Shown here: positions 1-64,000 of the stretch, one piece after another | How the letters are laid out: every line of letters begins with the position of its first letter | How positions within the stretch are numbered: the first letter of the stretch is position 1 | Origin: Patescibacteria group bacterium | Lineage (GTDB): Bacteria; Patescibacteriota; Minisyncoccia; Phycocordibacterales; GCA-2747955 | Assembly: GCA_048538215.1 (NCBI GenBank) | Contig: JBLYPV010000001.1 | Span: 254,196-318,195, forward strand | Direction of reading: 5' to 3' | Length of the DNA stretch: 64,000 bases | Position numbers and translations under genes: made by a program | Notes under the pieces: model-generated | Databases searched by the model: none | What the model was told of the DNA's origin: nothing | Seen by the model: the letters and a program-made list of their open reading frames with translations, nothing else

Positions 1-142
1 ATCGTACAGATGGCGACAACCTTATCACTCATGTGTACTTATTTGTTTAGAAAGTATTTTTTCATTATCTTTTCATGTGTCACATACTTACCATTATCTA
101 TTTCCTTAAAGTGCAACATAAGTGTACACTTTGGTGCAACTA

Positions 143-165
143 TTTAGGGACCGGGTCCCTAAGTG
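143..165. repeat. REP-like 23-nt palindrome (consensus ACTTAGGGACC[G/C]GGTCCCTAAGT), copy 1, overlapping the stop of the 159..554 gene
   Basis: Near-identical palindrome recurs at 29883, 30106 and 30606, flanking a RAYT gene. Confidence 0.8.
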
Positions 166-554
166 GTTTTCTGTTTCTTTTTGAAATCAATCACCGCCTT
201 TTGAGTAATGATTTTGACAATTACATTATTAGTGCTCGGTTGATTGTTGATATCATCCAGCAACATATCTGCCTTTTGGAGATGTACGAATTGCTTGTAA
301 CCATCATGGGTGAAAAATGAGATCAACTGCTCGGTAGTATCCAATAATTCTTCCCTGCCTCCATGGCGCTCGACAAAATCTCCTTGATTGACATACTTGG
401 TGGCAATAGCGGTGCGGAATGATTGATGCTCGGCTTCGTGACCAATCATCTGCTCGACCAGCGCATCCACATCTTCATTGATACTCGCGCGCAACCGAGT
501 AGAAAATTCCACTTCATCCCCTGCTGTAATAATATCTTGATAGCTGTATTTCAT
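159..554 (-). CDS. hypothetical protein (131 aa)
   Basis: Intact ORF; promoter-like TATAAT upstream; no recognisable family. Confidence 0.5.
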   Translation of the reverse strand: MKYSYQDIITAGDEVEFSTRLRASINEDVDALVEQMIGHEAEHQSFRTAIATKYVNQGDFVERHGGREELLDTTEQLISFFTHDGYKQFVHLQKADMLLDDINNQPSTNNVIVKIITQKAVIDFKKKQKTT

Positions 555-603
555 ATTTCACATTATACATATTTACACAAATACAAAACCACCTGAGAAT
601 GGT

Positions 604-631
604 TATCGTAGACCCGATGGGAGGAAGTTCG
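604..631. repeat. 26-nt motif GACCnnATGGGAGGAAGTTCGAACTT, copy 1 of 2 (second at 3139..3166)
   Basis: Direct repeat seen at two intergenic sites bracketing a 2.5-kb accessory block. Confidence 0.5.
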
Positions 632-690
632 AACTTTAATTTTACAAAACATTTGCATATAGATGTTTTGTAAAAAGTATCACCTCTACT

Positions 691-716
691 AAAAACACCC
701 ATAAGGGTGTTTTTAG
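691..716. terminator. bidirectional hairpin terminator (AAAACACCC-ATAA-GGGTGTTTT)
   Basis: Stem-loop with flanking A/T runs downstream of the 755..1450 gene. Confidence 0.6.
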
Positions 717-754
717 ATTTTTCTTGAGCATAACAATGCTTGTGTATGATTCTA

Positions 755-1450
755 TTATAACCCTACAGCGTTAACTCCATACTCTGCCTGTGCTTGAGTG
801 TAACCCTCGAATTTAAGTTGATCTATTAGACCACCCCTCGAAAAAGCTGATTGGTCTAGATATGTTTCAGCTGATTTTGCAGCTTGCTCATTCCAGTTTG
901 CCCCAGAATTATCTGCTCCGTAAACAGCATCAGCATTTGAGAATTGTTCAAATTCTAGTTGTTCAATCAATCCCTCACGAGAGAAAGCCATATTATCTAG
1001 ATACGCTTTTGCACTTCTGACTGCGTTTCTTTGGCTCACCGTCTCACCTGGTTGAGAATTATTATTTGATTCATTAGCTTGTTGGGTTTCAGATGGTGTA
1101 GTTGACACCTGATTATCCTCTTGCTCATCTACTGTGTTTTCAACTACAGTTTCAGCATCAGATTCTTCTTGAGTATTATTACTCATTTCTGTATCATTTT
1201 CTTGCTCGGGTTGTTCAGATTGTTCTTGCTCGTTAGTGGCAACTTCATTCGTTTGATTAGATTCTTCGTTTTTATCTTCAGACACTGGCATCAGTATAAT
1301 TATCGCTAGTGATGCTATTCCAAAAATTGTTCCCACTCCTTTACGAGTAGCCCAATTGCCCAATAGTTTCGAGAATACGCTTGGCTTGATCAAGCCCACA
1401 ATTAATGCACCTAGTGATAATATGAATAAAAAAGCTAGTAAGTTCGCCAT
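755..1450 (-). CDS. Ltp-family (phage superinfection-exclusion lipoprotein-like) repeat protein with N-terminal TM helix and acidic low-complexity linker
   Basis: Two tandem C-terminal repeats (NAVRSAKAYLDNMAFSREGLIEQLEFEQFS / AAKSAETYLDQSAFSRGGLIDQLKFEGYT) matching the Ltp repeat consensus; N-terminal hydrophobic helix. Confidence 0.7.
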   Translation of the reverse strand: MANLLAFLFILSLGALIVGLIKPSVFSKLLGNWATRKGVGTIFGIASLAIIILMPVSEDKNEESNQTNEVATNEQEQSEQPEQENDTEMSNNTQEESDAETVVENTVDEQEDNQVSTTPSETQQANESNNNSQPGETVSQRNAVRSAKAYLDNMAFSREGLIEQLEFEQFSNADAVYGADNSGANWNEQAAKSAETYLDQSAFSRGGLIDQLKFEGYTQAQAEYGVNAVGL

Positions 1451-1675
1451 AATTTTGTTTTATTTATGATTAATAATCTAACTATACAGGTTCGCAACAC
1501 TTTTTTCAAAATTATCTCCCACCTGTACTCGTACTAGTTCAATACCTGCTTGCTCGCAAATACGTAGTTTTCTCTATTAGTTTTTGCATAAGTGCAATCT
1601 ATAATTCTTCTGATACACTAAAGTGAGAATAAGATTATATAAGGACACCAAATTTATAAAATTAATATAAAGTTT

Positions 1676-2152
1676 ATGTTTTCAAAAAAAATATCAGAGA
1701 AAGATTGTACCAATCAGATAGCCCAAGCTATAGTGGACATAGTAGACGAATCTGTTGAAGATGAATCACATCCATTATATGAAGTTGTTGACAGAAAGGG
1801 TCAATTACTACTATTACTTCATATGCATTACATGGCATTAAGGGCAACTCAACAAGAATATTTAATATCGGGTTTGTTTTCTCATGTTGTTAATATTGAA
1901 TATCAACCAGACAACAAAGAAAACGCAATTGAGCTGGTAGAAAAAGTGAACGAACAAATCGAAGAGCTATACGAGAACAGTTTTGATGACGACGACAGGC
2001 TCGACTTAGTACTTTTATCTACTAAATTTGCATTAGTACATGTTGATGACGATATAGTTTCACAAATGATTGTTCTCAATTATATAAATGGTGTATGTCC
2101 AGAAATATTTGAATCAATGGGAGAGATAAAAGCAAATGTAGAAATTGTATAG
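1676..2152 (+). CDS. hypothetical acidic protein (158 aa)
   Basis: Intact ORF; no recognisable family. Confidence 0.5.
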   Translation: MFSKKISEKDCTNQIAQAIVDIVDESVEDESHPLYEVVDRKGQLLLLLHMHYMALRATQQEYLISGLFSHVVNIEYQPDNKENAIELVEKVNEQIEELYENSFDDDDRLDLVLLSTKFALVHVDDDIVSQMIVLNYINGVCPEIFESMGEIKANVEIV

Positions 2153-2154
2153 TT

Positions 2155-2313
2155 ATGATTATTAATATACTAGTGGCAATAATAGTTGGAGTTATTCTAG
2201 GAATAACAGGGGCAAAAGGAGGTTGGGTGGTGTTCTTTATGCTTTTTTCGATACTTGTAGTAGGTCCTTTTATTAACTATTTAATAAAACACTGGAATGA
2301 CCCAACTATATAA
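2155..2313 (+). CDS. small hydrophobic membrane protein (52 aa)
   Basis: ATG overlaps stop of upstream gene (TAGTTATG); two predicted TM segments; not in ORF track (<60 aa). Confidence 0.4.
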   Translation: MIINILVAIIVGVILGITGAKGGWVVFFMLFSILVVGPFINYLIKHWNDPTI

Positions 2314-2322
2314 ATATATATT

Positions 2323-2475
2323 ATGAACGATTTACTTTTCATGCTACTTGGCATGCCGCTATTATTTGCTATTTATTGCTTGGTGCCAGAGAAGTATAGC
2401 GGAACTAGTTGGTTTGCAATTAGTTTTTGGATTTTCGGTTGCATTTTCTCAATAATTATTTTTGGAAGGGTATGA
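2323..2475 (+). CDS. small hydrophobic membrane protein (50 aa)
   Basis: Short ORF directly after previous one, strongly hydrophobic. Confidence 0.35.
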   Translation: MNDLLFMLLGMPLLFAIYCLVPEKYSGTSWFAISFWIFGCIFSIIIFGRV

Positions 2476-2490
2476 TTAGCATAATTTGTT

Positions 2491-3000
2491 TTACTTGCAA
2501 TTCAAAACATTACCCACTAGTACTTGTATTAGCTCAATCCCAGCTTGTTCGCAAATACGGTCTTTCTTGTTGTCGGAATCTTTTTGCTTGTCTCCGTTGT
2601 GTGAGTAGCCATCGAGTTCGATAGCTTTCACTACTTCTCCAGAGCTTTTATCTACGAGTACAAAATCAATATGCCGAGATCGAATGGAGTTTCGTTTTAC
2701 TCTTTTGGTCTGCCAATCAAGTGTTGGTTTCACCTGTACAATATCCTCCAGCCTCACTTTTGAGAATAAGTAGTATTTACCCTTATTTTGTTTTTCCAGT
2801 TCAGAAAAAAATATGTATTCTGACTTAGTAAAAAATTTACCACGAGCTTCGTAATAACTGACGAGTTGATCTTTTTGTTTCTGTTCTTTATTTGAATTTT
2901 TATTTACCAAAACAATTGTCGCAAGAATCAAAAGTAAAACTGGCACAACTGTTACAAGTAAAGCCAAGACAATCAAGAAAAAATTAGTGAGTGCTTCCAT
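2491..3000 (-). CDS. DUF2726-domain protein (PD-(D/E)xK nuclease-like) with N-terminal TM helix
   Basis: C-terminal motif RHIDFVLVDK...AIELDGYSH...RICEQAGIELIQV matches DUF2726 pattern; N-terminal hydrophobic segment. Confidence 0.6.
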   Translation of the reverse strand: MEALTNFFLIVLALLVTVVPVLLLILATIVLVNKNSNKEQKQKDQLVSYYEARGKFFTKSEYIFFSELEKQNKGKYYLFSKVRLEDIVQVKPTLDWQTKRVKRNSIRSRHIDFVLVDKSSGEVVKAIELDGYSHNGDKQKDSDNKKDRICEQAGIELIQVLVGNVLNCK

Positions 3001-3138
3001 GTATGTATATTATACTAGCATATAACATTTATATTCTTTGTATAGAAATATACATCAGTACAACGTCGGCTTAGACCCGACACGCAATGATTCACTCTAC
3101 CCAAATAAAAAGACAGCCTCTAGTGCCTGTTTTTTGTT

Positions 3139-3166
3139 GTGGACCTTATGGGAGGAAGTTCGAACT
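3139..3166. repeat. 26-nt motif GACCnnATGGGAGGAAGTTCGAACTT, copy 2
   Basis: Matches 604..631 at 24/26 positions. Confidence 0.5.
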
Positions 3167-3274
3167 TATCATCTATAAACTATATATGTTTGACATATAA
3201 ATACTTTTATTATAATCTAGCCCATCTAGGAATATCTCCTAGTCAAACGAAATACACAATCAGGAGAACGTGTA

Positions 3275-3499
3275 ATGCCCAGCAAAAACAGATCTTTCCG
3301 CTTCGGTGTGCCCGACGACAAGTTCAAGAAGAGCAACTGGTCGAAGAACAATCCGAAGACCTGCGTCGAGGTCGCTTCCGTCGACGAAGGCGTCGCCGTG
3401 CGTGACAGCAAGGACCCGGACAAGGGTGCTCTTTACTTCACCCACGCTGAATGGTCGGCCTTCACTGCTGGCGTCAAGGACGGCGAGTTCGACTACTAA
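3275..3499 (+). CDS. DUF397 domain protein (actinobacterial-type), GC-rich foreign gene
   Basis: Sequence ...CVEVASVDEGVAVRDSKDPDKGALYFTHAEWSAFTAGVKDGEFDY matches the Streptomyces DUF397 consensus; about 60% GC in an AT-rich context; AGGAGA RBS 8 nt upstream. Confidence 0.8.
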   Translation: MPSKNRSFRFGVPDDKFKKSNWSKNNPKTCVEVASVDEGVAVRDSKDPDKGALYFTHAEWSAFTAGVKDGEFDY

Positions 3500-3522
3500 C
3501 CTTGGTCGAAGTCGAATCAATC

Positions 3523-3556
3523 GAGCGGCGGAAACTCTCCGCCGCTCTTTATTTTC
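3523..3556 (+). terminator. rho-independent terminator (GAGCGGCGG-AAACTCT-CCGCCGCTC + T run)
   Basis: GC hairpin followed by TTTATTTTC directly after the DUF397 gene. Confidence 0.75.
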
Positions 3557-3569
3557 TAAATACAATTTT

Positions 3570-4055
3570 ATGCAAAGACATTTATACATCATTCCCGGCC
3601 TTGGAGATACCCCTCATGAGTCATCATACGAAGGTATTGCTTCTAAGGCTCAAAACCTAGGATATACAATTCACCCAATTGAAATTGATTGGAGTAAGCC
3701 TTTGTCTTTGCAAAAATTTTCAGTAGAACAAAACGCTACTATATTTGGTTTTTCTCTTGGGGCATTACTGGCTCATCTTATTGCACAAGAATCTCCAGTA
3801 GAACATATCATTCTTGCTTCGATGACTCCGTTTTATAGCTTTACTGATCCTGAGATTAAACAAGCTCTTGTTGAACTCCTTGGTAAAGATTTTGTCGAAG
3901 ACTTAGAACAAAATCTGCAAGGTACAAATCAGGCAAAGAAAATTACTACAATGTATGGTGATCAAGAAGAGGAAGATGCAGATGTTTTAGTACCAGATAC
4001 TGAGCATGAACTGACAGATAATTATATCGAAAGTATCGTAAAACTTCTCTCGTAA
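3570..4055 (+). CDS. alpha/beta-hydrolase-like esterase/lipase (161 aa)
   Basis: GFSLG (GxSxG) nucleophile elbow; the 3306..4055 ORF is a spurious N-terminal extension across the DUF397 gene in another frame. Confidence 0.6.
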   Translation: MQRHLYIIPGLGDTPHESSYEGIASKAQNLGYTIHPIEIDWSKPLSLQKFSVEQNATIFGFSLGALLAHLIAQESPVEHIILASMTPFYSFTDPEIKQALVELLGKDFVEDLEQNLQGTNQAKKITTMYGDQEEEDADVLVPDTEHELTDNYIESIVKLLS

Positions 4056-4105
4056 AACTTTTACTAAAAATTAAAACACTCATCTGAGTGTTTTAATTTT
4101 TGCTG

Positions 4106-4178
4106 TGGACCTGACAAGACTCGAACTTGCCACCTTCCGCGTGCAAGGCGGACGCTCTACCAGATGAGCTACAGGCCC
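4106..4178 (-). tRNA. tRNA-Ala (anticodon UGC)
   Basis: Cloverleaf GGGCCTG/TA/GCTC..GAGC/ anticodon stem TCCGC-CTTGCAC-GCGGA / T-arm GCAAG-TTCGAGT-CTTGT / discriminator A. Confidence 0.85.
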
Positions 4179-4274
4179 AAATATTTTAAACACAGCGTAT
4201 GAGCACCTAATCTCCAAATTACTGTGACCAAAATTGGTACAAGCATTATATACATTTCACGAATGGATGCAATC

Positions 4275-5531
4275 CTATTTATTCAAATACTCTTGCACCA
4301 AGTATTGCCTATCTCTCGGATCAATGATTTGCTCAAGTGCTTGTTCCATATGGATAGCATGCCTCGACCCTTTTGCCAAAATATAATCACGATGTTTTAT
4401 TTCCCGCTTGAGATACGCTCCCGCTTCACGAGCAGTATCAAAGCATACAGCTTGGGTATTACTCATCCCCGCTTCCTGCGCAGCCTGACAAGCACGCTTA
4501 CCCTCCTCCCCTACCGTGAGAAAAATATCAACAATCTGCGAAGCTTGCTTACCTACTTGTATGTGAGTTTCTTCCGTATGCTCTCCAAGCTCACTCATAT
4601 CTCCAAAAAGAAATATTCGCCGTGCGGGAGCTTCTACCTGTTTAAACATTTCAAGAGCTGCTTGTACCGCAATTGGTGAAGCATTATATGAATCATCTAT
4701 AATGACGCTACTCCGAGTACCTCGCAATAATCGACTACGCCCTGGAGCTGGGTGATAATGGCGAGAAAAATTATCTACTGCCAATTCTGCATCTAATCCT
4801 AAAATACTCACTACTTCAAGCCCCAAACGATACGAGTTTATAATCGGTCTTGACCATACTCCTGGTATCCTCATAGGGAGCCATTTACCCCGATGATGGA
4901 TTTGAGCCTCGGTGCCGTATGGGGTAAAGCGCAGTTGCCGTACCGATCCTTCATTTGAAGCGATGGCTATAGATCTATCACTAAAAGATCCCAAAACCCG
5001 GGCAAGAATTATATCATCTGATGGATACACAATTACCCCATCTTCTCGAGTATAGAGCGCAAGTGATTTTTTCTCATCATACAATTGTTGCTTAGAATCA
5101 AAATATTCTAAATGTACTGGATAGCGTGCCAAGGCGGTAAAGACGGCAATATGTGGTTTAATCCACCTCGCTTGGGAAGAAATATCCCCAGGTGCTCCCG
5201 CCCCTAATTCTAAGATAAGCACTCGAGGATAAGAAAAGCTTAGTAATTGCCAAAAGGCTCGGATAATAATACCCATCCATACAAGGATGCGCAACTCCTT
5301 ATTTTGTACCTCGATACCTAAGATCGAAAGTGGTGTAGTAAGCTCACTATTTTGAGAACGAATAGTAGCTCGTACACTACGAGAGCTTGCCACAAGTGAA
5401 CGCACAACATCTTTGGTCGTTGTCTTTCCTACCGAGCCAGTAATAGCTACGATTTGGGGGTGATGAATAGCTAGCACTATACGCGCTAGTGTCCGAAAGT
5501 ACCAGGAAAAGATTTTGTATAAAATTTTCAT
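4275..5531 (-). CDS. murF: UDP-N-acetylmuramoyl-tripeptide--D-alanyl-D-alanine ligase
   Basis: ITGSVGKTTTK P-loop, DDSYNASP motif, Mur ligase architecture. Confidence 0.85.
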   Translation of the reverse strand: MKILYKIFSWYFRTLARIVLAIHHPQIVAITGSVGKTTTKDVVRSLVASSRSVRATIRSQNSELTTPLSILGIEVQNKELRILVWMGIIIRAFWQLLSFSYPRVLILELGAGAPGDISSQARWIKPHIAVFTALARYPVHLEYFDSKQQLYDEKKSLALYTREDGVIVYPSDDIILARVLGSFSDRSIAIASNEGSVRQLRFTPYGTEAQIHHRGKWLPMRIPGVWSRPIINSYRLGLEVVSILGLDAELAVDNFSRHYHPAPGRSRLLRGTRSSVIIDDSYNASPIAVQAALEMFKQVEAPARRIFLFGDMSELGEHTEETHIQVGKQASQIVDIFLTVGEEGKRACQAAQEAGMSNTQAVCFDTAREAGAYLKREIKHRDYILAKGSRHAIHMEQALEQIIDPRDRQYLVQEYLNK

Positions 5532-5534
5532 ACA

Positions 5535-6494
5535 TTATATTTTACGAGCGATAATATGCTCACAAAATTCTTGTAGGGTGATCCCTACTGCCTCGAGCTC
5601 TTGTGGCAAAAGCGAAGTATTTGCCATCCCTGGCAAGGTATTGACCTCAAGTACAAAAATGCCACGGCTAGGATGAATAATAAAATCAGTGCGAGAATAA
5701 TCATCAAGGCCAAGAATTTGATGCACCCGAATCGCTAATGCTTCTAATTCTTGCTTCACCTCATCACTAAATGAGCTCGGACAAATTTCTTCTACCGCTC
5801 CTTCATACTTGGCTTCATAATCAAAAAATTCTTTGCTTGGTACAATCTCTACTGCCGGTAATGCATAATATTCAATATCACGCATACCTTGTACCACTCC
5901 TACAGTGGCTTCGCAATTACCAATATACTCTTCTGCAAGTATATGCCTTGCCCCTATTTCAATCGCTTGCTCTATTGCAGAAAGTGTCTCCTCAAAAGTA
6001 TGGGCGATACTTACTCCCAAAGATGAGCCACCCCTATCTGGCTTGATGACACAGGGTTGTGGTATGTCACGAAAAATATGCTCAGCTATCGATTTAGCCT
6101 TGGAGCCTTTAGTATCATAACGCTTGTAGGTAGGTGTTTTAATGCCGTGCTTTTCAAATAAATCTTTAGTAGCTCCTTTCGAAAAAGCAATTTGCGAGCT
6201 TATGGCATCACTACCATTGTAGGGGACACGATGCTCATCAAGAATTCGTTGTAATGTGCCATCCTCCATATATGTACCGTGCCCAGCTATCCAAGCATAA
6301 TCTGCCCATAAAAGCGCTTGCCCAACCTCTACCTCCTTCCCATCTCGTAGCCATTTCGCCTCGGGGGTAACTTCTATACTCTGTATGTTGTAATCCGCTC
6401 CTTCTAGGGCACGAGTAATAGCATCGTATGATTTCAATGATACTTCTCGCTCTTGATCTACTCCTCCATAAAAAATAATTAGCTGGGGCTTCAT
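5535..6494 (-). CDS. ddl: D-alanine--D-alanine ligase
   Basis: ATP-grasp fold, EVNTLPG motif, immediately upstream of murF. Confidence 0.85.
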   Translation of the reverse strand: MKPQLIIFYGGVDQEREVSLKSYDAITRALEGADYNIQSIEVTPEAKWLRDGKEVEVGQALLWADYAWIAGHGTYMEDGTLQRILDEHRVPYNGSDAISSQIAFSKGATKDLFEKHGIKTPTYKRYDTKGSKAKSIAEHIFRDIPQPCVIKPDRGGSSLGVSIAHTFEETLSAIEQAIEIGARHILAEEYIGNCEATVGVVQGMRDIEYYALPAVEIVPSKEFFDYEAKYEGAVEEICPSSFSDEVKQELEALAIRVHQILGLDDYSRTDFIIHPSRGIFVLEVNTLPGMANTSLLPQELEAVGITLQEFCEHIIARKI

Positions 6495-6575
6495 AGATAT
6501 ATACTAGCAGTTTGCAAAGGGTAATTCTAGAGTTGACTATTGATAGAAAATATATATACTACCAAGTAATGGATT

Positions 6576-6653
6576 GGCTGAGCGGAGCTCCCTTCCGCTC
6601 AGCCAAGCTGGGGCGCCACACACCCTGTCCCCGCAAGCCAAGTGGCGCCCCAG
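6576..6653. other. two tandem GC-rich perfect hairpins (11-bp and 13-bp stems) in the uvrC-ddl intergenic region
   Basis: GGCTGAGCGGA...TCCGCTCAGCC and GCTGGGGCGCCAC...GTGGCGCCCCAGC. Confidence 0.6.
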
Positions 6654-6688
6654 CATCGATCATTCTCTCGCCTCATTGGGCGAGATTT

Positions 6689-7927
6689 TTATTTTTTATC
6701 TTTTTTCTTAGTAAAATATCTAGCTCGTAGCTCTCGATGATATTCCACTGCAAATCGATGTGCTTCACTGTTGGCAAGTAAAATTGCCCTGCGATACGCT
6801 TGTACTAATTCTCGTGACCCAAGAATCTGAGCTACCTTGTGCCGCTCATCTTTTTTACACGCTACCACCTTGATATCTTTGCTTATATCTAGTGAATCAA
6901 TAAAGCGCTCTACTGTGCGCTTTTGTGCCACTGATCCATCAGCTACAATAAGCTTGGGAAGCTCCCACTCGGGATGACCAAAGCGCCTCGTAAGTAATTC
7001 TTGGAGCGCCCGATTATCATCACTTCCCTCAAATGATTTGATACGAAATTTTCGATATTCACTCTTATCAATTTCACCATCATATAGCACCGTCATCACT
7101 CCTACTGCATACTTGCCTTGTAGATGTGCTACATCATAGGCCTCAATACGCATCCCCGTACGTGATATGTGGTGAGTATCGTCGCCAATAAGTGCCACAT
7201 CTCGAATATGATTGAGTGCAAAGACGCGATTCTTGATCTCCTCAGCTTTTTCGAAAGCTTCATCTTTAGCATATTTCATCATTTGCTTTTCCAGCTCACG
7301 CAATATTCGTTGTTTTTTACCTTCAAAAAATAATTTGATGTGATTAATATTTTTTCTATACTCATCTTTATTCATACGAGTACCCGGCGCCAAGCCCATC
7401 TGCTCATAAATATTCGATTGATCATCATAGCCGAATCGTTTGGTGTAGAAAGGAAAAATTTTACGAATAATCTTGAGTGCTTGCTCGAGAGTATGCCGTG
7501 ATGAAAATGGACCAAAAGAATATAGTATTTTTTCTTGCACCTTTCCTTCAAGAATTTCTTTATGGCGTTTAATAATGAGGCGTGGAAAATCTTCTTTGGT
7601 AATAATAAGATAAACAAATGATCGATCAGATTTGCCATCACTATTGTATGGTGGCTGATACTTTTGTATCAAATGTGCTTCAAGAGTACTATCTCGCTCT
7701 ATATATTCAATACGAGTAATTTGAGTGATCATTGTGGCAATAAGTGGCCCTCGCTTTTCTTGCATATCTCCATAAAAATATGAAGACACTCGGGTACGCA
7801 AATTAGTAGCTTTGCCAATATACAATATCTCATTTTTCTCATTCAGAAAAAAATATACTCCACTCGTTTGTGGGAGCATAGCACGATCTTCTGCTTGTAC
7901 ACTCGAGCGTTCTTTCATACAAAGCAT
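6689..7927 (-). CDS. uvrC: excinuclease ABC subunit C (short form, GIY-YIG plus endonuclease domain)
   Basis: N-terminal GVYFF..ILYIGKATNLRTRV GIY-YIG motif; true start may be the internal Met (MLPQTSGVYFF). Confidence 0.8.
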   Translation of the reverse strand: MLCMKERSSVQAEDRAMLPQTSGVYFFLNEKNEILYIGKATNLRTRVSSYFYGDMQEKRGPLIATMITQITRIEYIERDSTLEAHLIQKYQPPYNSDGKSDRSFVYLIITKEDFPRLIIKRHKEILEGKVQEKILYSFGPFSSRHTLEQALKIIRKIFPFYTKRFGYDDQSNIYEQMGLAPGTRMNKDEYRKNINHIKLFFEGKKQRILRELEKQMMKYAKDEAFEKAEEIKNRVFALNHIRDVALIGDDTHHISRTGMRIEAYDVAHLQGKYAVGVMTVLYDGEIDKSEYRKFRIKSFEGSDDNRALQELLTRRFGHPEWELPKLIVADGSVAQKRTVERFIDSLDISKDIKVVACKKDERHKVAQILGSRELVQAYRRAILLANSEAHRFAVEYHRELRARYFTKKKDKK

Positions 7928-8012
7928 TATAGCAAATTAAGCTCTTGCTTTAATTTAAATGAAAATACCCCTAGAAAAACTATACATGCGCACGTCCCTA
8001 TTGGCACATAAA

Positions 8013-9077
8013 CTAATCCTCTTCTTTTTCTTCCTCTTCGCTCCGCGATGCTTGTGATTCAAGAAATTGAGAAAGTACACATGCACACTGTGCAATAGAT
8101 TCATCATCAAGAATACTTGTAGTGACCACCTCTCTATTTATCATTTCTTTCAAAAGGGCTTGGGCTTGTTTCGCTTCTTCGGCGCTCACCACATCACTCT
8201 TACTCAAAATTACTAATTCACTCTTATCAAGTAGCTCAGGAGAATACTCCCCTAGCTCATTACGAATATCTTTGTAAGCTTTATGCAGAGCATCTACTCC
8301 TCCTTGTTCATAATGCTCAAATGATACAAGGTGAACAATTGCCCGTGTACGACGAATGTGTCGTAAAAATTTATGCCCCAATCCTCGTCCCTGAGAAGCA
8401 CCCTCGATAAGCCCAGGAATATCAGCAAGCACATAGCCGTGAAACATCCCAAGTCCGGGCTCTAGGGTGGTAAAAGGATACTCGGCCTCCTTCATACGAC
8501 TACCGGTGAGCGCATTTACCAGTGATGATTTTCCAGCTGATGGAAAGCCTACAAATCCTACATCTACCAAAAGCTGAAGTTCAATATAAAATTCTGCCTC
8601 CTCTCCCTTTTTGCCATCAGTCTGCTCATAAGGAGTAGTATTTACCGATGATTTAAAGTGCTCATTTCCATATCCCCCTCGCCCTCCACGGAGAGCTAGG
8701 TGTTCTTCGCCAAGATTGAGCAGACTAAAGCTTTCCCCCGTCTCCCGATTGGTGATAATCGATCCGATGGGGACTTCGATATACATAGGGTCTTGATTTG
8801 CCCCCGCCTTACTATTACGCATACCATCTCCCCCATTTTTTGCTTTGAAATTTGGATTACCACTATAATCTGCAAGCCGAGTAAGATCTTGGACAGCACG
8901 AAAATACACATCGCCACCGTTGCCACCGTTGCCACCAGCAGGGCCTCCCTTTGGGCGATACTTTTCTTTACGCCAGGATACAATACCGTTGCCACCATCT
9001 CCGGCTTTTGCGTATATCGTTAGTTCATCTACAAAACTCATAGCCGATAGTATAAAGGCAGTATCGATAAAACACAA
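8013..9077 (-). CDS. obg: GTPase Obg/CgtA
   Basis: N-terminal Obg fold (FVDELTIYAKAGDGGNG, glycine-rich GGNGGNGGDVY) plus GTPase G motifs; true start likely MSFVDEL. Confidence 0.9.
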   Translation of the reverse strand: MCFIDTAFILSAMSFVDELTIYAKAGDGGNGIVSWRKEKYRPKGGPAGGNGGNGGDVYFRAVQDLTRLADYSGNPNFKAKNGGDGMRNSKAGANQDPMYIEVPIGSIITNRETGESFSLLNLGEEHLALRGGRGGYGNEHFKSSVNTTPYEQTDGKKGEEAEFYIELQLLVDVGFVGFPSAGKSSLVNALTGSRMKEAEYPFTTLEPGLGMFHGYVLADIPGLIEGASQGRGLGHKFLRHIRRTRAIVHLVSFEHYEQGGVDALHKAYKDIRNELGEYSPELLDKSELVILSKSDVVSAEEAKQAQALLKEMINREVVTTSILDDESIAQCACVLSQFLESQASRSEEEEKEED

Positions 9078-9083
9078 TCTGCC

Positions 9084-10727
9084 TTAAGTCATTCCTGCTT
9101 GCTTGAGCGTTTCTTCTGCCATCTTGATAGCTACTTCTTGGGTACTGGCTATACAAATAAAATCACCAGAGCGATGGCAAAATATTGCCCCCTCAATACC
9201 CGACGCTTGCTCCAATGCCTCACCTCGAAGCCCCCACCACTTTCTTGGAAAGCTTAGTCGGCCTCTGAATTTGTAATCAGTTTTGGGCACGGTAGCTACT
9301 CCCCAAGTGGGGGAATCTGTATCCCCTTGTGGAGAAATAATGAGCCGAGTATCTTCAAAGCGAGAAAAATAATCTCGCCCAATCGGCTCTCGCAAAACAA
9401 TCATCTGCTTATCCGCTGCATCCGCATAAGCCCGGCCAGCTTTCCTTCGCTGTTCTACACGGTATTTTGCTTGTTCAACTATACGAGGTAATAGATATTT
9501 TGCCCATTCAACCGCATCATAAAATCTGCTATTTTGTACATAATTATTCCGCTTATCAGAATAATTATAGTATTGTCCAATCACCTCTTGAATGGTGATT
9601 GGACTAATTCCTAAATCATTAAGGTTATATATTTCTTGCCCATTATCTTCCGCATCAATAGCTTGTATAAATTGCTGATCTACCTCATCAACAATGTCTT
9701 GATTATTTTCACATAGTCTAATACCATAATGTTGCCAGATAAGCCCGAGTGAAGCGTAGCCTATTCCATTTGCACGCTCACCTGCTCCAGCAAATTGGTG
9801 ATGATCAAATAAATGATAAGCTGGATCGTAGGCATCACCTATATCAATAAGATAGACCTCCTCTCCTGCTCGTGCTTTTTTGCGGGCAAATTCAATCCGC
9901 TCTTGATTGCGAGTACGGATTACCTTGTACCGCCGTTGTTGTTGCTTGAGTACAAGCTCTAATACTGCTATGGCGAGCACCTCATCGGCATGAAACTTTC
10001 CATCATGGGTATAAATCCACACTGTAGGGCGCAGATAAGCAGAAAAATAAAAAATAAAAAGTGCCGCTAGAATGAGCCCAGCTACAGCAAAGAAGGCGAA
10101 GAGAAGAGCTTCTTCCCCACTCGTAAGCGCCTTGGGCCCAAAAGAAAAAATAAAGGTAAAAGGAATAATACCCAAGGCGGTAGCAAAAAAATATTTTGGG
10201 AAGGATATTTTACTCACCAAGCCCACTGCATAGGAAAGCACATCAGCAGGCACCACAATACGAAGCAATACAAGTACCCAAAAATCCATATTTTTAGGCA
10301 TACGCTCTTCGAGCTTCTCAATTCGCTTGAGTGAGAAAAGCCGTCCTACCAAGGGCTTGCCCCAGCGACGAGCAATCGCATAGGCTATTACCGATCCTAT
10401 AAGCCAGCTTATCCAGGTAGTAATAAAAATGGGCAACGCCCCCATTATCTCTGCCATAAAAGGCACGATGACAGCAATAGAGAGCGGTGCAAAGACTATA
10501 GCAGCTATCGTTGCAAGTGCATAAAGAAAAAGTGAAATCCAGTAGCCATCTACCGATATGATCTGCTGTAGCCACTCAAGTGGATCATTCCAAAAAAGTG
10601 TGGCCATTATGGCTCCTGCGATGACAAAAATTACAGTGTAGGGTAAAACGATACGGGTAAACTGCTTGAGATTCATATAGTGTATTGTACCCGAGAGGAA
10701 TGTAATCACCAACGATACAAGCCTCAA
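9084..10727 (-). CDS. fusion protein: DedA/TVP38-like membrane domain plus MYG1/UPF0160 metal-dependent hydrolase domain
   Basis: N-terminal half multi-TM; C-terminal half contains WIYTHDGKFHADEVLAIAVL... typical of the MYG1 family. Confidence 0.65.
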   Translation of the reverse strand: MRLVSLVITFLSGTIHYMNLKQFTRIVLPYTVIFVIAGAIMATLFWNDPLEWLQQIISVDGYWISLFLYALATIAAIVFAPLSIAVIVPFMAEIMGALPIFITTWISWLIGSVIAYAIARRWGKPLVGRLFSLKRIEKLEERMPKNMDFWVLVLLRIVVPADVLSYAVGLVSKISFPKYFFATALGIIPFTFIFSFGPKALTSGEEALLFAFFAVAGLILAALFIFYFSAYLRPTVWIYTHDGKFHADEVLAIAVLELVLKQQQRRYKVIRTRNQERIEFARKKARAGEEVYLIDIGDAYDPAYHLFDHHQFAGAGERANGIGYASLGLIWQHYGIRLCENNQDIVDEVDQQFIQAIDAEDNGQEIYNLNDLGISPITIQEVIGQYYNYSDKRNNYVQNSRFYDAVEWAKYLLPRIVEQAKYRVEQRRKAGRAYADAADKQMIVLREPIGRDYFSRFEDTRLIISPQGDTDSPTWGVATVPKTDYKFRGRLSFPRKWWGLRGEALEQASGIEGAIFCHRSGDFICIASTQEVAIKMAEETLKQAGMT

Positions 10728-10781
10728 ATAAAATTAGGTATTAATCACTACACGTGTAGTGATTAATACCTAATTTTATTT
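10728..10781. terminator. about 52-bp perfect palindrome (AAAATTAGGTATTAATCACTACACG|TGTAGTGATTAATACCTAATTTT)
   Basis: Perfect dyad with A/T runs on both sides between secA and the downstream gene. Confidence 0.6.
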
Positions 10782-10854
10782 TCCAAACTTATAAATAATA
10801 GTGAAACAAAAAACCGCCTATACTTAGGTCGGCCAGATAAGTATCAAAAAGAAC

Positions 10855-10960
10855 AGTGCTAGAGGTGTCGACAAAGGGATGAGCCGAGCCCAATCCCTTC
10901 GCCTTCCTGATTGGAGCTTCATTCGTCCACGCTAGCAAGGGCTAGCTTGGGTCGGCGACA
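10855..10960. ncRNA. GC-rich structured intergenic element (candidate small RNA; closing stem GTGTCG...CGACAC with nested hairpins)
   Basis: About 100-nt GC-rich segment with multiple complementary stretches in a 334-bp AT-rich gap downstream of secA. Confidence 0.3.
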
Positions 10961-11061
10961 CGTGAGATCATTCCTTTACAAAAGTTGTGAAATACTTCAT
11001 TTCCTCTCTCCCTATTCTAGGCGCATAGCGCCTTATCTTGCCTTTCAAGTAAGATTCCCAT

Positions 11062-13554
11062 TTATCTATTCCTCTTCGCTCTTCGGCGAGCTGCTCTATT
11101 TCCCCCCTGACTTGCCGAGCTCTTGTGTATAGCAGGTTGTGCTCGAGCCTTTGCTTCCGCTTGTGTCTTTAGTGATTGTTGGGTGATGCGATCCATCTCT
11201 TGTTTTCGTGCTTGGGCTCGCTCTTCAAGCTGTTCTAATGATTCTGCTTCAAGCCCTTCGAGAGTAGTGATCGTTTGTGTATCAATATCAGCCAACATCT
11301 GCTTGAAAAACATAAGTCCTTCTCGCTTGTATTCAATAAGTGGATCCTTTTGTCCATATGCTCGAAGCGATACAGACGAGCGTAGCATATCCATGGTATC
11401 CAGGTGCTCCATCCAATAAGTATTAATAGCTTCTAGATATACTTTGCGGAAGAGAGTAAGAAATTGCGCCTTCCCCATCACGCTTTCTTTTGCTTCTTGT
11501 ACTTCTTTTATTTGTGCTTGTGTAGTGGCAATTTCTTGAATAAGCGCCTCTACTTCCTCATCGCTCCCCACAAGCACCGTGCGTCGCTTGCCATACACTG
11601 TAATACGCTGAGTATTTAAGACATCATCAAATTGCAAAATATGCTTACGAGAATCAAAGTGCATTCCTTCAATTCTAGTTTGGGCATTTTCGAGTGAGCG
11701 TGAAATCATTCGGTGCTCAATAGGTTCATCTTCGGCAAGCCCCATTCTCCCCATCATATTCTTCACCATATCCCCCGCAAAAATACGCATCATATCGTCT
11801 TCAAGTGAAACATAAAATTGCGTTTCACCTGGGTCTCCTTGTCGCCCAGATCGTCCACGAAGCTGATTATCAATACGCCGTGCATCGTGTCGCTCAGTAC
11901 CAATTACATAAAGCCCTCCTAGGGCTACCACTTCTTTGTACTCATCTTCTGTCGCCTCAGCTCCCCCGAGCTTGATATCTACTCCACGCCCCGCCATATT
12001 AGTAGCGACAGTCACTGCTCCCTTCTTTCCTGCATTTGCGATGACGCCCCCCTCCTGCTCATGCTTCTTAGCATTGAGCACCGTATGCCTAATCCCCTCT
12101 CTATCTAGAAATTGTGATAGTGACTCAGATTTTTCTACAGTAATAGTACCAATCAAGACGGGCTGACCTTTTTGATTAAGCTCTTTGACCTTTTTGGCAA
12201 TAGCCATAAATTTGCCCCGCTCTGTTTGAAAAATTAAATCATTTTTATCTATTCGTGCGACTGGGCGATGTGTAGGCACAAGAGCTACATCAAGATTGTA
12301 CACTTTGTAAAATTCCTCGGCGCTCGTTTCTGCAGTACCTGTCATACCACAAAGCGTCTCGTACATACGGAAGTAGTTCTGGTAAGTTACCGAGGCTACT
12401 GTTTTCATCTCAGACTGAATAGGCAAGCCCTCCTTGGCCTCGATTGCCTGATGAATTCCCTCACTCCAGCGTCTGCCTGGCTGTAGTCGTCCGGTAGATT
12501 CATCTACAATCACTACTTGATTGTTCTGGATCACATACTCTCGCTCAGAGTGGTAGAGTGCCTTGGCACGCACGGCTGTTTCCAAGTGATGTACATAGGT
12601 AATGCCTCTGTCGGTATAAAGATTCTCTATTCCTAAAGCTTGCTCGGCAACTTCGATTCCTGCATCGGTGAGTGCCACCTGACGCATCTTTTCATCTACA
12701 ATATAGTGCTCACCTTCTTTCATTCGGCTGGTAATTTGGGCAAACTGTGCATACAAATTTTCTGTCTCCTCTACAGAGGAAGAGATAATGAGCGGTGTTC
12801 GAGCATCATCAATCAAAATACTATCGATCTCATCCACCACCGCATATGCAAGCTCTCGCTGGCGTAAATGGCTCGCATCAAATTCGAGATTATCACGCAG
12901 GTAATCAAAGCCAAACTCACTATTGGTACCATAGGTAATATCACATTCGTATGATTCTTTGCGAGTACTTGCTCGTAAGAATTCATGGATTACCCTATAT
13001 GCCCCCACCTGGTCTCGTTCTTCGTCGTGCTCTACTCGTGCAGAAGAATCATAGACATAGCTTTGATTCTCACCATTGATCACCCCTACCGAAAGCCCCA
13101 GCCGAGCATAAATTTGCCCTACCCATACTGCATCTCGTCGTGCCAAATAATCGTTGACTGTCACCACATGCACCCCCCGCCCCTCAAGGGCACGCAAGTA
13201 TACTGGCAAGGTAGCCACGAGGGTCTTTCCTTCACCTGTTTTCATCTCGGTAATCTTGCCTTGGAAAAGTAGGATGCCACCAGTGAGCTGAACATCAAAA
13301 TGTCGAAGTCCTGTTTCTCGTACTGATGCCTCTCGTACAAGAGCAAAGGCTTCGGGTAGTAGTGATTCCAGTGTTTCCCCCGATTGTAAGCGTGATTTAA
13401 ATTCAGCCGTCTTAGCTCTGAGTGCTTCATCACTCAAGGCTTGCATTTCTCCTTCCAATGCATTGATCTTTTGTACCAGTGGCTTCGTTTTCTTAGCTGC
13501 ACCGGTAGCGTTGTCACCCAAATATTTTTTGATGTTACTAATTTTGTCTAACAT
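11062..13554 (-). CDS. secA: preprotein translocase ATPase SecA
   Basis: 830 aa, DEAD-like motor motifs, typical SecA N-terminus MLDKISNIKKYLGD. Confidence 0.95.
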   Translation of the reverse strand: MLDKISNIKKYLGDNATGAAKKTKPLVQKINALEGEMQALSDEALRAKTAEFKSRLQSGETLESLLPEAFALVREASVRETGLRHFDVQLTGGILLFQGKITEMKTGEGKTLVATLPVYLRALEGRGVHVVTVNDYLARRDAVWVGQIYARLGLSVGVINGENQSYVYDSSARVEHDEERDQVGAYRVIHEFLRASTRKESYECDITYGTNSEFGFDYLRDNLEFDASHLRQRELAYAVVDEIDSILIDDARTPLIISSSVEETENLYAQFAQITSRMKEGEHYIVDEKMRQVALTDAGIEVAEQALGIENLYTDRGITYVHHLETAVRAKALYHSEREYVIQNNQVVIVDESTGRLQPGRRWSEGIHQAIEAKEGLPIQSEMKTVASVTYQNYFRMYETLCGMTGTAETSAEEFYKVYNLDVALVPTHRPVARIDKNDLIFQTERGKFMAIAKKVKELNQKGQPVLIGTITVEKSESLSQFLDREGIRHTVLNAKKHEQEGGVIANAGKKGAVTVATNMAGRGVDIKLGGAEATEDEYKEVVALGGLYVIGTERHDARRIDNQLRGRSGRQGDPGETQFYVSLEDDMMRIFAGDMVKNMMGRMGLAEDEPIEHRMISRSLENAQTRIEGMHFDSRKHILQFDDVLNTQRITVYGKRRTVLVGSDEEVEALIQEIATTQAQIKEVQEAKESVMGKAQFLTLFRKVYLEAINTYWMEHLDTMDMLRSSVSLRAYGQKDPLIEYKREGLMFFKQMLADIDTQTITTLEGLEAESLEQLEERAQARKQEMDRITQQSLKTQAEAKARAQPAIHKSSASQGGNRAARRRAKRNR

Positions 13555-13664
13555 ATCGTGCTCGTTATTGTACCACTTTTTCTCTTATCACCCAGTAGAG
13601 GAAACTACAGGGTCTTCTATGTACTACTATTTAAATAGAGTGCAAAAATGCTATAGTTTACTAT

Positions 13665-14477
13665 ATGATTGAAAGCCGATGGATGCCCAAGCTCAAAGAT
13701 GTGGCTGAAAGGCCCTATGCCTACACGAGTAATGCGGAGCTCGTGCGTAATCATCATAGCCAGGAGGTACTTCATGATGCTCATAAAAATCTTAGGCAAA
13801 TTTTTGCCACATTTCGAAAAGATAAAAATTTTATAGATTTATCAGGCAATCTAAAAAGTATCATCAATACCATTGAGCAAGAGTGTCAATCCCCTCTTCC
13901 TATACAATCCGAGCCGGCTTTTTTTGATTTCCAGGCGACTCTCTCAGAATTGCTCACTGATCATATGCACCTTCTGACCAAAGACGAATGGATAGATATC
14001 CAGGAGGACGCTCGCTATTTGTATGAAGCTATTCACACCAAGCCTGTTGTGTACGATCGCACCTTGATAGATGGAATGGATGAGGATCAATTACTTCTAC
14101 AAAGAAGCATTGATAATCATCATCAGTTATTTGCAAGCAGAATGAAGATGTTTGTATCTCAAACAGAAACAATTATTCGAGAGTTTGTTGCTGAATATAG
14201 AGACGATCCCGAACAAGGCCTACTCGAAGGCCTTACAAAAATTATGAGAAATATTCGTGAGGAATGGAATAAACTACCAGATGAAAATTTTCAAAATATA
14301 CTAAGAGAAATGCGTGATCGTTGCTATAGCGAAATGACAGAAACCTTAGCTTTTATACGAAATCAAATAGAAACACTCCACCAACACGCCAAGATCAGCC
14401 CACAAAGCTACCAGCTACTTCGTGATAGCTTTGAATCTATCTATCAAAGCCCCAAGCAACTACCACACCAAGAATAA
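13665..14477 (+). CDS. hypothetical protein (270 aa)
   Basis: Intact ORF diverging from secA; no recognisable family. Confidence 0.5.
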   Translation: MIESRWMPKLKDVAERPYAYTSNAELVRNHHSQEVLHDAHKNLRQIFATFRKDKNFIDLSGNLKSIINTIEQECQSPLPIQSEPAFFDFQATLSELLTDHMHLLTKDEWIDIQEDARYLYEAIHTKPVVYDRTLIDGMDEDQLLLQRSIDNHHQLFASRMKMFVSQTETIIREFVAEYRDDPEQGLLEGLTKIMRNIREEWNKLPDENFQNILREMRDRCYSEMTETLAFIRNQIETLHQHAKISPQSYQLLRDSFESIYQSPKQLPHQE

Positions 14478-14538
14478 TAGGGATAAAGTGAATAACTTGG
14501 CATAAGCGCCTTCTCTTTCGTAGTGCTACAATAGTCCT

Positions 14539-16800
14539 ATGCAGGCTGATACCGACTTGAAACAAGTATTTCGCATAAGTTCTACTCAAGAAAAATCTCT
14601 CAAACGACTAGGCATAGAAAGCGTGAGAGATTTGCTCTATTATTTTCCCAAGCGATATGGTGACGCACAATCCTTTGCCCCGATTGCAGACCTTCGAGCA
14701 GGAGATACGCCAATAATTTATGCAGAGGTAAAATCCATTCGTGCTCGCAAAGCTTGGCACAACAAACAAAATCTTACAGAAGCTACGCTTGAAGATACAC
14801 GAGGAGATACGATCAAAGCAATTTGGTTTGCCCAGCCCTATATTAGTAAGAAGCTCGATATAGGTAGCCAGGCACGATTTATGGGAGTCATCAATGAGCG
14901 CAATGGCGCACTCGCCATAATCAATCCTGAATTTGAACGACTCAAAGAGATTCCCATTGAACAGAGTGGTAATCTCTTTGCTGATGACGCCAAGGCACTC
15001 GAGCAAACCCTCTACCCGGTATACAAAGAAACAAAAGGTATCACAAGCAAATGGATATATCACCATATCCAATCATTATTTGCCAAGGGTATTTTAGATT
15101 CGATACAGGATCCAATTCCTCAAGATATTCTAGAAAGATACCGTCTACCTTCACTTGCTCATGCTCTGCAGTATATTCACGGACCACGAAAGCAGGGTGA
15201 TGCTGATGTTGCCCGCAAGCGTTTTGCCTTCGAGGAAATGTTTTTTGCCCAACTTGTACGAATGGAAGAGCGAGCAAAATATGAAGCATCTGGAGCTTTT
15301 GCTATCAGTGAGACGAGTAGCGAAAAGATAGACTCATTCACCAATTCCCTTCCCTTTGTACTCACTTCTGGGCAAAAGAAAGCCACTGAGGCTATCTTGA
15401 GCGATATGCGCTCAGATACACCGATGTCTCGCCTCCTGGAGGGTGATGTGGGAAGTGGTAAAACAATCATTGCTGCCATAGCTTCTTTTGCAGCTATAAG
15501 CTCTCGCCCTAAAGATCAATCTGTGGGCTATCTACAAGTAGCCTATATGGCACCTACTGAGATTTTAGCTAAGCAAATTTTTGAAGAATTCTGCTCACTC
15601 TTTGCTGATTTTCCTGTCCAGATTGGGCTTATTACTGGTAATGAATGCAAAAAATATCCAAGTAAAACATCAGCACAAGCAACCACTGTGAGTAAATCAC
15701 AGCTTCTCAAATGGGTGCTCAATGGTGAGATACAGATCCTCATAGGCACCCACGCTCTTATCAGCAAGCAAGTATATTTTGAAAATTTAGGGCTAGTGAT
15801 TGTCGATGAGCAACACCGCTTTGGTAAAAAACAGCGAGCAGCACTTCGCAATAAGGGAGCTCTCAAATCAGCAGACAAGAAGACAGCCGATAAAAAAACA
15901 ATGCTCGGCAAGATGCAAAACTCAAAGATACAAAAAAAAGGAGTGGTGAATAATGATGATATTCTTCCTCACCTTCTATCAATGTCGGCTACCCCCATTC
16001 CTCGTACCCTCGCCCTCACTATATATGGAGATTTAGATCTCACTATTCTCGATGAGCTCCCACCGGGACGGCAAAAGATCCAGACCTCCCTTGTGCGACC
16101 AGGAAAGCGTGAAGATGCCTATGAGACAATCCGTACCGAGCTTCAAGCGGGGCGTCAGGCCTATGTCATTTGTCCTAGAATTGACGAGGCCGACCCTAGT
16201 CGCATTGGTGCTATCCACGCAGTAGCTGCAGAAAGTGAAGCCAAGCGACTACAGGCAGATGTTTTCCCAGAATATCGAGTAGGGGTGGTGCATGGTAAAT
16301 TACATAAAAATAAAAAGGAGGAAGTGATGAATGCTTTTAGGGATCACGAATTGGATATTTTGGTGGCCACCTCAGTAATCGAAGTGGGAGTAAATGTGCC
16401 CAATGCTACTTCTATTATTATCGAAGGAGCGGAGCGATTTGGTTTGGCCCAGCTACACCAGCTTCGTGGCCGAGTCATGCGATCCTCCCACAAGCCCTAC
16501 TGCTATATTTTTTCAGATAGCCAAAATGAAGATAGTCTCAAACGATTGCACGCTCTAACCACTAATTCAAATGGCTTTGCTTTGGCTGAAGCCGATTTAG
16601 AATCTCGTGGCTCAGGAGAATTACTAGGAGTGAAGCAATCAGGAATGAGCGACTTGGCAATGGAATCACTCAAAAATCTCAAGCTTGTGGAGGCCGCTCG
16701 CAAAGAGGCAATGGATATCATACAGAATGCTAGCCTCGAATCCCATCAAGCAATGCACCAACGATTTAGCGCAATCCAAGCCCAGGTGTATATGGAATAA
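14539..16800 (+). CDS. recG: ATP-dependent DNA helicase RecG
   Basis: Wedge/OB N-terminus, helicase motif I LEGDVGSGKT, DEQH box, helicase C-terminal domain. Confidence 0.9.
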   Translation: MQADTDLKQVFRISSTQEKSLKRLGIESVRDLLYYFPKRYGDAQSFAPIADLRAGDTPIIYAEVKSIRARKAWHNKQNLTEATLEDTRGDTIKAIWFAQPYISKKLDIGSQARFMGVINERNGALAIINPEFERLKEIPIEQSGNLFADDAKALEQTLYPVYKETKGITSKWIYHHIQSLFAKGILDSIQDPIPQDILERYRLPSLAHALQYIHGPRKQGDADVARKRFAFEEMFFAQLVRMEERAKYEASGAFAISETSSEKIDSFTNSLPFVLTSGQKKATEAILSDMRSDTPMSRLLEGDVGSGKTIIAAIASFAAISSRPKDQSVGYLQVAYMAPTEILAKQIFEEFCSLFADFPVQIGLITGNECKKYPSKTSAQATTVSKSQLLKWVLNGEIQILIGTHALISKQVYFENLGLVIVDEQHRFGKKQRAALRNKGALKSADKKTADKKTMLGKMQNSKIQKKGVVNNDDILPHLLSMSATPIPRTLALTIYGDLDLTILDELPPGRQKIQTSLVRPGKREDAYETIRTELQAGRQAYVICPRIDEADPSRIGAIHAVAAESEAKRLQADVFPEYRVGVVHGKLHKNKKEEVMNAFRDHELDILVATSVIEVGVNVPNATSIIIEGAERFGLAQLHQLRGRVMRSSHKPYCYIFSDSQNEDSLKRLHALTTNSNGFALAEADLESRGSGELLGVKQSGMSDLAMESLKNLKLVEAARKEAMDIIQNASLESHQAMHQRFSAIQAQVYME

Positions 16801-16813
16801 GTCACCATTTTGC

Positions 16814-17089
16814 TTAGCTAGTACGACTTTGTTTTTTGCGAAGCTCTTTGTATATTTTTTCACGAGTCTTTACTAATACTATTTTGATTCTTGTATTTTT
16901 TTCAAAGAAAATTACTCTATAGTCATCTCATCGTAATCTACAGAGGGGTTCGAATCCCTTGAGAAGTCGGGTATCATTTACCTCTCCCTTTCGTAATAAT
17001 TCTAATGTATGGGCAACTTGCTTTTGCTGTTTCTTAGGAAGAGATTGTATATATTCAAAAGATTGTTTTGAGAAATCTAATTTAATCAT
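16814..17089 (-). pseudogene. RelE/ParE-family toxin with a single in-frame TGA (codon 54)
   Basis: Translation MIKLDFSKQSFEYIQSLPKKQQKQVAHTLELLRKGEVNDTRLLKGFEPLCRLR*DDYRVIFFEKNTRIKIVLVKTREKIYKEL matches the RelE/ParE pattern (kkLkG...yRlRvGdyRviy...HRkdiY); TGA sits where the consensus has V/G. Confidence 0.7.
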
Positions 17090-17101
17090 TGAGCAAAGAT
17101 T

Positions 17102-17335
17102 TTAGAAATTCTCCGCTTTTTTTTGTACCAATAAACTCATTCTCTTCAAAAATAGGCTGCGCCCGACGGGCGAGATAAAATCTTCAAATGCCTCCATATC
17201 AGCGGTGGCAATCATATAAGCTGTTGGACGACCTCGTTTTGTTATAGCTACAGGAGATCAATATGCATCAATAAGCATCTCGCCAAATTTATTTTTTGCT
17301 TCGCTTGCTATATAAGTAGTAAACAATTTATTCAT
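17102..17335 (-). pseudogene. Phd/YefM-family antitoxin with a single in-frame TGA (codon 26)
   Basis: MNKLFTTYIASEAKNKFGEMLIDAY*SPVAITKRGRPTAYMIATADMEAFEDF...; 12-nt gap to the toxin start. Confidence 0.7.
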
Positions 17336-17471
17336 AGTCTATATGAATAGCCGAATTAGCTAATTCAGTCAATATCACTACATCAAATGTAGCTAGCTTA
17401 TCACTAAAAAATACGGCTAGCATAGCCGTATTCATAAGATAATTTATCCATTGCTGATATGAGAAAGAGAG

Positions 17472-17543
17472 TCCAACAGGCAGGGATCGAACCTGCGACC
17501 ACGAAGGTATAAGCTTCGCGCTCTACCACTGAGCTACTGTTGG
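17472..17543 (-). tRNA. tRNA with anticodon UAU (putative tRNA-Ile decoding AUA)
   Basis: Perfect cloverleaf CCAACAG/TA/GCTC-AGTGGTA-GAGC/G/CGAAG-CTTATAC-CTTCG/TGGTC/GCAGG-TTCGATC-CCTGC/CTGTTGG/A; anticodon loop CTTATAC puts TAT at positions 34-36. Confidence 0.7.
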
Positions 17544-17659
17544 ACTCTCGCTCCCATGTTGCTCGCTTACAGATAACAAGCTTCCGACTGACTCCTGCTC
17601 TCTTTGAGATATGTGCTCCGCTTATCACTTACGAGCCCCCCGATTATATCAGAAATTTG

Positions 17660-18853
17660 CTATCTGACACGGCAGGAGCTTGTAAATTCTTTGATTAATC
17701 TATCCGTTGCGTCTTGCGTTTGGTAGCTAATAATCATATACCCTACATTTGTACGATAGAGCATAAGCACTCGTTCGATAGGAGAATTCCCATAATGGCT
17801 TGCCAATACTGTCGCCTGCCAATGATTTCCATACTCATCAGTATACGCTTTCTGATCTTGTATGACCCAGCTACGGAGGTAATCATCTCCTAAATCGGTA
17901 GGAGGTGCTCCTCGATTAAATTGCTTTATAATTTTTAGTATCGCTCTTTGATAGCTTGGCTCTACTTCACCCTCAATTAAAACATCCAGCCTATCTTGAC
18001 CTTCTTGATATTTCCACACCCAGAGATCACGCCCTTCATACTCATATGTAAGGATTGTATCCATATCTATAGGCGAAGGAAGAAAAAGCGCCCGCTTGTG
18101 ATTATAAAGCATCTTATTGGCATAAATGTGCTCGGCTATCTCTGTGCCCACATACCGCCAGTGCCATGGCTCGTATTGATATTGGGTAATGTCTTGTGCT
18201 CCATCAGGATATGAAAGCACAAAGCCATACTTGTATGCATTTTCTGCAAGCCATTCGTAGCCAGAAGCAGTGGCGCTTGGATAGCTAGAAATATCTATCG
18301 CCGTACCCAGCTGATGCTCACTCAAGCCAGGCAAGGCTGCACGCTCTCCCTGCTCATCCACTCCCGCATTATCCGCAAAACGCTCATACATTGCTTGTTG
18401 CTCTACTGATGATCGATAAGCTGAATTGACTCGGAGGTAGTGCCCTGCCTCGCGCCCTGATCGTATCAAGGCAATCAATGGCTCTTTCACCACCGCCCGT
18501 ACTTGTAGCACCCCTTGCTTGGGATGTGTATATTGATAGCCAAGTGAAACTAAATCACTCGGCACATAATTAGCCCGCAGTGGCGGACGATTATTATTTA
18601 TCTTTTGCAATAATGCATCATCACTAAATTGCTCAACATCACAAGAAAAATGAGCATAATTTTGTGCTCGCTCGAGAGCGTTCCAGCCCTCTAATCTTTG
18701 CTCAAATTGAGCACGTAGATAGGGAGTATAGCCATACTCCATATACAAGACCCAGAATGAAGCTACCGCTACTGCTCCCACAAGAGCTAACCAAAAATAC
18801 CATCCAAAAAATGCTTCCTTGCTATTTGTGTACTGCTTGTAATTATTGTCCAT
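17660..18853 (-). CDS. D-alanyl-D-alanine carboxypeptidase (VanY / peptidase M15 family) with N-terminal TM helix
   Basis: SAYRSSVEQQ...GLSEHQLGTAIDI zinc-binding motifs of VanY-type LAS peptidases. Confidence 0.75.
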   Translation of the reverse strand: MDNNYKQYTNSKEAFFGWYFWLALVGAVAVASFWVLYMEYGYTPYLRAQFEQRLEGWNALERAQNYAHFSCDVEQFSDDALLQKINNNRPPLRANYVPSDLVSLGYQYTHPKQGVLQVRAVVKEPLIALIRSGREAGHYLRVNSAYRSSVEQQAMYERFADNAGVDEQGERAALPGLSEHQLGTAIDISSYPSATASGYEWLAENAYKYGFVLSYPDGAQDITQYQYEPWHWRYVGTEIAEHIYANKMLYNHKRALFLPSPIDMDTILTYEYEGRDLWVWKYQEGQDRLDVLIEGEVEPSYQRAILKIIKQFNRGAPPTDLGDDYLRSWVIQDQKAYTDEYGNHWQATVLASHYGNSPIERVLMLYRTNVGYMIISYQTQDATDRLIKEFTSSCRVR

Positions 18854-18912
18854 ATCTTAGCACAATAGTATCACAGCGCTGGCTACTCTTGAATAATAAT
18901 TCTCCTCGAACC

Positions 18913-19488
18913 CTACTCATTTCCCTCAGACACATCCTCCATATGTTCTCCCATAATTTGAGCCACCTGTGTACTCACACTATCATAATCAGGAAGCTCC
19001 AACTGAGTGCTAATCCCCAATAGCTTGAGAGTATCTGCCGTAGGCTCGTATATGACCTGATTTTCTAAATTACGCCGAGCTACCAACCCTCGTACGAGCA
19101 AATTACGAATTGAGTACATACTATTTACCCCGCGAATCGTATCTATTTCTGCTCTTGTAATTGGTGCTCTATATGCAATGACTGCGAGTGTCTCGAGTGC
19201 TGTCTTGGAAAGAGGAGCTTCTTTTTCTACCTTGCGTACTGAATCGATAAGCTTGCTCGTATCTGGGTGAGTGCCTAAGCTAATAGTAGTGGGTGTTTCT
19301 ACCAGCACAATCCCGCTCTCTCTCCGCATCCTACCAAGCTCCCCTACTGCCTCTTCAAGCTCTTCTAAACTTATTCCCACCAATTCTGCCACACGCTTTT
19401 TTCTGACCTCTTCATTGAGATAAAATAGGAGTGCCTCTATCTTTTGTAGCGTTGTGCTCATGCCAATTATTGTACCATCCATTTGCAA
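18913..19488 (-). CDS. scpB: segregation and condensation protein B
   Basis: Tandem winged-helix ScpB motifs (ALETLAVIAYRAPITRAEIDTIRGVNS...). Confidence 0.85.
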   Translation of the reverse strand: MQMDGTIIGMSTTLQKIEALLFYLNEEVRKKRVAELVGISLEELEEAVGELGRMRRESGIVLVETPTTISLGTHPDTSKLIDSVRKVEKEAPLSKTALETLAVIAYRAPITRAEIDTIRGVNSMYSIRNLLVRGLVARRNLENQVIYEPTADTLKLLGISTQLELPDYDSVSTQVAQIMGEHMEDVSEGNE

Positions 19489-19521
19489 AAGTCGATGCCT
19501 GTGGATATAATAGCCTCCATT

Positions 19522-19647
19522 ATGGCAAAACGAATTACTGGAGTAGGTAAAAATAAAGCTAACCGATCAAAAAAGACAGCCAAGCGCTTGGCTATCAAAA
19601 AAGATATGCTCGAAGCAAAGGCTCTCAAGCGGGGTAAAAAGAAATAA
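19522..19647 (+). CDS. small lysine-rich basic protein (41 aa), hypothetical
   Basis: ORF MAKRITGVGKNKANRSKKTAKRLAIKKDMLEAKALKRGKKK followed by a strong terminator; below the ORF-track cutoff. Confidence 0.35.
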   Translation: MAKRITGVGKNKANRSKKTAKRLAIKKDMLEAKALKRGKKK

Positions 19648-19656
19648 TATTATAAA

Positions 19657-19690
19657 AAAGAGAAGCCTCGGGCTTCTCTTTTTTATTTTG
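19657..19690. terminator. rho-independent terminator (AAGAGAAGCC-TCG-GGCTTCTCTT + T run), bidirectional
   Basis: Perfect 10-bp stem between convergent genes. Confidence 0.8.
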
Positions 19691-20063
19691 TATATATGGG
19701 AGTGTATGACTGACAGATATAGAGATCCGCATCCGCTGAATACTCACAATTCCATCCACAAGCATAGCCATCCCCTTCTCTGTCCTCTAGATAAAGCTTG
19801 CTCCTACCCCAATCACGACATCCAGCCCGAAAAGCAAATACCTCAGCGCTTTGTTCAAAAATAGTAGGATCATCTGCATAGCGAAAATAATAGCCCACCG
19901 TGTCTTGTTTCATAATAAAGAGCCAAAGATAAAAAACAGCAAAAAATAGAGCTATATATACCAACAAAGCTTTTGGGCTAATGGTAGAGCCTCCTGAATC
20001 ACTCATTGCTCTATTATATCCTGCCCCGGGTAGCCCACCAAGGGCCCCTTCCCCATTTTGCAC
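19683..20063 (-). CDS. Excalibur calcium-binding domain protein with N-terminal TM helix
   Basis: EDREGDGYACGWNCE resembles the Excalibur DxDxDGxxCE motif; N-terminal hydrophobic helix. Confidence 0.55.
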   Translation of the reverse strand: MQNGEGALGGLPGAGYNRAMSDSGGSTISPKALLVYIALFFAVFYLWLFIMKQDTVGYYFRYADDPTIFEQSAEVFAFRAGCRDWGRSKLYLEDREGDGYACGWNCEYSADADLYICQSYTPIYTK

Positions 20064-20148
20064 ATTGCGGCTTTCATTCTATTTTGGTAGAATCCTTGCA
20101 CTTGTAGCATATATTATATGGTGCAAGTGTGTCATTTTGACAAAATAT

Positions 20149-20220
20149 TCCGGCGTAGCTCAGTGGTAGAGCACTCGACTGTTAATCGAATGGTCGCAGG
20201 TTCGAATCCTGCCGCCGGAG
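20149..20220 (+). tRNA. tRNA-Asn (anticodon GUU)
   Basis: U1-A72 acceptor and CUGUUAA anticodon loop as in canonical bacterial tRNA-Asn; GGTTCGAATCC T-arm; discriminator G. Confidence 0.85.
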
Positions 20221-20224
20221 CAAG

Positions 20225-20250
20225 AAAAATCCCGCAAGGGATTTTTTAAT
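20225..20250 (+). terminator. terminator hairpin after tRNA-Asn (AAAAATCCCGCAAGGGATTTTTT)
   Basis: Stem-loop plus T run. Confidence 0.75.
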
Positions 20251-20289
20251 TGCAAAGACGGCAGGCTTCGAACCTTGGAAATATATAAT

Positions 20290-20613
20290 TTATTCTATCC
20301 CGTCAAGGAGGATGTTATTTTCTTCGCTGTATTTTACGACCAGTTGGGTAATAGTTTGGTTGTCGCCATAGAGTCGCACTTCTTGCAGAGAGATGTTGTC
20401 TCGGATACGCAATAGTACACATGAACCTTGATCGAGTAATTTAATACGCTTAGAGCCCTTGAGGTTACTCAGGTTGGTTTTAATTATGCCGGCTGATATT
20501 TTGTTTATCCCATCTGTGGTTTCCAAAAAGCTTACCAGGTTGTTGGCCATTTCGGTATACGAAGAGTGGCTCGAGGCAAATTTTTTGCCACTTTTGCTAA
20601 TACGATTTGCCAT
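20290..20613 (-). CDS. hypothetical protein (107 aa)
   Basis: Intact ORF; no recognisable family. Confidence 0.45.
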   Translation of the reverse strand: MANRISKSGKKFASSHSSYTEMANNLVSFLETTDGINKISAGIIKTNLSNLKGSKRIKLLDQGSCVLLRIRDNISLQEVRLYGDNQTITQLVVKYSEENNILLDGIE

Positions 20614-20639
20614 AAGAATATATTGTACCAGGTAAAAAG

Positions 20640-20682
20640 CACGAGCTCGACCCTTGAGGGTCGAGCTCGTGCTTTTTCTTAT
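20640..20682. terminator. bidirectional terminator (GCACGAGCTCGACCC-TTGA-GGGTCGAGCTCGTGC)
   Basis: 15-bp perfect stem flanked by A and T runs. Confidence 0.8.
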
Positions 20683-20696
20683 CCATCAAAGATATA

Positions 20697-21413
20697 TTAG
20701 ATATTGACTTGAATATCTGCACTTTCTCGCAAAGTAGCAAGATGATCAGCCACCAATTGGGCCTCTTTTTCACTTCGAAGCTGAAGCACTATTTGATCTC
20801 GCACCTCATCGAAAGCAGGTGTATCTTCCTCCTGCTCAGCTTGGAGTAGATCATAGAATGATTGAATCTCCTCATCACTTACCGTGATGCTTGATAGATC
20901 AAGCTTATTCTCGAGATATGCTTGTATCAACAATTGCATACGCAAATCCTCACGAATTTGCTCCTGAGTAATATTTGCCTTATCAAGCTGATCTTGTAAT
21001 TGATCCGCTCCTCCAGCTCCTTGTACCAAAACGGCATACTGCTCATCCAAAGCAGAGCTATCTACCTCTACTCCCTCCGCTTGAGCGGCCTGAAGCAAGA
21101 GTGCTTGATTGACCAAAAGATTAAGCGCCTGATTGCTAATCGCAAGCTGAATCTCGGGTGAGCTAATGTCTACCTCTTGAGAGCTCTGCTGTACGGCAAT
21201 CTGCTCACCAAGGGTAATAAAGCTTTGCTTATCTATCTCTTCTCCATTCACCGTGGCCACTACTTCGGGCAATTGATCTCGTAGGGCTTGGGTAGCATCA
21301 TCTGTGGCAGATTGATCTTTTGTAAATGAGCCACTTCCCATTACGTACCAAACGAGCACGGCACCGATAATAATAATACTAATTGCTAATACGGTAATTC
21401 CTGTTTTTTGCAT
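20697..21413 (-). CDS. SurA N-terminal-domain-like periplasmic chaperone-like protein with N-terminal TM anchor
   Basis: Signal-anchor plus Q/L-rich helical domain resembling SurA/PpiD N-terminal chaperone region; weak. Confidence 0.4.
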   Translation of the reverse strand: MQKTGITVLAISIIIIGAVLVWYVMGSGSFTKDQSATDDATQALRDQLPEVVATVNGEEIDKQSFITLGEQIAVQQSSQEVDISSPEIQLAISNQALNLLVNQALLLQAAQAEGVEVDSSALDEQYAVLVQGAGGADQLQDQLDKANITQEQIREDLRMQLLIQAYLENKLDLSSITVSDEEIQSFYDLLQAEQEEDTPAFDEVRDQIVLQLRSEKEAQLVADHLATLRESADIQVNI

Positions 21414-21465
21414 AGTCTTTATTCTAGCATAGACTAGTAGAGAGCAAAATTAGATATTCACCTTT

Positions 21466-23286
21466 CTAGTAGAGCACTGCTCCTTGTAAATAATCAATTT
21501 TGATCTTATCCCCTGAGCGCTCACCGCTAATTCCTGAAAGTGTAAAGAAATATGGCTCTCCTTGATAGGTGACGGTAAAATACAGATCTTCGGCTGAGCT
21601 ATTCCCACGCTTTGAATCGAGCCCCTCCCCTTTTGCTTCTAATAGAGAGAGCACTGTCTCGATAATTGGTATGCGATGCACTGTATCACTGTCTATTTCT
21701 TCAATCACCACTTCCCCTGTATCAATATCATACCAAGCAGCCCGCATATCATACACATCCCGCACAGCATTAAAGCTATAGAAATGCTCATACTTGCTAA
21801 CATCAAGATACTCTAAATAATTATCTGTATAGATGGAGAGATATCTGTCTTCATAAGGAAACATAGGTATGTAGCTTGGCAAATTCATTTCTTCGAGAAT
21901 GAGATAGGATTGTAGCTTATCGTGCTCGCTCACAATGGCATCAAGAAATTCACCAGGAAGTATTGCCCGCAAGCTATTACAGCCATGGTATTCACATAAG
22001 TAATCGATAGCTGAGATAATATCTCTCATTTCTTCTTGTGAAAGTGCTTCAAGCTCCGCTGATGACAATCCTCGCATCTCACCCTCCTCGTTAAGAATAT
22101 CTACTCCTATGAGCATAGCCTCTAGGCGATGTAGCTGTGATTGCTCAGGCACATTATACATACTCCAAGGGCCAATAATGGCGATAAGGATGGTCGCCAC
22201 CAAGGTAGTAGGAATAATTACGAGCCGTGGCACATGGTGGTAGCGATACATATGGTAGAGCGACATCAAGGCAAGCCATAATCCCAAAAGGACGACAAGA
22301 TAGCGATTGATTGTCCATCCATATTCTTCGATTCTCAAGCCAATCGAATAAAAGAGCATTGCTATCTGGGGCACTAGCAGAATAGGGATCAATCGCCGTG
22401 TATGTGCAATCCACGATTCATTTTCCAAGTGATAAGAAAAGAGATAAACAAGATAGCTAAAGAAAGAAAAATAAATTACCAAGATGGCCACCTCGCCTTG
22501 AGGCCAATTAGAAAAATTGATTAAGACTTTAAAAGTATAGAGATAGAGAATGACAAAATAAATATAAATAAAGGGCACTGCGATATACCTAATCAATAGA
22601 TGGACGAATCGTTCTCCAATTACTAAATCGTCCTTCATTTCTGTAGGGAGCATTGATAGAAAGTAGAGAGGTCCTCCTATCACCCCAGCAAGTACAAACC
22701 ACTGGAGATAGAATTCACTAGCAAACCAAGCAGGATCAAACAAGCTTTCCACTGTCCAAAGTAGCAGAGCGCCCAATAAGATCAATACAATAGCAATCAA
22801 TAGTGCCTGTATTGCATACAAGGCAGTATTAAAGCTAAAGCTATACCAATGTGTGTCGGTATACTTACCACGATACCATTCGGCCCAGCTCGGGCTAGAG
22901 AGAAGTGCGAGCCCCAGCATAGTGTGGAGCGCTATATGTATCGCATAAAATTCAAACGCCATATCGGCCAAATCTGCTGGGAAGCTCAATACATATAAAG
23001 CAATAGCAATGAGGGTGAGAGCAAGTGCTCGCGTGCGAGCACCTGTTTTTACCCCTAAAGTCTCTACCCCTAATTGCACCCCTACCGATAGCCATATAGC
23101 AAATAGTGATGAAAATACGATTCGAATAAGTGTTGAATCACTAAAAATATCACTAGAGTGTATTTCTAATAATAAAGAAATGGCAAGTACGGACAAAGCA
23201 ATACAGGTAATAGGAAATCTCACCAAGCTCTTTTGTAATTGGCTAGTAATCACTCGCACATTGATTCTATCTAGTATTCGTTTCAT
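21466..23286 (-). CDS. large multi-pass membrane protein (606 aa; DUF4153-like) with soluble C-terminal domain
   Basis: About 12 hydrophobic helices followed by a 230-aa hydrophilic domain. Confidence 0.5.
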   Translation of the reverse strand: MKRILDRINVRVITSQLQKSLVRFPITCIALSVLAISLLLEIHSSDIFSDSTLIRIVFSSLFAIWLSVGVQLGVETLGVKTGARTRALALTLIAIALYVLSFPADLADMAFEFYAIHIALHTMLGLALLSSPSWAEWYRGKYTDTHWYSFSFNTALYAIQALLIAIVLILLGALLLWTVESLFDPAWFASEFYLQWFVLAGVIGGPLYFLSMLPTEMKDDLVIGERFVHLLIRYIAVPFIYIYFVILYLYTFKVLINFSNWPQGEVAILVIYFSFFSYLVYLFSYHLENESWIAHTRRLIPILLVPQIAMLFYSIGLRIEEYGWTINRYLVVLLGLWLALMSLYHMYRYHHVPRLVIIPTTLVATILIAIIGPWSMYNVPEQSQLHRLEAMLIGVDILNEEGEMRGLSSAELEALSQEEMRDIISAIDYLCEYHGCNSLRAILPGEFLDAIVSEHDKLQSYLILEEMNLPSYIPMFPYEDRYLSIYTDNYLEYLDVSKYEHFYSFNAVRDVYDMRAAWYDIDTGEVVIEEIDSDTVHRIPIIETVLSLLEAKGEGLDSKRGNSSAEDLYFTVTYQGEPYFFTLSGISGERSGDKIKIDYLQGAVLY

Positions 23287-23324
23287 AGCTATATGTTATC
23301 ACGAATAGCTTGAAGCGCTAGTGT

Positions 23325-23978
23325 TTAACTTGTTTTTTTGTAAATCCGGGTGAGATCCTTTCCACCAGACAAAGCACTTTGATATTCTTCAAGCTCAGCC
23401 CATTTGCCTTCTACAGCAAGCTCTGCTTGTTCAGGCCAGGTGGTAGGATCATGTATACGATACCTATCGCCAGCATTCCGTAATAGTGTCTTAATATCTT
23501 CTGCATCTGTATCAGCCAATTTTTGCCAGGTATCGATACCTCCATCTATCAAAAGCTGAGAAATTTTAGGCCCTATTCCCTCTACCATTTGTAAATCGTC
23601 TTTCTTGTATGGCATCATCTCTACTGGGCTTTGTGTAGCATCCATATACCGATTGCTCACTGTCTGCTCCTCGAATACTACCTGTGCTTTTTCTTTGCGC
23701 TTCTCCTTTTTTTCTTTCTTTTTCTCTTCCTTATCTTCCTCTTCTTCGTCTATTTCTTCTTCTACTTCTTGGGCTTGCTCATCTTTTTGATACTCAATAA
23801 GCATATCATCTACTTCTCTAAAGTATTCATCCATATAATCCTCTCCCCATTCAGGGCCGTGTACTATCAATTCATATACATAGCGAGCAAGCCAGCCAAG
23901 AATAAAAGCTCCCAAGAGGATGATAAGAATTTCTCCGGTAGCACTAGCTAATTCACCTGCTAAGACTGTAGTATTCAT
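23325..23978 (-). CDS. membrane-anchored helix-hairpin-helix domain protein with E/K-rich linker
   Basis: N-terminal TM, poly-E/K low complexity, C-terminal GIGPKISQLLIDGGIDTWQKLA HhH motif. Confidence 0.55.
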   Translation of the reverse strand: MNTTVLAGELASATGEILIILLGAFILGWLARYVYELIVHGPEWGEDYMDEYFREVDDMLIEYQKDEQAQEVEEEIDEEEEDKEEKKKEKKEKRKEKAQVVFEEQTVSNRYMDATQSPVEMMPYKKDDLQMVEGIGPKISQLLIDGGIDTWQKLADTDAEDIKTLLRNAGDRYRIHDPTTWPEQAELAVEGKWAELEEYQSALSGGKDLTRIYKKTS

Positions 23979-24052
23979 AGTAAATGATTATATGATTATT
24001 TGCTAAATGATAAATATAATGGGCATTATTGCTCGCCCACCGTGTGGGCTTG

Positions 24053-24262
24053 TTAGCGAATACGTACATCCTCGCGCTCATCTACAGGGATGATGCTCGA
24101 TATATCACTTTTCGCTTCTTCTTGCCATCCTCCAATCCATGCAGATTGAAGCTTTATATCTTCACACAAATCTTTGATACTACAGGTATACCAGTACCAA
24201 GAGCCAGCCGTCCATAGAATACAGGCAGTGGCAAATGCAAGAATGAGATCGAATCGTTGCAT
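24053..24262 (-). CDS. small membrane protein (69 aa)
   Basis: Intact ORF with hydrophobic segment. Confidence 0.4.
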   Translation of the reverse strand: MQRFDLILAFATACILWTAGSWYWYTCSIKDLCEDIKLQSAWIGGWQEEAKSDISSIIPVDEREDVRIR

Positions 24263-24306
24263 ATCTTGTGCAAATTAATTATTAATGGTGCAATTATACT
24301 AACAAA

Positions 24307-24355
24307 ACCCTAAAAAACAAGCATCGAAGCCAAATGGCTTCGATGCTTGTTTTTA
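24307..24355. terminator. bidirectional terminator (AAAAACAAGCATCGAAGCC-AAAT-GGCTTCGATGCTTGTTTTT)
   Basis: 19-bp perfect stem. Confidence 0.8.
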
Positions 24356-24419
24356 AAACAGCCCATTATTCCTAGATAATCACCGCATTTGGTCTATTAT
24401 TGGCCCCTAGGTGAGTACC

Positions 24420-24827
24420 CTACCACCACTTAATCCGACACCAGATATTTTCAAACCAAGACCCTGTACTACAGCGAGCTTGAGCCTCCTCATAGCGCTT
24501 ATTAATTTGTGACACTGCCGAGGAAAGTGTTTGGTTCGTTTCTACGCTTACTTCTATATCTGAAGAAGTGGCTGTGCTTGTGCTTAAAATAGCGCTTTTC
24601 ATACCCTCTATGTCTAATTCCTTGCTATCTATGTTTTTTGTATTTACTGTATCGCTCGGTGTAGAAGTGCTCACAGTAATAACATCAAAATAGCTCCGTT
24701 GTGAATCAATATCAGTATTAATAATAATATCTACATCACTGGGAATAGTAGGAGCTACGATCCTCCCCACTTGGGCGTAGGTATAAATGGGCAAGGTGCA
24801 TATTATTATAAAGAAATAATATTTCAT
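24420..24827 (-). CDS. secreted hypothetical protein (135 aa), S/T-rich
   Basis: N-terminal signal peptide-like segment. Confidence 0.45.
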   Translation of the reverse strand: MKYYFFIIICTLPIYTYAQVGRIVAPTIPSDVDIIINTDIDSQRSYFDVITVSTSTPSDTVNTKNIDSKELDIEGMKSAILSTSTATSSDIEVSVETNQTLSSAVSQINKRYEEAQARCSTGSWFENIWCRIKWW

Positions 24828-24922
24828 ATAAGAAGTATAGCAAATTCGCTTGTATACTCAGATGAGCATTATAAACATTCTTGATGTATGTATTTTATGT
24901 CTGTACTTTGGATCACTAGGCA

Positions 24923-26320
24923 CTAATTCTCTAGTGTTTCAATATCGTGTCGGAATCGGCTAGCTCGATTCTGCACCGATTCACCATAGGTATTACGGAA
25001 ATTCCACCAGTTGCCTCCTGCATAGTATCGAGCGGCGGCACATTTCTCTCTCAATGACTCTTTGCTACGAATATGGCTATACTTTTCTGCATAATTTGCA
25101 CAACTCGATGAGTAATAGTGATTTCGCAAATAGGTGGCTGAAGCCACAAAAGCATCTCGATTCACAAATGGAGACATACGATCTGGATCAACTCCCAAAT
25201 ATCGAGCTGCCTGTGTGCGTACATCCATCCATGTATTAGGCATAAATTGTGCTGGCCCCATTGCTCCTCCATAGGCACCATCAGTAGGTATTGGACAAGA
25301 TACTTTTTGCTTATTTGGATCACGACCTAAATCAGACATAAGTGCCAAGAAATTATCTTGTTGGCTTTTTGCCATTACATCATTGCCATTACGCCCTCCG
25401 TGTGGATTGTATTGATTATAGGTACAAGCTCCAATATTCCCCCCAATCTCTCCTCCCCAGCCTGATTCCTGAAATAATACAGCAAGTACAAAAGCAGAAT
25501 CTACCCCTAGCGCAGATTCATATGGAGAAATAATGTCGTAAGCTTCACCAAAGCTTACCTTCTCGCCTGAAGCAGTGGTAAACAATCGAGCACGCAAAGC
25601 CCGCTTGGCAGCCTCTTTCTCTTCGATGAGCTTTTGGTAGGCTTTTTCTTGCTCTTTCGAGAGATCACGCAATACTTTCTGCTCGGCACGCTTCTTCTCA
25701 AGCCTTGTCTTTTCAAGCTCCTTTTGTAGTGCAAGCTCTCGCTGTCGAGATTGTTCTTCTGAAAGCTCTGCTTGCTCTTCCATTATTTGATCCTTTAGCT
25801 TATTGTAAGCATCAAAATCCGCTACAAGCTTGGTACGAATACTCTCATAATCATTAATACTTCCAAAAAAGCCGGAAAGTGTATCTTCTGAAAATACCGC
25901 CTCTACTACTGAGTAGCTATCAAGACGATCTTTCTGCCTAATGAGCTGAGCGATTGATTGTTGGATACGCTCTGCTTTAGACTCTACTTTTTGTATTTGC
26001 TCTTCTTGATCATTAATACGAGATTTAATTTTTCGAATTTCAAGATTGCGTGATTGGATGAAGGTCTCTGACTTTCTAATACTTTGCTCAGAGAGTGCTA
26101 GATCGCGCTCTCGTGATTGTGTTTGTGCTTTTGTCGCCTTGAGCCTCTCTTGCTCTTGTGCAATTTCTGCTTCACATTGCTCAAGAAGCTCATTGAGCTT
26201 CTCATCAGACATATTATCAAGCCCAGTAGAATCCAAACAAGCAGACTGAGAAAAGGCCACCTGTGTATTTAGGATTAGTGCAAACAGTATGAAAAAACTA
26301 TAGGTGCCGTATTTGTTCAT
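24923..26320 (-). CDS. lytic murein transglycosylase (MltB/GH103-like) with N-terminal signal and long coiled-coil
   Basis: GAMGPAQFMPNTW motif of the MltB-type family; extended heptad-rich E/K/Q region. Confidence 0.7.
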   Translation of the reverse strand: MNKYGTYSFFILFALILNTQVAFSQSACLDSTGLDNMSDEKLNELLEQCEAEIAQEQERLKATKAQTQSRERDLALSEQSIRKSETFIQSRNLEIRKIKSRINDQEEQIQKVESKAERIQQSIAQLIRQKDRLDSYSVVEAVFSEDTLSGFFGSINDYESIRTKLVADFDAYNKLKDQIMEEQAELSEEQSRQRELALQKELEKTRLEKKRAEQKVLRDLSKEQEKAYQKLIEEKEAAKRALRARLFTTASGEKVSFGEAYDIISPYESALGVDSAFVLAVLFQESGWGGEIGGNIGACTYNQYNPHGGRNGNDVMAKSQQDNFLALMSDLGRDPNKQKVSCPIPTDGAYGGAMGPAQFMPNTWMDVRTQAARYLGVDPDRMSPFVNRDAFVASATYLRNHYYSSSCANYAEKYSHIRSKESLREKCAAARYYAGGNWWNFRNTYGESVQNRASRFRHDIETLEN

Positions 26321-26398
26321 TACCCCACTATTGTATCACTTCAAAATATTCTCGTACCCCTCCTTATTAACAACTCAAGGTGCTAAGGTGCAATATTC

Positions 26399-27037
26399 CT
26401 ATTCTCCCTTGGCAGATTCCTCTGATTCTTCTCCTTCATCGCCGGCAAGCACCTCCGCTATATCTTCTGCTGAAGTATCCTCCTCTTCTACCTCCTCTTT
26501 TGCCTCAGATACTATTGCAATGGCTTCTTCTGGCTCACTTAAGATAGTCACTCCCTCTCCTGGATGTATATCTGCTACAGTAATTGCTTGTCCAAGCTCT
26601 GCAAGAAGTGAGAGATCAATTTCAATTTTTTCTGGTAGATTGCGTGGGCGACAACGCACAGGCAATTCATACATTACATAGGTGAGCACTCCCCCAGCTT
26701 GGGCTGCTTTTGATTGGCCCACAAATTCAAGTGGTACATCAATTTCAATTTCTTCTCCTCGCTTAATAGCATAAAAATCAATATGCAAAATATCTTCGGT
26801 AACAGGATGTCGTTGGATATCCTTGATAAGGACTTCGTGGGCACCTTCTCCAGCTACTTCTAAATCAATAATAGTAGAAGAACCAGCTTTGTGTAATAGT
26901 GATACTACTTCTCCGTAAGGAATCTGGATTGAGATGGGGTCGATATCAGGACCATAACAAATAGCTGGGACTAGCTTTTTGCTCCGCAGTGATTCAAGAC
27001 CCTCTTCTGTATTTCGCTTTGCAACTTCTAATTTCAT
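26399..27037 (-). CDS. rplY: 50S ribosomal protein bL25 (Ctc form) with acidic C-terminal tail
   Basis: MKLEVAKRNTEEGLESLRSKKLVPAICYG... L25 N-terminal domain. Confidence 0.85.
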   Translation of the reverse strand: MKLEVAKRNTEEGLESLRSKKLVPAICYGPDIDPISIQIPYGEVVSLLHKAGSSTIIDLEVAGEGAHEVLIKDIQRHPVTEDILHIDFYAIKRGEEIEIDVPLEFVGQSKAAQAGGVLTYVMYELPVRCRPRNLPEKIEIDLSLLAELGQAITVADIHPGEGVTILSEPEEAIAIVSEAKEEVEEEDTSAEDIAEVLAGDEGEESEESAKGE

Positions 27038-27131
27038 AATGCCGAGTATTGTACCGTTTTTCCCACAAAACGCAATAAATAATTAACCTAGCACTATTGA
27101 GCGTAAGTAGCCTAAAGGAGCACTACTTTGT

Positions 27132-28244
27132 TTGTCTGGTATAATGGATACACTATCAGTAATTAAGATAATTATGGCACAAGATAATGAATTTGATTTT
27201 ATTGGGATTGGTGATGTGGTGACAGATGCTTTTGTAGATTTAGACTCAGTGTCTATTTTTGACAGAGATGTTGTACTTCCTAATACAAGTGGTTCTGATT
27301 TGATGTGTATGGCTTATGGCGACAAAATACCTTTTAATTGGCATAAGGTGATTGCAGGCGTGGGTAATGCTGCCAATGCTTCAGTGGCTGCTACCCGACT
27401 TGGCTTGCGTACAGCTTATGTGTCTAACGTAGGAGATGATGAATATGGCAAAGGGCAGATTAAGGCGCTTGAAGATAATGGTGTAGATATGCGCTTTGTC
27501 TCTACTCACCCAGGAGAGCAATCAAATTATCATTATGTAATACTTCATAAAGCTGATCGTACTATTTTGGTCAAACATACTGAGTACGACTACGCTATGC
27601 CTGATATTGGCACTCCTCGTTGGATTTATCTCTCTTCATTGGCAGAAAATTCCCTTCCTCATCAATTAGAAATTGCCCAATATGTGCAGAGTCATCCAGG
27701 TATTGAAATGGCGTTTCAGCCAGGCACCTTCCAAATGAAGCTCGGGATTGAAAAACTCAAATCTGTATACGAAGCATCTACCCTATTCTTTTGTAATGTA
27801 GAAGAAGCCAAGCGCATCCTTTATGCTTATTTTGATGGATTAGAAAGTGAGGTGGAGAATATTGAAAAAGAAGATGGTCGTGCTCAGGCGGTGGTAACAT
27901 TACTGGAAAGAATGCATGAAGTGGGGCCGAAAATCCCTGTCATCACCGATGGGCCTCTTGGTGCTTACGCGCGTGATACCGATGGCGCGGTATACTACTG
28001 CCCTATGTATCCCGACCCAAAACCACCAATTGACCGTACTGGTGCTGGCGATAGCTTTTCTTCTACCTTTACTGCTATTTATGCCGAAAGTGGTAGTGTA
28101 AAAGAAGCTCTGCTGATTGGCCCTATCAATAGTATGAATGTGGTGCAATTTGTAGGAGCACAAGAGGGCTTGCAAGACCGAGCCACCATCGATGGACATC
28201 TTAAAAATGCACCCGATTACTATAAAATAAGTAAAATAAATTAG
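27132..28244 (+). CDS. PfkB-family carbohydrate/nucleoside kinase
   Basis: GxGD...DRTGAGDSFSSTF signature of the ribokinase/PfkB family. Confidence 0.8.
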   Translation: MSGIMDTLSVIKIIMAQDNEFDFIGIGDVVTDAFVDLDSVSIFDRDVVLPNTSGSDLMCMAYGDKIPFNWHKVIAGVGNAANASVAATRLGLRTAYVSNVGDDEYGKGQIKALEDNGVDMRFVSTHPGEQSNYHYVILHKADRTILVKHTEYDYAMPDIGTPRWIYLSSLAENSLPHQLEIAQYVQSHPGIEMAFQPGTFQMKLGIEKLKSVYEASTLFFCNVEEAKRILYAYFDGLESEVENIEKEDGRAQAVVTLLERMHEVGPKIPVITDGPLGAYARDTDGAVYYCPMYPDPKPPIDRTGAGDSFSSTFTAIYAESGSVKEALLIGPINSMNVVQFVGAQEGLQDRATIDGHLKNAPDYYKISKIN

Positions 28245-28258
28245 ATTATTTGCAAAGA

Positions 28259-28287
28259 AGAGCCGGCGCGTAAGCGCCGGCTTTTTC
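28259..28287 (+). terminator. rho-independent terminator (AGCCGGCGC-GTAA-GCGCCGGCT + TTTTT)
   Basis: GC hairpin plus T run after the kinase gene. Confidence 0.8.
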
Positions 28288-28305
28288 AAAATATACTCCC
28301 AAAAT

Positions 28306-28677
28306 TCACCCTATAGCTAAGCCATAAAATGGAGGATCATACCCTATGTGATATCTATCAAATAGGGTATTAGCAAATTCTATGCGTTGTAATTTGCTTC
28401 CCTCGCTGGATTTGCTGTGCCAAGCTCTTTCATCATAGAGAAACACTTCTTTACACACGGTATTCCAGAAATCTTCAAAAGTTTGTCGTGAGCCAAAATC
28501 TTTGACTCGAACGAGCTCCTGCCCAAACCAGAATGGGATGCTCCACTGCGCACGATTGTCGGGAGTATTCGTGAATTGCAAGATCATTCTTCCTCTCCTT
28601 ATTTTGATTTGCAAGCAAAAGCCCGAGCTTGCTGCTCGGGCTTGCTTTGGCGCTGTTATGAAATTTAGACAAAGCAA
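28306..28677 (-). CDS. hypothetical protein (likely 93 aa from internal Met MILQFTN...)
   Basis: ORF; no family assignment. Confidence 0.4.
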   Translation of the reverse strand: MLCLNFITAPKQARAASSGFCLQIKIRRGRMILQFTNTPDNRAQWSIPFWFGQELVRVKDFGSRQTFEDFWNTVCKEVFLYDERAWHSKSSEGSKLQRIEFANTLFDRYHIGYDPPFYGLAIG

Positions 28678-28819
28678 ACACGACCAGCCAAATGGTGGCG
28701 AATAATACTAATAATAATGTTTGTTCTCTGTCGCATAGAAAAAATATAACATAAGATAAAACAAAGAAAAAGTCCCAGGCACATCAGCGCGCCCGGGACC
28801 AAAATCGAGATAGAGGTCG

Positions 28820-29227
28820 TCACATGCAGGCACCCCCAGGGGTGCTTATTATGGGTTCTCCCGTCCGCCGAACCTCGCTCGGAATCCGATGCTTTTCGAG
28901 CTTATGCCTAATAATCACATCGTGCAGGTTTTTAAACACCTGATTGGCACTTTGCGCCCCATGAAAGGCTCGCTCGGCGATCTGGACCGCTTCGTATGTT
29001 GGTCCAAATTCCTCATAAGAGTGCCGCAACACTTCTTTCAAGATCGCGACCTCATCGTATTTCCATGCCCACCGCGTATAACCCTCGCAGGCACCAAATG
29101 CGCCACGATACTTACGGGTTATACGGTGCACCATACGCATCGTTGGATTGGTGAATCCAATTGCCCGAAGGGCGTCTTTCACCTGTTCCCTGGTTTCCAT
29201 CATGCCTCTTCCTCCTCTAATGATCAT
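28820..29227 (-). CDS. hypothetical protein, GC-rich (foreign) gene
   Basis: About 58% GC ORF in AT-rich genome; no recognisable family. Confidence 0.5.
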   Translation of the reverse strand: MIIRGGRGMMETREQVKDALRAIGFTNPTMRMVHRITRKYRGAFGACEGYTRWAWKYDEVAILKEVLRHSYEEFGPTYEAVQIAERAFHGAQSANQVFKNLHDVIIRHKLEKHRIPSEVRRTGEPIISTPGGACM

Positions 29228-29305
29228 CTACTTGCCTGCCAGCTGATCCTGGTAAGCAAGATAAATGTCCCAACGCTACTTTCCGATAAGTAGCGTTGGG
29301 AAATT

Positions 29306-29650
29306 TCAAACACGGACTGCTCCAATACCTTGGGCTTCCCCATCATTTCCCGGCGGATTGAGCAAGCGGTGCAACCTATCCATGACTTCAAGGCTCGGCT
29401 TTGACCCTGGGAAAAAATATTTCCGATTGGTCAGGCTACCCTCGAAGCCAATTTTGGAAAGAATTCGCCCTTCAAGCTCCTTTTGGCCTATACCACTTGC
29501 CCATACTCTTGTGTTCTCCACAAAATATATGTTTTGGTCATCAAGTACACAAGACCATGTCCAACGAGCTTTGCCCTGAGGCTTAGGTGGGAAACATCGC
29601 ACTCGATATTCGTCTATAAAATATGTCTTATCTTTCATTGTACCCTCCAT
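29306..29650 (-). CDS. hypothetical protein (114 aa) in GC-rich island
   Basis: ORF; no recognisable family. Confidence 0.45.
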   Translation of the reverse strand: MEGTMKDKTYFIDEYRVRCFPPKPQGKARWTWSCVLDDQNIYFVENTRVWASGIGQKELEGRILSKIGFEGSLTNRKYFFPGSKPSLEVMDRLHRLLNPPGNDGEAQGIGAVRV

Positions 29651-29882
29651 ATTTTAAAATTACAGTGTGTTTATCTACCTATACCTATTGGCTACAAAAA
29701 ACAAAGAGTCCGCTCTTTCGAGTGGACTCTTTGCTGGGTATCTTGGGTATATATGAGAAGCTACACAGTAAACAATCCACTCGACTTGGTAAGTAGGAGT
29801 ACCACAAGAATATTGAGTAGATTGTTGTTTGTATGCCTATGCATATACTGAAAATAACATAAAATTATATCCCCCGCAATCA

Positions 29883-29903
29883 CTTAGGGACCGGGTCCCT
29901 AAG
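29883..29903. repeat. REP palindrome copy 2 (CTTAGGGACCGGGTCCCTAAG), 3 nt downstream of RAYT stop
   Basis: Perfect 10-1-10 palindrome identical to the copy at 143. Confidence 0.85.
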
Positions 29904-29905
29904 TG

Positions 29906-30571
29906 TTATTCAATTAGAATGTCTACAAGCTCACTCTTCTGTCTATTATTTCGCTCTCTGTTGCGTGCCTCTATTGTTTCTCCCAATATATCTTGAGAAT
30001 ATGTATCGTATTGTTTACACGAACCTCCTATAAAACTCAAAGCTTCAGCGTGTAAAATATTTAACCCATTCATGGCTTGCCCATTTTTTAACTCTTGGAT
30101 GCTCGACTTAGGGACCGGGTCCCTAAGTTGGTGTACTAGATGATTTTGATGAACATACGCAAGTATTGATGTTAGATAATTTTCATTATCTATATGTTTC
30201 CTCTTAAACCTACCTTGGAACAATGATCCCGACCTATCATACTTAGCATTAAAATAAGCAGAATATCCCCCACCAACTGCTTTCATAAATTTTGATATTC
30301 CATCATCTACCCTTTGTCTTACAACTAAATGAAAATGATTAGGTAATAAATTGTACGCTAATATATCAACTACAGGATCTGATATTTGATTTATTTTATT
30401 AGCAAAGGAAATTGCATATAAACTTTGAATATTCTTTACTGAATTAAAATATTTTAAACCATCTAAAAAACGTAAGTAATCCCCTCTATCTTCAAAAATA
30501 ATCCTCTTGTCGGTTCCTCTATTATATATGTGATAAATCTCACCTGTTTTGCATAAGATATTCTTCCTCAT
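29906..30571 (-). mobile_element. REP-associated tyrosine transposase (RAYT; IS200/IS605-like HuH Y1 transposase)
   Basis: YHIYNRG N-terminal motif, HuH motif NHFHLVV, GRFKRKHIDNENYL...AYVHQNH catalytic-Tyr region; flanked by inverted REP palindromes. Confidence 0.8.
30106..30128. repeat. REP palindrome copy 3, embedded in-frame inside the RAYT coding sequence (encodes HQLRDPVPKS)
   Basis: ACTTAGGGACCGGGTCCCTAAGT identical to the intergenic copies. Confidence 0.8.
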
Positions 30572-30605
30572 ACATCTAATATATTATCATACGTATATTT
30601 TGAAT

Positions 30606-30628
30606 TACTTAGGGACCCGGTCCCTAAG
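30606..30628. repeat. REP palindrome copy 4, inverted orientation (central C instead of G), 35 nt upstream of RAYT start
   Basis: ACTTAGGGACCCGGTCCCTAAGT. Confidence 0.85.
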
Positions 30629-30632
30629 TGGT

Positions 30633-31400
30633 TTATTGGGTAAGGATTTCTGGGCCAGCTTTGGTGACGAGGACTGTCTCTTCAAATTGAGCTGTGTTAC
30701 TCCCATCACGGGTACTAAATAGCCACCCATCACCATCTAGCTTGACGCGCCAATCACCTGCGGTAACAATAGGCTCAATAGCGAGCACCATTCCTTCCTT
30801 AATTTTATCTTTAAAGCCTGATTGGGCAAAATTGGGAATAAAAGGCAACATATGAATTTTTTTGCCCACCCCATGCCCTCCCAGCTCTCGTACTGTATTA
30901 AATCCATGTAATTGTGCAGTCTTTTCCGCTGCTTTGCCAATATCATCTACTGTATTGCCTACTTGGGCAGCACGAATAGCAGCGTCGGTTGTATCTCTCG
31001 CTGCCTTTATGAGGGCTTGATTCTCTTTCGATAGCTTGCCTGCTCCCCACGTACGACAGATATCGACAAATATTCCTTGATATTTCATTACTACATCTAC
31101 TGATACTACGTCACCCTCTTGTAGCACATACTGATTCTTGTAAGCGATACCATGCACTACCCCATCATTTATCGAAATACAGGCAGCTGATGGAAAAGGA
31201 TAGGGCGACTCGGGGATAGAATAGCCAATGGTGGCTGATTCACCGCCACAATCGGCTATAAGCTCGCGTACTTTCATTTCAATATCATGCACGCTAATGC
31301 CTGGCATAATGTACTCACCTAGTGTACGCATTAATTGAGCAAGGGCTTTTCCTCCTTCGCGTAAGCGTATAATTTCTTCTTTGGTGTAATATTCATTCAT
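30633..31400 (-). CDS. map: type I methionine aminopeptidase
   Basis: Pita-bread fold metal ligand pattern; position after adk in the ribosomal/secY operon. Confidence 0.9.
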   Translation of the reverse strand: MNEYYTKEEIIRLREGGKALAQLMRTLGEYIMPGISVHDIEMKVRELIADCGGESATIGYSIPESPYPFPSAACISINDGVVHGIAYKNQYVLQEGDVVSVDVVMKYQGIFVDICRTWGAGKLSKENQALIKAARDTTDAAIRAAQVGNTVDDIGKAAEKTAQLHGFNTVRELGGHGVGKKIHMLPFIPNFAQSGFKDKIKEGMVLAIEPIVTAGDWRVKLDGDGWLFSTRDGSNTAQFEETVLVTKAGPEILTQ

Positions 31401-31402
31401 AC

Positions 31403-32044
31403 TTATAGGCTAATTGCTTTTCGAATTGATTCTTCTACCTCTTCAATTGATTTCATTCCATCGATAATATGCACTGTATAATAATCACTATTAGTTTTGA
31501 AAAATTCGAGTGCTCGAATTGTCTCTTTTTCAAACCACTCGAGTCGATTACGAATAATATTTATATCATCGTCACTTCTCCCTCGCTCTTGCATTCGATC
31601 CAAAACAACTTTATCCTCTACGTCTAAATAGAGCACTATAGGATTTTCTACTTGATAAAATCGCAATGCTCCATCAAGCACCCGCGCTTGACGCTTGGTA
31701 CGTGGAGTACCATCAAAGATAAAATTTCGTTTGCCATTATGATACTTGATAAGCTCGGCTGCTAAAAAATAATTTGCTAAAAAATCTGGCTGTAATCCAC
31801 CTTCTTGTGCAATATTGTTTGCCTTCTCGGCAGTATAATTACTTTCTCGTAAAAAATTTCGAAATGATTCTCCCATTTCAATTTCATATACATCAGCTCC
31901 TCTTTCTCTCAATACCCTTGATATTAATTCAACCTGGGTACCCTTACCTGAGCCAGACTTACCCATTACAACAATTGCTTGATTTTCCATTGCAATATTG
32001 TAGCACGAGAGTAATAAATCATTGAATATTTTGTACATTAGCAC
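31403..32044 (-). CDS. adk: adenylate kinase
   Basis: P-loop VMGKSGSGKGTQ, LID/NMP domains, position after secY; true start probably MENQAIVV. Confidence 0.85.
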   Translation of the reverse strand: MLMYKIFNDLLLSCYNIAMENQAIVVMGKSGSGKGTQVELISRVLRERGADVYEIEMGESFRNFLRESNYTAEKANNIAQEGGLQPDFLANYFLAAELIKYHNGKRNFIFDGTPRTKRQARVLDGALRFYQVENPIVLYLDVEDKVVLDRMQERGRSDDDINIIRNRLEWFEKETIRALEFFKTNSDYYTVHIIDGMKSIEEVEESIRKAISL

Positions 32045-32175
32045 ATAATAGCCCGCGATTAGTTTACATCCTCAAAAATTACTCCAAATATTCTAAATTT
32101 GAATCTACAAAAAATAACAAGATACAATCTTGTTATTTTTTGTACTAAAGATGAGCTCACTATTGTGGCGTAATT

Positions 32176-33456
32176 TTAGTATTCACGCATCGTGATCTGT
32201 GCTTCTATTTTTTTAATCAAATCCGTCAATACTGATACTACAATCAAGACCCCAGTACCTCCAATGGCAAGCGCTTGGTATCCGGTAATCCCTTGGATAA
32301 TGATCGGCAAGACTGCTACTACTCCCAAGAAAAGAGCACCAAAGAGGGTAATCTTCGTCATTACATCACCTAGATATGCTTCTGTTTGTCCACCAGGGCG
32401 GATTCCAGGCACAAAGGCACCTGATTTTTGCAAGCGCTCTGCTACAGTAGATGGATCGAAAGTAACCGCCGTGTAGAAATAGGTAAAGAGTACTACTAAA
32501 ATAAAGTATATGATACCGTACCATAAGGTGTTTGAGAGAAAAGCATTGATGGATTGTGCAAGATCCTGTATAGCAACACTATCAGCAGATGCCATAAATC
32601 CAGCAACCATTTGTGGAAAAATCATCACTGAAAGAGCGAAAATGATTGGAATTACACCAGCTTGATTAAGACGAAGTGGCATATAGCTCTGGACCACCCC
32701 TGCCTGCTTCCCTGCCCGACTCGAACGAGTATACTGCACAGGCACTGGGCGCTCTGCCTCGGTAATAAATACAATAGCTGCAATCACTACTACCGCAACT
32801 ACCACAAAGGCCAAGACGACTGGGATCTGAGAAGAATCAATCAGCACATTTTGATAGAGATTCCAAGCAGCTCCTGGAAGAGATGAAATAATACCGGCAA
32901 AAATTACCAACGATACTCCATTCCCAATACCAAATTCACTGATGAGCTCTCCTATCCACATCAACAAGACAGAGCCTGCTACTACAATGATTAGATTGGT
33001 CAATAAATCAAAAGTAGAAAGCCCTGGTAATACCCCCTGTGATTCTAAAAGCTTGAGCAAGCCAAATCCTTGTACCGCTGCTAGTGGCACTGAGAGTAAA
33101 CGAGAATACATAGCTATTTTCATCCGCCCTATCTCTCCTTCTTGAGTCTGAATCTCTTTTATTCGTGGTGACATCATCGTCAAGAGCTGCATAATAATTG
33201 CGGCTGTAATATAGGGCCCTACTCCAAGCATTACAATCGACATAGTGGACAGCCCACCGCCTGAAAAAATATCCAAAAGACTCAAAAAACCCCCCGTAGA
33301 TGACTCCATCAAAGATTTAAGCTCGAGTGCATCCACTCCAGGAATAGGAATATTTGCAAGCATCCGAAAAACCACTAGTGCTCCAAGCACAAAAAGAATT
33401 TTATTGCGTAATGATGTATCGGTCCAAATGAGTTTAAGTTTTTGTGTGAGATTCAT
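32176..33456 (-). CDS. secY: preprotein translocase subunit SecY
   Basis: 10-TM SecY topology; position after uL15. Confidence 0.95.
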   Translation of the reverse strand: MNLTQKLKLIWTDTSLRNKILFVLGALVVFRMLANIPIPGVDALELKSLMESSTGGFLSLLDIFSGGGLSTMSIVMLGVGPYITAAIIMQLLTMMSPRIKEIQTQEGEIGRMKIAMYSRLLSVPLAAVQGFGLLKLLESQGVLPGLSTFDLLTNLIIVVAGSVLLMWIGELISEFGIGNGVSLVIFAGIISSLPGAAWNLYQNVLIDSSQIPVVLAFVVVAVVVIAAIVFITEAERPVPVQYTRSSRAGKQAGVVQSYMPLRLNQAGVIPIIFALSVMIFPQMVAGFMASADSVAIQDLAQSINAFLSNTLWYGIIYFILVVLFTYFYTAVTFDPSTVAERLQKSGAFVPGIRPGGQTEAYLGDVMTKITLFGALFLGVVAVLPIIIQGITGYQALAIGGTGVLIVVSVLTDLIKKIEAQITMREY

Positions 33457-33461
33457 ACACT

Positions 33462-33947
33462 TTATTTTACACTACCTCCTGCCTCTTCGATAGCTTGTTG
33501 GGCAGATTCTGAAATTTTACATCCATAGACCTTTACTGCTGTGGCAATATTTCCATTATTGAGAATTTTCACCTCTTGCCCACTTTTGGGTGTGCTAATA
33601 AGATTTTTACGCTGTAAACTTTTTGGGCTTACTACTTCTCCTGCACTAAAATGTGCATCAATCGTAGAGAGATCTACCACGAGAGCATTTTGTACTAAAT
33701 CTCGGGCGCGATTACCATGCACTCCGTGTCCACGAAGCTTAGGAAGCTTCTTAATAATATCTCGAATGGCTGGACGCTTTGAATTACCTTGGCGTGCATT
33801 TTGCCCCTTCATTCCGCGTCCAGCTGTTTTGCCCCGCTTCCCCCCGCGTCCTACACGCTTGGGTGATTGTGAGCTTTTTGATCTACTTAAATCATGTACT
33901 TGCATAAGCTTTAAATTAAGATACCACTGCTTACTTCTTGTACGCAA
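33462..33947 (-). CDS. rplO: 50S ribosomal protein uL15
   Basis: Gly/Arg-rich GRGGKRGKTAGRGMKGQ motif. Confidence 0.9.
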   Translation of the reverse strand: MRTRSKQWYLNLKLMQVHDLSRSKSSQSPKRVGRGGKRGKTAGRGMKGQNARQGNSKRPAIRDIIKKLPKLRGHGVHGNRARDLVQNALVVDLSTIDAHFSAGEVVSPKSLQRKNLISTPKSGQEVKILNNGNIATAVKVYGCKISESAQQAIEEAGGSVK

Positions 33948-34623
33948 ATGGCTTGAGGGCTTCTAATGTGGCCTTGGCATTGTTAATATTACTCTTGCTT
34001 CTGCTTAGTAATTTTCCTCCTACTTCATCAATACCTGCCATTTCAAGGACTACTCGTACGGCACCTCCAGCAGCAAGACCTTTACCCCACACTGGGCGTA
34101 AAAGGACTGCCGAGGCCTTGTATTTTGCCTGAGTATCATAGGGGATCGAATTATTCTCGGTACGCTTTATATGTACCATATCTTTTTTCGCCATACGCAC
34201 AGCTTTGTCAATCGCCATAGCGGTATCCCCCGCTTTGCCGATCCCAAAGCCGACGCGTCCTTTTTTATCACCAATAACAACAGCAGCGGAGAAAGAAAAT
34301 CGTCGTCCTCCTGCCATCACACGGGTCACCCGACGAAGTGAGATAATCTTTTGGTCAAATTCGCTCTTTTCTCGTCTAGGGCTTCGTCGTGGGCCACCTC
34401 TTCCTCGTCCACGAGCGGGGGCTCGAGATCGATCTCCACGCTCACTTCCTTTGGCACCATCGGAGCTAGTTGGGCTAGCATCCTTTGTGGTATCAACCTT
34501 CGAATCTTCTGTAGTCGGAGTCGCTTGCTTTGTTGCCTCTGGTGTTTGTACGGTAGTTTCAGTAGTATCTGGCGAAGCTCCGGTACCTTGTGTTTGTGTA
34601 TTGTTTTGTTCTTCTGTAGTCAT
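33931..34623 (-). CDS. rpsE: 30S ribosomal protein uS5 with about 70-aa T/P/S/E-rich N-terminal extension
   Basis: dsRBD and S5 C-terminal domain (VVIGDKKGRVGFGIGKA...); overlaps rplO start, so no rpmD between them. Confidence 0.9.
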   Translation of the reverse strand: MTTEEQNNTQTQGTGASPDTTETTVQTPEATKQATPTTEDSKVDTTKDASPTSSDGAKGSERGDRSRAPARGRGRGGPRRSPRREKSEFDQKIISLRRVTRVMAGGRRFSFSAAVVIGDKKGRVGFGIGKAGDTAMAIDKAVRMAKKDMVHIKRTENNSIPYDTQAKYKASAVLLRPVWGKGLAAGGAVRVVLEMAGIDEVGGKLLSRSKSNINNAKATLEALKPFAYKK

Positions 34624-34634
34624 AGTAGTATAAC

Positions 34635-34979
34635 TTAAAATACCAGCCCCCCTTCACGGGCACCATCTGCTAATGCTTTGATCCGGCCGGTATATAGATA
34701 CCCACCACGATCAAATACTACCTCGCTAATACTTGCTTGCTTTGCAAGCTCTGCAAGTTTCTTGCCTGCTTCAAAAGCTCGAGCCTGAAAGGTTTCACCC
34801 GAGCAATCCTTTGAGCTTACCGAAACAAGTGTGTGCCCGGCACTGTCATCAATGATCTGGGCACTAATATATCGATTAGATCGGTGAACGCACAGGCGAA
34901 GCTTGCTATCTTTGGTAGCAATAGCCCGGCGAACACGAGCGTGTCGACGAATTCTTTTTTGTTCTTTTAGTTGCGTCAT
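34635..34979 (-). CDS. rplR: 50S ribosomal protein uL18
   Basis: Conserved L18 sequence and operon position. Confidence 0.9.
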
Positions 34980-35067
34980 ATTTTTTTCTTAAAACATCTA
35001 TGTATCGTTCTTTTGCAATCCATTGTCTAGTCGTACGCGAAACTTCTCCAATAATAATCTATACACA

Positions 35068-35601
35068 TTAGACAGATTTCTTACCCTGCTTACGTGTAAT
35101 AATCTCTCCCTGGTAGCGAATACCCTTTCCTTTATATGGCTCAGGCTTTTTCTTGCTACGCACCCGATTGGCAAATAAGCCAACCAGCTCTTTATCAATT
35201 CCACTGATAGTAATGGTGTTTTTCTCCACCCCCACCTCAAGTCCTTCAGGAACAGTAATTTCTACTGGGTGTGAAAATCCGACATTGAGCACGAGCTTGT
35301 TGCCTTGCATATCACATCGATATCCTACCCCCTCTACTGAGAGCACCTTTTGAAATTTAGTATTCACTCCCTCTACCATACTGCGCACAATGCTTGAGAC
35401 AGTCCCCCACATTGCATGTGCAAAATGGCTATCTGTCTTAGGGGTAAATTGTACTGTATTGTCTACCACGATAATATCCACCACATCTCGAAAAGTGCGT
35501 GAAAGATTACCTAATGGTCCAGTGACCTTCACATTAGCTCCATCCACGGCTACCGTAGTACCTGCGGGAATTTCTATGATTTGTTTTCCAATTCGACTCA
35601 T
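35068..35601 (-). CDS. rplF: 50S ribosomal protein uL6
   Basis: Two-domain L6 and operon position. Confidence 0.9.
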   Translation of the reverse strand: MSRIGKQIIEIPAGTTVAVDGANVKVTGPLGNLSRTFRDVVDIIVVDNTVQFTPKTDSHFAHAMWGTVSSIVRSMVEGVNTKFQKVLSVEGVGYRCDMQGNKLVLNVGFSHPVEITVPEGLEVGVEKNTITISGIDKELVGLFANRVRSKKKPEPYKGKGIRYQGEIITRKQGKKSV

Positions 35602-35612
35602 ACTACTTTATA

Positions 35613-36011
35613 TTACCAAATGGTGAATAATGCTTCGCCACCAATATGCTTATCCCGAGCTTCTTTCTCGGTCATAATCCCTTCAGGGGTAGAGATAATC
35701 ATATGTCCATGTCCATATTTGACAGGGCGAATTTTTCGGTAGCCAAGATAGCTACGCTTTGATAGGCGTGATACTCGCTTGGCTTTTGTGATTGCTGATC
35801 GACCTTGCGCGTCATAACGCAAAACTATTTCAAAATCACGCCGAACTCCATCTCCTACTTCCTTAAAGTCGGTGATGTACCCTAGCTTTTTTAAAACTAA
35901 AAGGATTTGTTTTTTGAATTTTGATGCCGGAACTTCTACGCGAGTTTTGCCAACCATGCTCGCATTACTAATCCCGGTCAACATATCTGCTATTGGATCA
36001 TTCATATGCAA
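35613..36011 (-). CDS. rpsH: 30S ribosomal protein uS8
   Basis: Conserved S8 and operon position. Confidence 0.9.
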   Translation of the reverse strand: MHMNDPIADMLTGISNASMVGKTRVEVPASKFKKQILLVLKKLGYITDFKEVGDGVRRDFEIVLRYDAQGRSAITKAKRVSRLSKRSYLGYRKIRPVKYGHGHMIISTPEGIMTEKEARDKHIGGEALFTIW

Positions 36012-36017
36012 GTGATA

Positions 36018-36203
36018 TTACCAAGATGATTTTTGAACACCTGGAATCAAGCCTTGGTTGGCCATCTCACGGAAACAGATTCGGCAGAGACCAAAATCAC
36101 GCATATACCCGTGCTTGCGACCACATTTAAAACAGCGACGCACTTCACGAGTAGAGAATTTTGGCTTTTTTTCTGATCGAGCTATTACCGATTTTTTGGC
36201 CAT
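36018..36203 (-). CDS. rpsZ: 30S ribosomal protein uS14 (type Z, zinc-binding)
   Basis: 61 aa with CxxC...CxxC (CFKCG...CRIC). Confidence 0.9.
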
Positions 36204-36329
36204 ACTAAGAAATATATACTACTAATTTAAGACTATCAGATGCTTCGCTCAATAGAGCGAGGCATAAGATGCGCAGAATAATAACAGATATAGCAAAAAT
36301 TCACAACTTTTACTAATAGAAAAATAAAG

Positions 36330-36373
36330 GCTGAAAAGATGCGGCGCCTTCGGCGCCGCATCTTTATTCTCAC
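36330..36373. terminator. terminator hairpin (AAGATGCGGCGCC-TTCG-GCGCCGCATCTT)
   Basis: 13-bp GC stem plus T run downstream of pilin gene. Confidence 0.75.
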
Positions 36374-36385
36374 TATATAATATCT

Positions 36386-36440
36386 ACACTATAGATTCCT
36401 CTCAGGCAGTCCCTGCGGGACTGCCTGAGAGGAATCTAGA
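36386..36440. terminator. second, 21-bp perfect hairpin (TAGATTCCTCTCAGGCAGTCCC-TGC-GGGACTGCCTGAGAGGAATCTA)
   Basis: Perfect long dyad between pilin gene end and ribosomal operon start. Confidence 0.7.
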
Positions 36441-36454
36441 CCCTTTCCGAAATG

Positions 36455-37099
36455 CTAGTGGACGCAACGAACATAAAGGCCATTGCTCTTATCATTCCGG
36501 TACACACTGCCGTTATTGAGGTTCGTACGATATGCGTTCGTGGGCGCAGACGGCGACTCGACAGACGACCAGTAACTGCTCGCCGTAAAGCCTGCTGGTT
36601 TGGCGCTATCTATATCATATAGAGCTCGGAGCGCCGATGGTCCAGACAGGCGCTTGCCAGCACTCTGGCACGCACTGACTGCGCTCGACCAATTCTGCGT
36701 GCCACCAGTATCTGCATCATCAAAGGTGAAGACACCGGTAGGATCAACAGCATAGTAGGTTTCATTGAGAGTTGCAGCCACGCCAAAGTCGATAGTGGCT
36801 AATTCGGCGCGGTAATCACTATAGGTATCAGTAGAGATCCAACAGGCAGCCCCGTCGCTCTTCTCATCCAAGGCTGTTACCATAGTTTGTACGTGGCTAT
36901 CATTACAGAATCCTTCATAGGTTGAGTTGACACTATAGTAGACTGCTGCTTGGCGGTGGATGTTACTGAGAGATGAGCGGATACCAGCTTCTCTAGCATC
37001 CTCTCGTGCGCTGTTGAGTGAGGCCACGACTCCTAGTGAGAGAATACCAATGATAGCGATGACCACCAAGAGTTCGATGAGAGTAAATCCTTGCTTCAT
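36455..37099 (-). CDS. type IV pilin-like protein (prepilin-type N-terminal cleavage/methylation domain); ORF extends in-frame upstream to 37141
   Basis: MKQG|FTLIELLVVIAIIGIL class III signal peptide; alternative longer leader MTLVFCRGGGSIRNMKQG. Confidence 0.8.
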   Translation of the reverse strand: MKQGFTLIELLVVIAIIGILSLGVVASLNSAREDAREAGIRSSLSNIHRQAAVYYSVNSTYEGFCNDSHVQTMVTALDEKSDGAACWISTDTYSDYRAELATIDFGVAATLNETYYAVDPTGVFTFDDADTGGTQNWSSAVSACQSAGKRLSGPSALRALYDIDSAKPAGFTASSYWSSVESPSAPTNAYRTNLNNGSVYRNDKSNGLYVRCVH

Positions 37100-37112
37100 A
37101 TTCCTAATACTA

Positions 37113-37122
37113 CCCCCCCCCC
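37113..37122 (-). repeat. homopolymeric G10 tract (C10 on + strand) in the pilin leader/5' region
   Basis: Ten consecutive G on the coding strand, 14 nt upstream of the MKQG start and inside the in-frame upstream extension (codes GGG). Confidence 0.8.
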
Positions 37123-37313
37123 GGCAAAAAACAAGAGTCATTATCTACTTGTTTCCACAAATCCAAGCTCAAAACATTATAATAAAATACCAACCATAGT
37201 TTCTATTTTACTATTTTACATTTCTCCCCGAGGTATGAATTTTAAATATCTAACAAGCGCACCGGAAGGTGCGCTTGTTAGATGAAAATTGGTTCTTGAA
37301 AATTAAAAATTTA

Positions 37314-38378
37314 TTATGAATCCAGCCCACGCATCCCCAACCCAATTGCTACTGAAAATTCAGGGCCAGCATCACGCAAAGTATCTTCCAGAAAAGCAGG
37401 TGTATCTACCTTATTAAAGGGATGAGCGATGGACACCTCTGTCTCTAAAGACTCTACCACATAAGGCATTACTCCTTTCAAAATTGAGCCTCCTCCAGTA
37501 AGAATTACCTCTTCGATATTTTTACGATTTGATTTTTGATAGCTTAAGATAATCTTTTTTACTTCGGTAAGAATACGATCAAGGTCTACAGGAATCCGCT
37601 GAGATTCTTCGATTTGTCTTTGTAGCTCTTCTGCTTGAGCAATATTGAGATCTTCTCCAATAGCAGAAAGCTTGCGCTGGGTCTCAAGTGATTTAATCAT
37701 ATTTTGGCTTCCAACAGGAATTACCTGTGATTTTTGCACTATTCCGTACTCTATAATATAGATTTTGGTAATAGAGGCGCCAATATCAATAATAGCTGAG
37801 CTATTATTCTCATGACGCAAAACCGAACGAATAGTGGAGAAGGTCTCGATCTCGAGAAATTGCAGATCAAGCTTTGCTTGATCAGCTATCTCTTTAAATT
37901 TATTAAGAGTATCTTTATGAATAGCAACAACCATTATTGTTTGAAAATTATCTTTTTCTCCGTCATTATTAAGATTAGGAATTATCGACCAGTCCAAAGA
38001 TACTTCTGATACCGATACTGGAATATAGCGCCGAGCTTCCAAACGCACCATTTCATCTAATTTAGAATCAGACATCTTGGGCATTTTCATGTTAAAAACT
38101 AAAGATGATTTAAGTGGGATAGATAGACCAGCCGTGCGCGCATCGACCTGCGACTCACGCAGTAAATCTCGTAGTGCCTCTGCATATTGAGGGGTATCAA
38201 GACGCACAGAGTGCCCGATTTCTTTTCCAGCATATGGCCCTAAAGCAATTTCACCGAATGTATCAAGACTAATAACGCCCTTCTGACGAGAGAGTTGGAC
38301 GACTTTAATAGAAGAAGATCCTATATCAACGCCGACGAATTTATTAGAATGTGATCGCCTAAATAATGAACCGAACAT
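37314..38378 (-). CDS. pilM: type IV pilus assembly ATPase-like protein PilM
   Basis: Actin-like ASKHA fold motifs (FVGVDIGSSSIKVVQL...). Confidence 0.8.
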   Translation of the reverse strand: MFGSLFRRSHSNKFVGVDIGSSSIKVVQLSRQKGVISLDTFGEIALGPYAGKEIGHSVRLDTPQYAEALRDLLRESQVDARTAGLSIPLKSSLVFNMKMPKMSDSKLDEMVRLEARRYIPVSVSEVSLDWSIIPNLNNDGEKDNFQTIMVVAIHKDTLNKFKEIADQAKLDLQFLEIETFSTIRSVLRHENNSSAIIDIGASITKIYIIEYGIVQKSQVIPVGSQNMIKSLETQRKLSAIGEDLNIAQAEELQRQIEESQRIPVDLDRILTEVKKIILSYQKSNRKNIEEVILTGGGSILKGVMPYVVESLETEVSIAHPFNKVDTPAFLEDTLRDAGPEFSVAIGLGMRGLDS

Positions 38379-38399
38379 ATGCTATGGTTATAATATAAG

Positions 38400-39104
38400 A
38401 TGTCTATTATGATACGAGGTACACTAAAAATTGTAACATACCCCTGGAATAAAATTGAACCGCTTATACACTTATGTTTACGAGAAATCTTTGGAGTAAG
38501 CCCTGATTATCACCGTGCTATCCTAGATTATTGGCAAAAAAATGGGATTTATTATTACCGACCATTTCGTGATACTTCTATGGCTACTATTTGTCTTTTG
38601 CCCTACCGTCATCCCTCGGTCCACCACGGTATTTATCAAATGAAATATCGTAACAAAACAAGCTACCTACCACTTTTTGGCCTTCTTATAAAAGATTTCT
38701 TAATTGATTACCTATCTGAGACAAGCCAAACACACCATTTTGTCGATCCCATCCTCCTCGTTGTCCCAAGCTCAAGAAAAAGTATTCGTACTCGAGGACG
38801 ACATCTGACTTATGAATTAGCTCTCCATGCTTGCAAACAAGGATTAGCAGACTGGGTAGAGTACGAGCCTGCACTGCTTGGCCTCGCACGCACTCCTCAT
38901 AAACAAAGTCGTCTTCGCTCCAAACAAGCTCGCCTTGCCAACCCACGAGGTGCTTATCGTATTAAGCATCCTCAACACGTATTTCAACGCAATATTATCT
39001 TACTTGATGATATTTATACTACTGGAGCTACTCTTGATGAAATTAGTAAGATACTCAAGCAAGCAGGGGTATCCAAGATTACACGCATTACTATTGCTCA
39101 CTAA
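38400..39104 (+). CDS. comFC: ComF-family phosphoribosyltransferase-domain competence protein
   Basis: C-terminal PRTase motif IILLDDIYTTGATL. Confidence 0.75.
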   Translation: MSIMIRGTLKIVTYPWNKIEPLIHLCLREIFGVSPDYHRAILDYWQKNGIYYYRPFRDTSMATICLLPYRHPSVHHGIYQMKYRNKTSYLPLFGLLIKDFLIDYLSETSQTHHFVDPILLVVPSSRKSIRTRGRHLTYELALHACKQGLADWVEYEPALLGLARTPHKQSRLRSKQARLANPRGAYRIKHPQHVFQRNIILLDDIYTTGATLDEISKILKQAGVSKITRITIAH

Positions 39105-40170
39105 TGTATCCTTGTACTACCTGCCCCATTGCTTCTACTTGGCTCAGTAGCGATTGTGAATACCCTGTTTCATTATCGTACCAAACCATAATTTTTACGA
39201 GCTTCCCGACTACACGAGTAAAGGCTGGATCAATAATTACTATGTGTCTGTCACCAATAATGTCGGATGATACTATCTGGTCTTCTTCTACCCGCAGGAG
39301 ACCTTGATAGCGATCTTCTTTGGCTGCATCGCGAAATATATTATTGACCTCCTCGGCGCTCGTTTCTCGACTTGAAATAAAAGTAATATCTGCAATTGAG
39401 CCCGTTATTACAGGTACTCGAAGCGCAATACCATCAAATTGATTTTCTAAATCTGGAATAGCTTTGGTAGTAGCAATGGCTGATCCGGTAGATGAAGGAA
39501 TGATATTGACTGCGCCAGCACGCATTTTGCGGTAATCATTCTTGCCCGGCCTTGGTGCATCTACTATTGATTGGCTTGCTGTATAGCTATGGATGGTATT
39601 GAGGAGAGCGCTCTCTACCCCTACTGTTTTGCGCATTATATCCAAAGGTATCCCCCCAGCATTTGTGGTACAGGAGGCATTTGAAGTAATGTCACAACTA
39701 GCAATCTCGTTATCATTGACCCCCATTAAAACAGTAGCCCCTTTGCGATTCACTCCAAAGCTCATTCCCTGTGCATCTTTTACTGGTGCAGAAATGACTA
39801 CACGCTTCGCTCCTGCCTCTAAGTGCGCATTACTTTTTTCAAAACTTGTAAAAACACCTGTGCACTCTGCTACCACATCTACTACTAGCTCCCCCCACGG
39901 CAACTCACCTGGCTCACGAATTGAATAAAAAGGTATAGCTTTTTCTCCTACTTGCAAATAGGAGCTATCGCCTTCTTCTATCGCCTCCACATTAAGCACT
40001 AATTCTTTTTGAGCAGAATCATACTTCAAAAGATAGGCCATATTTTTTACATCTCCTAAATCATTGATAGCGACTATCTCAACAGAGTCACTTTCCTGGG
40101 CAAGCTTGAAAAATAAGCGCCCAATTCGACCAAACCCATTAATAGCTACTCGTATTTTTTTCTTAGACAT
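39091..40170 (-). CDS. gap: glyceraldehyde-3-phosphate dehydrogenase
   Basis: NAD-binding INGFGRIGR, catalytic SCTTNA; start set at MSKKKIRVAING because the ORF-track start at 40257 runs through a terminator hairpin. Confidence 0.9.
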   Translation of the reverse strand: MSKKKIRVAINGFGRIGRLFFKLAQESDSVEIVAINDLGDVKNMAYLLKYDSAQKELVLNVEAIEEGDSSYLQVGEKAIPFYSIREPGELPWGELVVDVVAECTGVFTSFEKSNAHLEAGAKRVVISAPVKDAQGMSFGVNRKGATVLMGVNDNEIASCDITSNASCTTNAGGIPLDIMRKTVGVESALLNTIHSYTASQSIVDAPRPGKNDYRKMRAGAVNIIPSSTGSAIATTKAIPDLENQFDGIALRVPVITGSIADITFISSRETSAEEVNNIFRDAAKEDRYQGLLRVEEDQIVSSDIIGDRHIVIIDPAFTRVVGKLVKIMVWYDNETGYSQSLLSQVEAMGQVVQGYISEQ

Positions 40171-40204
40171 ACACCCATTATACACCACCTGCCCTAGAGA
40201 TTTG

Positions 40205-40262
40205 TACACACAAATAAAAAGGCCCGGATGAGCCCAGCGCCTTGGCGCTGGGCTCATTCCCG
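40205..40262. terminator. GC-rich nested hairpin terminator (CCCGGATGAGCCCAGCGCC-TTG-GCGCTGGGCTCATTCCCGGG)
   Basis: Perfect dyad between the 40266 gene and gap. Confidence 0.7.
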
Positions 40263-40265
40263 GGT

Positions 40266-40904
40266 CTAATCTGCTTGGGCGAGAAGCTTATCAAGCTCCT
40301 CGTGTCCCCGCTGGTAGCGAGGCAACACCTCAGTGGCGAGGAACTCTGCAATTTCCCACTCAGGCATTGAGGCGAGAAACTTTCGAGGATCTTCATGCCC
40401 CATATCCCAAATGATGCCAAAAATAATCAAGCGCATCACTGAGCCTAAGGGGCGATGATGCTCTAACATACCGAGCTCTTCGAGCGTCCACTCGGCTGTC
40501 AGGGCAAAATCATCCTCTGGCAATTCATCTGCATCCGTGGAGAGATACCGATGAAAAGCTCTTTCGCTCGTCCACAGCATCCCGTAATCGCCATTTTCCT
40601 TGCTTTGATACAGGGTGATCTCTGCCATGGCATACCGGCAGTCCATCCGGCAATCTCGCTCCTCCAGCAAGTCATCAATCGATACCATGGCAGTATTGAT
40701 CTTTTCAATCGCCATGGTGTGCTCGCGATATGATGCCTCGATGGGATCAAGCTCTTGTGAAGTGGCTTTGACGGCCACCACCGCGAGCAGAAGCCCGATT
40801 ACAATAAATATGCACAGGCTTCCCCATCCCCAAATGAAGATGGTATCCTGAATCCAATGCTTATACTTTTGCCTCATCACTCCTTTTCCTCCCTTTTTAG
40901 CCAA
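40266..40904 (-). CDS. hypothetical membrane-anchored protein, moderately GC-rich (likely start MRQKYKHW)
   Basis: ORF with one TM helix; GC content above local background. Confidence 0.45.
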   Translation of the reverse strand: MAKKGGKGVMRQKYKHWIQDTIFIWGWGSLCIFIVIGLLLAVVAVKATSQELDPIEASYREHTMAIEKINTAMVSIDDLLEERDCRMDCRYAMAEITLYQSKENGDYGMLWTSERAFHRYLSTDADELPEDDFALTAEWTLEELGMLEHHRPLGSVMRLIIFGIIWDMGHEDPRKFLASMPEWEIAEFLATEVLPRYQRGHEELDKLLAQAD

Positions 40905-40992
40905 GACAAGACTTGACTTTACCCTATAAGAATGTCTTTGTATCCAAGTGTAGCATTATCTAATGCACACGCAAGCGAATGTTGTGTACTTA

Positions 40993-41868
40993 TTATGATG
41001 AGCTATGGACTGGATAGCTCCCTAATACACGCACCAAATCACTATGCTCACGCAGTACCACAAGGGCCCCCAGTGAAGCTGGATCATCTAATTTTCGATT
41101 ATAATCAAGATAAAAAAGATAATCATATGATCCATCTTTGCTTCTACGAGATTCAAGCTTCGACATATTTATTCCTGCTCCTGCAAAGCCCGATATGCAT
41201 TGGTACAAGCTTCCCGCCTCTTCTTTGGCAGCGAAAATAACGGTAGTTTTATATTTTTCATCATTACTATCCTCTATAATATTTTCAAAATTAAAGTGCT
41301 CATCTTTTCGTTTGACTAAAAGAAAGCGAGTGGTGTTGTTATTCTCATTCTGAATTTGTTCTGCCACAATCTCCAAGCCATACATTTCTGCAGCACGCTT
41401 ACTACACACTGCCGCCCGAGTCTTATCTCCCATTTCCGACACCATTTTGGCTGCCCCTGCTGTATCGTGATATGCGAGTGTAGGAATATGATGATTGCGT
41501 AAAAATTCAGAACACTGAGACAGAGCTTGTGTGTGCGAATAAGCAGTAGCAATATCTTGTATCTTTGTTCCTGGAATAACTGCAAGCATATGATCTACCC
41601 GAAAGTAATATTCAGCTATAATCTCTACATCATATTTAAGAAACATATCAATCGCTTGATGCACAGTGCCTGCATGCGAATTAGATACAGGCACCCAGCC
41701 AATTCCTGTACTATGTACTATAGATTCAAAAAGCCCTTCAAAGAAATCTTGCTCCTCAAGAGGGCTTATTGTAATGCCGTATGTATTCGCAAATTCTAGC
41801 AACGATGCTTCGCTGTATGAGCCAGGGATACCCTGGTAAACGACTCGGAGATTCTCCTGCTCATTCAT
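40993..41868 (-). CDS. pheA: prephenate dehydratase with C-terminal ACT domain
   Basis: PDT domain motifs and C-terminal ACT fold; start at MNEQENLRVVYQG. Confidence 0.8.
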   Translation of the reverse strand: MNEQENLRVVYQGIPGSYSEASLLEFANTYGITISPLEEQDFFEGLFESIVHSTGIGWVPVSNSHAGTVHQAIDMFLKYDVEIIAEYYFRVDHMLAVIPGTKIQDIATAYSHTQALSQCSEFLRNHHIPTLAYHDTAGAAKMVSEMGDKTRAAVCSKRAAEMYGLEIVAEQIQNENNNTTRFLLVKRKDEHFNFENIIEDSNDEKYKTTVIFAAKEEAGSLYQCISGFAGAGINMSKLESRRSKDGSYDYLFYLDYNRKLDDPASLGALVVLREHSDLVRVLGSYPVHSSS

Positions 41869-41998
41869 ATTGCGCCAGAGTATATCAGAAGCTAAGCTAA
41901 ATACCAATTGCCTTATCATAATCTATGCGTATAATACAGCCCGACGCGAAATTTCTCGCGTTTGTGCTTTCACTAAGATAAGGGAGGACTATTTGAAA

Positions 41999-42211
41999 AT
42001 GAAGCTCTCGGTCAAAAAAACAAGCGGAGAGGCATTTCTCCGAAGCCTCGAAAAGAAGGTGCTCGAGCTTGATTTTGCCATCAAGCGCGAGGAGAAATGC
42101 CCAGCCCAAAACTGGGCACTTATCCATGAGCTCAAGAAGCAGAGGCTCCTGATCAAGGACAAGATGGCTCTGCTTGAGCGCGAGCTTGCGCCAGACAGAG
42201 CTACCGTCTGA
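41999..42211 (+). CDS. DUF465 (YdcH-like) small coiled-coil protein
   Basis: HELKKQRLLIKDKMALLE matches the DUF465 signature; AAGGGAGGA RBS upstream of MKLSVKK. Confidence 0.6.
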   Translation: MKLSVKKTSGEAFLRSLEKKVLELDFAIKREEKCPAQNWALIHELKKQRLLIKDKMALLERELAPDRATV

Positions 42212-42318
42212 GGTCTGAGAAATGGCGTGGGGGGTCTATTCTCCCCCGCCGACTCACAAAATATATTTTCCGCCCCAACAAATGGGCGTTTTATTTTTTA
42301 AAATTCTGAGGTCGCGGA

Positions 42319-45048
42319 TTAGAATTTTTTTGCCTTTTTGAGGGTTGTGGCAAGGTATTTACCAGTGAGTGACTGGCTATTACTTGCCACCTGTTCTGGT
42401 GTGCCCGTAGCTACAATCTTGCCACCCTTCGCTCCGCCCTCAGGACCAAAATCAATGATATGATCGCAAATTTTAATAAAATCAAGGTTGTGCTCAATCA
42501 CCACTACACTATTGCCTCTCTCTACCAAAAGCTCAAGGATCTGATTGAGCCGAGCCACATCATCGTAGTGTAAGCCCACGGTAGGCTCATCAAGTAAGTA
42601 TATAGTACGCTCGGTAAATGGACGATAAAGCTCTGAAGCAATTTTTACTCTTTGTGCTTCTCCGCCAGATAAGGTTGTCGCTGGCTGACCAATTTTTAAG
42701 TATCCCAGCCCCACTTCATCTAAGGTCTTGAGTCGATCATACACAGCAGGAATATCCTGCCAAAATGCAAGGGCTGTTTGTATATTCATCTCAAGTACCT
42801 CGTGGATATTTTTACCCTTGTAAGTGACCTCGAGTGTTTCTTTGTTGAATCGTTTGCCGTGACACACATCGCAATCTACATATACAGTAGGTAAGAAATG
42901 CATCTCTACTGCTACATAGCCATTTCCTTGACAAGCTTCACAGCGCCCTCCCTTTACATTGAAGCTGAATCTCCCTGGCTTGTATCCTCGTACCCGTGCT
43001 TCAGATGTTTCGGCGAAGATATCACGAATATGGGTAAACATTCCTGTATATGTGGCCGGATTAGATCGTGGAGTACGCCCAATAGGGCTTTGGTCAATGG
43101 AGATGGCCCGAGTAAGATACTCCAAGCCGGTAATTTTGGCACAATTGATAGTCTCAGCACTACGCTTTTTTCTATCGAATGTCTTTTCAAGATTGCGATA
43201 TAAAACATCATGAACAAATGATGATTTACCCGATCCTGATACACCAGTAATAGCCACGAGCTTTCCTAATGGCACCTTGGCATTGAGATTATGTATATTG
43301 TGAATAGAAGCACCAGTAATTGTGATGCTTCCTTTATCACGTGAACGGCGTGATTCTGGCAAGGCAATGCCAATCTCCCCACGCAAATAGCCAAGAGTGC
43401 GAGATTGTGTCGTATTGCTCTTTGCTTCCAATAAATCCTCGAGCCAATCCGATACCACCACCTCTCCCCCATAGATACCGGCCTGTGGGCCAATATCTAC
43501 TAAATAGTCTGCAGAATAGATTACATCTTCATCATGCTCTACTACAATTACAGTATTACCTAAATCTCGTAATTTGTGTAGCGTATGAATCAGTCGGTCA
43601 TTATCACGCTGGTGCAAGCCAATCGTAGGCTCATCAAGTACGTACATTGCCCCAACTAAGCCTGATCCAAGCTGGCTTGCTAGGCGAATTCGTTGTGCTT
43701 CTCCTCCAGATAATGTGCTCGCTCGACGGTCAAGTGTAAGATACTCTATCCCTACATTGAGCATAAAAGAAAGCCGATCAGTAATTTCTTTCATAACTGG
43801 CAAAGAAATACTCGTTTCTTGATCTGATAATTCAAGAGTAGCAAAAAAATCATATGCCTCTTCGATAGTCATAGAGCTAACATCCGCAATATTTTTTCCC
43901 ACAGCTTGGGAATGTGCAAAGTGAGCAATTGGCGAGCTCGCACTTTTCCCTGAGCCGATGAATACTGCTAATGATTCTTTGCGTAGCCGTGTACCACCAC
44001 ACTCAAGACAAGGCTCTTTACCAAAGAAAAATCTACTACCCGTACCATTACATACCTCGCATGCCCCCGCAGGAGAATTAAAGGAAAAAAGTCGTGGCTC
44101 AAGCTCTCCAAAGGAAAAGCCATCGTGTGGACAGGCATACTTAGCAGAAAGCAAAAATTCTTTTTTGATGTCTTGCACCTCTTCTTTATCACTCTTGCTA
44201 TTTGTATCAAATTCTAGTGTCAATTGAATAAGCCCCTCTGATTCATCTAGAGCTTTTTCCACCCCTTCTGCTAACCGTGTATAAAAATCTTTATCCTCTG
44301 TAGCAAACTCTGAAAAATAATATTCATCCATTAATACTTCAATGGTGTGTTTTTTATTTTTACCCAAATTAATTTTTTCTCGTAATGAATACAGCTTGCC
44401 GTCTACTCGTACAAAGGCATAGCCCTTACCAAGCAAGTCATACAAAAGCTGATAGTACTCCCCTTTTCGCTCACGGACTACGGGGGCAAAAAGTAGTATA
44501 CGAGAATTATCAATATCTACCCCCATTACTTTACGACTTGTATGTGATTGTTTGATTGCTTCTCGAGCACCCTCTATTTTTTCTTGTATAAAATGTACTA
44601 TCTCATCTACCGATAGCTTGCTAATCTCTCGCCCACACTCCAAACAATATGGACGCCCAATCCGAGCAAATAACACACGAAGATAATCATAAATCTCAGT
44701 GATAGTAGCAACGGTGGAGCGAGGGTTATTCGAACGAGATTTTTGATCAATAGCAATAGCAGGCGAAAGACCTCGAATTTCGTCTACATCGGGCTTTTGC
44801 ATCTGATTGAGAAACTGGCGTGCATAGGCAGAAAGTGATTCTATGTATCGCCGTTGTCCTTCAGCAAAAATTGTATCAAAGGCTAGTGATGATTTTCCCG
44901 AGCCCGAAAGACCAGTAATAACTACCATTTTGTTGCGCGGTATATACACATCAATATTTTTAAGATTGTGTGTGCGTGCTCCCAAGATAGCTATTTCAGA
45001 AGTACCCTGTGTACCTATATCTCTTTTATTTGATTTTTCCTTACTCAT
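42319..45048 (-). CDS. uvrA: excinuclease ABC subunit A
   Basis: 909 aa, two ABC ATPase modules with zinc-finger insertions. Confidence 0.95.
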
Positions 45049-45192
45049 TGCTCGGCAATTGTATCATACCTTCAGACTACATTGAGACTAGATCGGGATG
45101 TGCTTCTTACTAAAATATTGACTTTTGGTAATTTTTTGGTTAATTTATTAGCCAAGTGAATATTGTATACACTCAAGTTTCGGGAGGAAACA

Positions 45193-45369
45193 ATGAATGT
45201 AAGTATTGTAAAGACTCTGCCTCGGGACACCATTGATCCGAGGCAAAAAGAACAAGACAATCCAACCTGTCCGTATCATCGAGAGGTACCGATGATTCAA
45301 GGCTTTGACGGAGGAGGCGGTAAGCCTACTCTCTGTCCTGCCTGCGAACGGGAAAAAATGAATTTCTGA
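45193..45369 (+). CDS. small zinc-ribbon protein (58 aa)
   Basis: CPYH...CPAC cysteine pairs; GGGAGGAAA RBS. Confidence 0.4.
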   Translation: MNVSIVKTLPRDTIDPRQKEQDNPTCPYHREVPMIQGFDGGGGKPTLCPACEREKMNF

Positions 45370-45375
45370 ATTCTC

Positions 45376-45410
45376 GAAGCCGGCGCGCTTGCGCGCCGGC
45401 TTTTGCTTTG
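45376..45410 (+). terminator. terminator (AAGCCGGCGCGC-TTGC-GCGCGCCGGCTT + TTT)
   Basis: GC hairpin after the small ORF. Confidence 0.75.
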
Positions 45411-45459
45411 ACTACTACGCTCTCTAGTGCTATCATAAAAATCTGAAAGCTCCTTCTAT

Positions 45460-45762
45460 ATGGGGAGCTATTTTCTATTCTTGGAAAGAAAGGATCTCCT
45501 TATGTTTGATTGCTACGGTGCTCAGTCTACCCATCAAGTGACCAACACCCTGCTTTACTTTCCACCCTTGGTGGGGCAAACGCGCCCCGTCCTAGCATCT
45601 TCGGAATCACGAGCACGAGAATTATATCTCCTGCGTCGCTTCAAGCAGAAGCACCTGAATCTCAATTGTGCAGGTTGTGGGAAATCGGTATTTTTTGCAC
45701 GAAGGATCTGGACTGAACACGAGAATGCTCTCTACTGCGCTAGCTGTGTCAGCCCGGAATGA
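45460..45762 (+). CDS. hypothetical CxxC...CxxC zinc-ribbon protein (start may be internal Met MFDCYG)
   Basis: CAGCG...CASC motif. Confidence 0.4.
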   Translation: MGSYFLFLERKDLLMFDCYGAQSTHQVTNTLLYFPPLVGQTRPVLASSESRARELYLLRRFKQKHLNLNCAGCGKSVFFARRIWTEHENALYCASCVSPE

Positions 45763-45801
45763 ACAAAGCCATATGGGTGTAGCGAAAGCTACACCCATTA
45801 A

Positions 45802-47646
45802 TTAATTTTTATCATTATTTTCAACATATCCGAGCTCTTTTGCGAGGCTCTCCAATTCTTTTTGTAGTTCTTTGATGCGACTTATGCTTGATTCCCAGAA
45901 AGATGCATCTCGTATATTAATTCCCACCTCACTAAATATTGCTTCTGTAGATTTGCTCGTACCTGCTCGCATAAATTGCTTTACCTGATCTATCGCTTTC
46001 GCGTCTTTTCGTACCATTTGCTGAAGTGCCATTGATATCATCTGACCAGAAGCATATGTATATACATAAAATGGTCGACGAAAATGTCCTACATACATCC
46101 ACCAATTTTCGCTCCCTGAGTCTTGAGACACCGCAGGGCCCATATATGATTTCATATGTTTTTGGAATAACGCACCAATTTCCGTATTTGATACATAGCC
46201 ATATTTCCGCGCTGTTGTATGTAAGTCTTGCTCAAAATTATAGAATGCTACCTGACGAAAAATTGTAGAAACAAGATCATCCATTTTTTGCATCATAATT
46301 ACTAAACGCTCTTTAGTAGTAGCTTCTTTTAGTAATTCCTCAAGGGTAAAATCTTCACAAAAAGTAGAGGCGACTTCCGCAGTAGCTAGTGTCGTGCCAC
46401 AGTATAATACTCCTTGGCTTGGGCGCATTAATTCATTATGTATACCATGCCCTGTCTCATGAGCAATCGTTTGCACATCACGTAGTCGATTACCATAATT
46501 AAGGAGAATATATGTTGGTGTGGTTTTAGAAGCACCAGCACAAAAAGCTCCATCAGCCTTAGCTTTTTTGGGATATACATCTATTCTCCCTTGTATGATA
46601 AATTTATCAAAATATCCTGCAAATTCTTTATCTAAATTTGTATATGCCTTAGATACTAATGCAACGGCCTCTTCGTAGCTAAACTTTTGGCTACTTGTGC
46701 CTATGCTCAAATTTCTTTCATGGTAGGCCAAACTATCTTGCTTTAGAATTCGTGCTTTTAATTTGTAATACTTGTGTACAATACTAAAATTTTTCCTGAC
46801 AACATCAATCATCGTATCTACTGTGCGTGAATCAATATCATCTGCAAGGTGTCGTGCCTGGTCTGGACGAGTATATCCTCGTTTATCATCAGTAATACGC
46901 TTACGCTCCAATACACTATTTATTTCTCGCTCAGTCACCGACGCTTGTCTACGCAAAATAGCATTAACGCCATCCGCTGCAGAATCACGTACTTTCTTTT
47001 TTGGATGACTTATATTGTTTAACAATATAGGCAAGGTACAAGCTTCTTTGATTAATTTTGTTTTGCCTTTTATTTCTATTTCATTCCAAGCTACCTCGGT
47101 ATCGTTTACAAGAAATTCTTCTTGCATATCAATCCAGTTGCCTTCAGATACTCCCGATAACAAGGTGAGGAGATTCTCTTCTTTTTGAGAAAGATTGTAT
47201 TGTGCTCTATCAAAAATACTTTTGAGATAAAAGTGGTATGCCTGCAAATTCTTGCTCGCTAAAAATTTTTTTTGTGTGGCTTTGTCTATTTGTGCCAACG
47301 ATAGTTCAAAAAATGACAAGGCATTGGATAGAGGTATATAAAATTCTTCATATTTTTTTAAAGCTCGCTTGATAGAAATATCAGCAGAATTAAGCGCCTG
47401 CCGTAATTGTAGATAGTAGCCTTCATTGCCAGGATACTCTAAAATATTTGTATACTCTTCTAAGGCTTGTTTCAATCGTGATACTCGAGATAGATAGCTC
47501 TTGTCTTTACTCCATGTATTTACAAAATCTGTAATTATTTTCTTAATTTTTGCTCGCTCCTTAGTAAATTGTGGATCATCAATCTTCTTACCAAGAATAG
47601 ACATATCCCATTCGGTAGCTAATTTTCGCTTTGACATATCCTGCAT
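45802..47646 (-). CDS. pepF: oligoendopeptidase F (M3B family)
   Basis: HETGHGIHNELM zinc motif; 614 aa. Confidence 0.85.
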   Translation of the reverse strand: MQDMSKRKLATEWDMSILGKKIDDPQFTKERAKIKKIITDFVNTWSKDKSYLSRVSRLKQALEEYTNILEYPGNEGYYLQLRQALNSADISIKRALKKYEEFYIPLSNALSFFELSLAQIDKATQKKFLASKNLQAYHFYLKSIFDRAQYNLSQKEENLLTLLSGVSEGNWIDMQEEFLVNDTEVAWNEIEIKGKTKLIKEACTLPILLNNISHPKKKVRDSAADGVNAILRRQASVTEREINSVLERKRITDDKRGYTRPDQARHLADDIDSRTVDTMIDVVRKNFSIVHKYYKLKARILKQDSLAYHERNLSIGTSSQKFSYEEAVALVSKAYTNLDKEFAGYFDKFIIQGRIDVYPKKAKADGAFCAGASKTTPTYILLNYGNRLRDVQTIAHETGHGIHNELMRPSQGVLYCGTTLATAEVASTFCEDFTLEELLKEATTKERLVIMMQKMDDLVSTIFRQVAFYNFEQDLHTTARKYGYVSNTEIGALFQKHMKSYMGPAVSQDSGSENWWMYVGHFRRPFYVYTYASGQMISMALQQMVRKDAKAIDQVKQFMRAGTSKSTEAIFSEVGINIRDASFWESSISRIKELQKELESLAKELGYVENNDKN

Positions 47647-47694
47647 TGTATCACAGTAGTCTTTGCATCATTATAATAGACACCCATAAACTCA

Positions 47695-47702
47695 CCCCCC
47701 CC
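47695..47702. repeat. homopolymeric C8/G8 tract abutting the predicted pepF -35 region
   Basis: GGGGGGGG immediately upstream of TGAGTT...TATTATAAT (17-nt spacing), 28 nt before the pepF ATG. Confidence 0.5.
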
Positions 47703-47751
47703 ATATGATACCTTCTGTATTTACTTGTAATTATTTTATAAATGTATATAA

Positions 47752-47862
47752 TTCTTGTTGATTGATCTGCCCGTATCTTCCGGGTCGAGCTTCCTCATCG
47801 TCGCTCTGCCTCCCCAGAAGATACGCTTTACCCGTCGATATCTGCTCTCGACGGGCTTTTTT
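47752..47862 (+). ncRNA. candidate small RNA / orphan plus-strand terminator unit between pepF and sodA
   Basis: TATATAAT -10-like element at 47738, about 100-nt GC-rich segment with internal stems, ending in CCCGTCGATATCTGCTCTCGACGGG + T8 with no + strand gene upstream. Confidence 0.3.
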
Positions 47863-47871
47863 TTATTCAAA

Positions 47872-47900
47872 AGAAACCCGCTTGTATACAAGCGGGTTAT
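47872..47900 (-). terminator. sodA terminator (AAACCCGCTTGTATACAAGCGGGTT)
   Basis: Perfect hairpin directly after sodA stop. Confidence 0.8.
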
Positions 47901-47919
47901 CTATATAAGACTAAGGCAA

Positions 47920-48525
47920 CTATCCCATACGCTCGGCCACTTTCCCCCAATCTATAATTTGCCAATGAGCATCCAGATACTGAGCTCGCTGATTTTGGTA
48001 TTTCAAATAGTAGGCGTGCTCCCATACATCAATCCCCAAGAGAGGGGTGAATGCTCCCTCTTGTTCTCGTACTACATCCATCAAAGGATTATCTTGATTG
48101 GCAGTAGAAAAAATCTTGAGCTCTCCAGATGAAGCATAGCCAAGCCATGCCCAACCTGAGCCAAATCTTCCCAAAGCTACTTGAGTAAACTTTTCCTTAA
48201 ATGCATCTATTGAACCAAAAGTTTCTGTAATGCGTGTTTCTAATTTGCTCGGCATTTCGCTAGCTTGAGGAGTGAGCGATTCCCAAAAAAATGAGTGGTT
48301 GTAGTGCCCTCCTGCATTATTACGAATTCCTACAGGATAGGCAGAGATATTGGCAAGCAATTTTTCCATACCAATATCTACCACTGAGTGTTCCTCTAGT
48401 AATCTATTAAGATTATCAATATATCCCTGGTGATGTTTACTATGATGAATTTCCATCGTGCGTGCATCAATTGCTGGCTCGAGGGCATCGTAGGCATATG
48501 TTAATTCCGGCAGTGTGTACTTCAT
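47920..48525 (-). CDS. sodA: Fe/Mn superoxide dismutase
   Basis: MKYTLPELTYAYDALEPAIDARTMEIHHSKHHQGY N-terminus, DVWEHAYYL motif. Confidence 0.9.
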   Translation of the reverse strand: MKYTLPELTYAYDALEPAIDARTMEIHHSKHHQGYIDNLNRLLEEHSVVDIGMEKLLANISAYPVGIRNNAGGHYNHSFFWESLTPQASEMPSKLETRITETFGSIDAFKEKFTQVALGRFGSGWAWLGYASSGELKIFSTANQDNPLMDVVREQEGAFTPLLGIDVWEHAYYLKYQNQRAQYLDAHWQIIDWGKVAERMG

Positions 48526-48628
48526 AGATAGTGTGATTACAACTAATAACTATACTTATAGTATAACAAAATAGACAAATAAAAAATCGAGGCTAGTCGC
48601 GCGCTTCGCGCGCGACTCCTCGACTTGC

Positions 48629-48847
48629 CTATCCATCTCCAGAAGCGACACTTAATCGGTCGCCCGGAGTCGCGTAGGTGACTGCCCGAACAGCCCTACG
48701 CAATGCCTCAATGTCGGGCTCTGGCACCCCGCCAACACTTTCCCGCTCCAGAGCGGTAAGTGCTCGGACACGAATCCCACACCTGCGACAGACAGGGGTG
48801 GTGATGAAGTCGCCACACTTGGGGCACTCAACTTTTTTGTTTGACAT
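48629..48847 (-). CDS. small zinc-ribbon protein, GC-rich (about 63% GC) foreign gene
   Basis: CPKCG...CRRCG; GC far above local background; flanked by GC hairpin GAGTCGCGCGC-TTCG-GCGCGCGACTC. Confidence 0.5.
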   Translation of the reverse strand: MSNKKVECPKCGDFITTPVCRRCGIRVRALTALERESVGGVPEPDIEALRRAVRAVTYATPGDRLSVASGDG

Positions 48848-48935
48848 CCTTACTCTCCCTTAAAAGTGCATTACTGGAAAGATCTTACTCATTAACAAGC
48901 TCTTATATACCAAACTATAGGAGTATTCGCAAGGG

Positions 48936-49622
48936 CTATCGATAATGCACCTCACCGATCCCATATCCATAGAATAACTCATCCATCATTTGCTCCATCT
49001 CTCGTGCTCTTTGTATAAGACTATAATCTTCATTGGAATAAGGCATATTATAGTATCTTTCGTGAGGAAAATGGTGACGATCTCTTAGTGGATATACTTT
49101 ATTCTCATACTGAAGATACCTCGTATCTTTTTCTAAAGCCATAAGTTCTGGTAGTGTGTAAAATAAGCTTGTGAGGAATACTGCCCCTCCGAACACTGCT
49201 ATAAACATTGCATAGAGCCACGCCTTAGCTGGATAAATAAAATAATTACGCCCACAAAAAAGGTATATTCCCAGCCATAGAATAAGAGTGAGAATCGCTA
49301 TATCCATAATGGCTCCACCTGCAATCAATCCAAGGTATGGAGCTAAATCAATATAAGCGAATAGCTCTACTCCAAAAGCAGTGTGGATGATTTGTGATAC
49401 CTGGTGAGGATCTCCAATAAGGAGAATCGCGGTTAGCGTGTCGAAAATAAGTGCAAATGAAGTAGCAATAATAATCGCCAGGCCAACGATCTGCCATACT
49501 CGTGCGAGGCGGATCTTGCTCAATTGAGCAATAAGCCATATCCATAGCCGAGTACAGTACCGCCACAAAACACCTAAGACATCCATTAATTCTCTGCCTA
49601 GATTTTTTTGTTTTTCACTCAT
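48936..49622 (-). CDS. hypothetical multi-pass membrane protein
   Basis: Several hydrophobic helices. Confidence 0.5.
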   Translation of the reverse strand: MSEKQKNLGRELMDVLGVLWRYCTRLWIWLIAQLSKIRLARVWQIVGLAIIIATSFALIFDTLTAILLIGDPHQVSQIIHTAFGVELFAYIDLAPYLGLIAGGAIMDIAILTLILWLGIYLFCGRNYFIYPAKAWLYAMFIAVFGGAVFLTSLFYTLPELMALEKDTRYLQYENKVYPLRDRHHFPHERYYNMPYSNEDYSLIQRAREMEQMMDELFYGYGIGEVHYR

Positions 49623-49640
49623 AGTATCTATAGTACGAAA

Positions 49641-49889
49641 TTACTGGCTTTCATACAAGTCTTCAATATCTTGAGCAAGATTTTTATCTTTTTGTGTAAT
49701 CGTATGACGAGCACTATGAGTGGTGCTCGTAATATTTACCCACTTGTAATCATACACCCCTATATCTGGATGATGATTATGTGTATTGCATAGCAAAGCT
49801 ACTTGAGTAATAAAATTAATTGCTCTATCAAAATTTTCAAATTCAAAATTAGCTACTAAATAATTTTCTTGTTCTTCAAAATACTTCAT
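49641..49889 (-). CDS. pterin-4-alpha-carbinolamine dehydratase (PCD/DCoH family)
   Basis: NHHPDIGVYDYKWVNITSTTH matches the PCD His motifs. Confidence 0.7.
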   Translation of the reverse strand: MKYFEEQENYLVANFEFENFDRAINFITQVALLCNTHNHHPDIGVYDYKWVNITSTTHSARHTITQKDKNLAQDIEDLYESQ

Positions 49890-49897
49890 ATATGTAG

Positions 49898-50506
49898 TTA
49901 CATTCCATTTTTGAATACAGAGTAATCAAATGATAAGTCCTCACGAATCAAACTCCCATACTTGGCATACACGAGAAGCTCATCAATTGAATTTTGTGCA
50001 CGAGTCTTGTGATAGTAATCACTCTCTAGAGCTTGATCAAGATCAGTAGTATTAAAAATATTTTCTACCTCCCGTATGATTAAGTAATCAGGGATAAGCA
50101 ACATACGATTATTTTTATTAATGCTTGATTTAAGCTCGGCAATTGGATAAGACCCTCCGCGTCCGGATGATACTCCTACCAATAGTGCTGGCTTATGCCC
50201 TACCGTCTGTCGATCCAGATGCATAATAATATTTTGGAGTGATGGTGGTACAGTACCATTCCATTCAGCTGCGATAATAATATAGCCATCACACGAAGCC
50301 AAAGGAGCTCGATATTGCTCCCAATTCAAAGCTTGCTCGCTTTCCTTCTTCCACATATCTTCACTCCACATAGGGAGTGCTACTTCATGCATATCTACAA
50401 GCTCAATTTCTTCTTTTTGTTTGCCTAAGTAATACGCACAATAATCTGCTACCTTGCGTGATCCTGAACGAGCTCGATTTGAGCCTACAATAATTCCAAT
50501 TTTCAT
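49898..50506 (-). CDS. NAD(P)H-dependent FMN reductase / flavodoxin-like fold protein
   Basis: MKIGIIVGSNRARSGSRKVADY N-terminal flavin-binding motif. Confidence 0.7.
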   Translation of the reverse strand: MKIGIIVGSNRARSGSRKVADYCAYYLGKQKEEIELVDMHEVALPMWSEDMWKKESEQALNWEQYRAPLASCDGYIIIAAEWNGTVPPSLQNIIMHLDRQTVGHKPALLVGVSSGRGGSYPIAELKSSINKNNRMLLIPDYLIIREVENIFNTTDLDQALESDYYHKTRAQNSIDELLVYAKYGSLIREDLSFDYSVFKNGM

Positions 50507-50513
50507 ATATTAT

Positions 50514-51500
50514 TTATGCTAGTACTTCTTCTATTTTCTTTTTTATTCCATCTACATCAAGGCCGTGCTTGGCAAGTAGCTCCTCCGGATTGCCCGATTC
50601 ACCAAATAGGTCATCGATGCCGTGGATATATACCCGTACTCCTTGATCACATATACTCTCTACTACGGCACTGCCCAAACCACCTGCTTTTTGATGTTCT
50701 TCTACCGTGAGTATACGCCCACAATCTCTTACCGCCTGAGTGATTGCTTCTTTGTCGAGTGGCTTGATGGTATGCATATTTATTACTCGAATGCCAACCC
50801 CCCTTTCATCCATCTCTCTTACTGCTTGTAGTACATTGTAGGTCAGCGATCCAGCTGTAATAATAGCAAGGCTTAATGGGTGGTTTTTTGATTCATACAT
50901 TACCTGTGCTTTACCAAGCTCGAAAGGAGTGTCTATGGTGGTCATTACTGGTGTTTTTTGTTTTTCTAGTCGTAAGTAAGTAGGGGCACTTGTTTTAGCA
51001 ATCGCTTGTACTGCTTGTAGCGCTTGTATGCTATCGCAAGGATACACTACTTCCATTCGAGGAATTACGCGAGTGAGGGCAATATCCTCTATTGCCTGAT
51101 GCGTACCACCATCCCAAGCTACAGAAATTCCAGCATGTCCTCCTATGATTTTAACTGGCACATCATTGTAGCAAATAGTAGTACGGATTTGCTCCCAGTT
51201 TCGCCCTGGATTAAACATTGCGTATGAGGCAGCAAAAGGTATCTTACCCATAGCCGCCATCCCACTTGCCACACTCGCTAGGTTTTGCTCTGCTACTCCC
51301 ATCTCAATAAAACGATCTGGAAATGCATCACGAAAATGGTGCATACGAGTAGATTCTGTCAGATCACAACATAGACCGACTACCCTATCATCAGCTCGTG
51401 CTGCCTCTACAAGCCCTTCACCAAAGCCATTTCGGGTAGGCACTCGCTCAACATCTGTATCAAATAATAATGGATTTAATTTCAATTCTGGATTCAGCAT
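50514..51500 (-). CDS. transketolase, C-terminal (pyrimidine-binding plus C-terminal domain) subunit
   Basis: Transketolase Pyr/C-terminal domain; pairs with upstream N-terminal subunit. Confidence 0.85.
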   Translation of the reverse strand: MLNPELKLNPLLFDTDVERVPTRNGFGEGLVEAARADDRVVGLCCDLTESTRMHHFRDAFPDRFIEMGVAEQNLASVASGMAAMGKIPFAASYAMFNPGRNWEQIRTTICYNDVPVKIIGGHAGISVAWDGGTHQAIEDIALTRVIPRMEVVYPCDSIQALQAVQAIAKTSAPTYLRLEKQKTPVMTTIDTPFELGKAQVMYESKNHPLSLAIITAGSLTYNVLQAVREMDERGVGIRVINMHTIKPLDKEAITQAVRDCGRILTVEEHQKAGGLGSAVVESICDQGVRVYIHGIDDLFGESGNPEELLAKHGLDVDGIKKKIEEVLA

Positions 51501-51515
51501 ATATCTTATTATGGA

Positions 51516-52352
51516 TTATTTTTCAAGCTCTGCAATGGCCATTTGAGCCTCTTGAGCATTCGGTGCTTCACCGTGCCACTTATACTTGCGCTCCCACTCG
51601 CTCACTCCTTTTGAAGCAATAGTGTGCGCGATAATAAGGGTAGGCTTTTGAAAAACCGCTCGTCCTTGATCAATAGCATCAGCAATTTCTTCAATGTTGT
51701 GCCCATTAATATCAAGAACATGAAAGCCAAAGCTCTCCCATTTTTCACGATATGGCTCGAGTGGCATTATATCTTGGGTATGGCCATCAATTTGAATATT
51801 ATTTCTATCTACAATACAAATAAGATTACCTAAAGAGTGTTTGGAAGCAAGCATCGCCGCTTCCCAAATCTGGCCTTCATTTGTTTCACCATCTCCCATC
51901 AAGCAGAAAAAAGCTTTATTCGATTCACGCCCATTATCTATTCTATCGGCAAGCGCCATTCCTACCGCCTGTGAAAGTCCTGATCCAAGTGGACCTGATG
52001 ATGTCTCAAGTGCAGGGAGAAATTCTCGGTGTGGATGCCCTTGTAAGGGCGAATTAAAGCTACGCAAAGTATAGAGTACTGAGATATCAAAATACCCACT
52101 ATGTGCCATAGCGGCATACAGTACCGGACAGATATGCCCATTTGAGAGAATTAGCCGATCTCTATCTGGCCATTGAGGATTCTCGGGCTTGTGATTGAGT
52201 GAGTAAAAATAAAGAGTAGTAAACACATCAGCCATCCCTAAAGAACCAGCGGTGTGCCCTGAGCCAGCCTTCTCAAGCATTTTAACAATATCTATACGGA
52301 TAGCCTTAGCTCGTGCTTCTAATTCACTTACCTTTTGTGGGGAAATACTCAT
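51516..52352 (-). CDS. transketolase, N-terminal (TPP-binding) subunit
   Basis: GSGHTAGSLGMADV and GDG...N TPP-binding motifs; start at MSISPQKV. Confidence 0.85.
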   Translation of the reverse strand: MSISPQKVSELEARAKAIRIDIVKMLEKAGSGHTAGSLGMADVFTTLYFYSLNHKPENPQWPDRDRLILSNGHICPVLYAAMAHSGYFDISVLYTLRSFNSPLQGHPHREFLPALETSSGPLGSGLSQAVGMALADRIDNGRESNKAFFCLMGDGETNEGQIWEAAMLASKHSLGNLICIVDRNNIQIDGHTQDIMPLEPYREKWESFGFHVLDINGHNIEEIADAIDQGRAVFQKPTLIIAHTIASKGVSEWERKYKWHGEAPNAQEAQMAIAELEK

Positions 52353-52420
52353 AGGTATATTATGAATGATATTTATAAAATATCGAAATATATATTGGGG
52401 ACAAAAAAGCAAACTTATAC

Positions 52421-53152
52421 CTAAAGCTCTTTGGCTCGCTCTAGTAGCCCTCCTATATCTTGTGATTCAAATAAGCCAGAATTCATACCAAGCCGATCTG
52501 CTCCAGCTTGTATAAGCTTGCTTATGTGCACTTCTTTTACTCCTCCATCAATCTGGATTGGTATATCAGGAAAGGCTCGACGAATTCGACGGATCCTGTC
52601 GTAGACTTTTGGTGAAAGTGCTTGCCCGCTATAGCCCACTTTTTCAATCCCCATAATCTGAATGTATTCAAATTCGCTGTGAGACTCTAAGACCTTGCGA
52701 ATCTCATTGCGAGTATGTGATAGCCGTACTGCCAAACCACAACGAAATGGCAAGGATGTGCTCTTTGATTTTGTGTGCAATCGGTCAAAAAGCTCATCCC
52801 AACGATAGGTAGATCCTAAGTGAAAGACCACCCGATCAGGTGAGGCTTCGATGAGGGTACTACTCCAGCGAGTCATCACTTTTGGCTGATCTAAATCTAC
52901 CATCATATCAAGCTCTAATTTGAGCCCTAATTGTTTTGCTATATTTCGTATTTTCTCTACAGATGCCACTCTCCCTGAGGATGCATAGGTATGCGATGGT
53001 ACAAAATTACCATCAGTGATATCTACCTGCACAGTAGATACTAAGGTAGAGATTCGTTTCATACGAGAAACAATCGAAGAATACCGCTTTTCTAAAATAG
53101 CTGGGAGGATACGCTCTTGCATATATTGAGTATAATACAATCGCACATACAA
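52421..53152 (-). CDS. rpe: ribulose-phosphate 3-epimerase
   Basis: TIM-barrel epimerase motifs (VDITDGNFVP..., IQIDGG). Confidence 0.75.
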   Translation of the reverse strand: MYVRLYYTQYMQERILPAILEKRYSSIVSRMKRISTLVSTVQVDITDGNFVPSHTYASSGRVASVEKIRNIAKQLGLKLELDMMVDLDQPKVMTRWSSTLIEASPDRVVFHLGSTYRWDELFDRLHTKSKSTSLPFRCGLAVRLSHTRNEIRKVLESHSEFEYIQIMGIEKVGYSGQALSPKVYDRIRRIRRAFPDIPIQIDGGVKEVHISKLIQAGADRLGMNSGLFESQDIGGLLERAKEL

Positions 53153-53204
53153 TCAACAAAAGAATAATACAAAACCCACAGAATAATTCTGTGGGTTTTG
53201 TATG

Positions 53205-53657
53205 TTATCGCCAGCCGAGTGTGATGAATACAAATCTTTCAAATCCTCCGTACACTAAATCAAATAATTTGTGTTCGCGTACTTCAGCTTTTTGGATCGT
53301 CTTCACACTAGCGGGGCTTGTTTCTGTGTCCTCTTCAGTTTCATCTACATAAGTAGTGGTAGAAACTGTTGTGGTACTACTGGTATCGAGTGCACCAGAC
53401 CCGATTGCGACCGATGAAGTGGCCTTTACGCTTGCCGAGCTAGTGGCCGTCATCTCTGCAGGGGATGTCGTACTAGTAGACGAAGCACTAATAAGTCCTC
53501 CATATATGGCCGTCCCAGTGGCACCAGAAACAGCTACCACTGGTGAGTCCAAATTTATCTTATCGGACGATATTGCAACAGGTATCCCAGCGGATACCTG
53601 GGCAAGTGCACTATGTGCAAACAGAAGAGTAAACACAATTGCTACTCTTTTGAACAT
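53205..53657 (-). CDS. secreted Ser/Thr-rich low-complexity protein
   Basis: Signal peptide plus S/T-rich composition. Confidence 0.45.
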   Translation of the reverse strand: MFKRVAIVFTLLFAHSALAQVSAGIPVAISSDKINLDSPVVAVSGATGTAIYGGLISASSTSTTSPAEMTATSSASVKATSSVAIGSGALDTSSTTTVSTTTYVDETEEDTETSPASVKTIQKAEVREHKLFDLVYGGFERFVFITLGWR

Positions 53658-53714
53658 AGTTTTCTAAATTGTGTGTATCGTAATGATACACATAGTCAGT
53701 ATAGCAAATGTGTA

Positions 53715-54281
53715 TTATTTGAACAGCCCGAGTATCCACTCGAATATTCTTTTGTACCAGGGTAGCGACGATTCACTCTCTGGAGTACTTGGCGGTGGTG
53801 TACTTGGCCCCACAAAGCCATCGCCAGGATTAGTCGTGGGCCCTTGTACCCATGGAGCATCCACCTCCCCATTGCTTTGCACTATTTGTATCATATGGCT
53901 TTTGGCATCTTCCAATGAATCAAATCGATATTGTGGATTACGCTCATCTACATAGCCAAGATCGTCAGAGAGAAACCAGATCATAATATCTCCCTCCTGG
54001 TAAAATGATCCACAAGAATGAGCAGCGCTTGTAATTTCTAGATCACCCATTACCTCACCTCGGTATGACTGTGTCACAGCAATGAGATACTGTGGCCCCG
54101 TGGTATTGTCTGATGCTTTTTCTACTTCTTTTACTTGCCCAAGGAATATATTTTGATATTTTTGATTGGCATAATTCTCTTCGATGCTTTTCATGCGGTC
54201 AGCATCGGGAGTAAAACTACAGCCCATTGCCACTCCTGCGCTTGCCAGAAATACTCCAATTATGATAGGTATTTTATACAT
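53715..54281 (-). CDS. secreted/lipoprotein-like hypothetical protein
   Basis: Signal peptide with MGCSF lipobox-like motif. Confidence 0.45.
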   Translation of the reverse strand: MYKIPIIIGVFLASAGVAMGCSFTPDADRMKSIEENYANQKYQNIFLGQVKEVEKASDNTTGPQYLIAVTQSYRGEVMGDLEITSAAHSCGSFYQEGDIMIWFLSDDLGYVDERNPQYRFDSLEDAKSHMIQIVQSNGEVDAPWVQGPTTNPGDGFVGPSTPPPSTPESESSLPWYKRIFEWILGLFK

Positions 54282-54282
54282 A

Positions 54283-55503
54283 TTATTCTTCTTTCTTTTT
54301 AATTTTAATACGCAACATCTTGCGCCCGAGCTTGAGCACTACCCCTTTTTCTAATTGCTCTCGGCTAAGCTTTATTTTTATTTTTTTTACTTTTTTGCCA
54401 TCTAATTGGACTGCTCCCTCATCTAATTTACGACGAGCCTCGCTTCCTGATTTTACTAATCCAGTATGTTTCAAAAGATCCATAATCTCTACGGGAGATT
54501 CGATAAGATGCTCGGGAATATCTTTTGGCACGCCTCCTTGAGAGAATTGTGTCTCCCAGTGTGTCTGTGCTTCTTGAGCAATTTCTTCTGAATGATACAT
54601 AGCGGTAATGATACGCGCTAAATCTTTCTTTATATCTCTTGGATTTGCTCCTTTGTCTAATTGTTTTTGATACCCTTGCACTTCTTTCATTGGTATACGA
54701 GTACAATAAATAAAATAATCCATGAGCAAATCATCATGCATCGACATTATTTTGCCATACATCTCAATAGGCTGATCTAGTATATTTACCGTATTGCCCC
54801 AACTTGAAGACATTTTCCTTCCATCTAATCCATTGATGAGACCCGTCATCACTACAGATTGTGGCTCCTGCTTGTATGCACGCTGAAGCTCACGCCCAGC
54901 AAGTAAATTAAATCGCTGGTCAGTACCACCCAATTCAACATCAGCTTCTATTGCTACCGAATCATAGCCCTGCATAAGCGGATATAAAACTTCTCGCAGT
55001 GATACTCGCTTGCCTGCATTTATTCGGCGTTTGATGTTGTCCCGTGCAATAAAATCTGCCACCGAGAATACATCTGCGTGCTCTCCAATCTCAGCGTAGC
55101 GTAATTTATTAAGCCACTCGCTATTTCTCCGTAATTCAACCTTATCCATATCTAAAATTTTTCCTGCCTGCTCGGCATAGGCTTTGAGATTTTTATTTAT
55201 TTGCTCTTTGCTAAGCATAGGGCGCTCACTTTCCTTGTCTGATGTATCACCTACTACACCAGTAGCATCACCTATAATAAGAATTATCTTGTGGCCGAGC
55301 TCTTGAAAGTCTCGTAATTTTAAAAGTGGGATAGAACGGCCGATGTGTAAGTGTGGGCTCGTGGGGTCTATGCCAAGCTTAATTCGTAATTGTTTGCCGG
55401 ACAATAGCTTGTCTCTCAATTCTTTTTGCTCTGGTAGAATTTCTTCTACTCCGCGCGTAAGTAGCTCATCTATCTTTTTCTTGTCAGTAATAACTTTTGC
55501 CAT
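54283..55503 (-). CDS. tyrS: tyrosine--tRNA ligase
   Basis: HIGH-type region, KMSSS motif, C-terminal S4 domain. Confidence 0.9.
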   Translation of the reverse strand: MAKVITDKKKIDELLTRGVEEILPEQKELRDKLLSGKQLRIKLGIDPTSPHLHIGRSIPLLKLRDFQELGHKIILIIGDATGVVGDTSDKESERPMLSKEQINKNLKAYAEQAGKILDMDKVELRRNSEWLNKLRYAEIGEHADVFSVADFIARDNIKRRINAGKRVSLREVLYPLMQGYDSVAIEADVELGGTDQRFNLLAGRELQRAYKQEPQSVVMTGLINGLDGRKMSSSWGNTVNILDQPIEMYGKIMSMHDDLLMDYFIYCTRIPMKEVQGYQKQLDKGANPRDIKKDLARIITAMYHSEEIAQEAQTHWETQFSQGGVPKDIPEHLIESPVEIMDLLKHTGLVKSGSEARRKLDEGAVQLDGKKVKKIKIKLSREQLEKGVVLKLGRKMLRIKIKKKEE

Positions 55504-55580
55504 ACCCCCTATCATACCAACTTAATGCTAAAAATAAATATCCCCATAATCTTATTGATAAAAATTGCTATACTATCACC

Positions 55581-56315
55581 ATGGCTCGACGCTCACTTGG
55601 TATCCACATACGTTTTGGTGAAGACAAGACATCCATACTAGCTCTTACGATTGTAGTGTTTATTTTTATACTCTTTTGGTATTTCTCTATCTACAACCCT
55701 CCAATTACCAATTATCCGACCCCTACCCCAGAAAAAAATGTGGGAGTAGTGGCTTTTGGCGATTCACTCATTGCTGGAGTGGGTGCGCGACAAAATGGTG
55801 GCTTTGTAGAAATTCTTGCTCAGCGACTTAATATAGAAATTATTAATTTAGGAGAAGCAGGAGCAAGTGCTCATACTGTTTGGGGAAATATTGATGAGGT
55901 GCTTGAAGCATCTCCTCGAGTGGTCATTCTGGCTCTTGGCACAAGCGATGCTGTGGTACCTGTTACTCCTCGATACCAAATTGAGAGTCGACTTGAGCGA
56001 ATTATATCTACCTTACAAGAAGCAGGAAGCGCGGTAATCATTCTCGAAACTGCTTCTTATGCCTACGGCAATATGTATCGTAATGTCGCGAGCGCGCACC
56101 ATACTGCCCTTGTAAGAAATATACTCACCCCCCTACGAGGCAAGGGAGAATATATGTTTGATGAAGTGCACCCTAATGATGCTGGACACCAAATAATCGC
56201 GGATAAAGTGGAGCCAGTATTACGCCGTTTGATTGATCAAGATATTATTCTTAAGAATCAAAGTGATGGAAACAATTTGAAAAATTGGCTACGCATCCGT
56301 TCTGGTCTATACTAA
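55581..56315 (+). CDS. SGNH/GDSL-family hydrolase with N-terminal TM anchor
   Basis: VVAFGDSLIAGVGA catalytic Ser block. Confidence 0.7.
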   Translation: MARRSLGIHIRFGEDKTSILALTIVVFIFILFWYFSIYNPPITNYPTPTPEKNVGVVAFGDSLIAGVGARQNGGFVEILAQRLNIEIINLGEAGASAHTVWGNIDEVLEASPRVVILALGTSDAVVPVTPRYQIESRLERIISTLQEAGSAVIILETASYAYGNMYRNVASAHHTALVRNILTPLRGKGEYMFDEVHPNDAGHQIIADKVEPVLRRLIDQDIILKNQSDGNNLKNWLRIRSGLY

Positions 56316-56565
56316 TTCCCTCTTTTTCTAAAAGGGCTATTTTTGTTTTATACCCTCCTCTATACGAGCCTACTTTTCCATCACTACGGACTACTCGGTG
56401 GCATGGCACTTCGATCAAATTTGGATTAGATGCACAAGCGCTTCCGACTGCTCGAACTGCTCGAGATTTTCCTACTGCTCGTGCCAATTCTTTATAGCTT
56501 GTAATGCGACCCTGTGGGATCTCCTCGAGCTTCGCCCATACTAATTTTTGAAAATCCGTAACCAT
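56251..56565 (-). CDS. ogt: methylated-DNA--protein-cysteine methyltransferase (Ogt-type DNA-binding/active-site domain only)
   Basis: PCHRVV active-site motif with Cys. Confidence 0.8.
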   Translation of the reverse strand: MVTDFQKLVWAKLEEIPQGRITSYKELARAVGKSRAVRAVGSACASNPNLIEVPCHRVVRSDGKVGSYRGGYKTKIALLEKEGISIDQNGCVANFSNCFHHFDS

Positions 56566-56566
56566 T

Positions 56567-56911
56567 CTATTTATTGCTAAAAAAATTTCGTATAGACTGA
56601 TACCCAGCTATCACAAGCGCAATAAGTGCTGTTAAAATCAATGCAGCTATTGCAAATGGTAAAAGCCAGAAAAGCACCGTAAGCACCAGTGCTACTCCTA
56701 CGAAGAGTGCGAATAGAAAGATAAAGATGGTACCCAAACTAGAGTAGAGTATTTGTCGATGAAACTTATCGGCTGTATTGCGCGCGTATGCTTGTGCGCG
56801 TGATTGACCAAACCGAGCCCCCTTACTTTGCCCGCCCTCTTGAACAATCTCTGCATCTTCATATATTTCCTCTCCTTTGGTATTTTTATTAGTCATAGTC
56901 CTATTGTACAA
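56567..56911 (-). CDS. small membrane protein (114 aa)
   Basis: Two long hydrophobic helices. Confidence 0.45.
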   Translation of the reverse strand: MYNRTMTNKNTKGEEIYEDAEIVQEGGQSKGARFGQSRAQAYARNTADKFHRQILYSSLGTIFIFLFALFVGVALVLTVLFWLLPFAIAALILTALIALVIAGYQSIRNFFSNK

Positions 56912-56919
56912 TACACTCT

Positions 56920-58269
56920 ATGGCAAATACAATAAATACTTCCCCTCTTTCGGGCTATATGGAGCTCCTTCCGAGCCAACAACGACTATTTAATCAAATG
57001 CTCGATACTATTCGTAGTGTTTATGAAGAAAATGGCTTTATCCCTATGGATCAGCCCGTCATTGATCGCAGTGAATCTCTTTTGGCGAATGTGGGAGGTG
57101 ACACCACAAAAGAGCTTATTCGCATTGCCCGTGATGACGATAAAGAATTAGCGCTTCGTTTTGATCTCACGGTGCCCTTGGCACGCTTTGTAGCAAATAA
57201 TTATAACTCACTCTCTTTTCCTTTTCGTCGCTATGCAATTGGCAAGGTTTATCGTGGAGAGCGTGCTCAAGCTGGTCGCTTTCGTGAATTCTATCAGTGT
57301 GATGTGGACATCGTTGGCAATGAAACGCTCTCGCTGGGCTATGACGCTGATATTATCTTGCTGATGGCTAGAGTATTTCAAAAATTAAATATTGGAGATT
57401 TTGAAATTCGAATCAATAATCGAAAAATCCTCAATGGCTTGTTTGCTTGTTTAAATATCGCCACAGGACAGAGAATGGAAGTTTTGAGAGTTTTAGATAA
57501 AAAAGAAAAGCTTTCAGAAATTAATTTTAAAGAAGAATTATCTAAACTTAAGATAACAGACAGTCAAATTGAGGTTTTATTGCAGTTTGGTAAATGTAAA
57601 TCTCTCGAATCTTGGCAAGACTACGTAGATAGTAGCGACCTACTATTTGATGATGGGAGCTACTTAGCTGGAGTTGAAGAAATTAAACAAATATTCAATA
57701 TATTAAAACAATCAGCCCTAGGCTCTAATACTTTTATTTGGGACCCCTCAATTGCTCGTGGTTTGGATTACTACACGGGCACAGTCTTTGAAACACGCCT
57801 ACTTAAAGCACCCGAGATCGGCTCTATTTGTTCTGGTGGTCGCTATGATGATTTAGCCCAAGCTTATACTAGTCGCTCGCTCCCTGGCGTGGGGACCTCG
57901 ATTGGCCTGACCCGACTATTTGATCAATTACTCAAAAAAGAAATCATCGTTCCTAGTGCACAACAGAGTAAATCACAGGTGCTCATTATTCCACTCACCA
58001 AGGAGTATGCCCCTGCCCTTATGCTACAAGATGCTCTATTGGCACAATCTATCGCCTGTGAGATATCTTTCGCTGAATCAAAATTAGATAAGCGGATGAA
58101 TTATGCCGACAAGCTTGGTATTCCCTTTGTGGTGATTATCGGTGAAGATGAAATTGCTAATCAAAAATATACCTTGCGCAATATGGCAGATGGCAGTGAG
58201 CAAAAGCTCTCAACAGAAGCTATCATCAAAACCTTGCTCCGTGAGATCTCAGGCTCTCACGGAGCATAG
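56920..58269 (+). CDS. hisS: histidine--tRNA ligase
   Basis: Class II aaRS motifs (RYAIGKVYRGERAQAGRFREFYQCDVDIVG) plus anticodon-binding domain. Confidence 0.85.
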   Translation: MANTINTSPLSGYMELLPSQQRLFNQMLDTIRSVYEENGFIPMDQPVIDRSESLLANVGGDTTKELIRIARDDDKELALRFDLTVPLARFVANNYNSLSFPFRRYAIGKVYRGERAQAGRFREFYQCDVDIVGNETLSLGYDADIILLMARVFQKLNIGDFEIRINNRKILNGLFACLNIATGQRMEVLRVLDKKEKLSEINFKEELSKLKITDSQIEVLLQFGKCKSLESWQDYVDSSDLLFDDGSYLAGVEEIKQIFNILKQSALGSNTFIWDPSIARGLDYYTGTVFETRLLKAPEIGSICSGGRYDDLAQAYTSRSLPGVGTSIGLTRLFDQLLKKEIIVPSAQQSKSQVLIIPLTKEYAPALMLQDALLAQSIACEISFAESKLDKRMNYADKLGIPFVVIIGEDEIANQKYTLRNMADGSEQKLSTEAIIKTLLREISGSHGA

Positions 58270-58310
58270 CGATTGGCAATATTTCTAATTACTGCTACCA
58301 TTCTCGCTAT

Positions 58311-58889
58311 ATGAATCGTATTATTTTCGACATCGAAACCAAAAATTTCTTTGACACCGTGCACTCTACTAATCCTGCTGATTTAGATATTTCAGTAGTG
58401 TGCCTATACGAAAGTACTACCGATACCTACCACTCTTTTACTGAAGATCAATTTGATGAGATGTGGGATTTCTTTCGTCGAGCCGATACAATTGTGACCT
58501 ACAATGGCAACCATTTTGATATTCCCTGTCTTCAAGCAATCGCTCCAATCGATTTATCACATATCCACCATATTGATATCTTTGAAGATGTATATAAAGC
58601 AAGTGGTAAAAAGCTAGGGCTTGATGCCATAGCGCAAGCCACCCTTGGTATTGCTAAAAGTGGCCATGGTAGCGATGCTATTGCTTGGTGGAATGCTGGT
58701 GAGGTGCAAAAGATTATTGATTACTGTTTGCAAGATGTGCGTGTAACTAAAGAAGTATTTGATTATGCTGAAGCACACAAGAAGCTCTATTTTGAAGATA
58801 AGATTAGTCGTAAAAAAATTGAAATAGCTATTGATACTACCCATTGGATTCCTCAAGAAGATAATCCAGCACAAGGAGGCCTATTTTAA
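58311..58889 (+). CDS. RNase H-like 3'-5' exonuclease (PolB-exonuclease-like / YprB-type)
   Basis: FDIET Exo I, YNGNHFDIPCL Exo II, YCLQDV Exo III motifs. Confidence 0.65.
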   Translation: MNRIIFDIETKNFFDTVHSTNPADLDISVVCLYESTTDTYHSFTEDQFDEMWDFFRRADTIVTYNGNHFDIPCLQAIAPIDLSHIHHIDIFEDVYKASGKKLGLDAIAQATLGIAKSGHGSDAIAWWNAGEVQKIIDYCLQDVRVTKEVFDYAEAHKKLYFEDKISRKKIEIAIDTTHWIPQEDNPAQGGLF

Positions 58890-58928
58890 ATAAAAATCTC
58901 AAGAGCAATATCCCTCTTGAGGTTTCTA

Positions 58929-59163
58929 GTGTGTTTATTGTACCAAGCTCGAACCTATTTCCAATCCAAACACTAGCAACGCGCGGAGCACACAGTGGCT
59001 TTGTATTTCACCGTACGCGTTGGAGTTTATCTCAATGCTACTCAGCGCCTCGGGGCGCTCGGTTCCTCGCGCAGCAATTCCCAAAATTTTCTTGCCTTAA
59101 AGAAAAAGCGAAAGGGGGTGTGGGGGAAGTCGCCAAAAAGTTGAAAGAAAATTTTGGGGTTGC
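58929..59163. repeat. IR-A: left arm of about 235-bp perfect inverted repeat (partner 61153..61389)
   Basis: Reverse complement of 61153..61389 is identical over about 235 bp; GC-rich relative to surroundings. Confidence 0.9.
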
Positions 59164-59431
59164 TTTTGCCTTCCAGTCTTCCAAAAATTCTTCACAAAGC
59201 CCTTTTAAGAAGTAGGGGCTTTGTTCATCACTTTCTCCAGACTGGTGGCACCCGAGGCGCTCTCGTATACAAAGCTCGTGGTAGTTTTATACACGCTCAC
59301 ACCCCACCACCTCGCATTGGCCGCTCACTTCGTTCGCGTGGCCTGCTCTGTGGTGGGGTGCTCGCGCAGGGGGCTTCGTTTGAGTTTGTGGTATTTAAAG
59401 GTTCACGCTTCGCGCAAACCATTGAAAAATA

Positions 59432-60739
59432 TTATTTCTCCAAATCCTCTAAGTCTTGATCTAAGATTCCAAGCTGGGTCAGTAGAGCAATATGTTCGCT
59501 ATTGTTAGGGTCGTATTTCCCAATCGTAAAGGTTTCGACAACCTCACTGTTTTCTGATGCTAAAGTCCAGATTGCTCGATTACCAAAATATGACATATCT
59601 TTGGGATAAACAGCGCCCGGAGTTTTGCATGTTGTGCCTCTGAAAATACGCACACAATCATTGTAGGCAGTTGTAGCAGCTGCTTCTGGCGTGACGTCTT
59701 TTTTGGGTGATGCAAGTAGCCGATAGTCAGACATAATTTCATGAGTACGTCTGAAATCTAGTTTTTCACCAGTTATACCTTTTGCCAATGCTATGGAAAA
59801 AAATCTTGGGACTCCAGCAAATTCTTTCGCCCCAGTGACCTGTTGCTCATTGTATGTGGCTATTCCTTCTTCGGCTTTTAGATATCTATCTAAACCGAGT
59901 CCAAGCAACTGCAAACGAGAACGCTCACCATTACTTCGTCTTGCAACATGAGTTTTAATCTCGTGTTCAATCAATCCTTTCAACTTCTTTTTACTAATAT
60001 TTCTAGCAAGCAGTTTGTCTTCAGCTGGAACACGAACGACTTTATGTTCTTGACTGACGCTAAAATTCGAGATGCCTGATTCAGTATCGACAACAACTTT
60101 CCAGTCGGTTGCGTCAATTTCCTGTAACGCTTCTTCAAACGCAGCCACTGCTTCATCTACTGATTCTAGCTTTCCTGAAATATCCTCGCCCTCGGGCAAA
60201 ATTGATTTGTCAGCACCTTGACCAGCTGGTAGTGATACTTCGCTGAAAACTGCATGCAACTTTTGAGCCGCAGCTGCTTTATTAGCGTCTTCAGACGCTA
60301 AGTTAGCTTGAACCAATTCTTTTACATGTTCAAGTACATACCCAATGTCAGCAATTTCTGGCGTGCCATAGATAAAATCTGCATAGCGAGAAAACATTTT
60401 ATCGTTGCCCTCTCGTGCCGCTTTTAGCATCCGTAATGTAGCAAGAGATTCATTGATTTTTGTGCGGTATATTTTTTTTACGGCATCGTTTTTCTCTAGC
60501 TCTAAAACATCTTCTTTCAGAGCGAGTAAGGCGTGTTCTCTCTCTTCAAGATTGAAAGATTCTAATTCGGGGTAATCAAGAGTTGGGTTGTCAACTTCAC
60601 CATTCAAAAATTTCCCTTTTTCCGCTTCGCGCACCTCTTTTTTACCTGTAAGTTTTTCGTAATCTTCAAAAGCAACTTCTTCAAAACGCTTATACCAGCG
60701 ACTATCAAGCTTTTCTTCATGTGACTGTATTTTTTCCAC
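59432..60739 (-). CDS. DUF1704-family (QEGLA-motif) HExxH metallopeptidase-like protein
   Basis: HEIKTH zinc motif and EEGIATYNEQ (QEGLA-like) region. Confidence 0.6.
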   Translation of the reverse strand: MEKIQSHEEKLDSRWYKRFEEVAFEDYEKLTGKKEVREAEKGKFLNGEVDNPTLDYPELESFNLEEREHALLALKEDVLELEKNDAVKKIYRTKINESLATLRMLKAAREGNDKMFSRYADFIYGTPEIADIGYVLEHVKELVQANLASEDANKAAAAQKLHAVFSEVSLPAGQGADKSILPEGEDISGKLESVDEAVAAFEEALQEIDATDWKVVVDTESGISNFSVSQEHKVVRVPAEDKLLARNISKKKLKGLIEHEIKTHVARRSNGERSRLQLLGLGLDRYLKAEEGIATYNEQQVTGAKEFAGVPRFFSIALAKGITGEKLDFRRTHEIMSDYRLLASPKKDVTPEAAATTAYNDCVRIFRGTTCKTPGAVYPKDMSYFGNRAIWTLASENSEVVETFTIGKYDPNNSEHIALLTQLGILDQDLEDLEK

Positions 60740-60845
60740 ACATCAATTTTAGCACTATTTTAGTTGATAGAGAACCTTGTACGAATAGACTGACTGTGTA
60801 ATATTAAATTAGAAATAAATATACAAAATTAATCAAAAGTCCATT

Positions 60846-61139
60846 ATGTCATTTGAAAATATCCCGTCTCAAGAAAAACCAGTTAAATTGTCGCTGTGTG
60901 CAAAAAATATCACTACTGGTGAAGTAACGAAAGAGCCCTTAAAAGAATATAAAAATTTAGATGTTGCAAGGCAAGATTTAAAATTTGAAAGACTTAGAGG
61001 CCTAGAGGAAGGATCAGAAGAGTATGATTTAGAATCTGATGACCCAACAGAGCAAGCTTTTGCAGAACGAGAACAGGAACAATACAGACTTAATCATGAA
61101 TTTTATTTTGAAGATGAAAACGGAAATCGTGTCGAATAA
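60846..61139 (+). CDS. hypothetical acidic protein (97 aa), divergent from the DUF1704 gene
   Basis: Intact ORF. Confidence 0.45.
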   Translation: MSFENIPSQEKPVKLSLCAKNITTGEVTKEPLKEYKNLDVARQDLKFERLRGLEEGSEEYDLESDDPTEQAFAEREQEQYRLNHEFYFEDENGNRVE

Positions 61140-61152
61140 CTGATTGAATTAG

Positions 61153-61389
61153 CAACCCCAAAATTTTCTTTCAACTTTTTGGCGACTTCCCCCACACCCC
61201 CTTTCGCTTTTTCTTTAAGGCAAGAAAATTTTGGGAATTGCTGCGCGAGGAACCGAGCGCCCCGAGGCGCTGAGTAGCATTGAGATAAACTCCAACGCGT
61301 ACGGTGAAATACAAAGCCACTGTGTGCTCCGCGCGTTGCTAGTGTTTGGATTGGAAATAGGTTCGAGCTTGGTACAATAAACACACCAG
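61153..61389. repeat. IR-A': right arm of the 235-bp inverted repeat
   Basis: See IR-A. Confidence 0.9.
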
Positions 61390-61521
61390 AATAGAACTTT
61401 CGGGTTCTAAACCAACTTTGGCATGGGCGGCGCGTAGCGCCGCCCATGCCGTTGGCGGCTCTGTGGAGCCACCAACCGAGGACGAGACAACCACGCGACG
61501 GCCGCTGAGGCGGAGGTGCGA
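61384..61521. repeat. IR-B: left arm of 138-bp perfect inverted repeat (partner 63087..63224); contains a 14-bp perfect GC hairpin
   Basis: Reverse complement identical to 63087..63224; directly abuts IR-A'. Confidence 0.9.
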
Positions 61522-61614
61522 CATCAGAAGCGATTAAACATAGTATTTGCTTTGATACAAAAGGAATTTTTCTTGCTAGAATAACAAAGTTGAATCCATT
61601 ATTAGAAAAGTTGG

Positions 61615-61681
61615 CAGAAATGGCTATTTTGGCTTTCTAGCTTTTCGTTAGGATTCAACACCAAAATAGCCATTTCTGCTT
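61615..61681 (+). promoter_or_regulatory. 19-bp perfect inverted repeat (GCAGAAATGGCTATTTTGG...CCAAAATAGCCATTTCTGC) with 29-nt spacer plus T5, 17 nt upstream of the recombinase start
   Basis: Perfect dyad; could be terminator, operator or recombination site. Confidence 0.5.
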
Positions 61682-61697
61682 TTTAAGTTCTTTAGTT

Positions 61698-63272
61698 ATG
61701 AAAGAAAAATTCTTTTTGTACGCTCGCAAGTCCACTGATGTCGAGGATAAGCAGGTGATGTCAATTGATGCTCAGTTGGTGGAATTGCGTACATTTGCCC
61801 GTGAGCAAGGGCTAGAGATTGTTGAAGAGTTTGTCGAAAAACAGTCAGCCAAAAAGCTAGGCCGTCCTATCTTTGGGCAAATGCTCTCGCGCATCGAGCA
61901 AGGTGAAGCGTCCGGTATAGTCTCCTGGGCGCCAGACCGTTTAGCTCGTAACTCCGTTGACGGTGGGCAGATTATCCACCTCCTCGACACGTGTGTTCTT
62001 GCGAGTCTCAAGTTCCCGACCTTTTGGTGTGACAACACTTCACAAGGAAAGTTTATGTTGAGCATGGCGTTCGGGCAAAGCAAATACTATGTTGATTCTC
62101 TTTCCGAGAATACGAAACGTGGGCTCAGGCAAAAAGTCCGCTTGGGGCATTGTCCAAGCAAAGCTCCAATCGGATATATCAATGACGTTCGGACTAAAAC
62201 CATCGTTCCAGACAAGAAGCGTGCTCCGATTATTAAAAGAGTGTTTGAGTTATACGCAGTTGGAGACATGCGGCTAGAAGATGTGGCGGACTTTTTCGCC
62301 CAGCACCACGTTACCACCCGTACCGGCAAGAGAATCTCCAAGACTAGAGCGTCTTTTATCCTCTCCAATCCTTTTTATGTTGGATTGTTTAAGTACGGCG
62401 GCGAAGTATATGAAGGCAAGCATGAGCCAATCATCGCAAAGCCACTGTTTGATGAAGCGCAGGCGGTACTCAAAAAGAGAGGTCAGCCAGACCGCAAACC
62501 CAAGAATGAACCGCAACCATACTGCGGACTAATAACCTGCGCTTCCTGCGGGATGATGATAACGGCCGAGAACAAAACGAAGCGACAGAAGAATGGAAAT
62601 ACACACCACTACGTGTATTATCGCTGTACCAAGAAACACAAGAATATTCATTGCCAAGAGAAGTCGCTTCGTTCTGAAGTTCTCGACTCCCAGTTATCAT
62701 CCCTTATCAAAGCAGTGGCTTTGCCCACCGACTGGGCAACCAAACTCAATCAAATGGCTAAAGATGAACACGCACAGTCTAGCCAGTCGGTGTCACAGCT
62801 CGTGAAAGAGAGGCGGCAAGAAATACAAAACAATACTATTAAACTAGACCGCCTTTTAACTGGATATCTAGAGCAAGTTATAGACGAGTTAGATTATCGA
62901 AAAGAAAAAGCCAAGTTACTATCCGAAAAGAAGAGTCTGGAGTCTGAAATAGCTTCTCTTTCACACGCTGTGAATGATTGGCTCGCACCTTTCCAAGACT
63001 GGCTAAAAGACGCTCAGAACTTGGACGAAATCGCTTCTGATTGCAACCTTTTTACGAGAAAGGTTGCCGCCAAAGAAATCTTTGGCTCGCACCTCCGCCT
63101 CAGCGGCCGTCGCGTGGTTGTCTCGTCCTCGGTTGGTGGCTCCACAGAGCCGCCAACGGCATGGGCGGCGCTACGCGCCGCCCATGCCAAAGTTGGTTTA
63201 GAACCCGAAAGTTCTATTCTGGTGCCCAGGGCGGGAATCGAACCCGCACCGCCATTGGCGACAAGATTTTAA
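61698..63272 (+). mobile_element. large serine recombinase (resolvase catalytic domain, recombinase domain, zinc ribbon, coiled-coil); reading frame runs into IR-B' and tRNA-Leu
   Basis: YARKSTD catalytic-Ser region, CGLITCASCG...YYRCTKKHKNIHC zinc ribbon, C-terminal coiled-coil; last about 60 codons lie inside the inverted repeat. Confidence 0.85.
63087..63224. repeat. IR-B': right arm of 138-bp inverted repeat, ending at the 3' CCA end of tRNA-Leu
   Basis: See IR-B. Confidence 0.9.
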
Positions 63273-63305
63273 GTCTTGCGTGTCTACCAATTCCACCACC
63301 TGGGC
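63220..63305 (-). tRNA. tRNA-Leu (anticodon UAA) with genomically encoded CCA
   Basis: GCCCAGGTGGTGGAATTGGTAGACAC..CTTAAAA..long variable arm..GGTTCGATTCC..CCTGGGCACCA. Confidence 0.85.
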
Positions 63306-63329
63306 ATATTATATTGTTGAAAGTATAGA

Positions 63330-63400
63330 AGCGGGAATCGAACTCGCTCGTGGCGGCAATCTGTGGAATCAGACAGACCGCTGTGGTCTGCAAATATCTC
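63330..63400 (-). pseudogene. degenerate tRNA-Cys 3' fragment (pseudo-tRNA)
   Basis: About 30-nt segment CCGCCACGAGCGAGTTCGATTCCCGC nearly identical to the T-arm region of the adjacent tRNA-Cys, but no intact acceptor stem. Confidence 0.6.
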
Positions 63401-63423
63401 CCTCGTCGAAAAATAGTTGCAGG

Positions 63424-63495
63424 AGGCGTAGGCGGGAATCGAACCCGCTCGTGGCGGTTTTGCAGACCGCAGTGTTCCCACTTCACCACTACGCC
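63424..63495 (-). tRNA. tRNA-Cys (anticodon GCA)
   Basis: GGCGTAG acceptor, short D-stem, anticodon loop CTGCAAA, GGTTCGATTCC T-arm, U73 discriminator typical of Cys. Confidence 0.8.
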
Positions 63496-63620
63496 ATAGG
63501 ATGAACACTCTCGTGTTCGTTTCGGGATTATACCAGAAATATCCAGAAATCGTACAGCTTTAATTAATCACATTTTTTGCTATAATCCTGGTGCGTTTGA
63601 TATCGACGCAATCAAACTAT

Positions 63621-63693
63621 CCCCTTGTAGCTCAGTTGGTAGAGCAGCAGCCTCTTAAGCTGACGGTCCTAGGTTCGAATCCTAGCGGGGGGA
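63621..63693 (+). tRNA. tRNA-Lys (anticodon CUU)
   Basis: TAGCTCAGTTGGTAGAGC D-arm, anticodon loop CTCTTAA, GGTTCGAATCC T-arm; acceptor stem has two G-U pairs. Confidence 0.7.
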
Positions 63694-63696
63694 CTC

Positions 63697-63746
63697 AAAA
63701 TAAAACTCAGGAGCTAAGCTCCTGAGTTTTATTTTGAGTCCCCCTT
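63697..63746. terminator. bidirectional terminator (AAAATAAAACTCAGGAGCT-AAGC-TCCTGAGTTTTATTTT)
   Basis: 19-bp perfect stem between tRNA-Lys and a convergent gene. Confidence 0.85.
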
Positions 63747-63752
63747 ATAATA

Positions 63753-64000
63753 TTACAATCCAAGCACCTGACTAATTGCGACTTCGTCAAAGCCCACAAT
63801 GTACTGAGCTTCTCCTCCTTCACTAGATTTGATTTCGGTCACTGGTACTCCCATTTGCCCTGATGCCTCCACGATGTGATCTCGAGCCTGGGCATCCTCT
63901 GATACATCTATTGCCCTATACTCTACTCCTTTCTCGTTTAAGAAATTTTTGAGCATATTACAGTAGGTACAAGTGGGTGTCGTATATACATTTACTTCTG
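63753..64000 (-). CDS. glutaredoxin-like (NrdH/Grx family) protein, 5' end beyond window
   Basis: CTYC redox motif seen upstream of the listed Met (VNVYTTPTCTYCNMLKNFL...), thioredoxin-fold C-terminus. Confidence 0.65.
   Translation of the reverse strand, partial: EVNVYTTPTCTYCNMLKNFLNEKGVEYRAIDVSEDAQARDHIVEASGQMGVPVTEIKSSEGGEAQYIVGFDEVAISQVLGL

Follow-up and report, generated by a model that had tools for sequence, protein, structure and literature searches.

The genetic code has a classic weak point in the decoding of AUA as isoleucine, because AUG must not be misread along with it. To our knowledge, nearly all bacteria solve the problem with an essential enzyme, TilS. A different solution has been characterized experimentally in Mycoplasma mobile, which has no tilS: its tRNA-Ile2(UAU), with an unmodified U34, is charged by an isoleucyl-tRNA synthetase (IleRS) adapted at Arg865, and AUG is rejected in a ribosome-dependent manner (Taniguchi et al., 2013, PMC3575796). 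Replacement of C by T at position 34 of a tRNA-Ile(CAU) gene has been proposed as its origin, and the same study noted 371 unique, unassigned environmental tDNA-Ile(TAT) sequences (PMC3575796). In Bacillus subtilis, a tilS deletion survives on a tRNA-Ile1 with a mutated UAU anticodon, which in its unmodified state sustains AUA decoding and binds AUG only weakly (Kohrer et al., 2013, PMC3919564). Genes with TAT anticodons have been recorded in 19 species in tRNADB-CE (PMC4013482). Bacterial tRNA-Ile(UAU) is already known as a kind, and the gene described here is a further example.

The gene lies in a 64-kb stretch of DNA (hereafter the window) that makes up about 10% of a 622.8-kb source contig. 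The window is a segment of a compact bacterial chromosome, that of a Patescibacteria group bacterium, with about 42% G+C; its genes, identified by sequence, include secA, recG, scpB, uvrA, those of the tyrosyl- and histidyl-tRNA synthetases, and secY, adk and map in a cluster of ribosomal protein genes. ARAGORN reports six tRNA genes over the 64 kb, among them a minus-strand tRNA-Ile with anticodon (tat) at 17471-17543. The Rfam tRNA family RF00005 matches the same gene over its full model (1-71, at 17543-17472) with 70.7 bits and E = 1.9e-13, against a gathering score of 29. The two programs agree that the UAU-anticodon tRNA gene put forward in the sequence-only reading is genuine. The CCAACAG/CTGTTGG acceptor, discriminator A and CTTATAC loop given there are exact in the sequence, the sense strand, which had been left unstated, being the minus strand. 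Standard pipelines would annotate the gene correctly, and for the window itself it is an ordinary annotation.

Features of the tRNA-Ile(UAU) locus, in window coordinates
Feature	Position	Strand	Evidence
tRNA-Ile(UAU) gene, 72 nt to A73	17472..17543	-	ARAGORN; Rfam RF00005 70.7 bits; orthologues at same syntenic place in L120-L127
Anticodon TAT (UAU), loop C32 U33 U34 A35 U36 A37 C38; ATA on plus strand	17509..17511	-	direct read, ARAGORN
Candidate promoter GTGTCA, 16 nt, TG-TATAAT; 10/12 matches, extended -10	17643..17670	-	consensus scan
M15 (VanY-like) metallopeptidase gene, directly upstream of tRNA, synteny anchor	17660..18853	-	PF02557
recG, convergent, other side of tRNA, second synteny anchor	14539..16800	+	ORF listing

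On the minus strand the tRNA reads CCAACAG UA GCUC AGUGGUA GAGC G CGAAG CUUAUAC CUUCG UGGUC GCAGG UUCGAUC CCUGC CUGUUGG A. Watson-Crick pairing holds for 21 of 21 stem pairs, the D and T loops have canonical sequences, as do positions U8, U33 and A37, and the isolated tRNA folds with -27.2 kcal/mol (z = -2.9 relative to shuffles). Positions 34-36 are TAT in the genome, within a 7-nt loop that has U33 and A37, as in the M. mobile-type gene; the CAT anticodon that marks the gene of a lysidine-type tRNA-Ile2(CAU) is not what is encoded here. Only C74 is encoded 3' of A73, so that CCA is absent from the gene and would be added post-transcriptionally. The acceptor stem opens with C1-G72, which is unusual among bacterial tRNAs. 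The tRNA-Lys(CUU) gene of the window at 63621-63693 (plus strand, CCCCUUG...) also begins with C1-G72. The promoter-like site in the table precedes the 5' end of the tRNA by about 100 nt and is located at the end of the M15 peptidase gene; since such sites are no more numerous in the region than in shuffles, it is regarded as a candidate only.

The codon that this tRNA would read is in regular use. Over the 49 window ORFs of at least 150 aa, AUA amounts to 18.7 per 1000 codons and 24% of isoleucine codons, and it is present in 48 of the 49. Codons of eight window proteins were aligned with orthologues from three relatives (L120, L121 and L123). The residues opposite window AUA sites are I in 35%, V in 24% and L in 22% of cases, and M is outside the seven commonest aligned residues, whereas ATG sites in the same eight-protein alignment face M at 52%. 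AUA is therefore heavily used and behaves as isoleucine, and a codon that is frequent, aliphatic and Ile-like needs a dedicated reader. The same alignment bears on the possibility that the tRNA accepts an amino acid other than isoleucine, for example methionine, as for AUA in many mitochondria, or that it is a decaying or horizontally acquired tRNA (from a phage or mobile element) with no role in the host. The unusual C1-G72 start and the adjoining toxin-antitoxin-like insertion speak for such a tRNA; AUA sites that face I, V and L, not M, in the orthologues speak against it.

Conservation of the locus bears on the same question. Homologues of the M15 peptidase with 39-57% identity were traced to eight contigs (L120-L127), and tRNA-Ile(UAU) follows the peptidase gene in 8/8. 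The order scpB, M15 peptidase, tRNA, recG, secA is kept wherever these contigs extend that far, with RecG orthologues, recognized by their Pfam domains, flanking the tRNA in L120, L121, L123 and L127. In four of the relatives (L120, L124, L125 and L126) the tRNA is identical to that of the window at 72/72 positions. The other four (L121, L122, L123 and L127) have mainly compensatory stem changes (A-U to C-G at 6-67, G-C to A-U at 7-66 and G-C to C-G at 49-65), together with small differences in the D and T loops. None of the eight relatives has any change in the anticodon arm CGAAG-CUUAUAC-CUUCG. A tRNA that stays fixed or changes in pairs while the neighboring proteins have diverged by half has the signature of a working tRNA, and comparison of these sequences indicates that the window tRNA-Ile(UAU) is under strong purifying selection. 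A syntenic gene that is identical or compensatorily changed in relatives with this degree of protein divergence is not what a decaying or newly acquired tRNA would be expected to look like.

The toxin-antitoxin module between the tRNA and recG is missing in L120, where the tRNA is present. The module thus looks like a decaying insertion, and its absence from L120 counts against a tRNA without a host role. The sequence-only reading had placed the tRNA directly upstream of this TGA-containing module; the link between the two proves to be positional only.

The isotype assignment draws on the anticodon, on A37 and A73, and on similarity to other tRNAs. The isoleucine identity elements A73, A35, U36, A37 and U12-A23 are present in the window tRNA. 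The E. coli isoleucine identity set reportedly also has A38, C29-G41 and C4-G69, as against C38 and A-U pairs at 29-41 and 4-69 in the window tRNA. A BLAST search of the window tRNA against E. coli genomes for the closest annotated isoacceptor returned no match at E <= 10. The core of the molecule, taken without the acceptor stem, is closer to the tRNA-Ile(GAU) of the CPR (candidate phyla radiation) locus L069 and to the UAU family described below than to the other isoacceptors sampled; it is equally close to this tRNA-Ile(GAU), the single CPR example compared, and to the UAU family average. The L069 tRNA-Ile(GAU) lies 18 nt from the UAU gene of the same genome. On these grounds the window tRNA is probably an isoleucine tRNA.

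More specifically, the tRNA resembles tRNA-Ile2. It shares with tRNA-Ile2(CAU) the D arm GUAGCUCAGUGGUAGAGC, a 5-nt variable loop of the form xGGUC, A37 and A73, and differs from it at the defining position, having T34 in the gene in place of the CAU anticodon. On the plus (antisense) strand, 17471-17543 matches the Rfam family RF04354, 'Plastid-ycf2 5UTR', with 36.8 bits, which falls short of the gathering score of 65.7; the five remaining tRNAs of the window do not have an RF04354 match. By sequence comparison, we take the RF04354 consensus to be the reverse complement of plastid trnI-CAU, the lysidine-type tRNA-Ile2, so that the antisense of the window tRNA weakly matches a model complementary to such a tRNA. 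RF04354 as curated overlaps the antisense of a tRNA gene.

To examine the distribution of this tRNA, the GTDB representative genome of each species was scanned with a pattern in which nothing was fixed except the D arm, CTTATA, GGTC and a portion of the T arm. The scan found at least 119 other tRNA(UAU) loci of the same build in species-representative genomes, and ARAGORN calls tRNA-Ile(tat) in 119/119 of the loci listed. Among the matches listed, 89 are labelled Patescibacteria or named CPR lineages (Saccharibacteria, Paceibacterota/Parcubacteria, Adler-, Woese-, Roizman-, Berkel-, Dojka-, Uhr- and Yanofskybacteria, and others), 11 are labelled 'bacterium', 3 carry other labels, and 16 belong to co-assembly bins from third parties under the labels Gammaproteobacteria or Pseudomonadales. 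In several of the last group the tRNA is the same, letter for letter, as in MAGs labelled Patescibacteria (e.g., L083 and L119 as in L017 and L073), which makes the labels of these bins look unreliable; the Gammaproteobacteria and Pseudomonadales labels of the 16 are probably wrong. The loci concerned are L002, L003, L011, L015, L026, L028, L034, L062, L071, L081, L083, L084, L089, L096, L108 and L119.

Features that the search pattern did not impose are also preserved in the family. The 14 stem pairs outside the pattern are paired in 96-102 of the 102 unique sequences among the matches listed, with 2-7 pair types each, and A73, likewise outside the pattern, is invariant in 102/102 of them. 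C1-G72 recurs in 14/102 of these unique sequences, which counts against reading the unusual start of the window tRNA as a sign of another acceptor or of decay. With the invariant A73, the conserved synteny and the aliphatic behavior of AUA sites, an acceptor of another amino acid or a tRNA without a host role is largely refuted, and we regard it as very improbable. A functional tRNA-Ile remains the preferred reading, and tRNA-Ile(UAU) is, judged from these sequences, common across the CPR superphylum, the window gene not being peculiar to its genome. The earlier statement that UAU tRNA-Ile is known only from a few lineages was an understatement, given at least 119 species-level genomes, almost all from Patescibacteria; in 2013 the count stood at nine tilS-less species in three clades (PMC3575796).

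Whether such a tRNA accompanies or replaces tilS was approached through the genes around ftsH. In many bacteria, tilS lies just upstream of ftsH. No ORF with a PP-loop (SGGxDS) and no tRNA(CAU) was found in the 64-kb window, and in the window lineage the tRNA(UAU) gene is not adjacent to ftsH, so that a local test of complementarity is not directly applicable to it. In some other members of the family the two are neighbors: ftsH is present in 9/119 of the UAU genome loci listed, with the tRNA immediately beside it in 7. The gene upstream of ftsH, where scanned in these genome loci, is rpsA (S1) or encodes a NUDIX protein, DivIC or RNase HII, and is never that of a PP-loop protein. A search for the SGGxDS motif in all 119 UAU-bearing loci listed (857 kb, about 8 kb per genome) found no TilS, a result that says little except for the loci that contain ftsH.

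A larger sample was obtained by fetching 80 metagenome ftsH loci with an alignment of CPR FtsH proteins, of which 46 were eligible. Among the ten loci that most resemble CPR (51-58% identity), eight have tRNA-Ile(UAU) 14-170 nt downstream of ftsH, and these eight have no SGGxDS ORF in the 4.3-10 kb upstream. In 25 eligible loci tilS lies directly upstream of ftsH and tRNA(UAU) is absent. The resulting two-by-two table over the 46 loci (rows 13, 25 and 8, 0) gives Fisher p = 7.8e-4, a value confounded by phylogeny, most of the tilS loci being from outside the CPR. Genome and metagenome samples together contain 17 ftsH loci with tRNA(UAU) (9 and 8, respectively), and none has a PP-loop/TilS ORF in the upstream sequence covered, which extends to as much as 10 kb. 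In many CPR genomes, tRNA-Ile(UAU) shares the strand of ftsH and stands 10-215 nt downstream of it; loci with an ftsH-linked UAU tRNA are L128-L134, L137, L007, L009, L021, L036, L087 and L111, often with rpsA (S1) upstream of ftsH and tRNA-Val(GAC) after the tRNA. The arrangement suggests that tRNA-Ile(UAU) may be co-transcribed with ftsH, at a locus where other bacteria keep tilS.

These data have to be weighed against the possibility that tilS and tRNA-Ile2(CAU) are located elsewhere in the source genome and that the UAU tRNA is a second, partly redundant reader of AUA, the 'transition state' of the Taniguchi model, exemplified by Lactobacillus casei and L. plantarum. These two species have both tilS and tRNA-Ile(UAU), as do Cyanothece PCC 7424 and Ferrimonas balearica (PMC3575796); all four share with the present case a TAT-anticodon tRNA gene in a bacterial chromosome, and the window covers only about 10% of its contig. 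Several CPR lineages have also kept tilS. In the cultivated Saccharibacterium Southlakia epibionticum, the gene order is tilS-ftsH-murJ, with tilS scored as essential in two of three calls (PMC10633639). A short TilS of another CPR-type locus, L139 (a 329-aa ORF with PF01171 only), has homologues labelled Patescibacteria group, candidate division Kazan and Parcubacteria group among the matches listed. Unlike the four species in which tilS was retained, however, no CPR locus sampled has both: tilS and tRNA(UAU) co-occur in 0 of the 119 UAU genome loci listed, 0 of the 8 UAU metagenome ftsH loci and 0 of the 28 tilS loci, and none of the 120 TilS homologues listed as matches is on a contig equal in length to a UAU-bearing contig. 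The one near match in length (72,437 against 72,438 bp) is a tilS-ftsH-murJ locus that has three tRNA(CAU) genes and no tRNA(UAU).

The tRNA genes beside tilS provide a further argument against redundancy. In L139 and L208, three tRNA(CAU) genes are followed by tilS and ftsH, and in L209 the order cmk-tilS-ftsH is followed by tRNA-Val(GAC) and a tRNA(CAU). One tRNA(CAU) in each of the three loci has the exact build of the UAU family in its D arm, variable loop, T arm type and A73; that of L208 reads GGGCCUG-UA-GCUCAGUGGUAGAGC-A-GCCCC-CUCAUAA-GGGGU-UGGUC-GCAGG-UUCGAUC-CCUGC-CGGGCCC-A. The other two tRNA(CAU) genes of L139 and L208 are of the initiator and elongator Met types. The tRNA-Val(GAC) gene that is the usual neighbor of the UAU gene follows ftsH in L209 too. 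A build shared with the CPR tRNA(CAU) beside tilS suggests substitution, not addition, and a redundant reader is in our view unlikely. Read most simply, these sequences make the CPR tRNA(UAU) a tRNA-Ile2 in which U34 has taken the place of C34, and CPR genomes would have either the CAU form with tilS or the UAU form without it. The pairing of a CPR tRNA(CAU) beside tilS with a CPR tRNA(UAU) lacking it parallels the path proposed for M. mobile.

Taken together, we consider it likely that the window gene is a functional tRNA-Ile whose genomically encoded UAU reads AUA, belonging to a CPR family of tRNA-Ile2 build that has U34 and dispenses with the lysidine step. Throughout this family a genomic T occupies position 34 in place of the C of tRNA-Ile2, so that TilS would be needed neither for isoleucine identity nor for AUA reading; the unedited UAU anticodon would itself pair with AUA, a codon used at about 19 per 1000 in the window. 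By analogy with the M. mobile and B. subtilis work, the IleRS of the source organism would be expected to accept U34, as an enzyme with Arg or Lys in the place of E. coli W905 or as an IleRS of type 2. Neither the window nor the other loci compared contain an IleRS gene; the only two long class I synthetase-like ORFs look LeuRS-like by motif positions. Misreading of AUG might be avoided as in M. mobile, where ribosome properties would act in concert with a U34 that is unmodified or carries a special modification, or alternatively through competition with tRNA-Met. The source genome probably has neither tilS nor tRNA-Ile2(CAU). The earlier proposal of an atypical AUA decoding strategy holds as far as the UAU decoder is concerned; its suggestion that tilS may be absent fits the UAU/tilS complementarity seen in related CPR, some lineages of which nevertheless keep the enzyme.

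The likeness to M. mobile is that a bacterial chromosome would supply a UAU anticodon that reads AUA as isoleucine without lysidine. The CPR case belongs to a different phylum, would have an independent origin, and involves a far larger family. It differs also from the B. subtilis suppressor, a laboratory mutation of tRNA-Ile1(GAU), in being natural, conserved and of tRNA-Ile2 build. A broader proposal is that much of the CPR gave up lysidine, tilS and tRNA-Ile2(CAU) having been replaced by a C34-to-U34 tRNA that is often directly downstream of ftsH; we judge the chances of this to be about even.

In sum, the source organism and at least 119 species-level genomes, mostly CPR, encode a UAU anticodon as an alternative solution to the AUA problem, and the ftsH-locus comparison suggests that this solution replaces tilS rather than being added to it. 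We found no link between lysidine or tilS and Patescibacteria or the candidate phyla radiation in the searchable literature. The CPR-wide spread and the ftsH-linked complementarity, both drawn from minimum counts and sampled loci, may be under-described. If replacement is confirmed on complete genomes, tilS could not be relied upon in the CPR, either as a universal marker or as a drug target. The environmental tDNA-Ile(TAT) sequences of 2013 might then have a source, and CPR IleRS enzymes and ribosomes would offer natural systems in which to study the avoidance of AUG by U34. Were lysidine loss to prove CPR-wide, a major bacterial branch would read AUA with a UAU anticodon, and as yet undescribed features would have to go with it, either lineage-wide adaptations of IleRS and the decoding center or a modification of U34.

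Several other observations were made in the window. Its 49 ORFs of at least 150 aa end with TAA (33) or TAG (16) and never with TGA, and a TGA-recoding genetic code was considered for the source genome. It is not supported: long genes have no in-frame TGA, and in L120, L121 and L123 about 9% of the genes called, that of the M15 peptidase orthologue among them, have TGA as the stop. The pattern looks like strong avoidance of TGA and not a recoded stop. In the toxin-antitoxin module beside the tRNA, a RelE/ParE-like toxin ORF at 16814-17089 (minus strand) is broken by an in-frame TGA at 16928-16930 and is preceded by a 37-aa ORF at 17102-17215 (minus strand); this TGA does not fall at a residue able to reveal reassignment to Gly or Trp.

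The segments 28246-29900 and 45050-45800 have no convincing ORF, with many short overlapping ORFs on both strands, several of which end in TGA, and no Rfam match within either segment even at E <= 0.05. Two perfect inverted repeats lie toward the end of the window. The first (58924-59164 and 61151-61391, 241-nt arms) flanks ORFs at 59432-60739 (minus strand) and 60846-61139 (plus strand). The second (61384-61521 and 63087-63224, 138-nt arms) flanks a serine-recombinase-like ORF at 61698-63272 (plus strand), the 3' end of which overlaps the tRNA-Leu(UAA) gene at 63220-63305 (minus strand). Both could be invertible segments, a mobile element at the tRNA cluster, or an assembly artefact.

Follow-up and report, generated by a model that had tools for sequence, protein, structure and literature searches.

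A Y1 HUH gene and its palindromes

On the minus strand of the 64-kb window (the whole stretch of Patescibacteria DNA analysed here) lies a gene for a 221-aa protein, the ORF translation of which contains the motifs YHIYNRG (residues 13–19), HFHLVV (79–84) and AYVHQNH (138–144) (Table 1). Its neighbours are map, encoding methionine aminopeptidase, and a 114-aa ORF without assigned function; no tnpB partner is present beside it. A sequence-only reading of this DNA had taken the product for a Y1 HUH enzyme, and this is borne out by a match to Pfam Y1_Tnp (PF01797; E = 1.9e-8, 34.9 bits against a cutoff of 23) and by the fold of the AlphaFold model (pLDDT 91.5), in which the HUH motif lies on the beta-sheet and the tyrosine on helix alpha-D, as is characteristic of Y1 enzymes. 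The HUH residues are H79 and H81, the catalytic tyrosine is Y139, and N143 is likely the third metal ligand; all four occur without exception across the 120 homologues in our alignment. The best PDB match to the model in Foldseek was 4er8, E. coli TnpAREP bound to REP (E = 1.5e-6), and the top matches (4er8, 2xma, 2a6m, 2vjv) each had a probability of 1.00.

Placement within the known families is less direct. The protein scores 37.3 bits with the NCBIfam model REP_Tyr_transpos (NF047646), below its cutoff of 80, and 12 bits with the NCBIfam IS200 model, below its cutoff of 55. The class-1 signature Y---Q is absent, N143 rather than Q being found at the ligand position, and the class-2 signature Y---NP is not found either: the Pro is missing both from the window protein (YVHQNH) and from the consensus of the clade, YVNxN(x). 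YIHLNP is retained by a few basal relatives (L049, L060, L081). Pfam detected no HTH domain in the 221-aa protein. A paralogue in the same genome (locus L001, its context being a 7.8-kb Logan contig) is 53% identical to the window protein.

Table 1. Positions of the Y1 gene, the palindrome copies and the putative promoter element, numbered from the first nucleotide of the window.
Feature	Position	Strand	Basis or remark
Y1 HUH endonuclease / transposase-like gene, 221 aa, RAYT-like	29906–30571	minus	ORF translation, Pfam, AlphaFold model
Putative extended −10 box TGATAATAT	30581–30589	minus	9 nt ahead of ATG, read from sequence
Upstream palindrome copy	30607–30629		3 nt past map stop, 35 nt (30572–30606) ahead of Y1 ATG
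In-frame palindrome copy, site B	30106–30128		encodes Q147–S156 (QLRDPVPKS)
Downstream palindrome copy, 25-nt form CACTTAGGGACCGGGTCCCTAAGTG	29881–29905		directly abuts TAA (29906–29908)
Dispersed palindrome copy, one mismatch (ATTT for ACTT)	142–164		overlaps end of ORF 159–554 (minus)

Four copies of a 23-nt palindrome, ACTTAGGGACC(G/C)GGTCCCTAAGT, occur in the window, where none are expected by chance (100 shuffles). Two of them flank the Y1 gene, as the sequence-only reading had stated, and such flanking palindromes are gene-specific and likewise found in the relatives and the paralogue. The 35-nt distance that it gave between the upstream copy and the start codon is correct, but the 3 nt that it gave between the stop codon and the downstream copy is in fact 1 nt for the 23-nt form (29882–29904) or 0 nt for the 25-nt form. 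The third copy is indeed read in frame, its codons CAC CAA CTT AGG GAC CCG GTC CCT AAG TCG yielding H-Q-L-R-D-P-V-P-K-S, and the peptide forms the linker that joins the catalytic-Tyr helix to the SS motif, a coil in the AlphaFold model. The fourth copy also exists, although its coordinates are not 143–165 as proposed and it carries one mismatch; the sequence ACT-TAG within it supplies the final Thr codon and the stop of an unrelated ORF. Every extragenic copy in the window is found at the 3' end of a minus-strand gene.

As single-stranded DNA, the gene-associated copies form stems of 10–11 bp with a 3-nt loop (−8.9 to −11 kcal/mol, z −4.3 to −6.9); in the copy with the mismatch the stem has 8 bp (−6.1 kcal/mol, z −2.6). 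The hairpin foot is (C)CACTT...AAGTG(G), with no unpaired 5' GTAG or GTGG. The centre base on the plus strand is G at positions 29893, 30117 and 153 and C at 30618.

Fixed places across the family

We compared the window locus with 80 Patescibacteria relatives (81 loci in all). Palindromes whose stems have 9 bp or more are concentrated at the gene and its adjoining 100 nt on either side (2.45 per kb, as opposed to 0.28 per kb in the flanks), and their positions are fixed, four in number: ahead of the start codon (49 of the 81 loci, at a distance of 9–58 nt and mostly 9–38 nt), at site A before the HUH motif, at site B, and just past the stop codon (47 loci, between −6 and +46 nt relative to it, in most cases within 34 nt). 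One or other of the in-frame sites, A or B, is occupied in 51 of the 81 loci, and the internal copy is therefore not the unusual one-off self-insertion that the sequence-only reading had considered. It follows that the converse possibility, an ancestral feature present in homologues, which that reading had itself named as counting against it, holds for the position and frame of the copy, but not for its sequence. In 22 of the 30 loci with a site-B palindrome the centre lies exactly 14 codons past the catalytic Tyr, as it does in the window, and a single reading frame is common to 41 of 43 internal hairpins of the ACTT[AG]G type.

Relatives without a site-B hairpin retain a WPW-SS motif at that place. 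The (D/N)(Y/W)PW-SS segment reads DYPWSS in L058, NYPWSN in L071, NWPWAS in L080 and SWPYSS in L048, and DYVWSS or YEWSS in plasmid relatives, which agrees with the earlier placement of the internal copy where RAYTs carry DWPWSS; judged by these aligned segments, the site-B hairpin peptide stands in place of the classical RAYT (D/N)(Y/W)PW segment. In many close relatives the gene is intact with one or both internal copies missing.

Several simpler accounts of this layout were considered and rejected. The hairpins are not pure insertions, since the regions are nearly equal in length with and without a perfect palindrome (71 and 68 aa at site A, 21 and 19 aa at site B), and site B is not a natural truncation point, since short homologues (164–197 aa) end elsewhere. 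A conserved peptide-coding stretch does not fit a peptide that varies freely while its pairing is kept; restriction sites or assembly artefacts do not fit arms that differ from locus to locus in a pattern seen in many independent assemblies. Nor is the orientation of the flanking copies informative. Inverted flanking copies had been put forward as the defining arrangement, but comparison of the upstream with the downstream loop gives 17 direct and 13 inverted loci, without consistent pattern, and in the window the inversion concerns the central base only. A pair of loops has either the same sequence twice or a sequence and its exact reverse complement, which is compatible with flipping of the loop between the arms, as known for small hairpin inversions.

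Locus-specific hairpins that change in concert

The hairpin arms are specific to the locus, with 64 distinct arms overall among the 81 loci. Inside a locus, 125 of 203 palindrome pairs have the inner arm in common, compared with 3.1% between loci, and in 50 of 60 internal copies, counted at loci that have an external copy too, the arm is identical to that of an external copy of its own locus. Paralogues of one genome carry different hairpins at the same places (ACTTAGGGACC in the window locus and ACTTGGACGCC in L001; the two hairpins of this genome are ACTTAGGGACCSGGTCCCTAAGT and ACTTGGACGCCGGGCGTCCAAGT), and four further genomes with two loci each show the same pattern. Between L005 and L024, and again between L040 and L046, arm bases have changed at all copies together.

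At site B the signal of pairing is strong: 82% of the cells in the site-B columns are paired, with a covariation score of 0.414 as against 0.195 after shuffling (reached in 0 of 500 shuffles) and 0.06–0.15 when the partner columns are slid. All seven inner pairs have changed on both sides, and pairs 4–36 and 5–35 covary as well. Internal stems of 13–19 bp reach into the conserved VH-QL codons; they are longer than the shared core, copy-specific and extended by means of neighbouring codons (up to 19 bp). The mirrored peptide KLV results from CACCAACTT being the reverse complement of AAGTTGGTG. This extra stem length may be a sign of selection on the internal hairpins themselves, which in that case would not be passengers.

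The upstream copy and a putative promoter

The putative −10 box between the upstream copy and the Y1 gene suggests a leaderless or near-leaderless mRNA; ATGATAATAT also stands ahead of the paralogue in L001. In 44% of relatives the upstream hairpin has a −10-like box at its 3' edge, compared with 6–7% in controls, and this box lies 6–9 nt from the ATG. Within the window, a simple sigma-70 scan made no call at the expected Y1 promoter, and the promoter argument is weaker here than in the relatives because 20 nt separate the hairpin from the putative −10 box and the hairpin contains no −35.

Inheritance and dispersal

Syntenic orthologues hold the gene in place at 70–85% nucleotide identity, and no near-identical copies of it were found on comparison of paralogues and orthologues. 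The two diverged paralogues of the window genome and the syntenic orthologue pairs indicate low copy number and vertical inheritance, and synteny in particular favours vertical descent over an active insertion sequence. Dispersed hairpin copies are few (one extra copy in the 64-kb window, 17 same-arm copies in 790 kb of relatives' flanks, these too sitting 2–26 nt past stop codons), so that REP-like proliferation appears weak. An exact-match scan for TTAGGGACCSGGTCCCTAA returned no matches in GTDB species genomes or JGI metagenomes. The initial description of the locus as a REP/RAYT module is partly upheld. It holds for the Y1 HUH enzyme, the cognate flanking hairpins, the in-frame copy and the existence of a dispersed copy, but there is no 5' GT[AG]G, the REP_Tyr_transpos model is matched at only 37 bits of the 80 required, and dispersal appears weak in the stretches covered.

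A proposed REPtron-like unit and its alternatives

We propose, with a probability of roughly 0.6, that the locus is a REPtron-like unit in which a low-copy, vertically inherited Y1 HUH gene is accompanied by a private DNA hairpin, the presumed target of its enzyme. By homology to TnpAREP and IS608 TnpA, the hairpin in its single-stranded form would be bound by the enzyme, which would cut the DNA at the hairpin foot and rejoin it. The 3' ends of genes carry the hairpin, here those of map (which also puts it a short way ahead of the Y1 promoter), of the Y1 gene and of ORF 159–554. The in-frame hairpin, located in a surface linker of the enzyme, would have taken over the place of the ancestral (D/N)(Y/W)PW segment, and would be an old, family-wide feature with fixed positions and one fixed frame, tolerated because the linker takes almost any peptide. 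Copies in and around one gene would evolve in concert, likely by enzyme-mediated hairpin replacement, short-tract gene conversion and intrastrand template switching, the last of which would also perfect and lengthen the palindromes. The upstream copy would sit at the promoter, in many relatives apparently holding the −35 and spacer of a leaderless-mRNA promoter, and hairpin extrusion or enzyme binding there probably restrains expression of the Y1 gene itself.

Another explanation, which we regard as possible but on the unlikely side, is that selection maintains the internal hairpins as cis-acting elements: the gene would be a substrate of its own product, and binding or cutting would throttle expression or rearrange the gene, for example by loss of the C-terminal part, which is autoinhibitory in E. 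coli TnpAREP. Conservation of position and frame through a deep clade, the copy-specific extension of the stems and the covariation of pairs 4–36 and 5–35 are all in keeping with selection on the hairpins. In the structural model site B also has the catalytic helix directly on one side and the C-terminal tail directly on the other, and TnpAREP with a truncated tail is hyperactive (PMC3479197). Against this, many close relatives have intact genes without one or both internal copies, short homologues do not stop at site B, no deleted or rearranged variants were seen among the loci, and template switching can lengthen stems without selection.

Two related ideas are speculative, and we consider it rather unlikely that either is true. 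The first is a self-addressed circuit, in which the in-frame and promoter hairpins make the gene the substrate of its own product and hairpin binding or cutting would control expression of the Y1 gene or rearrange it. The second is that the hairpin family grew from the H-x-L-G codons of the gene; here the palindrome would have grown from CAY NNA CTT GGN and later been copied to the flanks and to the 3' ends of other genes. Were either of them correct, the coding sequence of an enzyme would have given rise to a REP family that stays in register with it, and the 64 natural enzyme–hairpin pairings would constitute a readable specificity series.

It is improbable that the locus is an autonomous IS200-like insertion sequence, with the flanking palindromes as its left and right ends and the whole unit moving by peel-and-paste. 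A lone Y1 gene, about 700 bp long and with subterminal hairpins on both sides, is reminiscent of IS200, and the fold also resembles IS608 and ISDra2 TnpA. However, the metal-ligand position is occupied by N and not the class-1 Q, the match to the IS200 model is far below cutoff and tnpB is missing; the two copies in the genome have only 53% identity and different hairpins, while orthologues are diverged and syntenic. Furthermore, the same perfect palindrome is found at both ends, and other genes have the hairpin by itself at their 3' ends. Least probable of all is an RNA-level role (terminator, mRNA stabilizer or translation attenuator), or an operator for an unrelated dimeric DNA-binding protein, with only incidental association with the Y1 gene. 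In its favour, the 3' ends of minus-strand genes account for every extragenic copy in the window, and E. coli REPs are known to stabilize 3' ends and terminate transcription (reviewed in PMC6006769). Against it, a simple sigma-70 and terminator scan found no terminators at the hairpins, no T-tract follows the stems, an Rfam scan yielded tRNAs only and no family match to the hairpins, sense-strand stem mismatches show no clear excess of G-T over A-C (38 and 30), palindrome density at the gene is about nine times that of the flanks, and every Y1 gene copy has a hairpin of its own that changes along with it, also where two paralogues share one genome.

Implications

Patescibacteria have small genomes with little room for repeats, and a REPtron-like unit in this group touches on two questions: what use RAYT-type enzymes are to their hosts, and how specificity shifts jointly in an enzyme and its hairpin. 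For the latter, the clade offers many natural replicates, with 64 arms each associated with its own enzyme and up to four copies per gene changing in concert. The geometry of a hairpin at the promoter suggests a simple and testable form of self-regulation. There are also consequences for annotation: genes of the window family should not be labelled IS200 transposases, and odd internal peptides (QLGxxxxKLV and the like) represent hairpin read-through rather than protein motifs.

Comparison with known systems

With the TnpA proteins of the IS200/IS605 family (IS200, IS608, ISDra2) the window protein shares the Y1 HUH fold; their subterminal hairpins, recognized on single-stranded DNA, can be likened to those of the window unit, and IS200, a single-gene element, is of similar size. 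Features of IS200/IS605 that are not seen in the window family are the Y---Q signature, obligate dimers, distinct imperfect hairpins at the left and right ends, many near-identical copies and frequent pairing with tnpB. Rickettsia palindromic elements (RPEs) and other intragenic REPs (Di Nocera et al., 2013, PMC3733652) are similar in that in-frame palindromes are tolerated in surface regions of proteins. RPEs, however, are 100–150 bp long and lie in many unrelated genes without a dedicated enzyme (PMC3733652), whereas the hairpins described here are 23–45 nt long and occupy fixed sites in the gene of their presumed enzyme. Our literature search found no paper that ties RAYT or TnpAREP to Patescibacteria.

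E. coli TnpAREP (RAYT group 2, subclass 2.2; 4er8) resembles the window protein in its HUH motif, its catalytic Tyr with an Asn four residues on and its C-terminal extension past the Tyr helix, and its gene too is present in low copy and flanked by its own hairpins. Sequence identity is nevertheless only 14%. E. coli REPs are imperfect, carry a 5' GTAG, number in the hundreds and do not occur inside the gene, and the DWP.SS motif is intact in E. coli TnpAREP but replaced in the window protein.

In its motifs and size the window protein resembles subclass 2.1, or TIRYT (Bertels group 1), with which it shares NHFH (NH[YF]H in the subclass), FQ, SS past the Tyr and a length in the range of about 220–240 aa; Y[IV]HLNP is partly matched, and plasmid-borne relatives with 25–31% identity carry YIELNP...DYVWSS. 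Subclass 2.1 is reported to have a C-terminal HTH and only terminal inverted repeats, with no REP-like sequences nearby. The window gene, in contrast, is both flanked and entered by perfect hairpins, and Pfam detects no HTH in its product.

The nearest precedent for the in-frame copies is TnpAY1 subclass 2.4, in which REPs occur in frame inside tnpAREP (Quentin, Siguier, Chandler and Fichant, 2018, PMC6006769); the in-frame REP is thus less unusual than the sequence-only reading had held. The REPtrons of this subclass correspond to Bertels group 4 and are found in Cyanobacteria and Bacteroidetes (PMC6006769). As in the window family, cognate REPs flank the gene and sit inside it, leaving the frame unbroken, in peripheral and variable regions of the protein. 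The differences are equally clear. Subclass 2.4 REPs are long and have GT[AG]G feet, whereas window-family hairpins lack GTAG; the subclass 2.4 motifs are WQ and YIxNNP, in place of which the window family has FQ and YV(N/H)xN, the window protein itself combining NHFH with FQ and YVHQNH. In the window family the hairpins lie before the HUH motif or 14 codons past the Tyr, not between HUH and Tyr as in subclass 2.4, and the hairpin replaces the WPW segment in hosts that are Patescibacteria. In-frame REPs in the gene of their enzyme were therefore already known, and what is added here is a different subclass, different positions and a Patescibacteria host. The label 'unique to subclass 2.4' given in 2018 can accordingly be broadened, as in-frame REPs also occur in a different subclass, in Patescibacteria, and in a more regular form.

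Palindrome copies at the Y1 gene

In the window, the gene order at the Y1 locus is secY, adk, map, Y1 gene, and the 23-nt palindrome of the Y1 gene, ACTTAGGGACC(G/C)GGTCCCTAAGT, occurs in three copies at the gene and in a further copy with one mismatch. None is expected by chance (100 shuffles), and this is the sole repeated palindrome family in the window, except for one pair lying within a larger inverted repeat. The coordinates confirm what the sequence-only reading had described, a gene flanked by the palindrome with an internal in-frame copy and a distant one, and its spacing for the upstream copy is correct. Two details need amending: the downstream copy had been placed 3 nt after the stop, and the distant copy, which does overlap an unrelated stop codon, had been put at 143-165. 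In single-stranded DNA the copies associated with the gene fold into stems of 10-11 bp (-8.9 to -11 kcal/mol), and the mismatched copy into one of 8 bp (-6.1 kcal/mol).

Features of the window and their coordinates
Feature	Coordinates	Strand	Remarks
Y1 gene ORF	29906-30571	minus	221 aa; motifs YHIYNRG, HFHLVV (HUH motif), AYVHQNH
Downstream palindrome copy	29882-29904		abuts Y1 stop codon, gap 0-1 nt
Internal palindrome copy	30106-30128		in frame, peptide HQLRDPVPKS
Upstream palindrome copy	30607-30629		35 nt from Y1 ATG; 3 nt past methionine aminopeptidase stop
Dispersed palindrome copy	142-164		one mismatch; gives ACT-TAG, last codon and stop of ORF 159-554
Putative extended -10 box	30589-30581		TGATAATAT, 9 nt ahead of Y1 ATG
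Inverted-repeat pair, 241 nt	58924-59164 / 61151-61391		perfect; encloses the peptidase gene
MATCAP-type peptidase gene	59432-60739	minus	435 aa
Inverted-repeat pair, 138 nt	61384-61521 / 63087-63224		perfect; brackets the recombinase
Large serine recombinase	61698-63272	plus	3' end overlaps tRNA-Leu; tRNA-Cys and tRNA-Lys adjoin
tRNA-Ile	17471-17543	minus	anticodon TAT (UAU)
Long unique perfect palindromes	10726-10781, 63688-63744, 36392-36438, 20634-20677, 24313-24354		stems 20-28 bp

Elsewhere in the window, the two adjacent inverted-repeat pairs could be either paired invertible segments or an integrated element. A tRNA-Ile with a UAU anticodon is the less common bacterial route to reading AUA. 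The many long unique palindromes are unrelated to the REP-like family; several have an A-run ahead of the stem and a T-run past it, giving them the appearance of bidirectional terminators.

Protein family and fold

Pfam assigns the 221-aa protein to Y1_Tnp, and it scores 37 bits against the NCBIfam RAYT model (cutoff 80) and 12 bits against the IS200 model (cutoff 55). The NCBI entry for an identical protein, 'MAG: transposase [Patescibacteria group bacterium]', belongs to a contig of 622,806 bp, which we take also to carry a 53%-identical paralogue (L001) under the same organism label. We built an AlphaFold model from 120 homologues (pLDDT 91.5); its top solved-structure match was E. coli TnpAREP with bound REP (4er8, E 1.5e-6), followed by ISDra2 and IS608 TnpA; PDB matches by sequence alone were marginal. 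In the model, the hairpin-encoded residues 147-155 form the coil linking the catalytic-Tyr helix to the next helix. Judged by sequence motifs (NHFH, FQ, YV(H/N)xN and SS), the protein would fit TnpAY1 subclass 2.1 rather than 2.4 or 1.1.

Recurrent positions and locus-specific sequences

For the palindrome scan we drew 80 loci out of GTDB genomes; almost all bear a Patescibacteria label or that of a Patescibacteria lineage (81 loci with the window; L-numbers denote those from relatives). Counting perfect palindromes whose stems reach 9 bp or more gave 2.45 per kb at the gene +/- 100 nt vs 0.28 per kb in the flanks. Four positions recurred: upstream, 9-58 nt (mostly 9-38) ahead of the start (49/81 loci); site A, in frame 14-32 codons (mostly 14-24) ahead of the HUH motif (34/81); site B, in frame after the catalytic Tyr (30/81), with its centre exactly 14 codons past that residue in 22 of the 30; and downstream, from -6 to +46 nt relative to the stop codon, in most cases no more than 34 nt from it (47/81). 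The flanking copies' inverted orientation, earlier regarded as a defining trait, is not one, since 17 loci had upstream and downstream loops in direct and 13 in inverted orientation.

Overall, 64 distinct hairpin arms occurred. The inner arm was common to 125 of 203 palindrome pairs within loci vs 3.1% between loci, and 50 of 60 internal copies from loci that also had an external copy carried an arm identical to that of an external copy at their own locus. The paralogue L001 has its own palindrome, ACTTGGACGCCGGGCGTCCAAGT, at the upstream, in-frame post-Tyr (one mismatch) and post-stop places, and the two genes likewise have different hairpins in four other genomes that contributed two loci each (L004/L040, L019/L057, L011/L072, L025/L026).

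Some loci were more elaborate. Head-to-head, REPIN-like hairpin doublets of 34-46 nt stood in frame at site A (L045, L059, L071, L080, L052), and comparable doublets past the stop (L045, L010, L017, L037, L067). Four genes held two different hairpin species (L064, L031, L032, L003), interleaved in L064 such that upstream matched site B and site A matched downstream; these could reflect module exchange between paralogues or colonization by a second hairpin family.

Internal hairpins: covariation, frame and replacement

Aligning 33 site-B segments, selected solely by His-x-CTT, left 82% of cells paired and gave a covariation score of 0.414, vs 0.195 for shuffles (0/500 reached the observed value) and 0.06-0.15 for slid partners, with changes on both sides in all seven inner pairs. 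Among internal ACTT[AG]G-type hairpins, the frame gives Leu for CTT and Lys for AAG in 41 of 43, despite at least two open frames. What is conserved is thus the hairpin as nucleic acid, along with its position and reading frame, and not the peptide.

Relatives lacking the site-B hairpin keep the classical RAYT segment there (HDIGKASDYPWSSY in L058, ENYPWSNY in L071, HNLGKTENWPWASY in L080), as do plasmid relatives outside Patescibacteria (NPVRAGMVEQPSDYVWSSY), and the Tyr-to-SS-motif spacing is similar with and without the hairpin (21 vs 19 aa). The site-B hairpin has therefore replaced the WPW segment rather than simply been inserted, in agreement with the placement first proposed for it. In at least 10 loci, stems of 13-19 bp run into the conserved VH-QL codons, and K-L-V follows the site-B hairpin in L054, L041, L031, L046, L011, L040, L072, L064, L008 and L005. 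This peptide is mirrored because AAG TTG GTG is what CAC CAA CTT reads on the opposite strand, and stem extension of this kind marks growth of the palindrome in the DNA itself. No perfect palindromes of at least 8 bp occurred inside the gene in the four non-Patescibacteria relatives examined.

The in-frame copy, initially seen as a possible self-insertion or domestication and as unusual, is no recent accident, and subclass 2.4 supplies a published precedent for it. It is conserved and co-varies across a clade of 2.1-like Y1 genes that spans the Patescibacteria.

A probable DNA-level element at a putative promoter

Sense-strand stem mismatches showed no G-T excess (G-T 38 vs A-C 30), no T-tracts were found after the stems, and no hairpin matched Rfam, all of which is consistent with a DNA-level element but is no proof of one. 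A TATAAT-like hexamer (at least 5/6) lay at the 3' edge of upstream hairpins in 44% of loci, vs 6% for downstream hairpins and 7% for random positions. In most loci this box ends 6-9 nt ahead of the ATG, and the ACTTGG foot has its TTG 17 nt upstream of the box in 16 of 36 loci. For these relatives we infer a leaderless-mRNA promoter that has its -35 and spacer within the palindrome. The window's geometry is unlike that of its relatives, as the hairpin stands 20 nt ahead of the putative -10 hexamer; the string ATGATAATAT in this region is common to the paralogue, and a simple promoter scan called no promoter ahead of the window Y1 gene.

Inheritance and dispersal

In six pairs (L055/L075, L047/L073, L010/L017, L009/L038, L005/L024, L053/L057) the gene and its flanks are syntenic at 70-85% nucleotide identity, which argues for vertical inheritance. 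The hairpin is unchanged between the orthologues L055 and L075, while elsewhere an arm base is altered at all copies together (GGGGGTC in L005 vs GGGTGTC in L024; also L040 vs L046). On a rough tree, the loci rich in hairpins cluster in one large central group, inside which site A/B occupancy is patchy with many imperfect remnants, and the basal YIHLNP-type and HNIP-type groups are mostly without hairpins.

Away from the gene, same-arm copies are rare, with 17 counted over 790 kb, and most lie 2-26 nt past the stop of an unrelated gene. Long ORFs of 677 and 248 aa contain two of them (L077, 263-283; L052, 7262-7298), and therefore in-frame carriage is not confined to the Y1 gene.

For this anatomy, with its fixed positions and frame, covariation, locus specificity, synteny and WPW-segment replacement, we propose a REPtron-like unit, an enzyme gene with its own hairpin copies, that undergoes concerted evolution of those copies and probably regulates itself through the promoter copy (probability about 0.6). 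The Y1 protein would bind and cleave its own hairpin, some process would homogenize the copies of one locus, and the upstream copy would act as part of a promoter or operator. The main rival, in which the internal hairpins would themselves function as self-targets, seems to us unlikely.

Comparison with published systems

Our literature search found no paper tying RAYT/TnpAREP enzymes to Patescibacteria, and internal copies go unmentioned in the passages searched of Bertels et al. (2017; PMC5581495). REPs within other genes have been described, as have Rickettsia palindromic elements (Di Nocera et al., 2013; PMC3733652), and Messing et al. (2012; PMC3479197) demonstrated autoinhibition of E. 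coli TnpAREP by its C-terminal tail. Reading the window system as a REP/RAYT module was right in kind, but it differs from canonical RAYT/REP systems in lacking the defining GT[AG]G head, the curated-model score and the Y---NP signature. In the published subclass 2.4 case, in-frame REPs occupy sites other than sites A and B of the Patescibacteria genes. For subclass 2.1, Quentin et al. (2018; PMC6006769) did not find REP-like sequences, whereas a 28%-identical relative outside Patescibacteria, on an Iodobacter fluviatilis plasmid (L083), has the palindrome GTGTAGCAAGTTGCTACAC, including GTAG and CTAC feet, in identical copies on both sides (1000-1018 and 2153-2171).

Follow-up and report, generated by a model that had tools for sequence, protein, structure and literature searches.

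Phase variation by a homopolymer in the promoter spacer is known from the poly-G tract of porA and the poly-C tract of opc in Neisseria meningitidis, where slippage alters transcription and not the reading frame. The poly-C tracts of fim2 and fim3 in Bordetella pertussis and the poly-A tract of vlp in Mycoplasma hyorhinis are likewise promoter-spacer homopolymers that cause phase variation. In Neisseria pilC, a pilus gene is switched by slippage in an intragenic G tract. The same type of intragenic G-tract slippage switch has been described for the sortase-dependent pili of Bifidobacterium breve (PMC9187656). From the Candidate Phyla Radiation (CPR), we found no report in the literature of phase variation by homopolymers. 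Bacteria of the CPR (Patescibacteria) are believed to live on other cells, and among their means of attachment type IV pili have, to our knowledge, the best support, with experimental proof only in Saccharibacteria.

Here we describe a run of ten G (G10) on the coding strand upstream of a type IV pilin gene, found in a 64-kb window (the whole stretch of DNA that was analysed). An earlier note on this DNA had proposed a phase-variation switch acting through the reading frame of the pilin leader, following the logic of the intragenic G tracts of B. breve pili and Neisseria pilC. Our analysis partly supports that interpretation, i.e., the tract remains a candidate switch, by way of promoter geometry and not of the leader frame.

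The pilin gene, its lineage and its setting

The N-terminus of the pilin, MKQG|FTLIELLVVIAIIGIL, matches PF07963 at 36.4 bits (cut-off 21.2) and displays the features of a class III signal peptide, namely a short basic leader, G at −1, F at +1, E at +5 and a hydrophobic helix; its C-terminus is an Lcl_C/DUF1566 domain. The identical protein at NCBI (MFW0871135.1) is the 214-aa short form, encoded on a 622,806-bp contig of a MAG named 'Patescibacteria group bacterium'. The closest named relatives of the SecY encoded in the window are from Candidatus Paceibacterota/Parcubacteria (~60% identity), and the host therefore belongs to the CPR and not to the Saccharibacteria. The CPR host assumed in the earlier note thus agrees with both the SecY relatives and the NCBI name. 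Pilus-mediated host attachment, which the note also took for granted, is established in Saccharibacteria and not in this lineage, so that such a role for the type IV pili of this organism is an extrapolation.

Table 1 Features of the pilin locus (positions are those of the window).
Feature	Position	Strand	Remarks
14-bp GC-rich hairpin, then TTTT	36335..36365	minus	likely terminator of the pilin unit
22-bp perfect hairpin	36392..36438	minus	17 nt past the pilin stop; of a type found beside DGR targets
Type IV pilin gene	36455..37099	minus	stop codon included; 214 aa; MKQG|FTLIELL class III signal peptide
Probable DGR variable region	36455..36600	minus	3′ end of the pilin gene
In-frame 14-codon upstream extension	37100..37141	minus	MTLVFCRGGGSIRN; ATG at 37141..37139; judged untranslated
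Putative −10 hexamer TAGTAT	37107..37112	minus	abuts G10; 7 nt before the pilin ATG
G10 homopolymer	37122..37113	minus (coding)	C10 at 37113-37122 on the plus strand
−35-like hexamer TTGTTT	37129..37134	minus	TTGATT in L001 and L163
TATAAT of the earlier note	37181..37176	minus	in an arm of the AT-rich palindrome 37179-37214
16-bp perfect hairpin, terminator-like	37248..37283	minus	after pilM; upstream boundary of the pilin unit
pilM (PF11104)	37314..38378	minus	upstream neighbour of the pilin gene; synteny also in L163

Hairpins on both sides of the pilin gene mark it as a self-contained unit, and its promoter must therefore lie within 37100-37247; past the downstream hairpins, rpsN (S14) has a −10 box of its own. 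The pilM-pilin pair stands directly upstream of a truncated spc-type ribosomal cluster on the minus strand (36018-36203 and 30633-36011; S14, S8, L6, L18, S5, L15, SecY, Adk and Map). At the orthologous locus L001 the pilin gene is inserted between secY and adk instead, and the gene therefore moves around the ribosomal/secY cluster. Elsewhere in the window there are an IS200-like Y1 transposase (29906-30571, minus strand) and a large serine recombinase with Resolvase, Recombinase and Zn-ribbon domains (61698-63272, plus strand), which adjoins a group of tRNA genes (63223-63693) and together with them may be the mark of an integrated element. An Rfam scan of the window returned six tRNAs only and no RNA family near the G10 tract.

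Judging from its 3′ end, the pilin looks like a variable protein targeted by a diversity-generating retroelement (DGR). Its last 146 nt and the bases past the stop share ~85–90% DNA identity with the VR and TR of the DGR at an orthologous locus (L162), where a complete cassette spans 1434-3074 (pilin VR 1434-1579, bAvd, TR 2241-2386 and reverse transcriptase) and 13 of the 15 TR-to-VR mismatches fall at TR adenines. In addition, a paralogue encoded on the same contig as the window pilin (P0121, MFW0871183.1, 48 accession numbers away) is 96% identical to it, and all nine differences lie in residues 175-207. The window pilin resembles DGR variable proteins with a C-terminal CLec/DUF1566 fold in its Lcl_C/DUF1566 end and in the hairpin after its stop codon, but in contrast to the full set at L162 it has no TR, reverse transcriptase or Avd nearby. 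Since neither a TR (a repeat of the pilin 3′ end) nor an RT occurs within the 64-kb window, the cognate DGR cassette, if real, would lie on another part of the 622-kb contig. Pilins have been described as a scarce type of DGR target (PMC11661182).

The G10 tract reported upstream of the MKQG|FTLIELL start is present in the sequence, separated from the pilin ATG (37099..37097) by 13 nt (TAGTATTAGGAAT) and not by the 14 nt given earlier. It is the sole G/C run of at least 9 nt in the window (G+C 41.9%), for which a first-order Markov model of the window predicts 0.026 runs of at least 10 nt per 64 kb; for a genome of 0.6–1 Mb, ~0.25–0.4 such runs are expected by chance. No G/C run of at least 9 nt was found among 168 other pilin loci (722 kb searched). 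Runs of at least 7 nt upstream of pilins were ~2.8-fold enriched across these 168 loci, which is not significant because the runs number only four, of which one element contributes two. The next-longest G/C run in the window is a single C8 (47695-47702; G8 on the minus strand). It falls in the intergenic space that separates sodA (47920-48525) from the gene of an M3 oligopeptidase (45802-47646), whose probable start is the second ATG (MSKRK), and it lies ~50 nt upstream of the TGATACAAT box of the oligopeptidase gene, with no evident role there.

The pilin promoter and the start sites of the window

The survey of start sites covered 65 ORFs of the window, each of 90 codons or more and none overlapping another. 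The starts of conserved genes are reliable because their Pfam alignments begin close to the N-terminus, for example in uvrA and, at residues 2-13, in ddl, recG, hisS and secA. None of the SD cores GGAG, GAGG and AGGA was found within 10 nt of the start (0/65 ORFs); at the pilin gene, an AGGA stands 2 nt before the ATG, and the other genes of the window have no SD core at 10 nt or less from the start. A −10-to-ATG pattern runs through the gene set instead: TAnnnT ends 6–9 nt before the start codon in 32/65 ORFs, and the extended form TGnTAnnnT peaks at 6–9 nt from the start (13 genes, with five more at 11–13 nt). When the promoters are aligned on the −10 box, T is found at −15 in 26/38 and G at −14 in 19/38, and this alignment contains no recognisable −35 signal. 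The ddl promoter, TGCTAGTAT, lies 6 nt before the ATG and has the same hexamer as the pilin gene, TAGTAT; that of recG, TGCTACAAT, is also found 6 nt before the ATG.

Because the SD signal is absent and −10 boxes are situated 6–9 nt from the starts, the mRNAs of the window genes look mostly leaderless or near-leaderless. They share the −10 element 6–9 nt from the ATG and the absence of an SD with the leaderless genes of Actinobacteria, Deinococcus-Thermus and Mycobacterium tuberculosis, from which they differ in their Parcubacteria-like host and in being recognised by sequence alone. We found no report of leaderless translation in CPR in the literature. The SD-less pattern agrees with the reported loss of the anti-SD motif of the 16S rRNA in a subgroup of Parcubacteria (PMC9297842). 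In this lineage, features just 5′ of an ATG would therefore belong to the promoter and not to a 5′ UTR or a leader peptide.

A −10 profile of 12 columns, trained on 32 further promoters in the window, scores the pilin site GGGGGGTAGTAT at 7.76 bits, i.e., within the top 0.1% of window positions, and this is the only strong profile site at the modal distance of d = 7. With TAGTAT at that distance, the pilin gene has the sequence features of a leaderless gene (a −10 element 5–10 nt from the start and no SD). The −35-like hexamer TTGTTT matches the TTGACA consensus at 3/6 positions, and just upstream of its TTG lies a conserved AAGT(A/G)GA box (37150-37144). A sigma-54 promoter was rejected by eye, as no GG is found 10–11 nt upstream of TTGC.

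A G-rich element this close to a start codon might also be read as an SD mimic, in which the run would be part of a 5′ UTR and GGGGG would pair with CCUCC via one G-U, as the counterpart of the GAGGG that two orthologous loci, L001 and L163, have at the same position. An unrelated pilin locus of 49% G+C (L075) has a G7 at 2186-2192, 10 nt upstream of its ATG (MHQKQGFTLIELL); this run could be an SD-like element at that locus and to that extent favours the same reading here. However, the G10 tract is 13–14 nt from the ATG, which exceeds the usual spacing of an SD, the more distant orthologues lack any G-rich element, and the anti-SD motif is missing from a subgroup of Parcubacteria (PMC9297842). 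The overlong spacing together with the zero count of SD cores near the starts of window genes led us to reject this very improbable explanation.

Orthologous pilin loci and the upstream reading frame

We compared the window with seven orthologous pilin loci, whose proteins are 76% (L001), 72% (L162), 67% (L163, with pilM upstream), 62% (L164 and L165), and 59–62% and 48% (L166, L167 and L168) identical to the window pilin. Between about −60 and the ATG, the window can be aligned gap-free with L001 and L163, and the three have a common architecture, TTGnTT-N16-GGGTAGTAT-N7/8-ATG, within which CTTG.TTT and GGGTAGTAT are invariant. All three have a spacer of 16 nt from TTGnTT to TAGTAT, but the sequence (TTTGCCGGGGGGGGGG in the window, TCTGCTTTACTGAGGG in L001 and TAATCTAGCGAGAGGG in L163) is only ~50% identical; G10 aligns gap-free to TTACTGAGGG in L001 and AGCGAGAGGG in L163. 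This conserved promoter architecture therefore indicates that G10 fills the 3′ ten bases (about −13 to −22) of a putative 16-bp spacer, TTTGCC + G10. The three more distant lineages have a consensus TGnTATAAT or TATACT 6–9 nt before the ATG and no SD: TGATATAAT followed by 9 nt and the ATG in L162, TGCTATACT and 6 nt in L164/165, and TGATATAAT and 6 nt in L166-168. Given these extended −10 boxes beside the ATG, transcription of the family as a whole would come from a promoter directly adjoining the start codon.

The exact spacing also bears on the quality of the sequence itself. Several sequencing platforms are prone to errors in the length of homopolymers, and the MAG offers a single contig, so that the length of the tract might have been miscalled or poly-G noise built into the assembly. 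Yet G10 lies in mid-contig between conserved flanks, and poly-G artefacts of two-colour chemistry occur at read ends and not inside well-covered contigs. Because the ten G restore the orthologous 16-nt spacing exactly, we consider an artefact hardly credible.

A second lineage has a G:C run in the same promoter. In L166, the −35 position is taken up by a C8 (1462-1469), 19 nt upstream of TGATATAAT, with the same element in L167, and L168 has C7 plus a substitution at equal total length. A G:C run therefore recurs in promoters of this pilin family. The recurrence is suggestive, with a post hoc p of only ~0.01–0.06, depending on the background. No indels were found in the C run among L166, L167 and L168; their differences are point mutation under a length constraint and not slippage. 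For the window pilin, scans of metagenome, genome and viral contig collections with its protein yielded no conspecific or orthologous DNA; the metagenome and genome contigs contained distant pilins only, with the common MKQGFTLI N-terminus. Protein look-ups gave no exact match to the long or short pilin, PilM, P0001 or the paralogue P0121, and the window pilin protein is recorded on one contig only.

The frame-based switch of the earlier note depends on the reading frame upstream of the pilin start. The in-frame upstream ATG and its extension exist as described, and translation from this ATG through the pilin start reads MTLVFCRGGGSIRNMKQG. When we rebuilt the tract in silico at lengths of 7–13, the upstream ATG was in frame with the pilin at G7, G10 and G13, whereas the upstream frame ended at a TGA overlapping the pilin ATG at G9 and G12, and at a TAG at G8 and G11. 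The frame arithmetic of the note was thus correct. Changes in tract length leave the pilin ORF itself intact; G9 or G11 would yield a spacer of 15 or 17 nt.

According to the leader model, a transcript from an upstream promoter would include G10, and its AUG at 37141 would give an 18-residue leader fused to the pilin, whereas G9 or G11 would produce a short uORF ending at or before the pilin AUG and altering translation. The prepilin peptidase would cut long and short precursors to the same mature pilin, which favours this model. There are, moreover, −10-like sites further upstream, with one match reaching 8.27 bits (37210..37205), so that a leadered transcript containing G10 is possible. These upstream matches form part of the arms of an AT-rich palindrome (37179-37214, 81% complementary), a near-perfect 16-bp version of which is found at ~1885-1920 in L001 and which could serve as an operator or else as a second terminator. 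The TATAAT to which the earlier note drew attention is also there, but it reaches only 3.06 bits as a promoter, compared with 7.76 bits for the TAGTAT site.

Against the leader model, not one of the seven orthologous loci contains the 14-codon extension with its upstream ATG, and their leaders are hydrophilic and 4–10 residues long; L001 alone has an ATG three codons upstream of the pilin start, overlapping the −10 hexamer. The N_methyl motif begins at the MKQG start and the NCBI entry uses the short form, while the upstream ATG has neither an SD nor, by the promoter profile of the window, a −10-like site to serve it. GGGTAGTAT, on the other hand, is conserved precisely where the −10 boxes of this genome typically sit. 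The RNA structure of the hypothetical leader is not significant (z = −1.0; consensus −3 kcal/mol with one compensatory pair). The long leader or coupled uORF as the basis of a switch is not supported by this evidence, and we regard the model as distinctly unlikely.

A candidate promoter-spacer switch and its known counterparts

The reading that we prefer, to which we give an even chance, is that G10 forms an untranscribed part of the core-promoter spacer, in which slippage would tune or switch pilin transcription via promoter geometry. The promoter would consist of TTGTTT (37134..37129), the 16-bp spacer TTTGCC+G10, TAGTAT (37112..37107), 7 nt and the ATG (37099), and we infer that transcription would start at or a few nucleotides from the AUG and yield a leaderless pilin mRNA, as predicted for most genes here. 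The tract extends a conserved GGG abutting the −10 box, with G at 10/16 spacer positions, and since ten G give exactly the orthologous spacer length, G10 would represent the native or 'ON' geometry. A run of ten G:C pairs is by its nature liable to slip during replication. One G more or less would make the spacer 17 or 15 bp long, rotating and shifting the −35-like TTG and the AAGT(A/G)GA box relative to the −10 box. The changed spacing might then tune or switch transcription of a surface pilin with an apparently DGR-diversified C-terminal domain. A surface pilin with a DGR-type variable end is a typical setting for a contingency locus. The homopolymer expected at such loci (~7–8 nt or more, in the promoter or the 5′ coding region) is present here with ten nucleotides, and a type IV pilin with an Lcl_C/DUF1566 domain is a product of the surface or adhesin type.

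The main rival is a fixed promoter spacer without a switching role, which we hold to be possible, if somewhat doubtful. The G run would in this case be an inert −35/−10 interval that arose by few substitutions in a G/A-rich spacer, with GAGAGGG in the relatives, and slippage variants would be rare, deleterious or neutral, and unused. The conservation of exactly 16 nt fits a fixed promoter equally well, and the C-run lineage L166-168 keeps its total length by substitution. Spacer length may even be of little importance because the promoters of the window reveal no general −35 signal, i.e., no general dependence on this element. Chance alone is expected to provide ~0.25–0.4 such runs per genome, and the G8 upstream of a housekeeping peptidase gene indicates that long intergenic G runs occur without an adhesin context. 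However, G/C runs of at least 9 nt are absent from all the comparison loci; long G/C runs are generally avoided as unstable, so that a G10 retained within the 40 bp of a core promoter of a surface-protein gene is probably not inert.

More far-reaching is the proposition of an SD-less, leaderless Parcubacterium pilin equipped with two independent devices of diversification, a stochastic G10 promoter switch and a DGR-rewritten lectin-fold domain, which as a whole we rate as rather unlikely. If true, no earlier contingency locus would be on record for the Candidate Phyla Radiation, and the C8 in the pilin promoter of L166/L167 hints that such a locus could be recurrent. Should tract length vary, bacteria with minimal genomes would hedge pilin expression by the logic of contingency loci, on top of DGR hypervariation, and in metagenomes the reads across the tract would serve as a simple marker of ON/OFF states. 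If real, the switch would be of a known kind in a lineage without a described case.

Among the described systems, the pili of B. breve and Neisseria pilC resemble this locus in having a G tract of ~10 tied to a pilus gene. In these, however, the tract lies inside the CDS and sets the frame, whereas here only a non-conserved 14-codon extension is affected. The closer counterparts are the promoter-spacer switches of porA, opc, fim2/fim3 and vlp, with which the pilin locus has in common a long homopolymer between the −35 and −10 elements of a surface-protein gene. It differs from them in its weak −35 element, in promoters that look like the extended −10 type and in a predicted leaderless mRNA, and its tract is known at one length, from one contig of a Parcubacteria-like member of the CPR.
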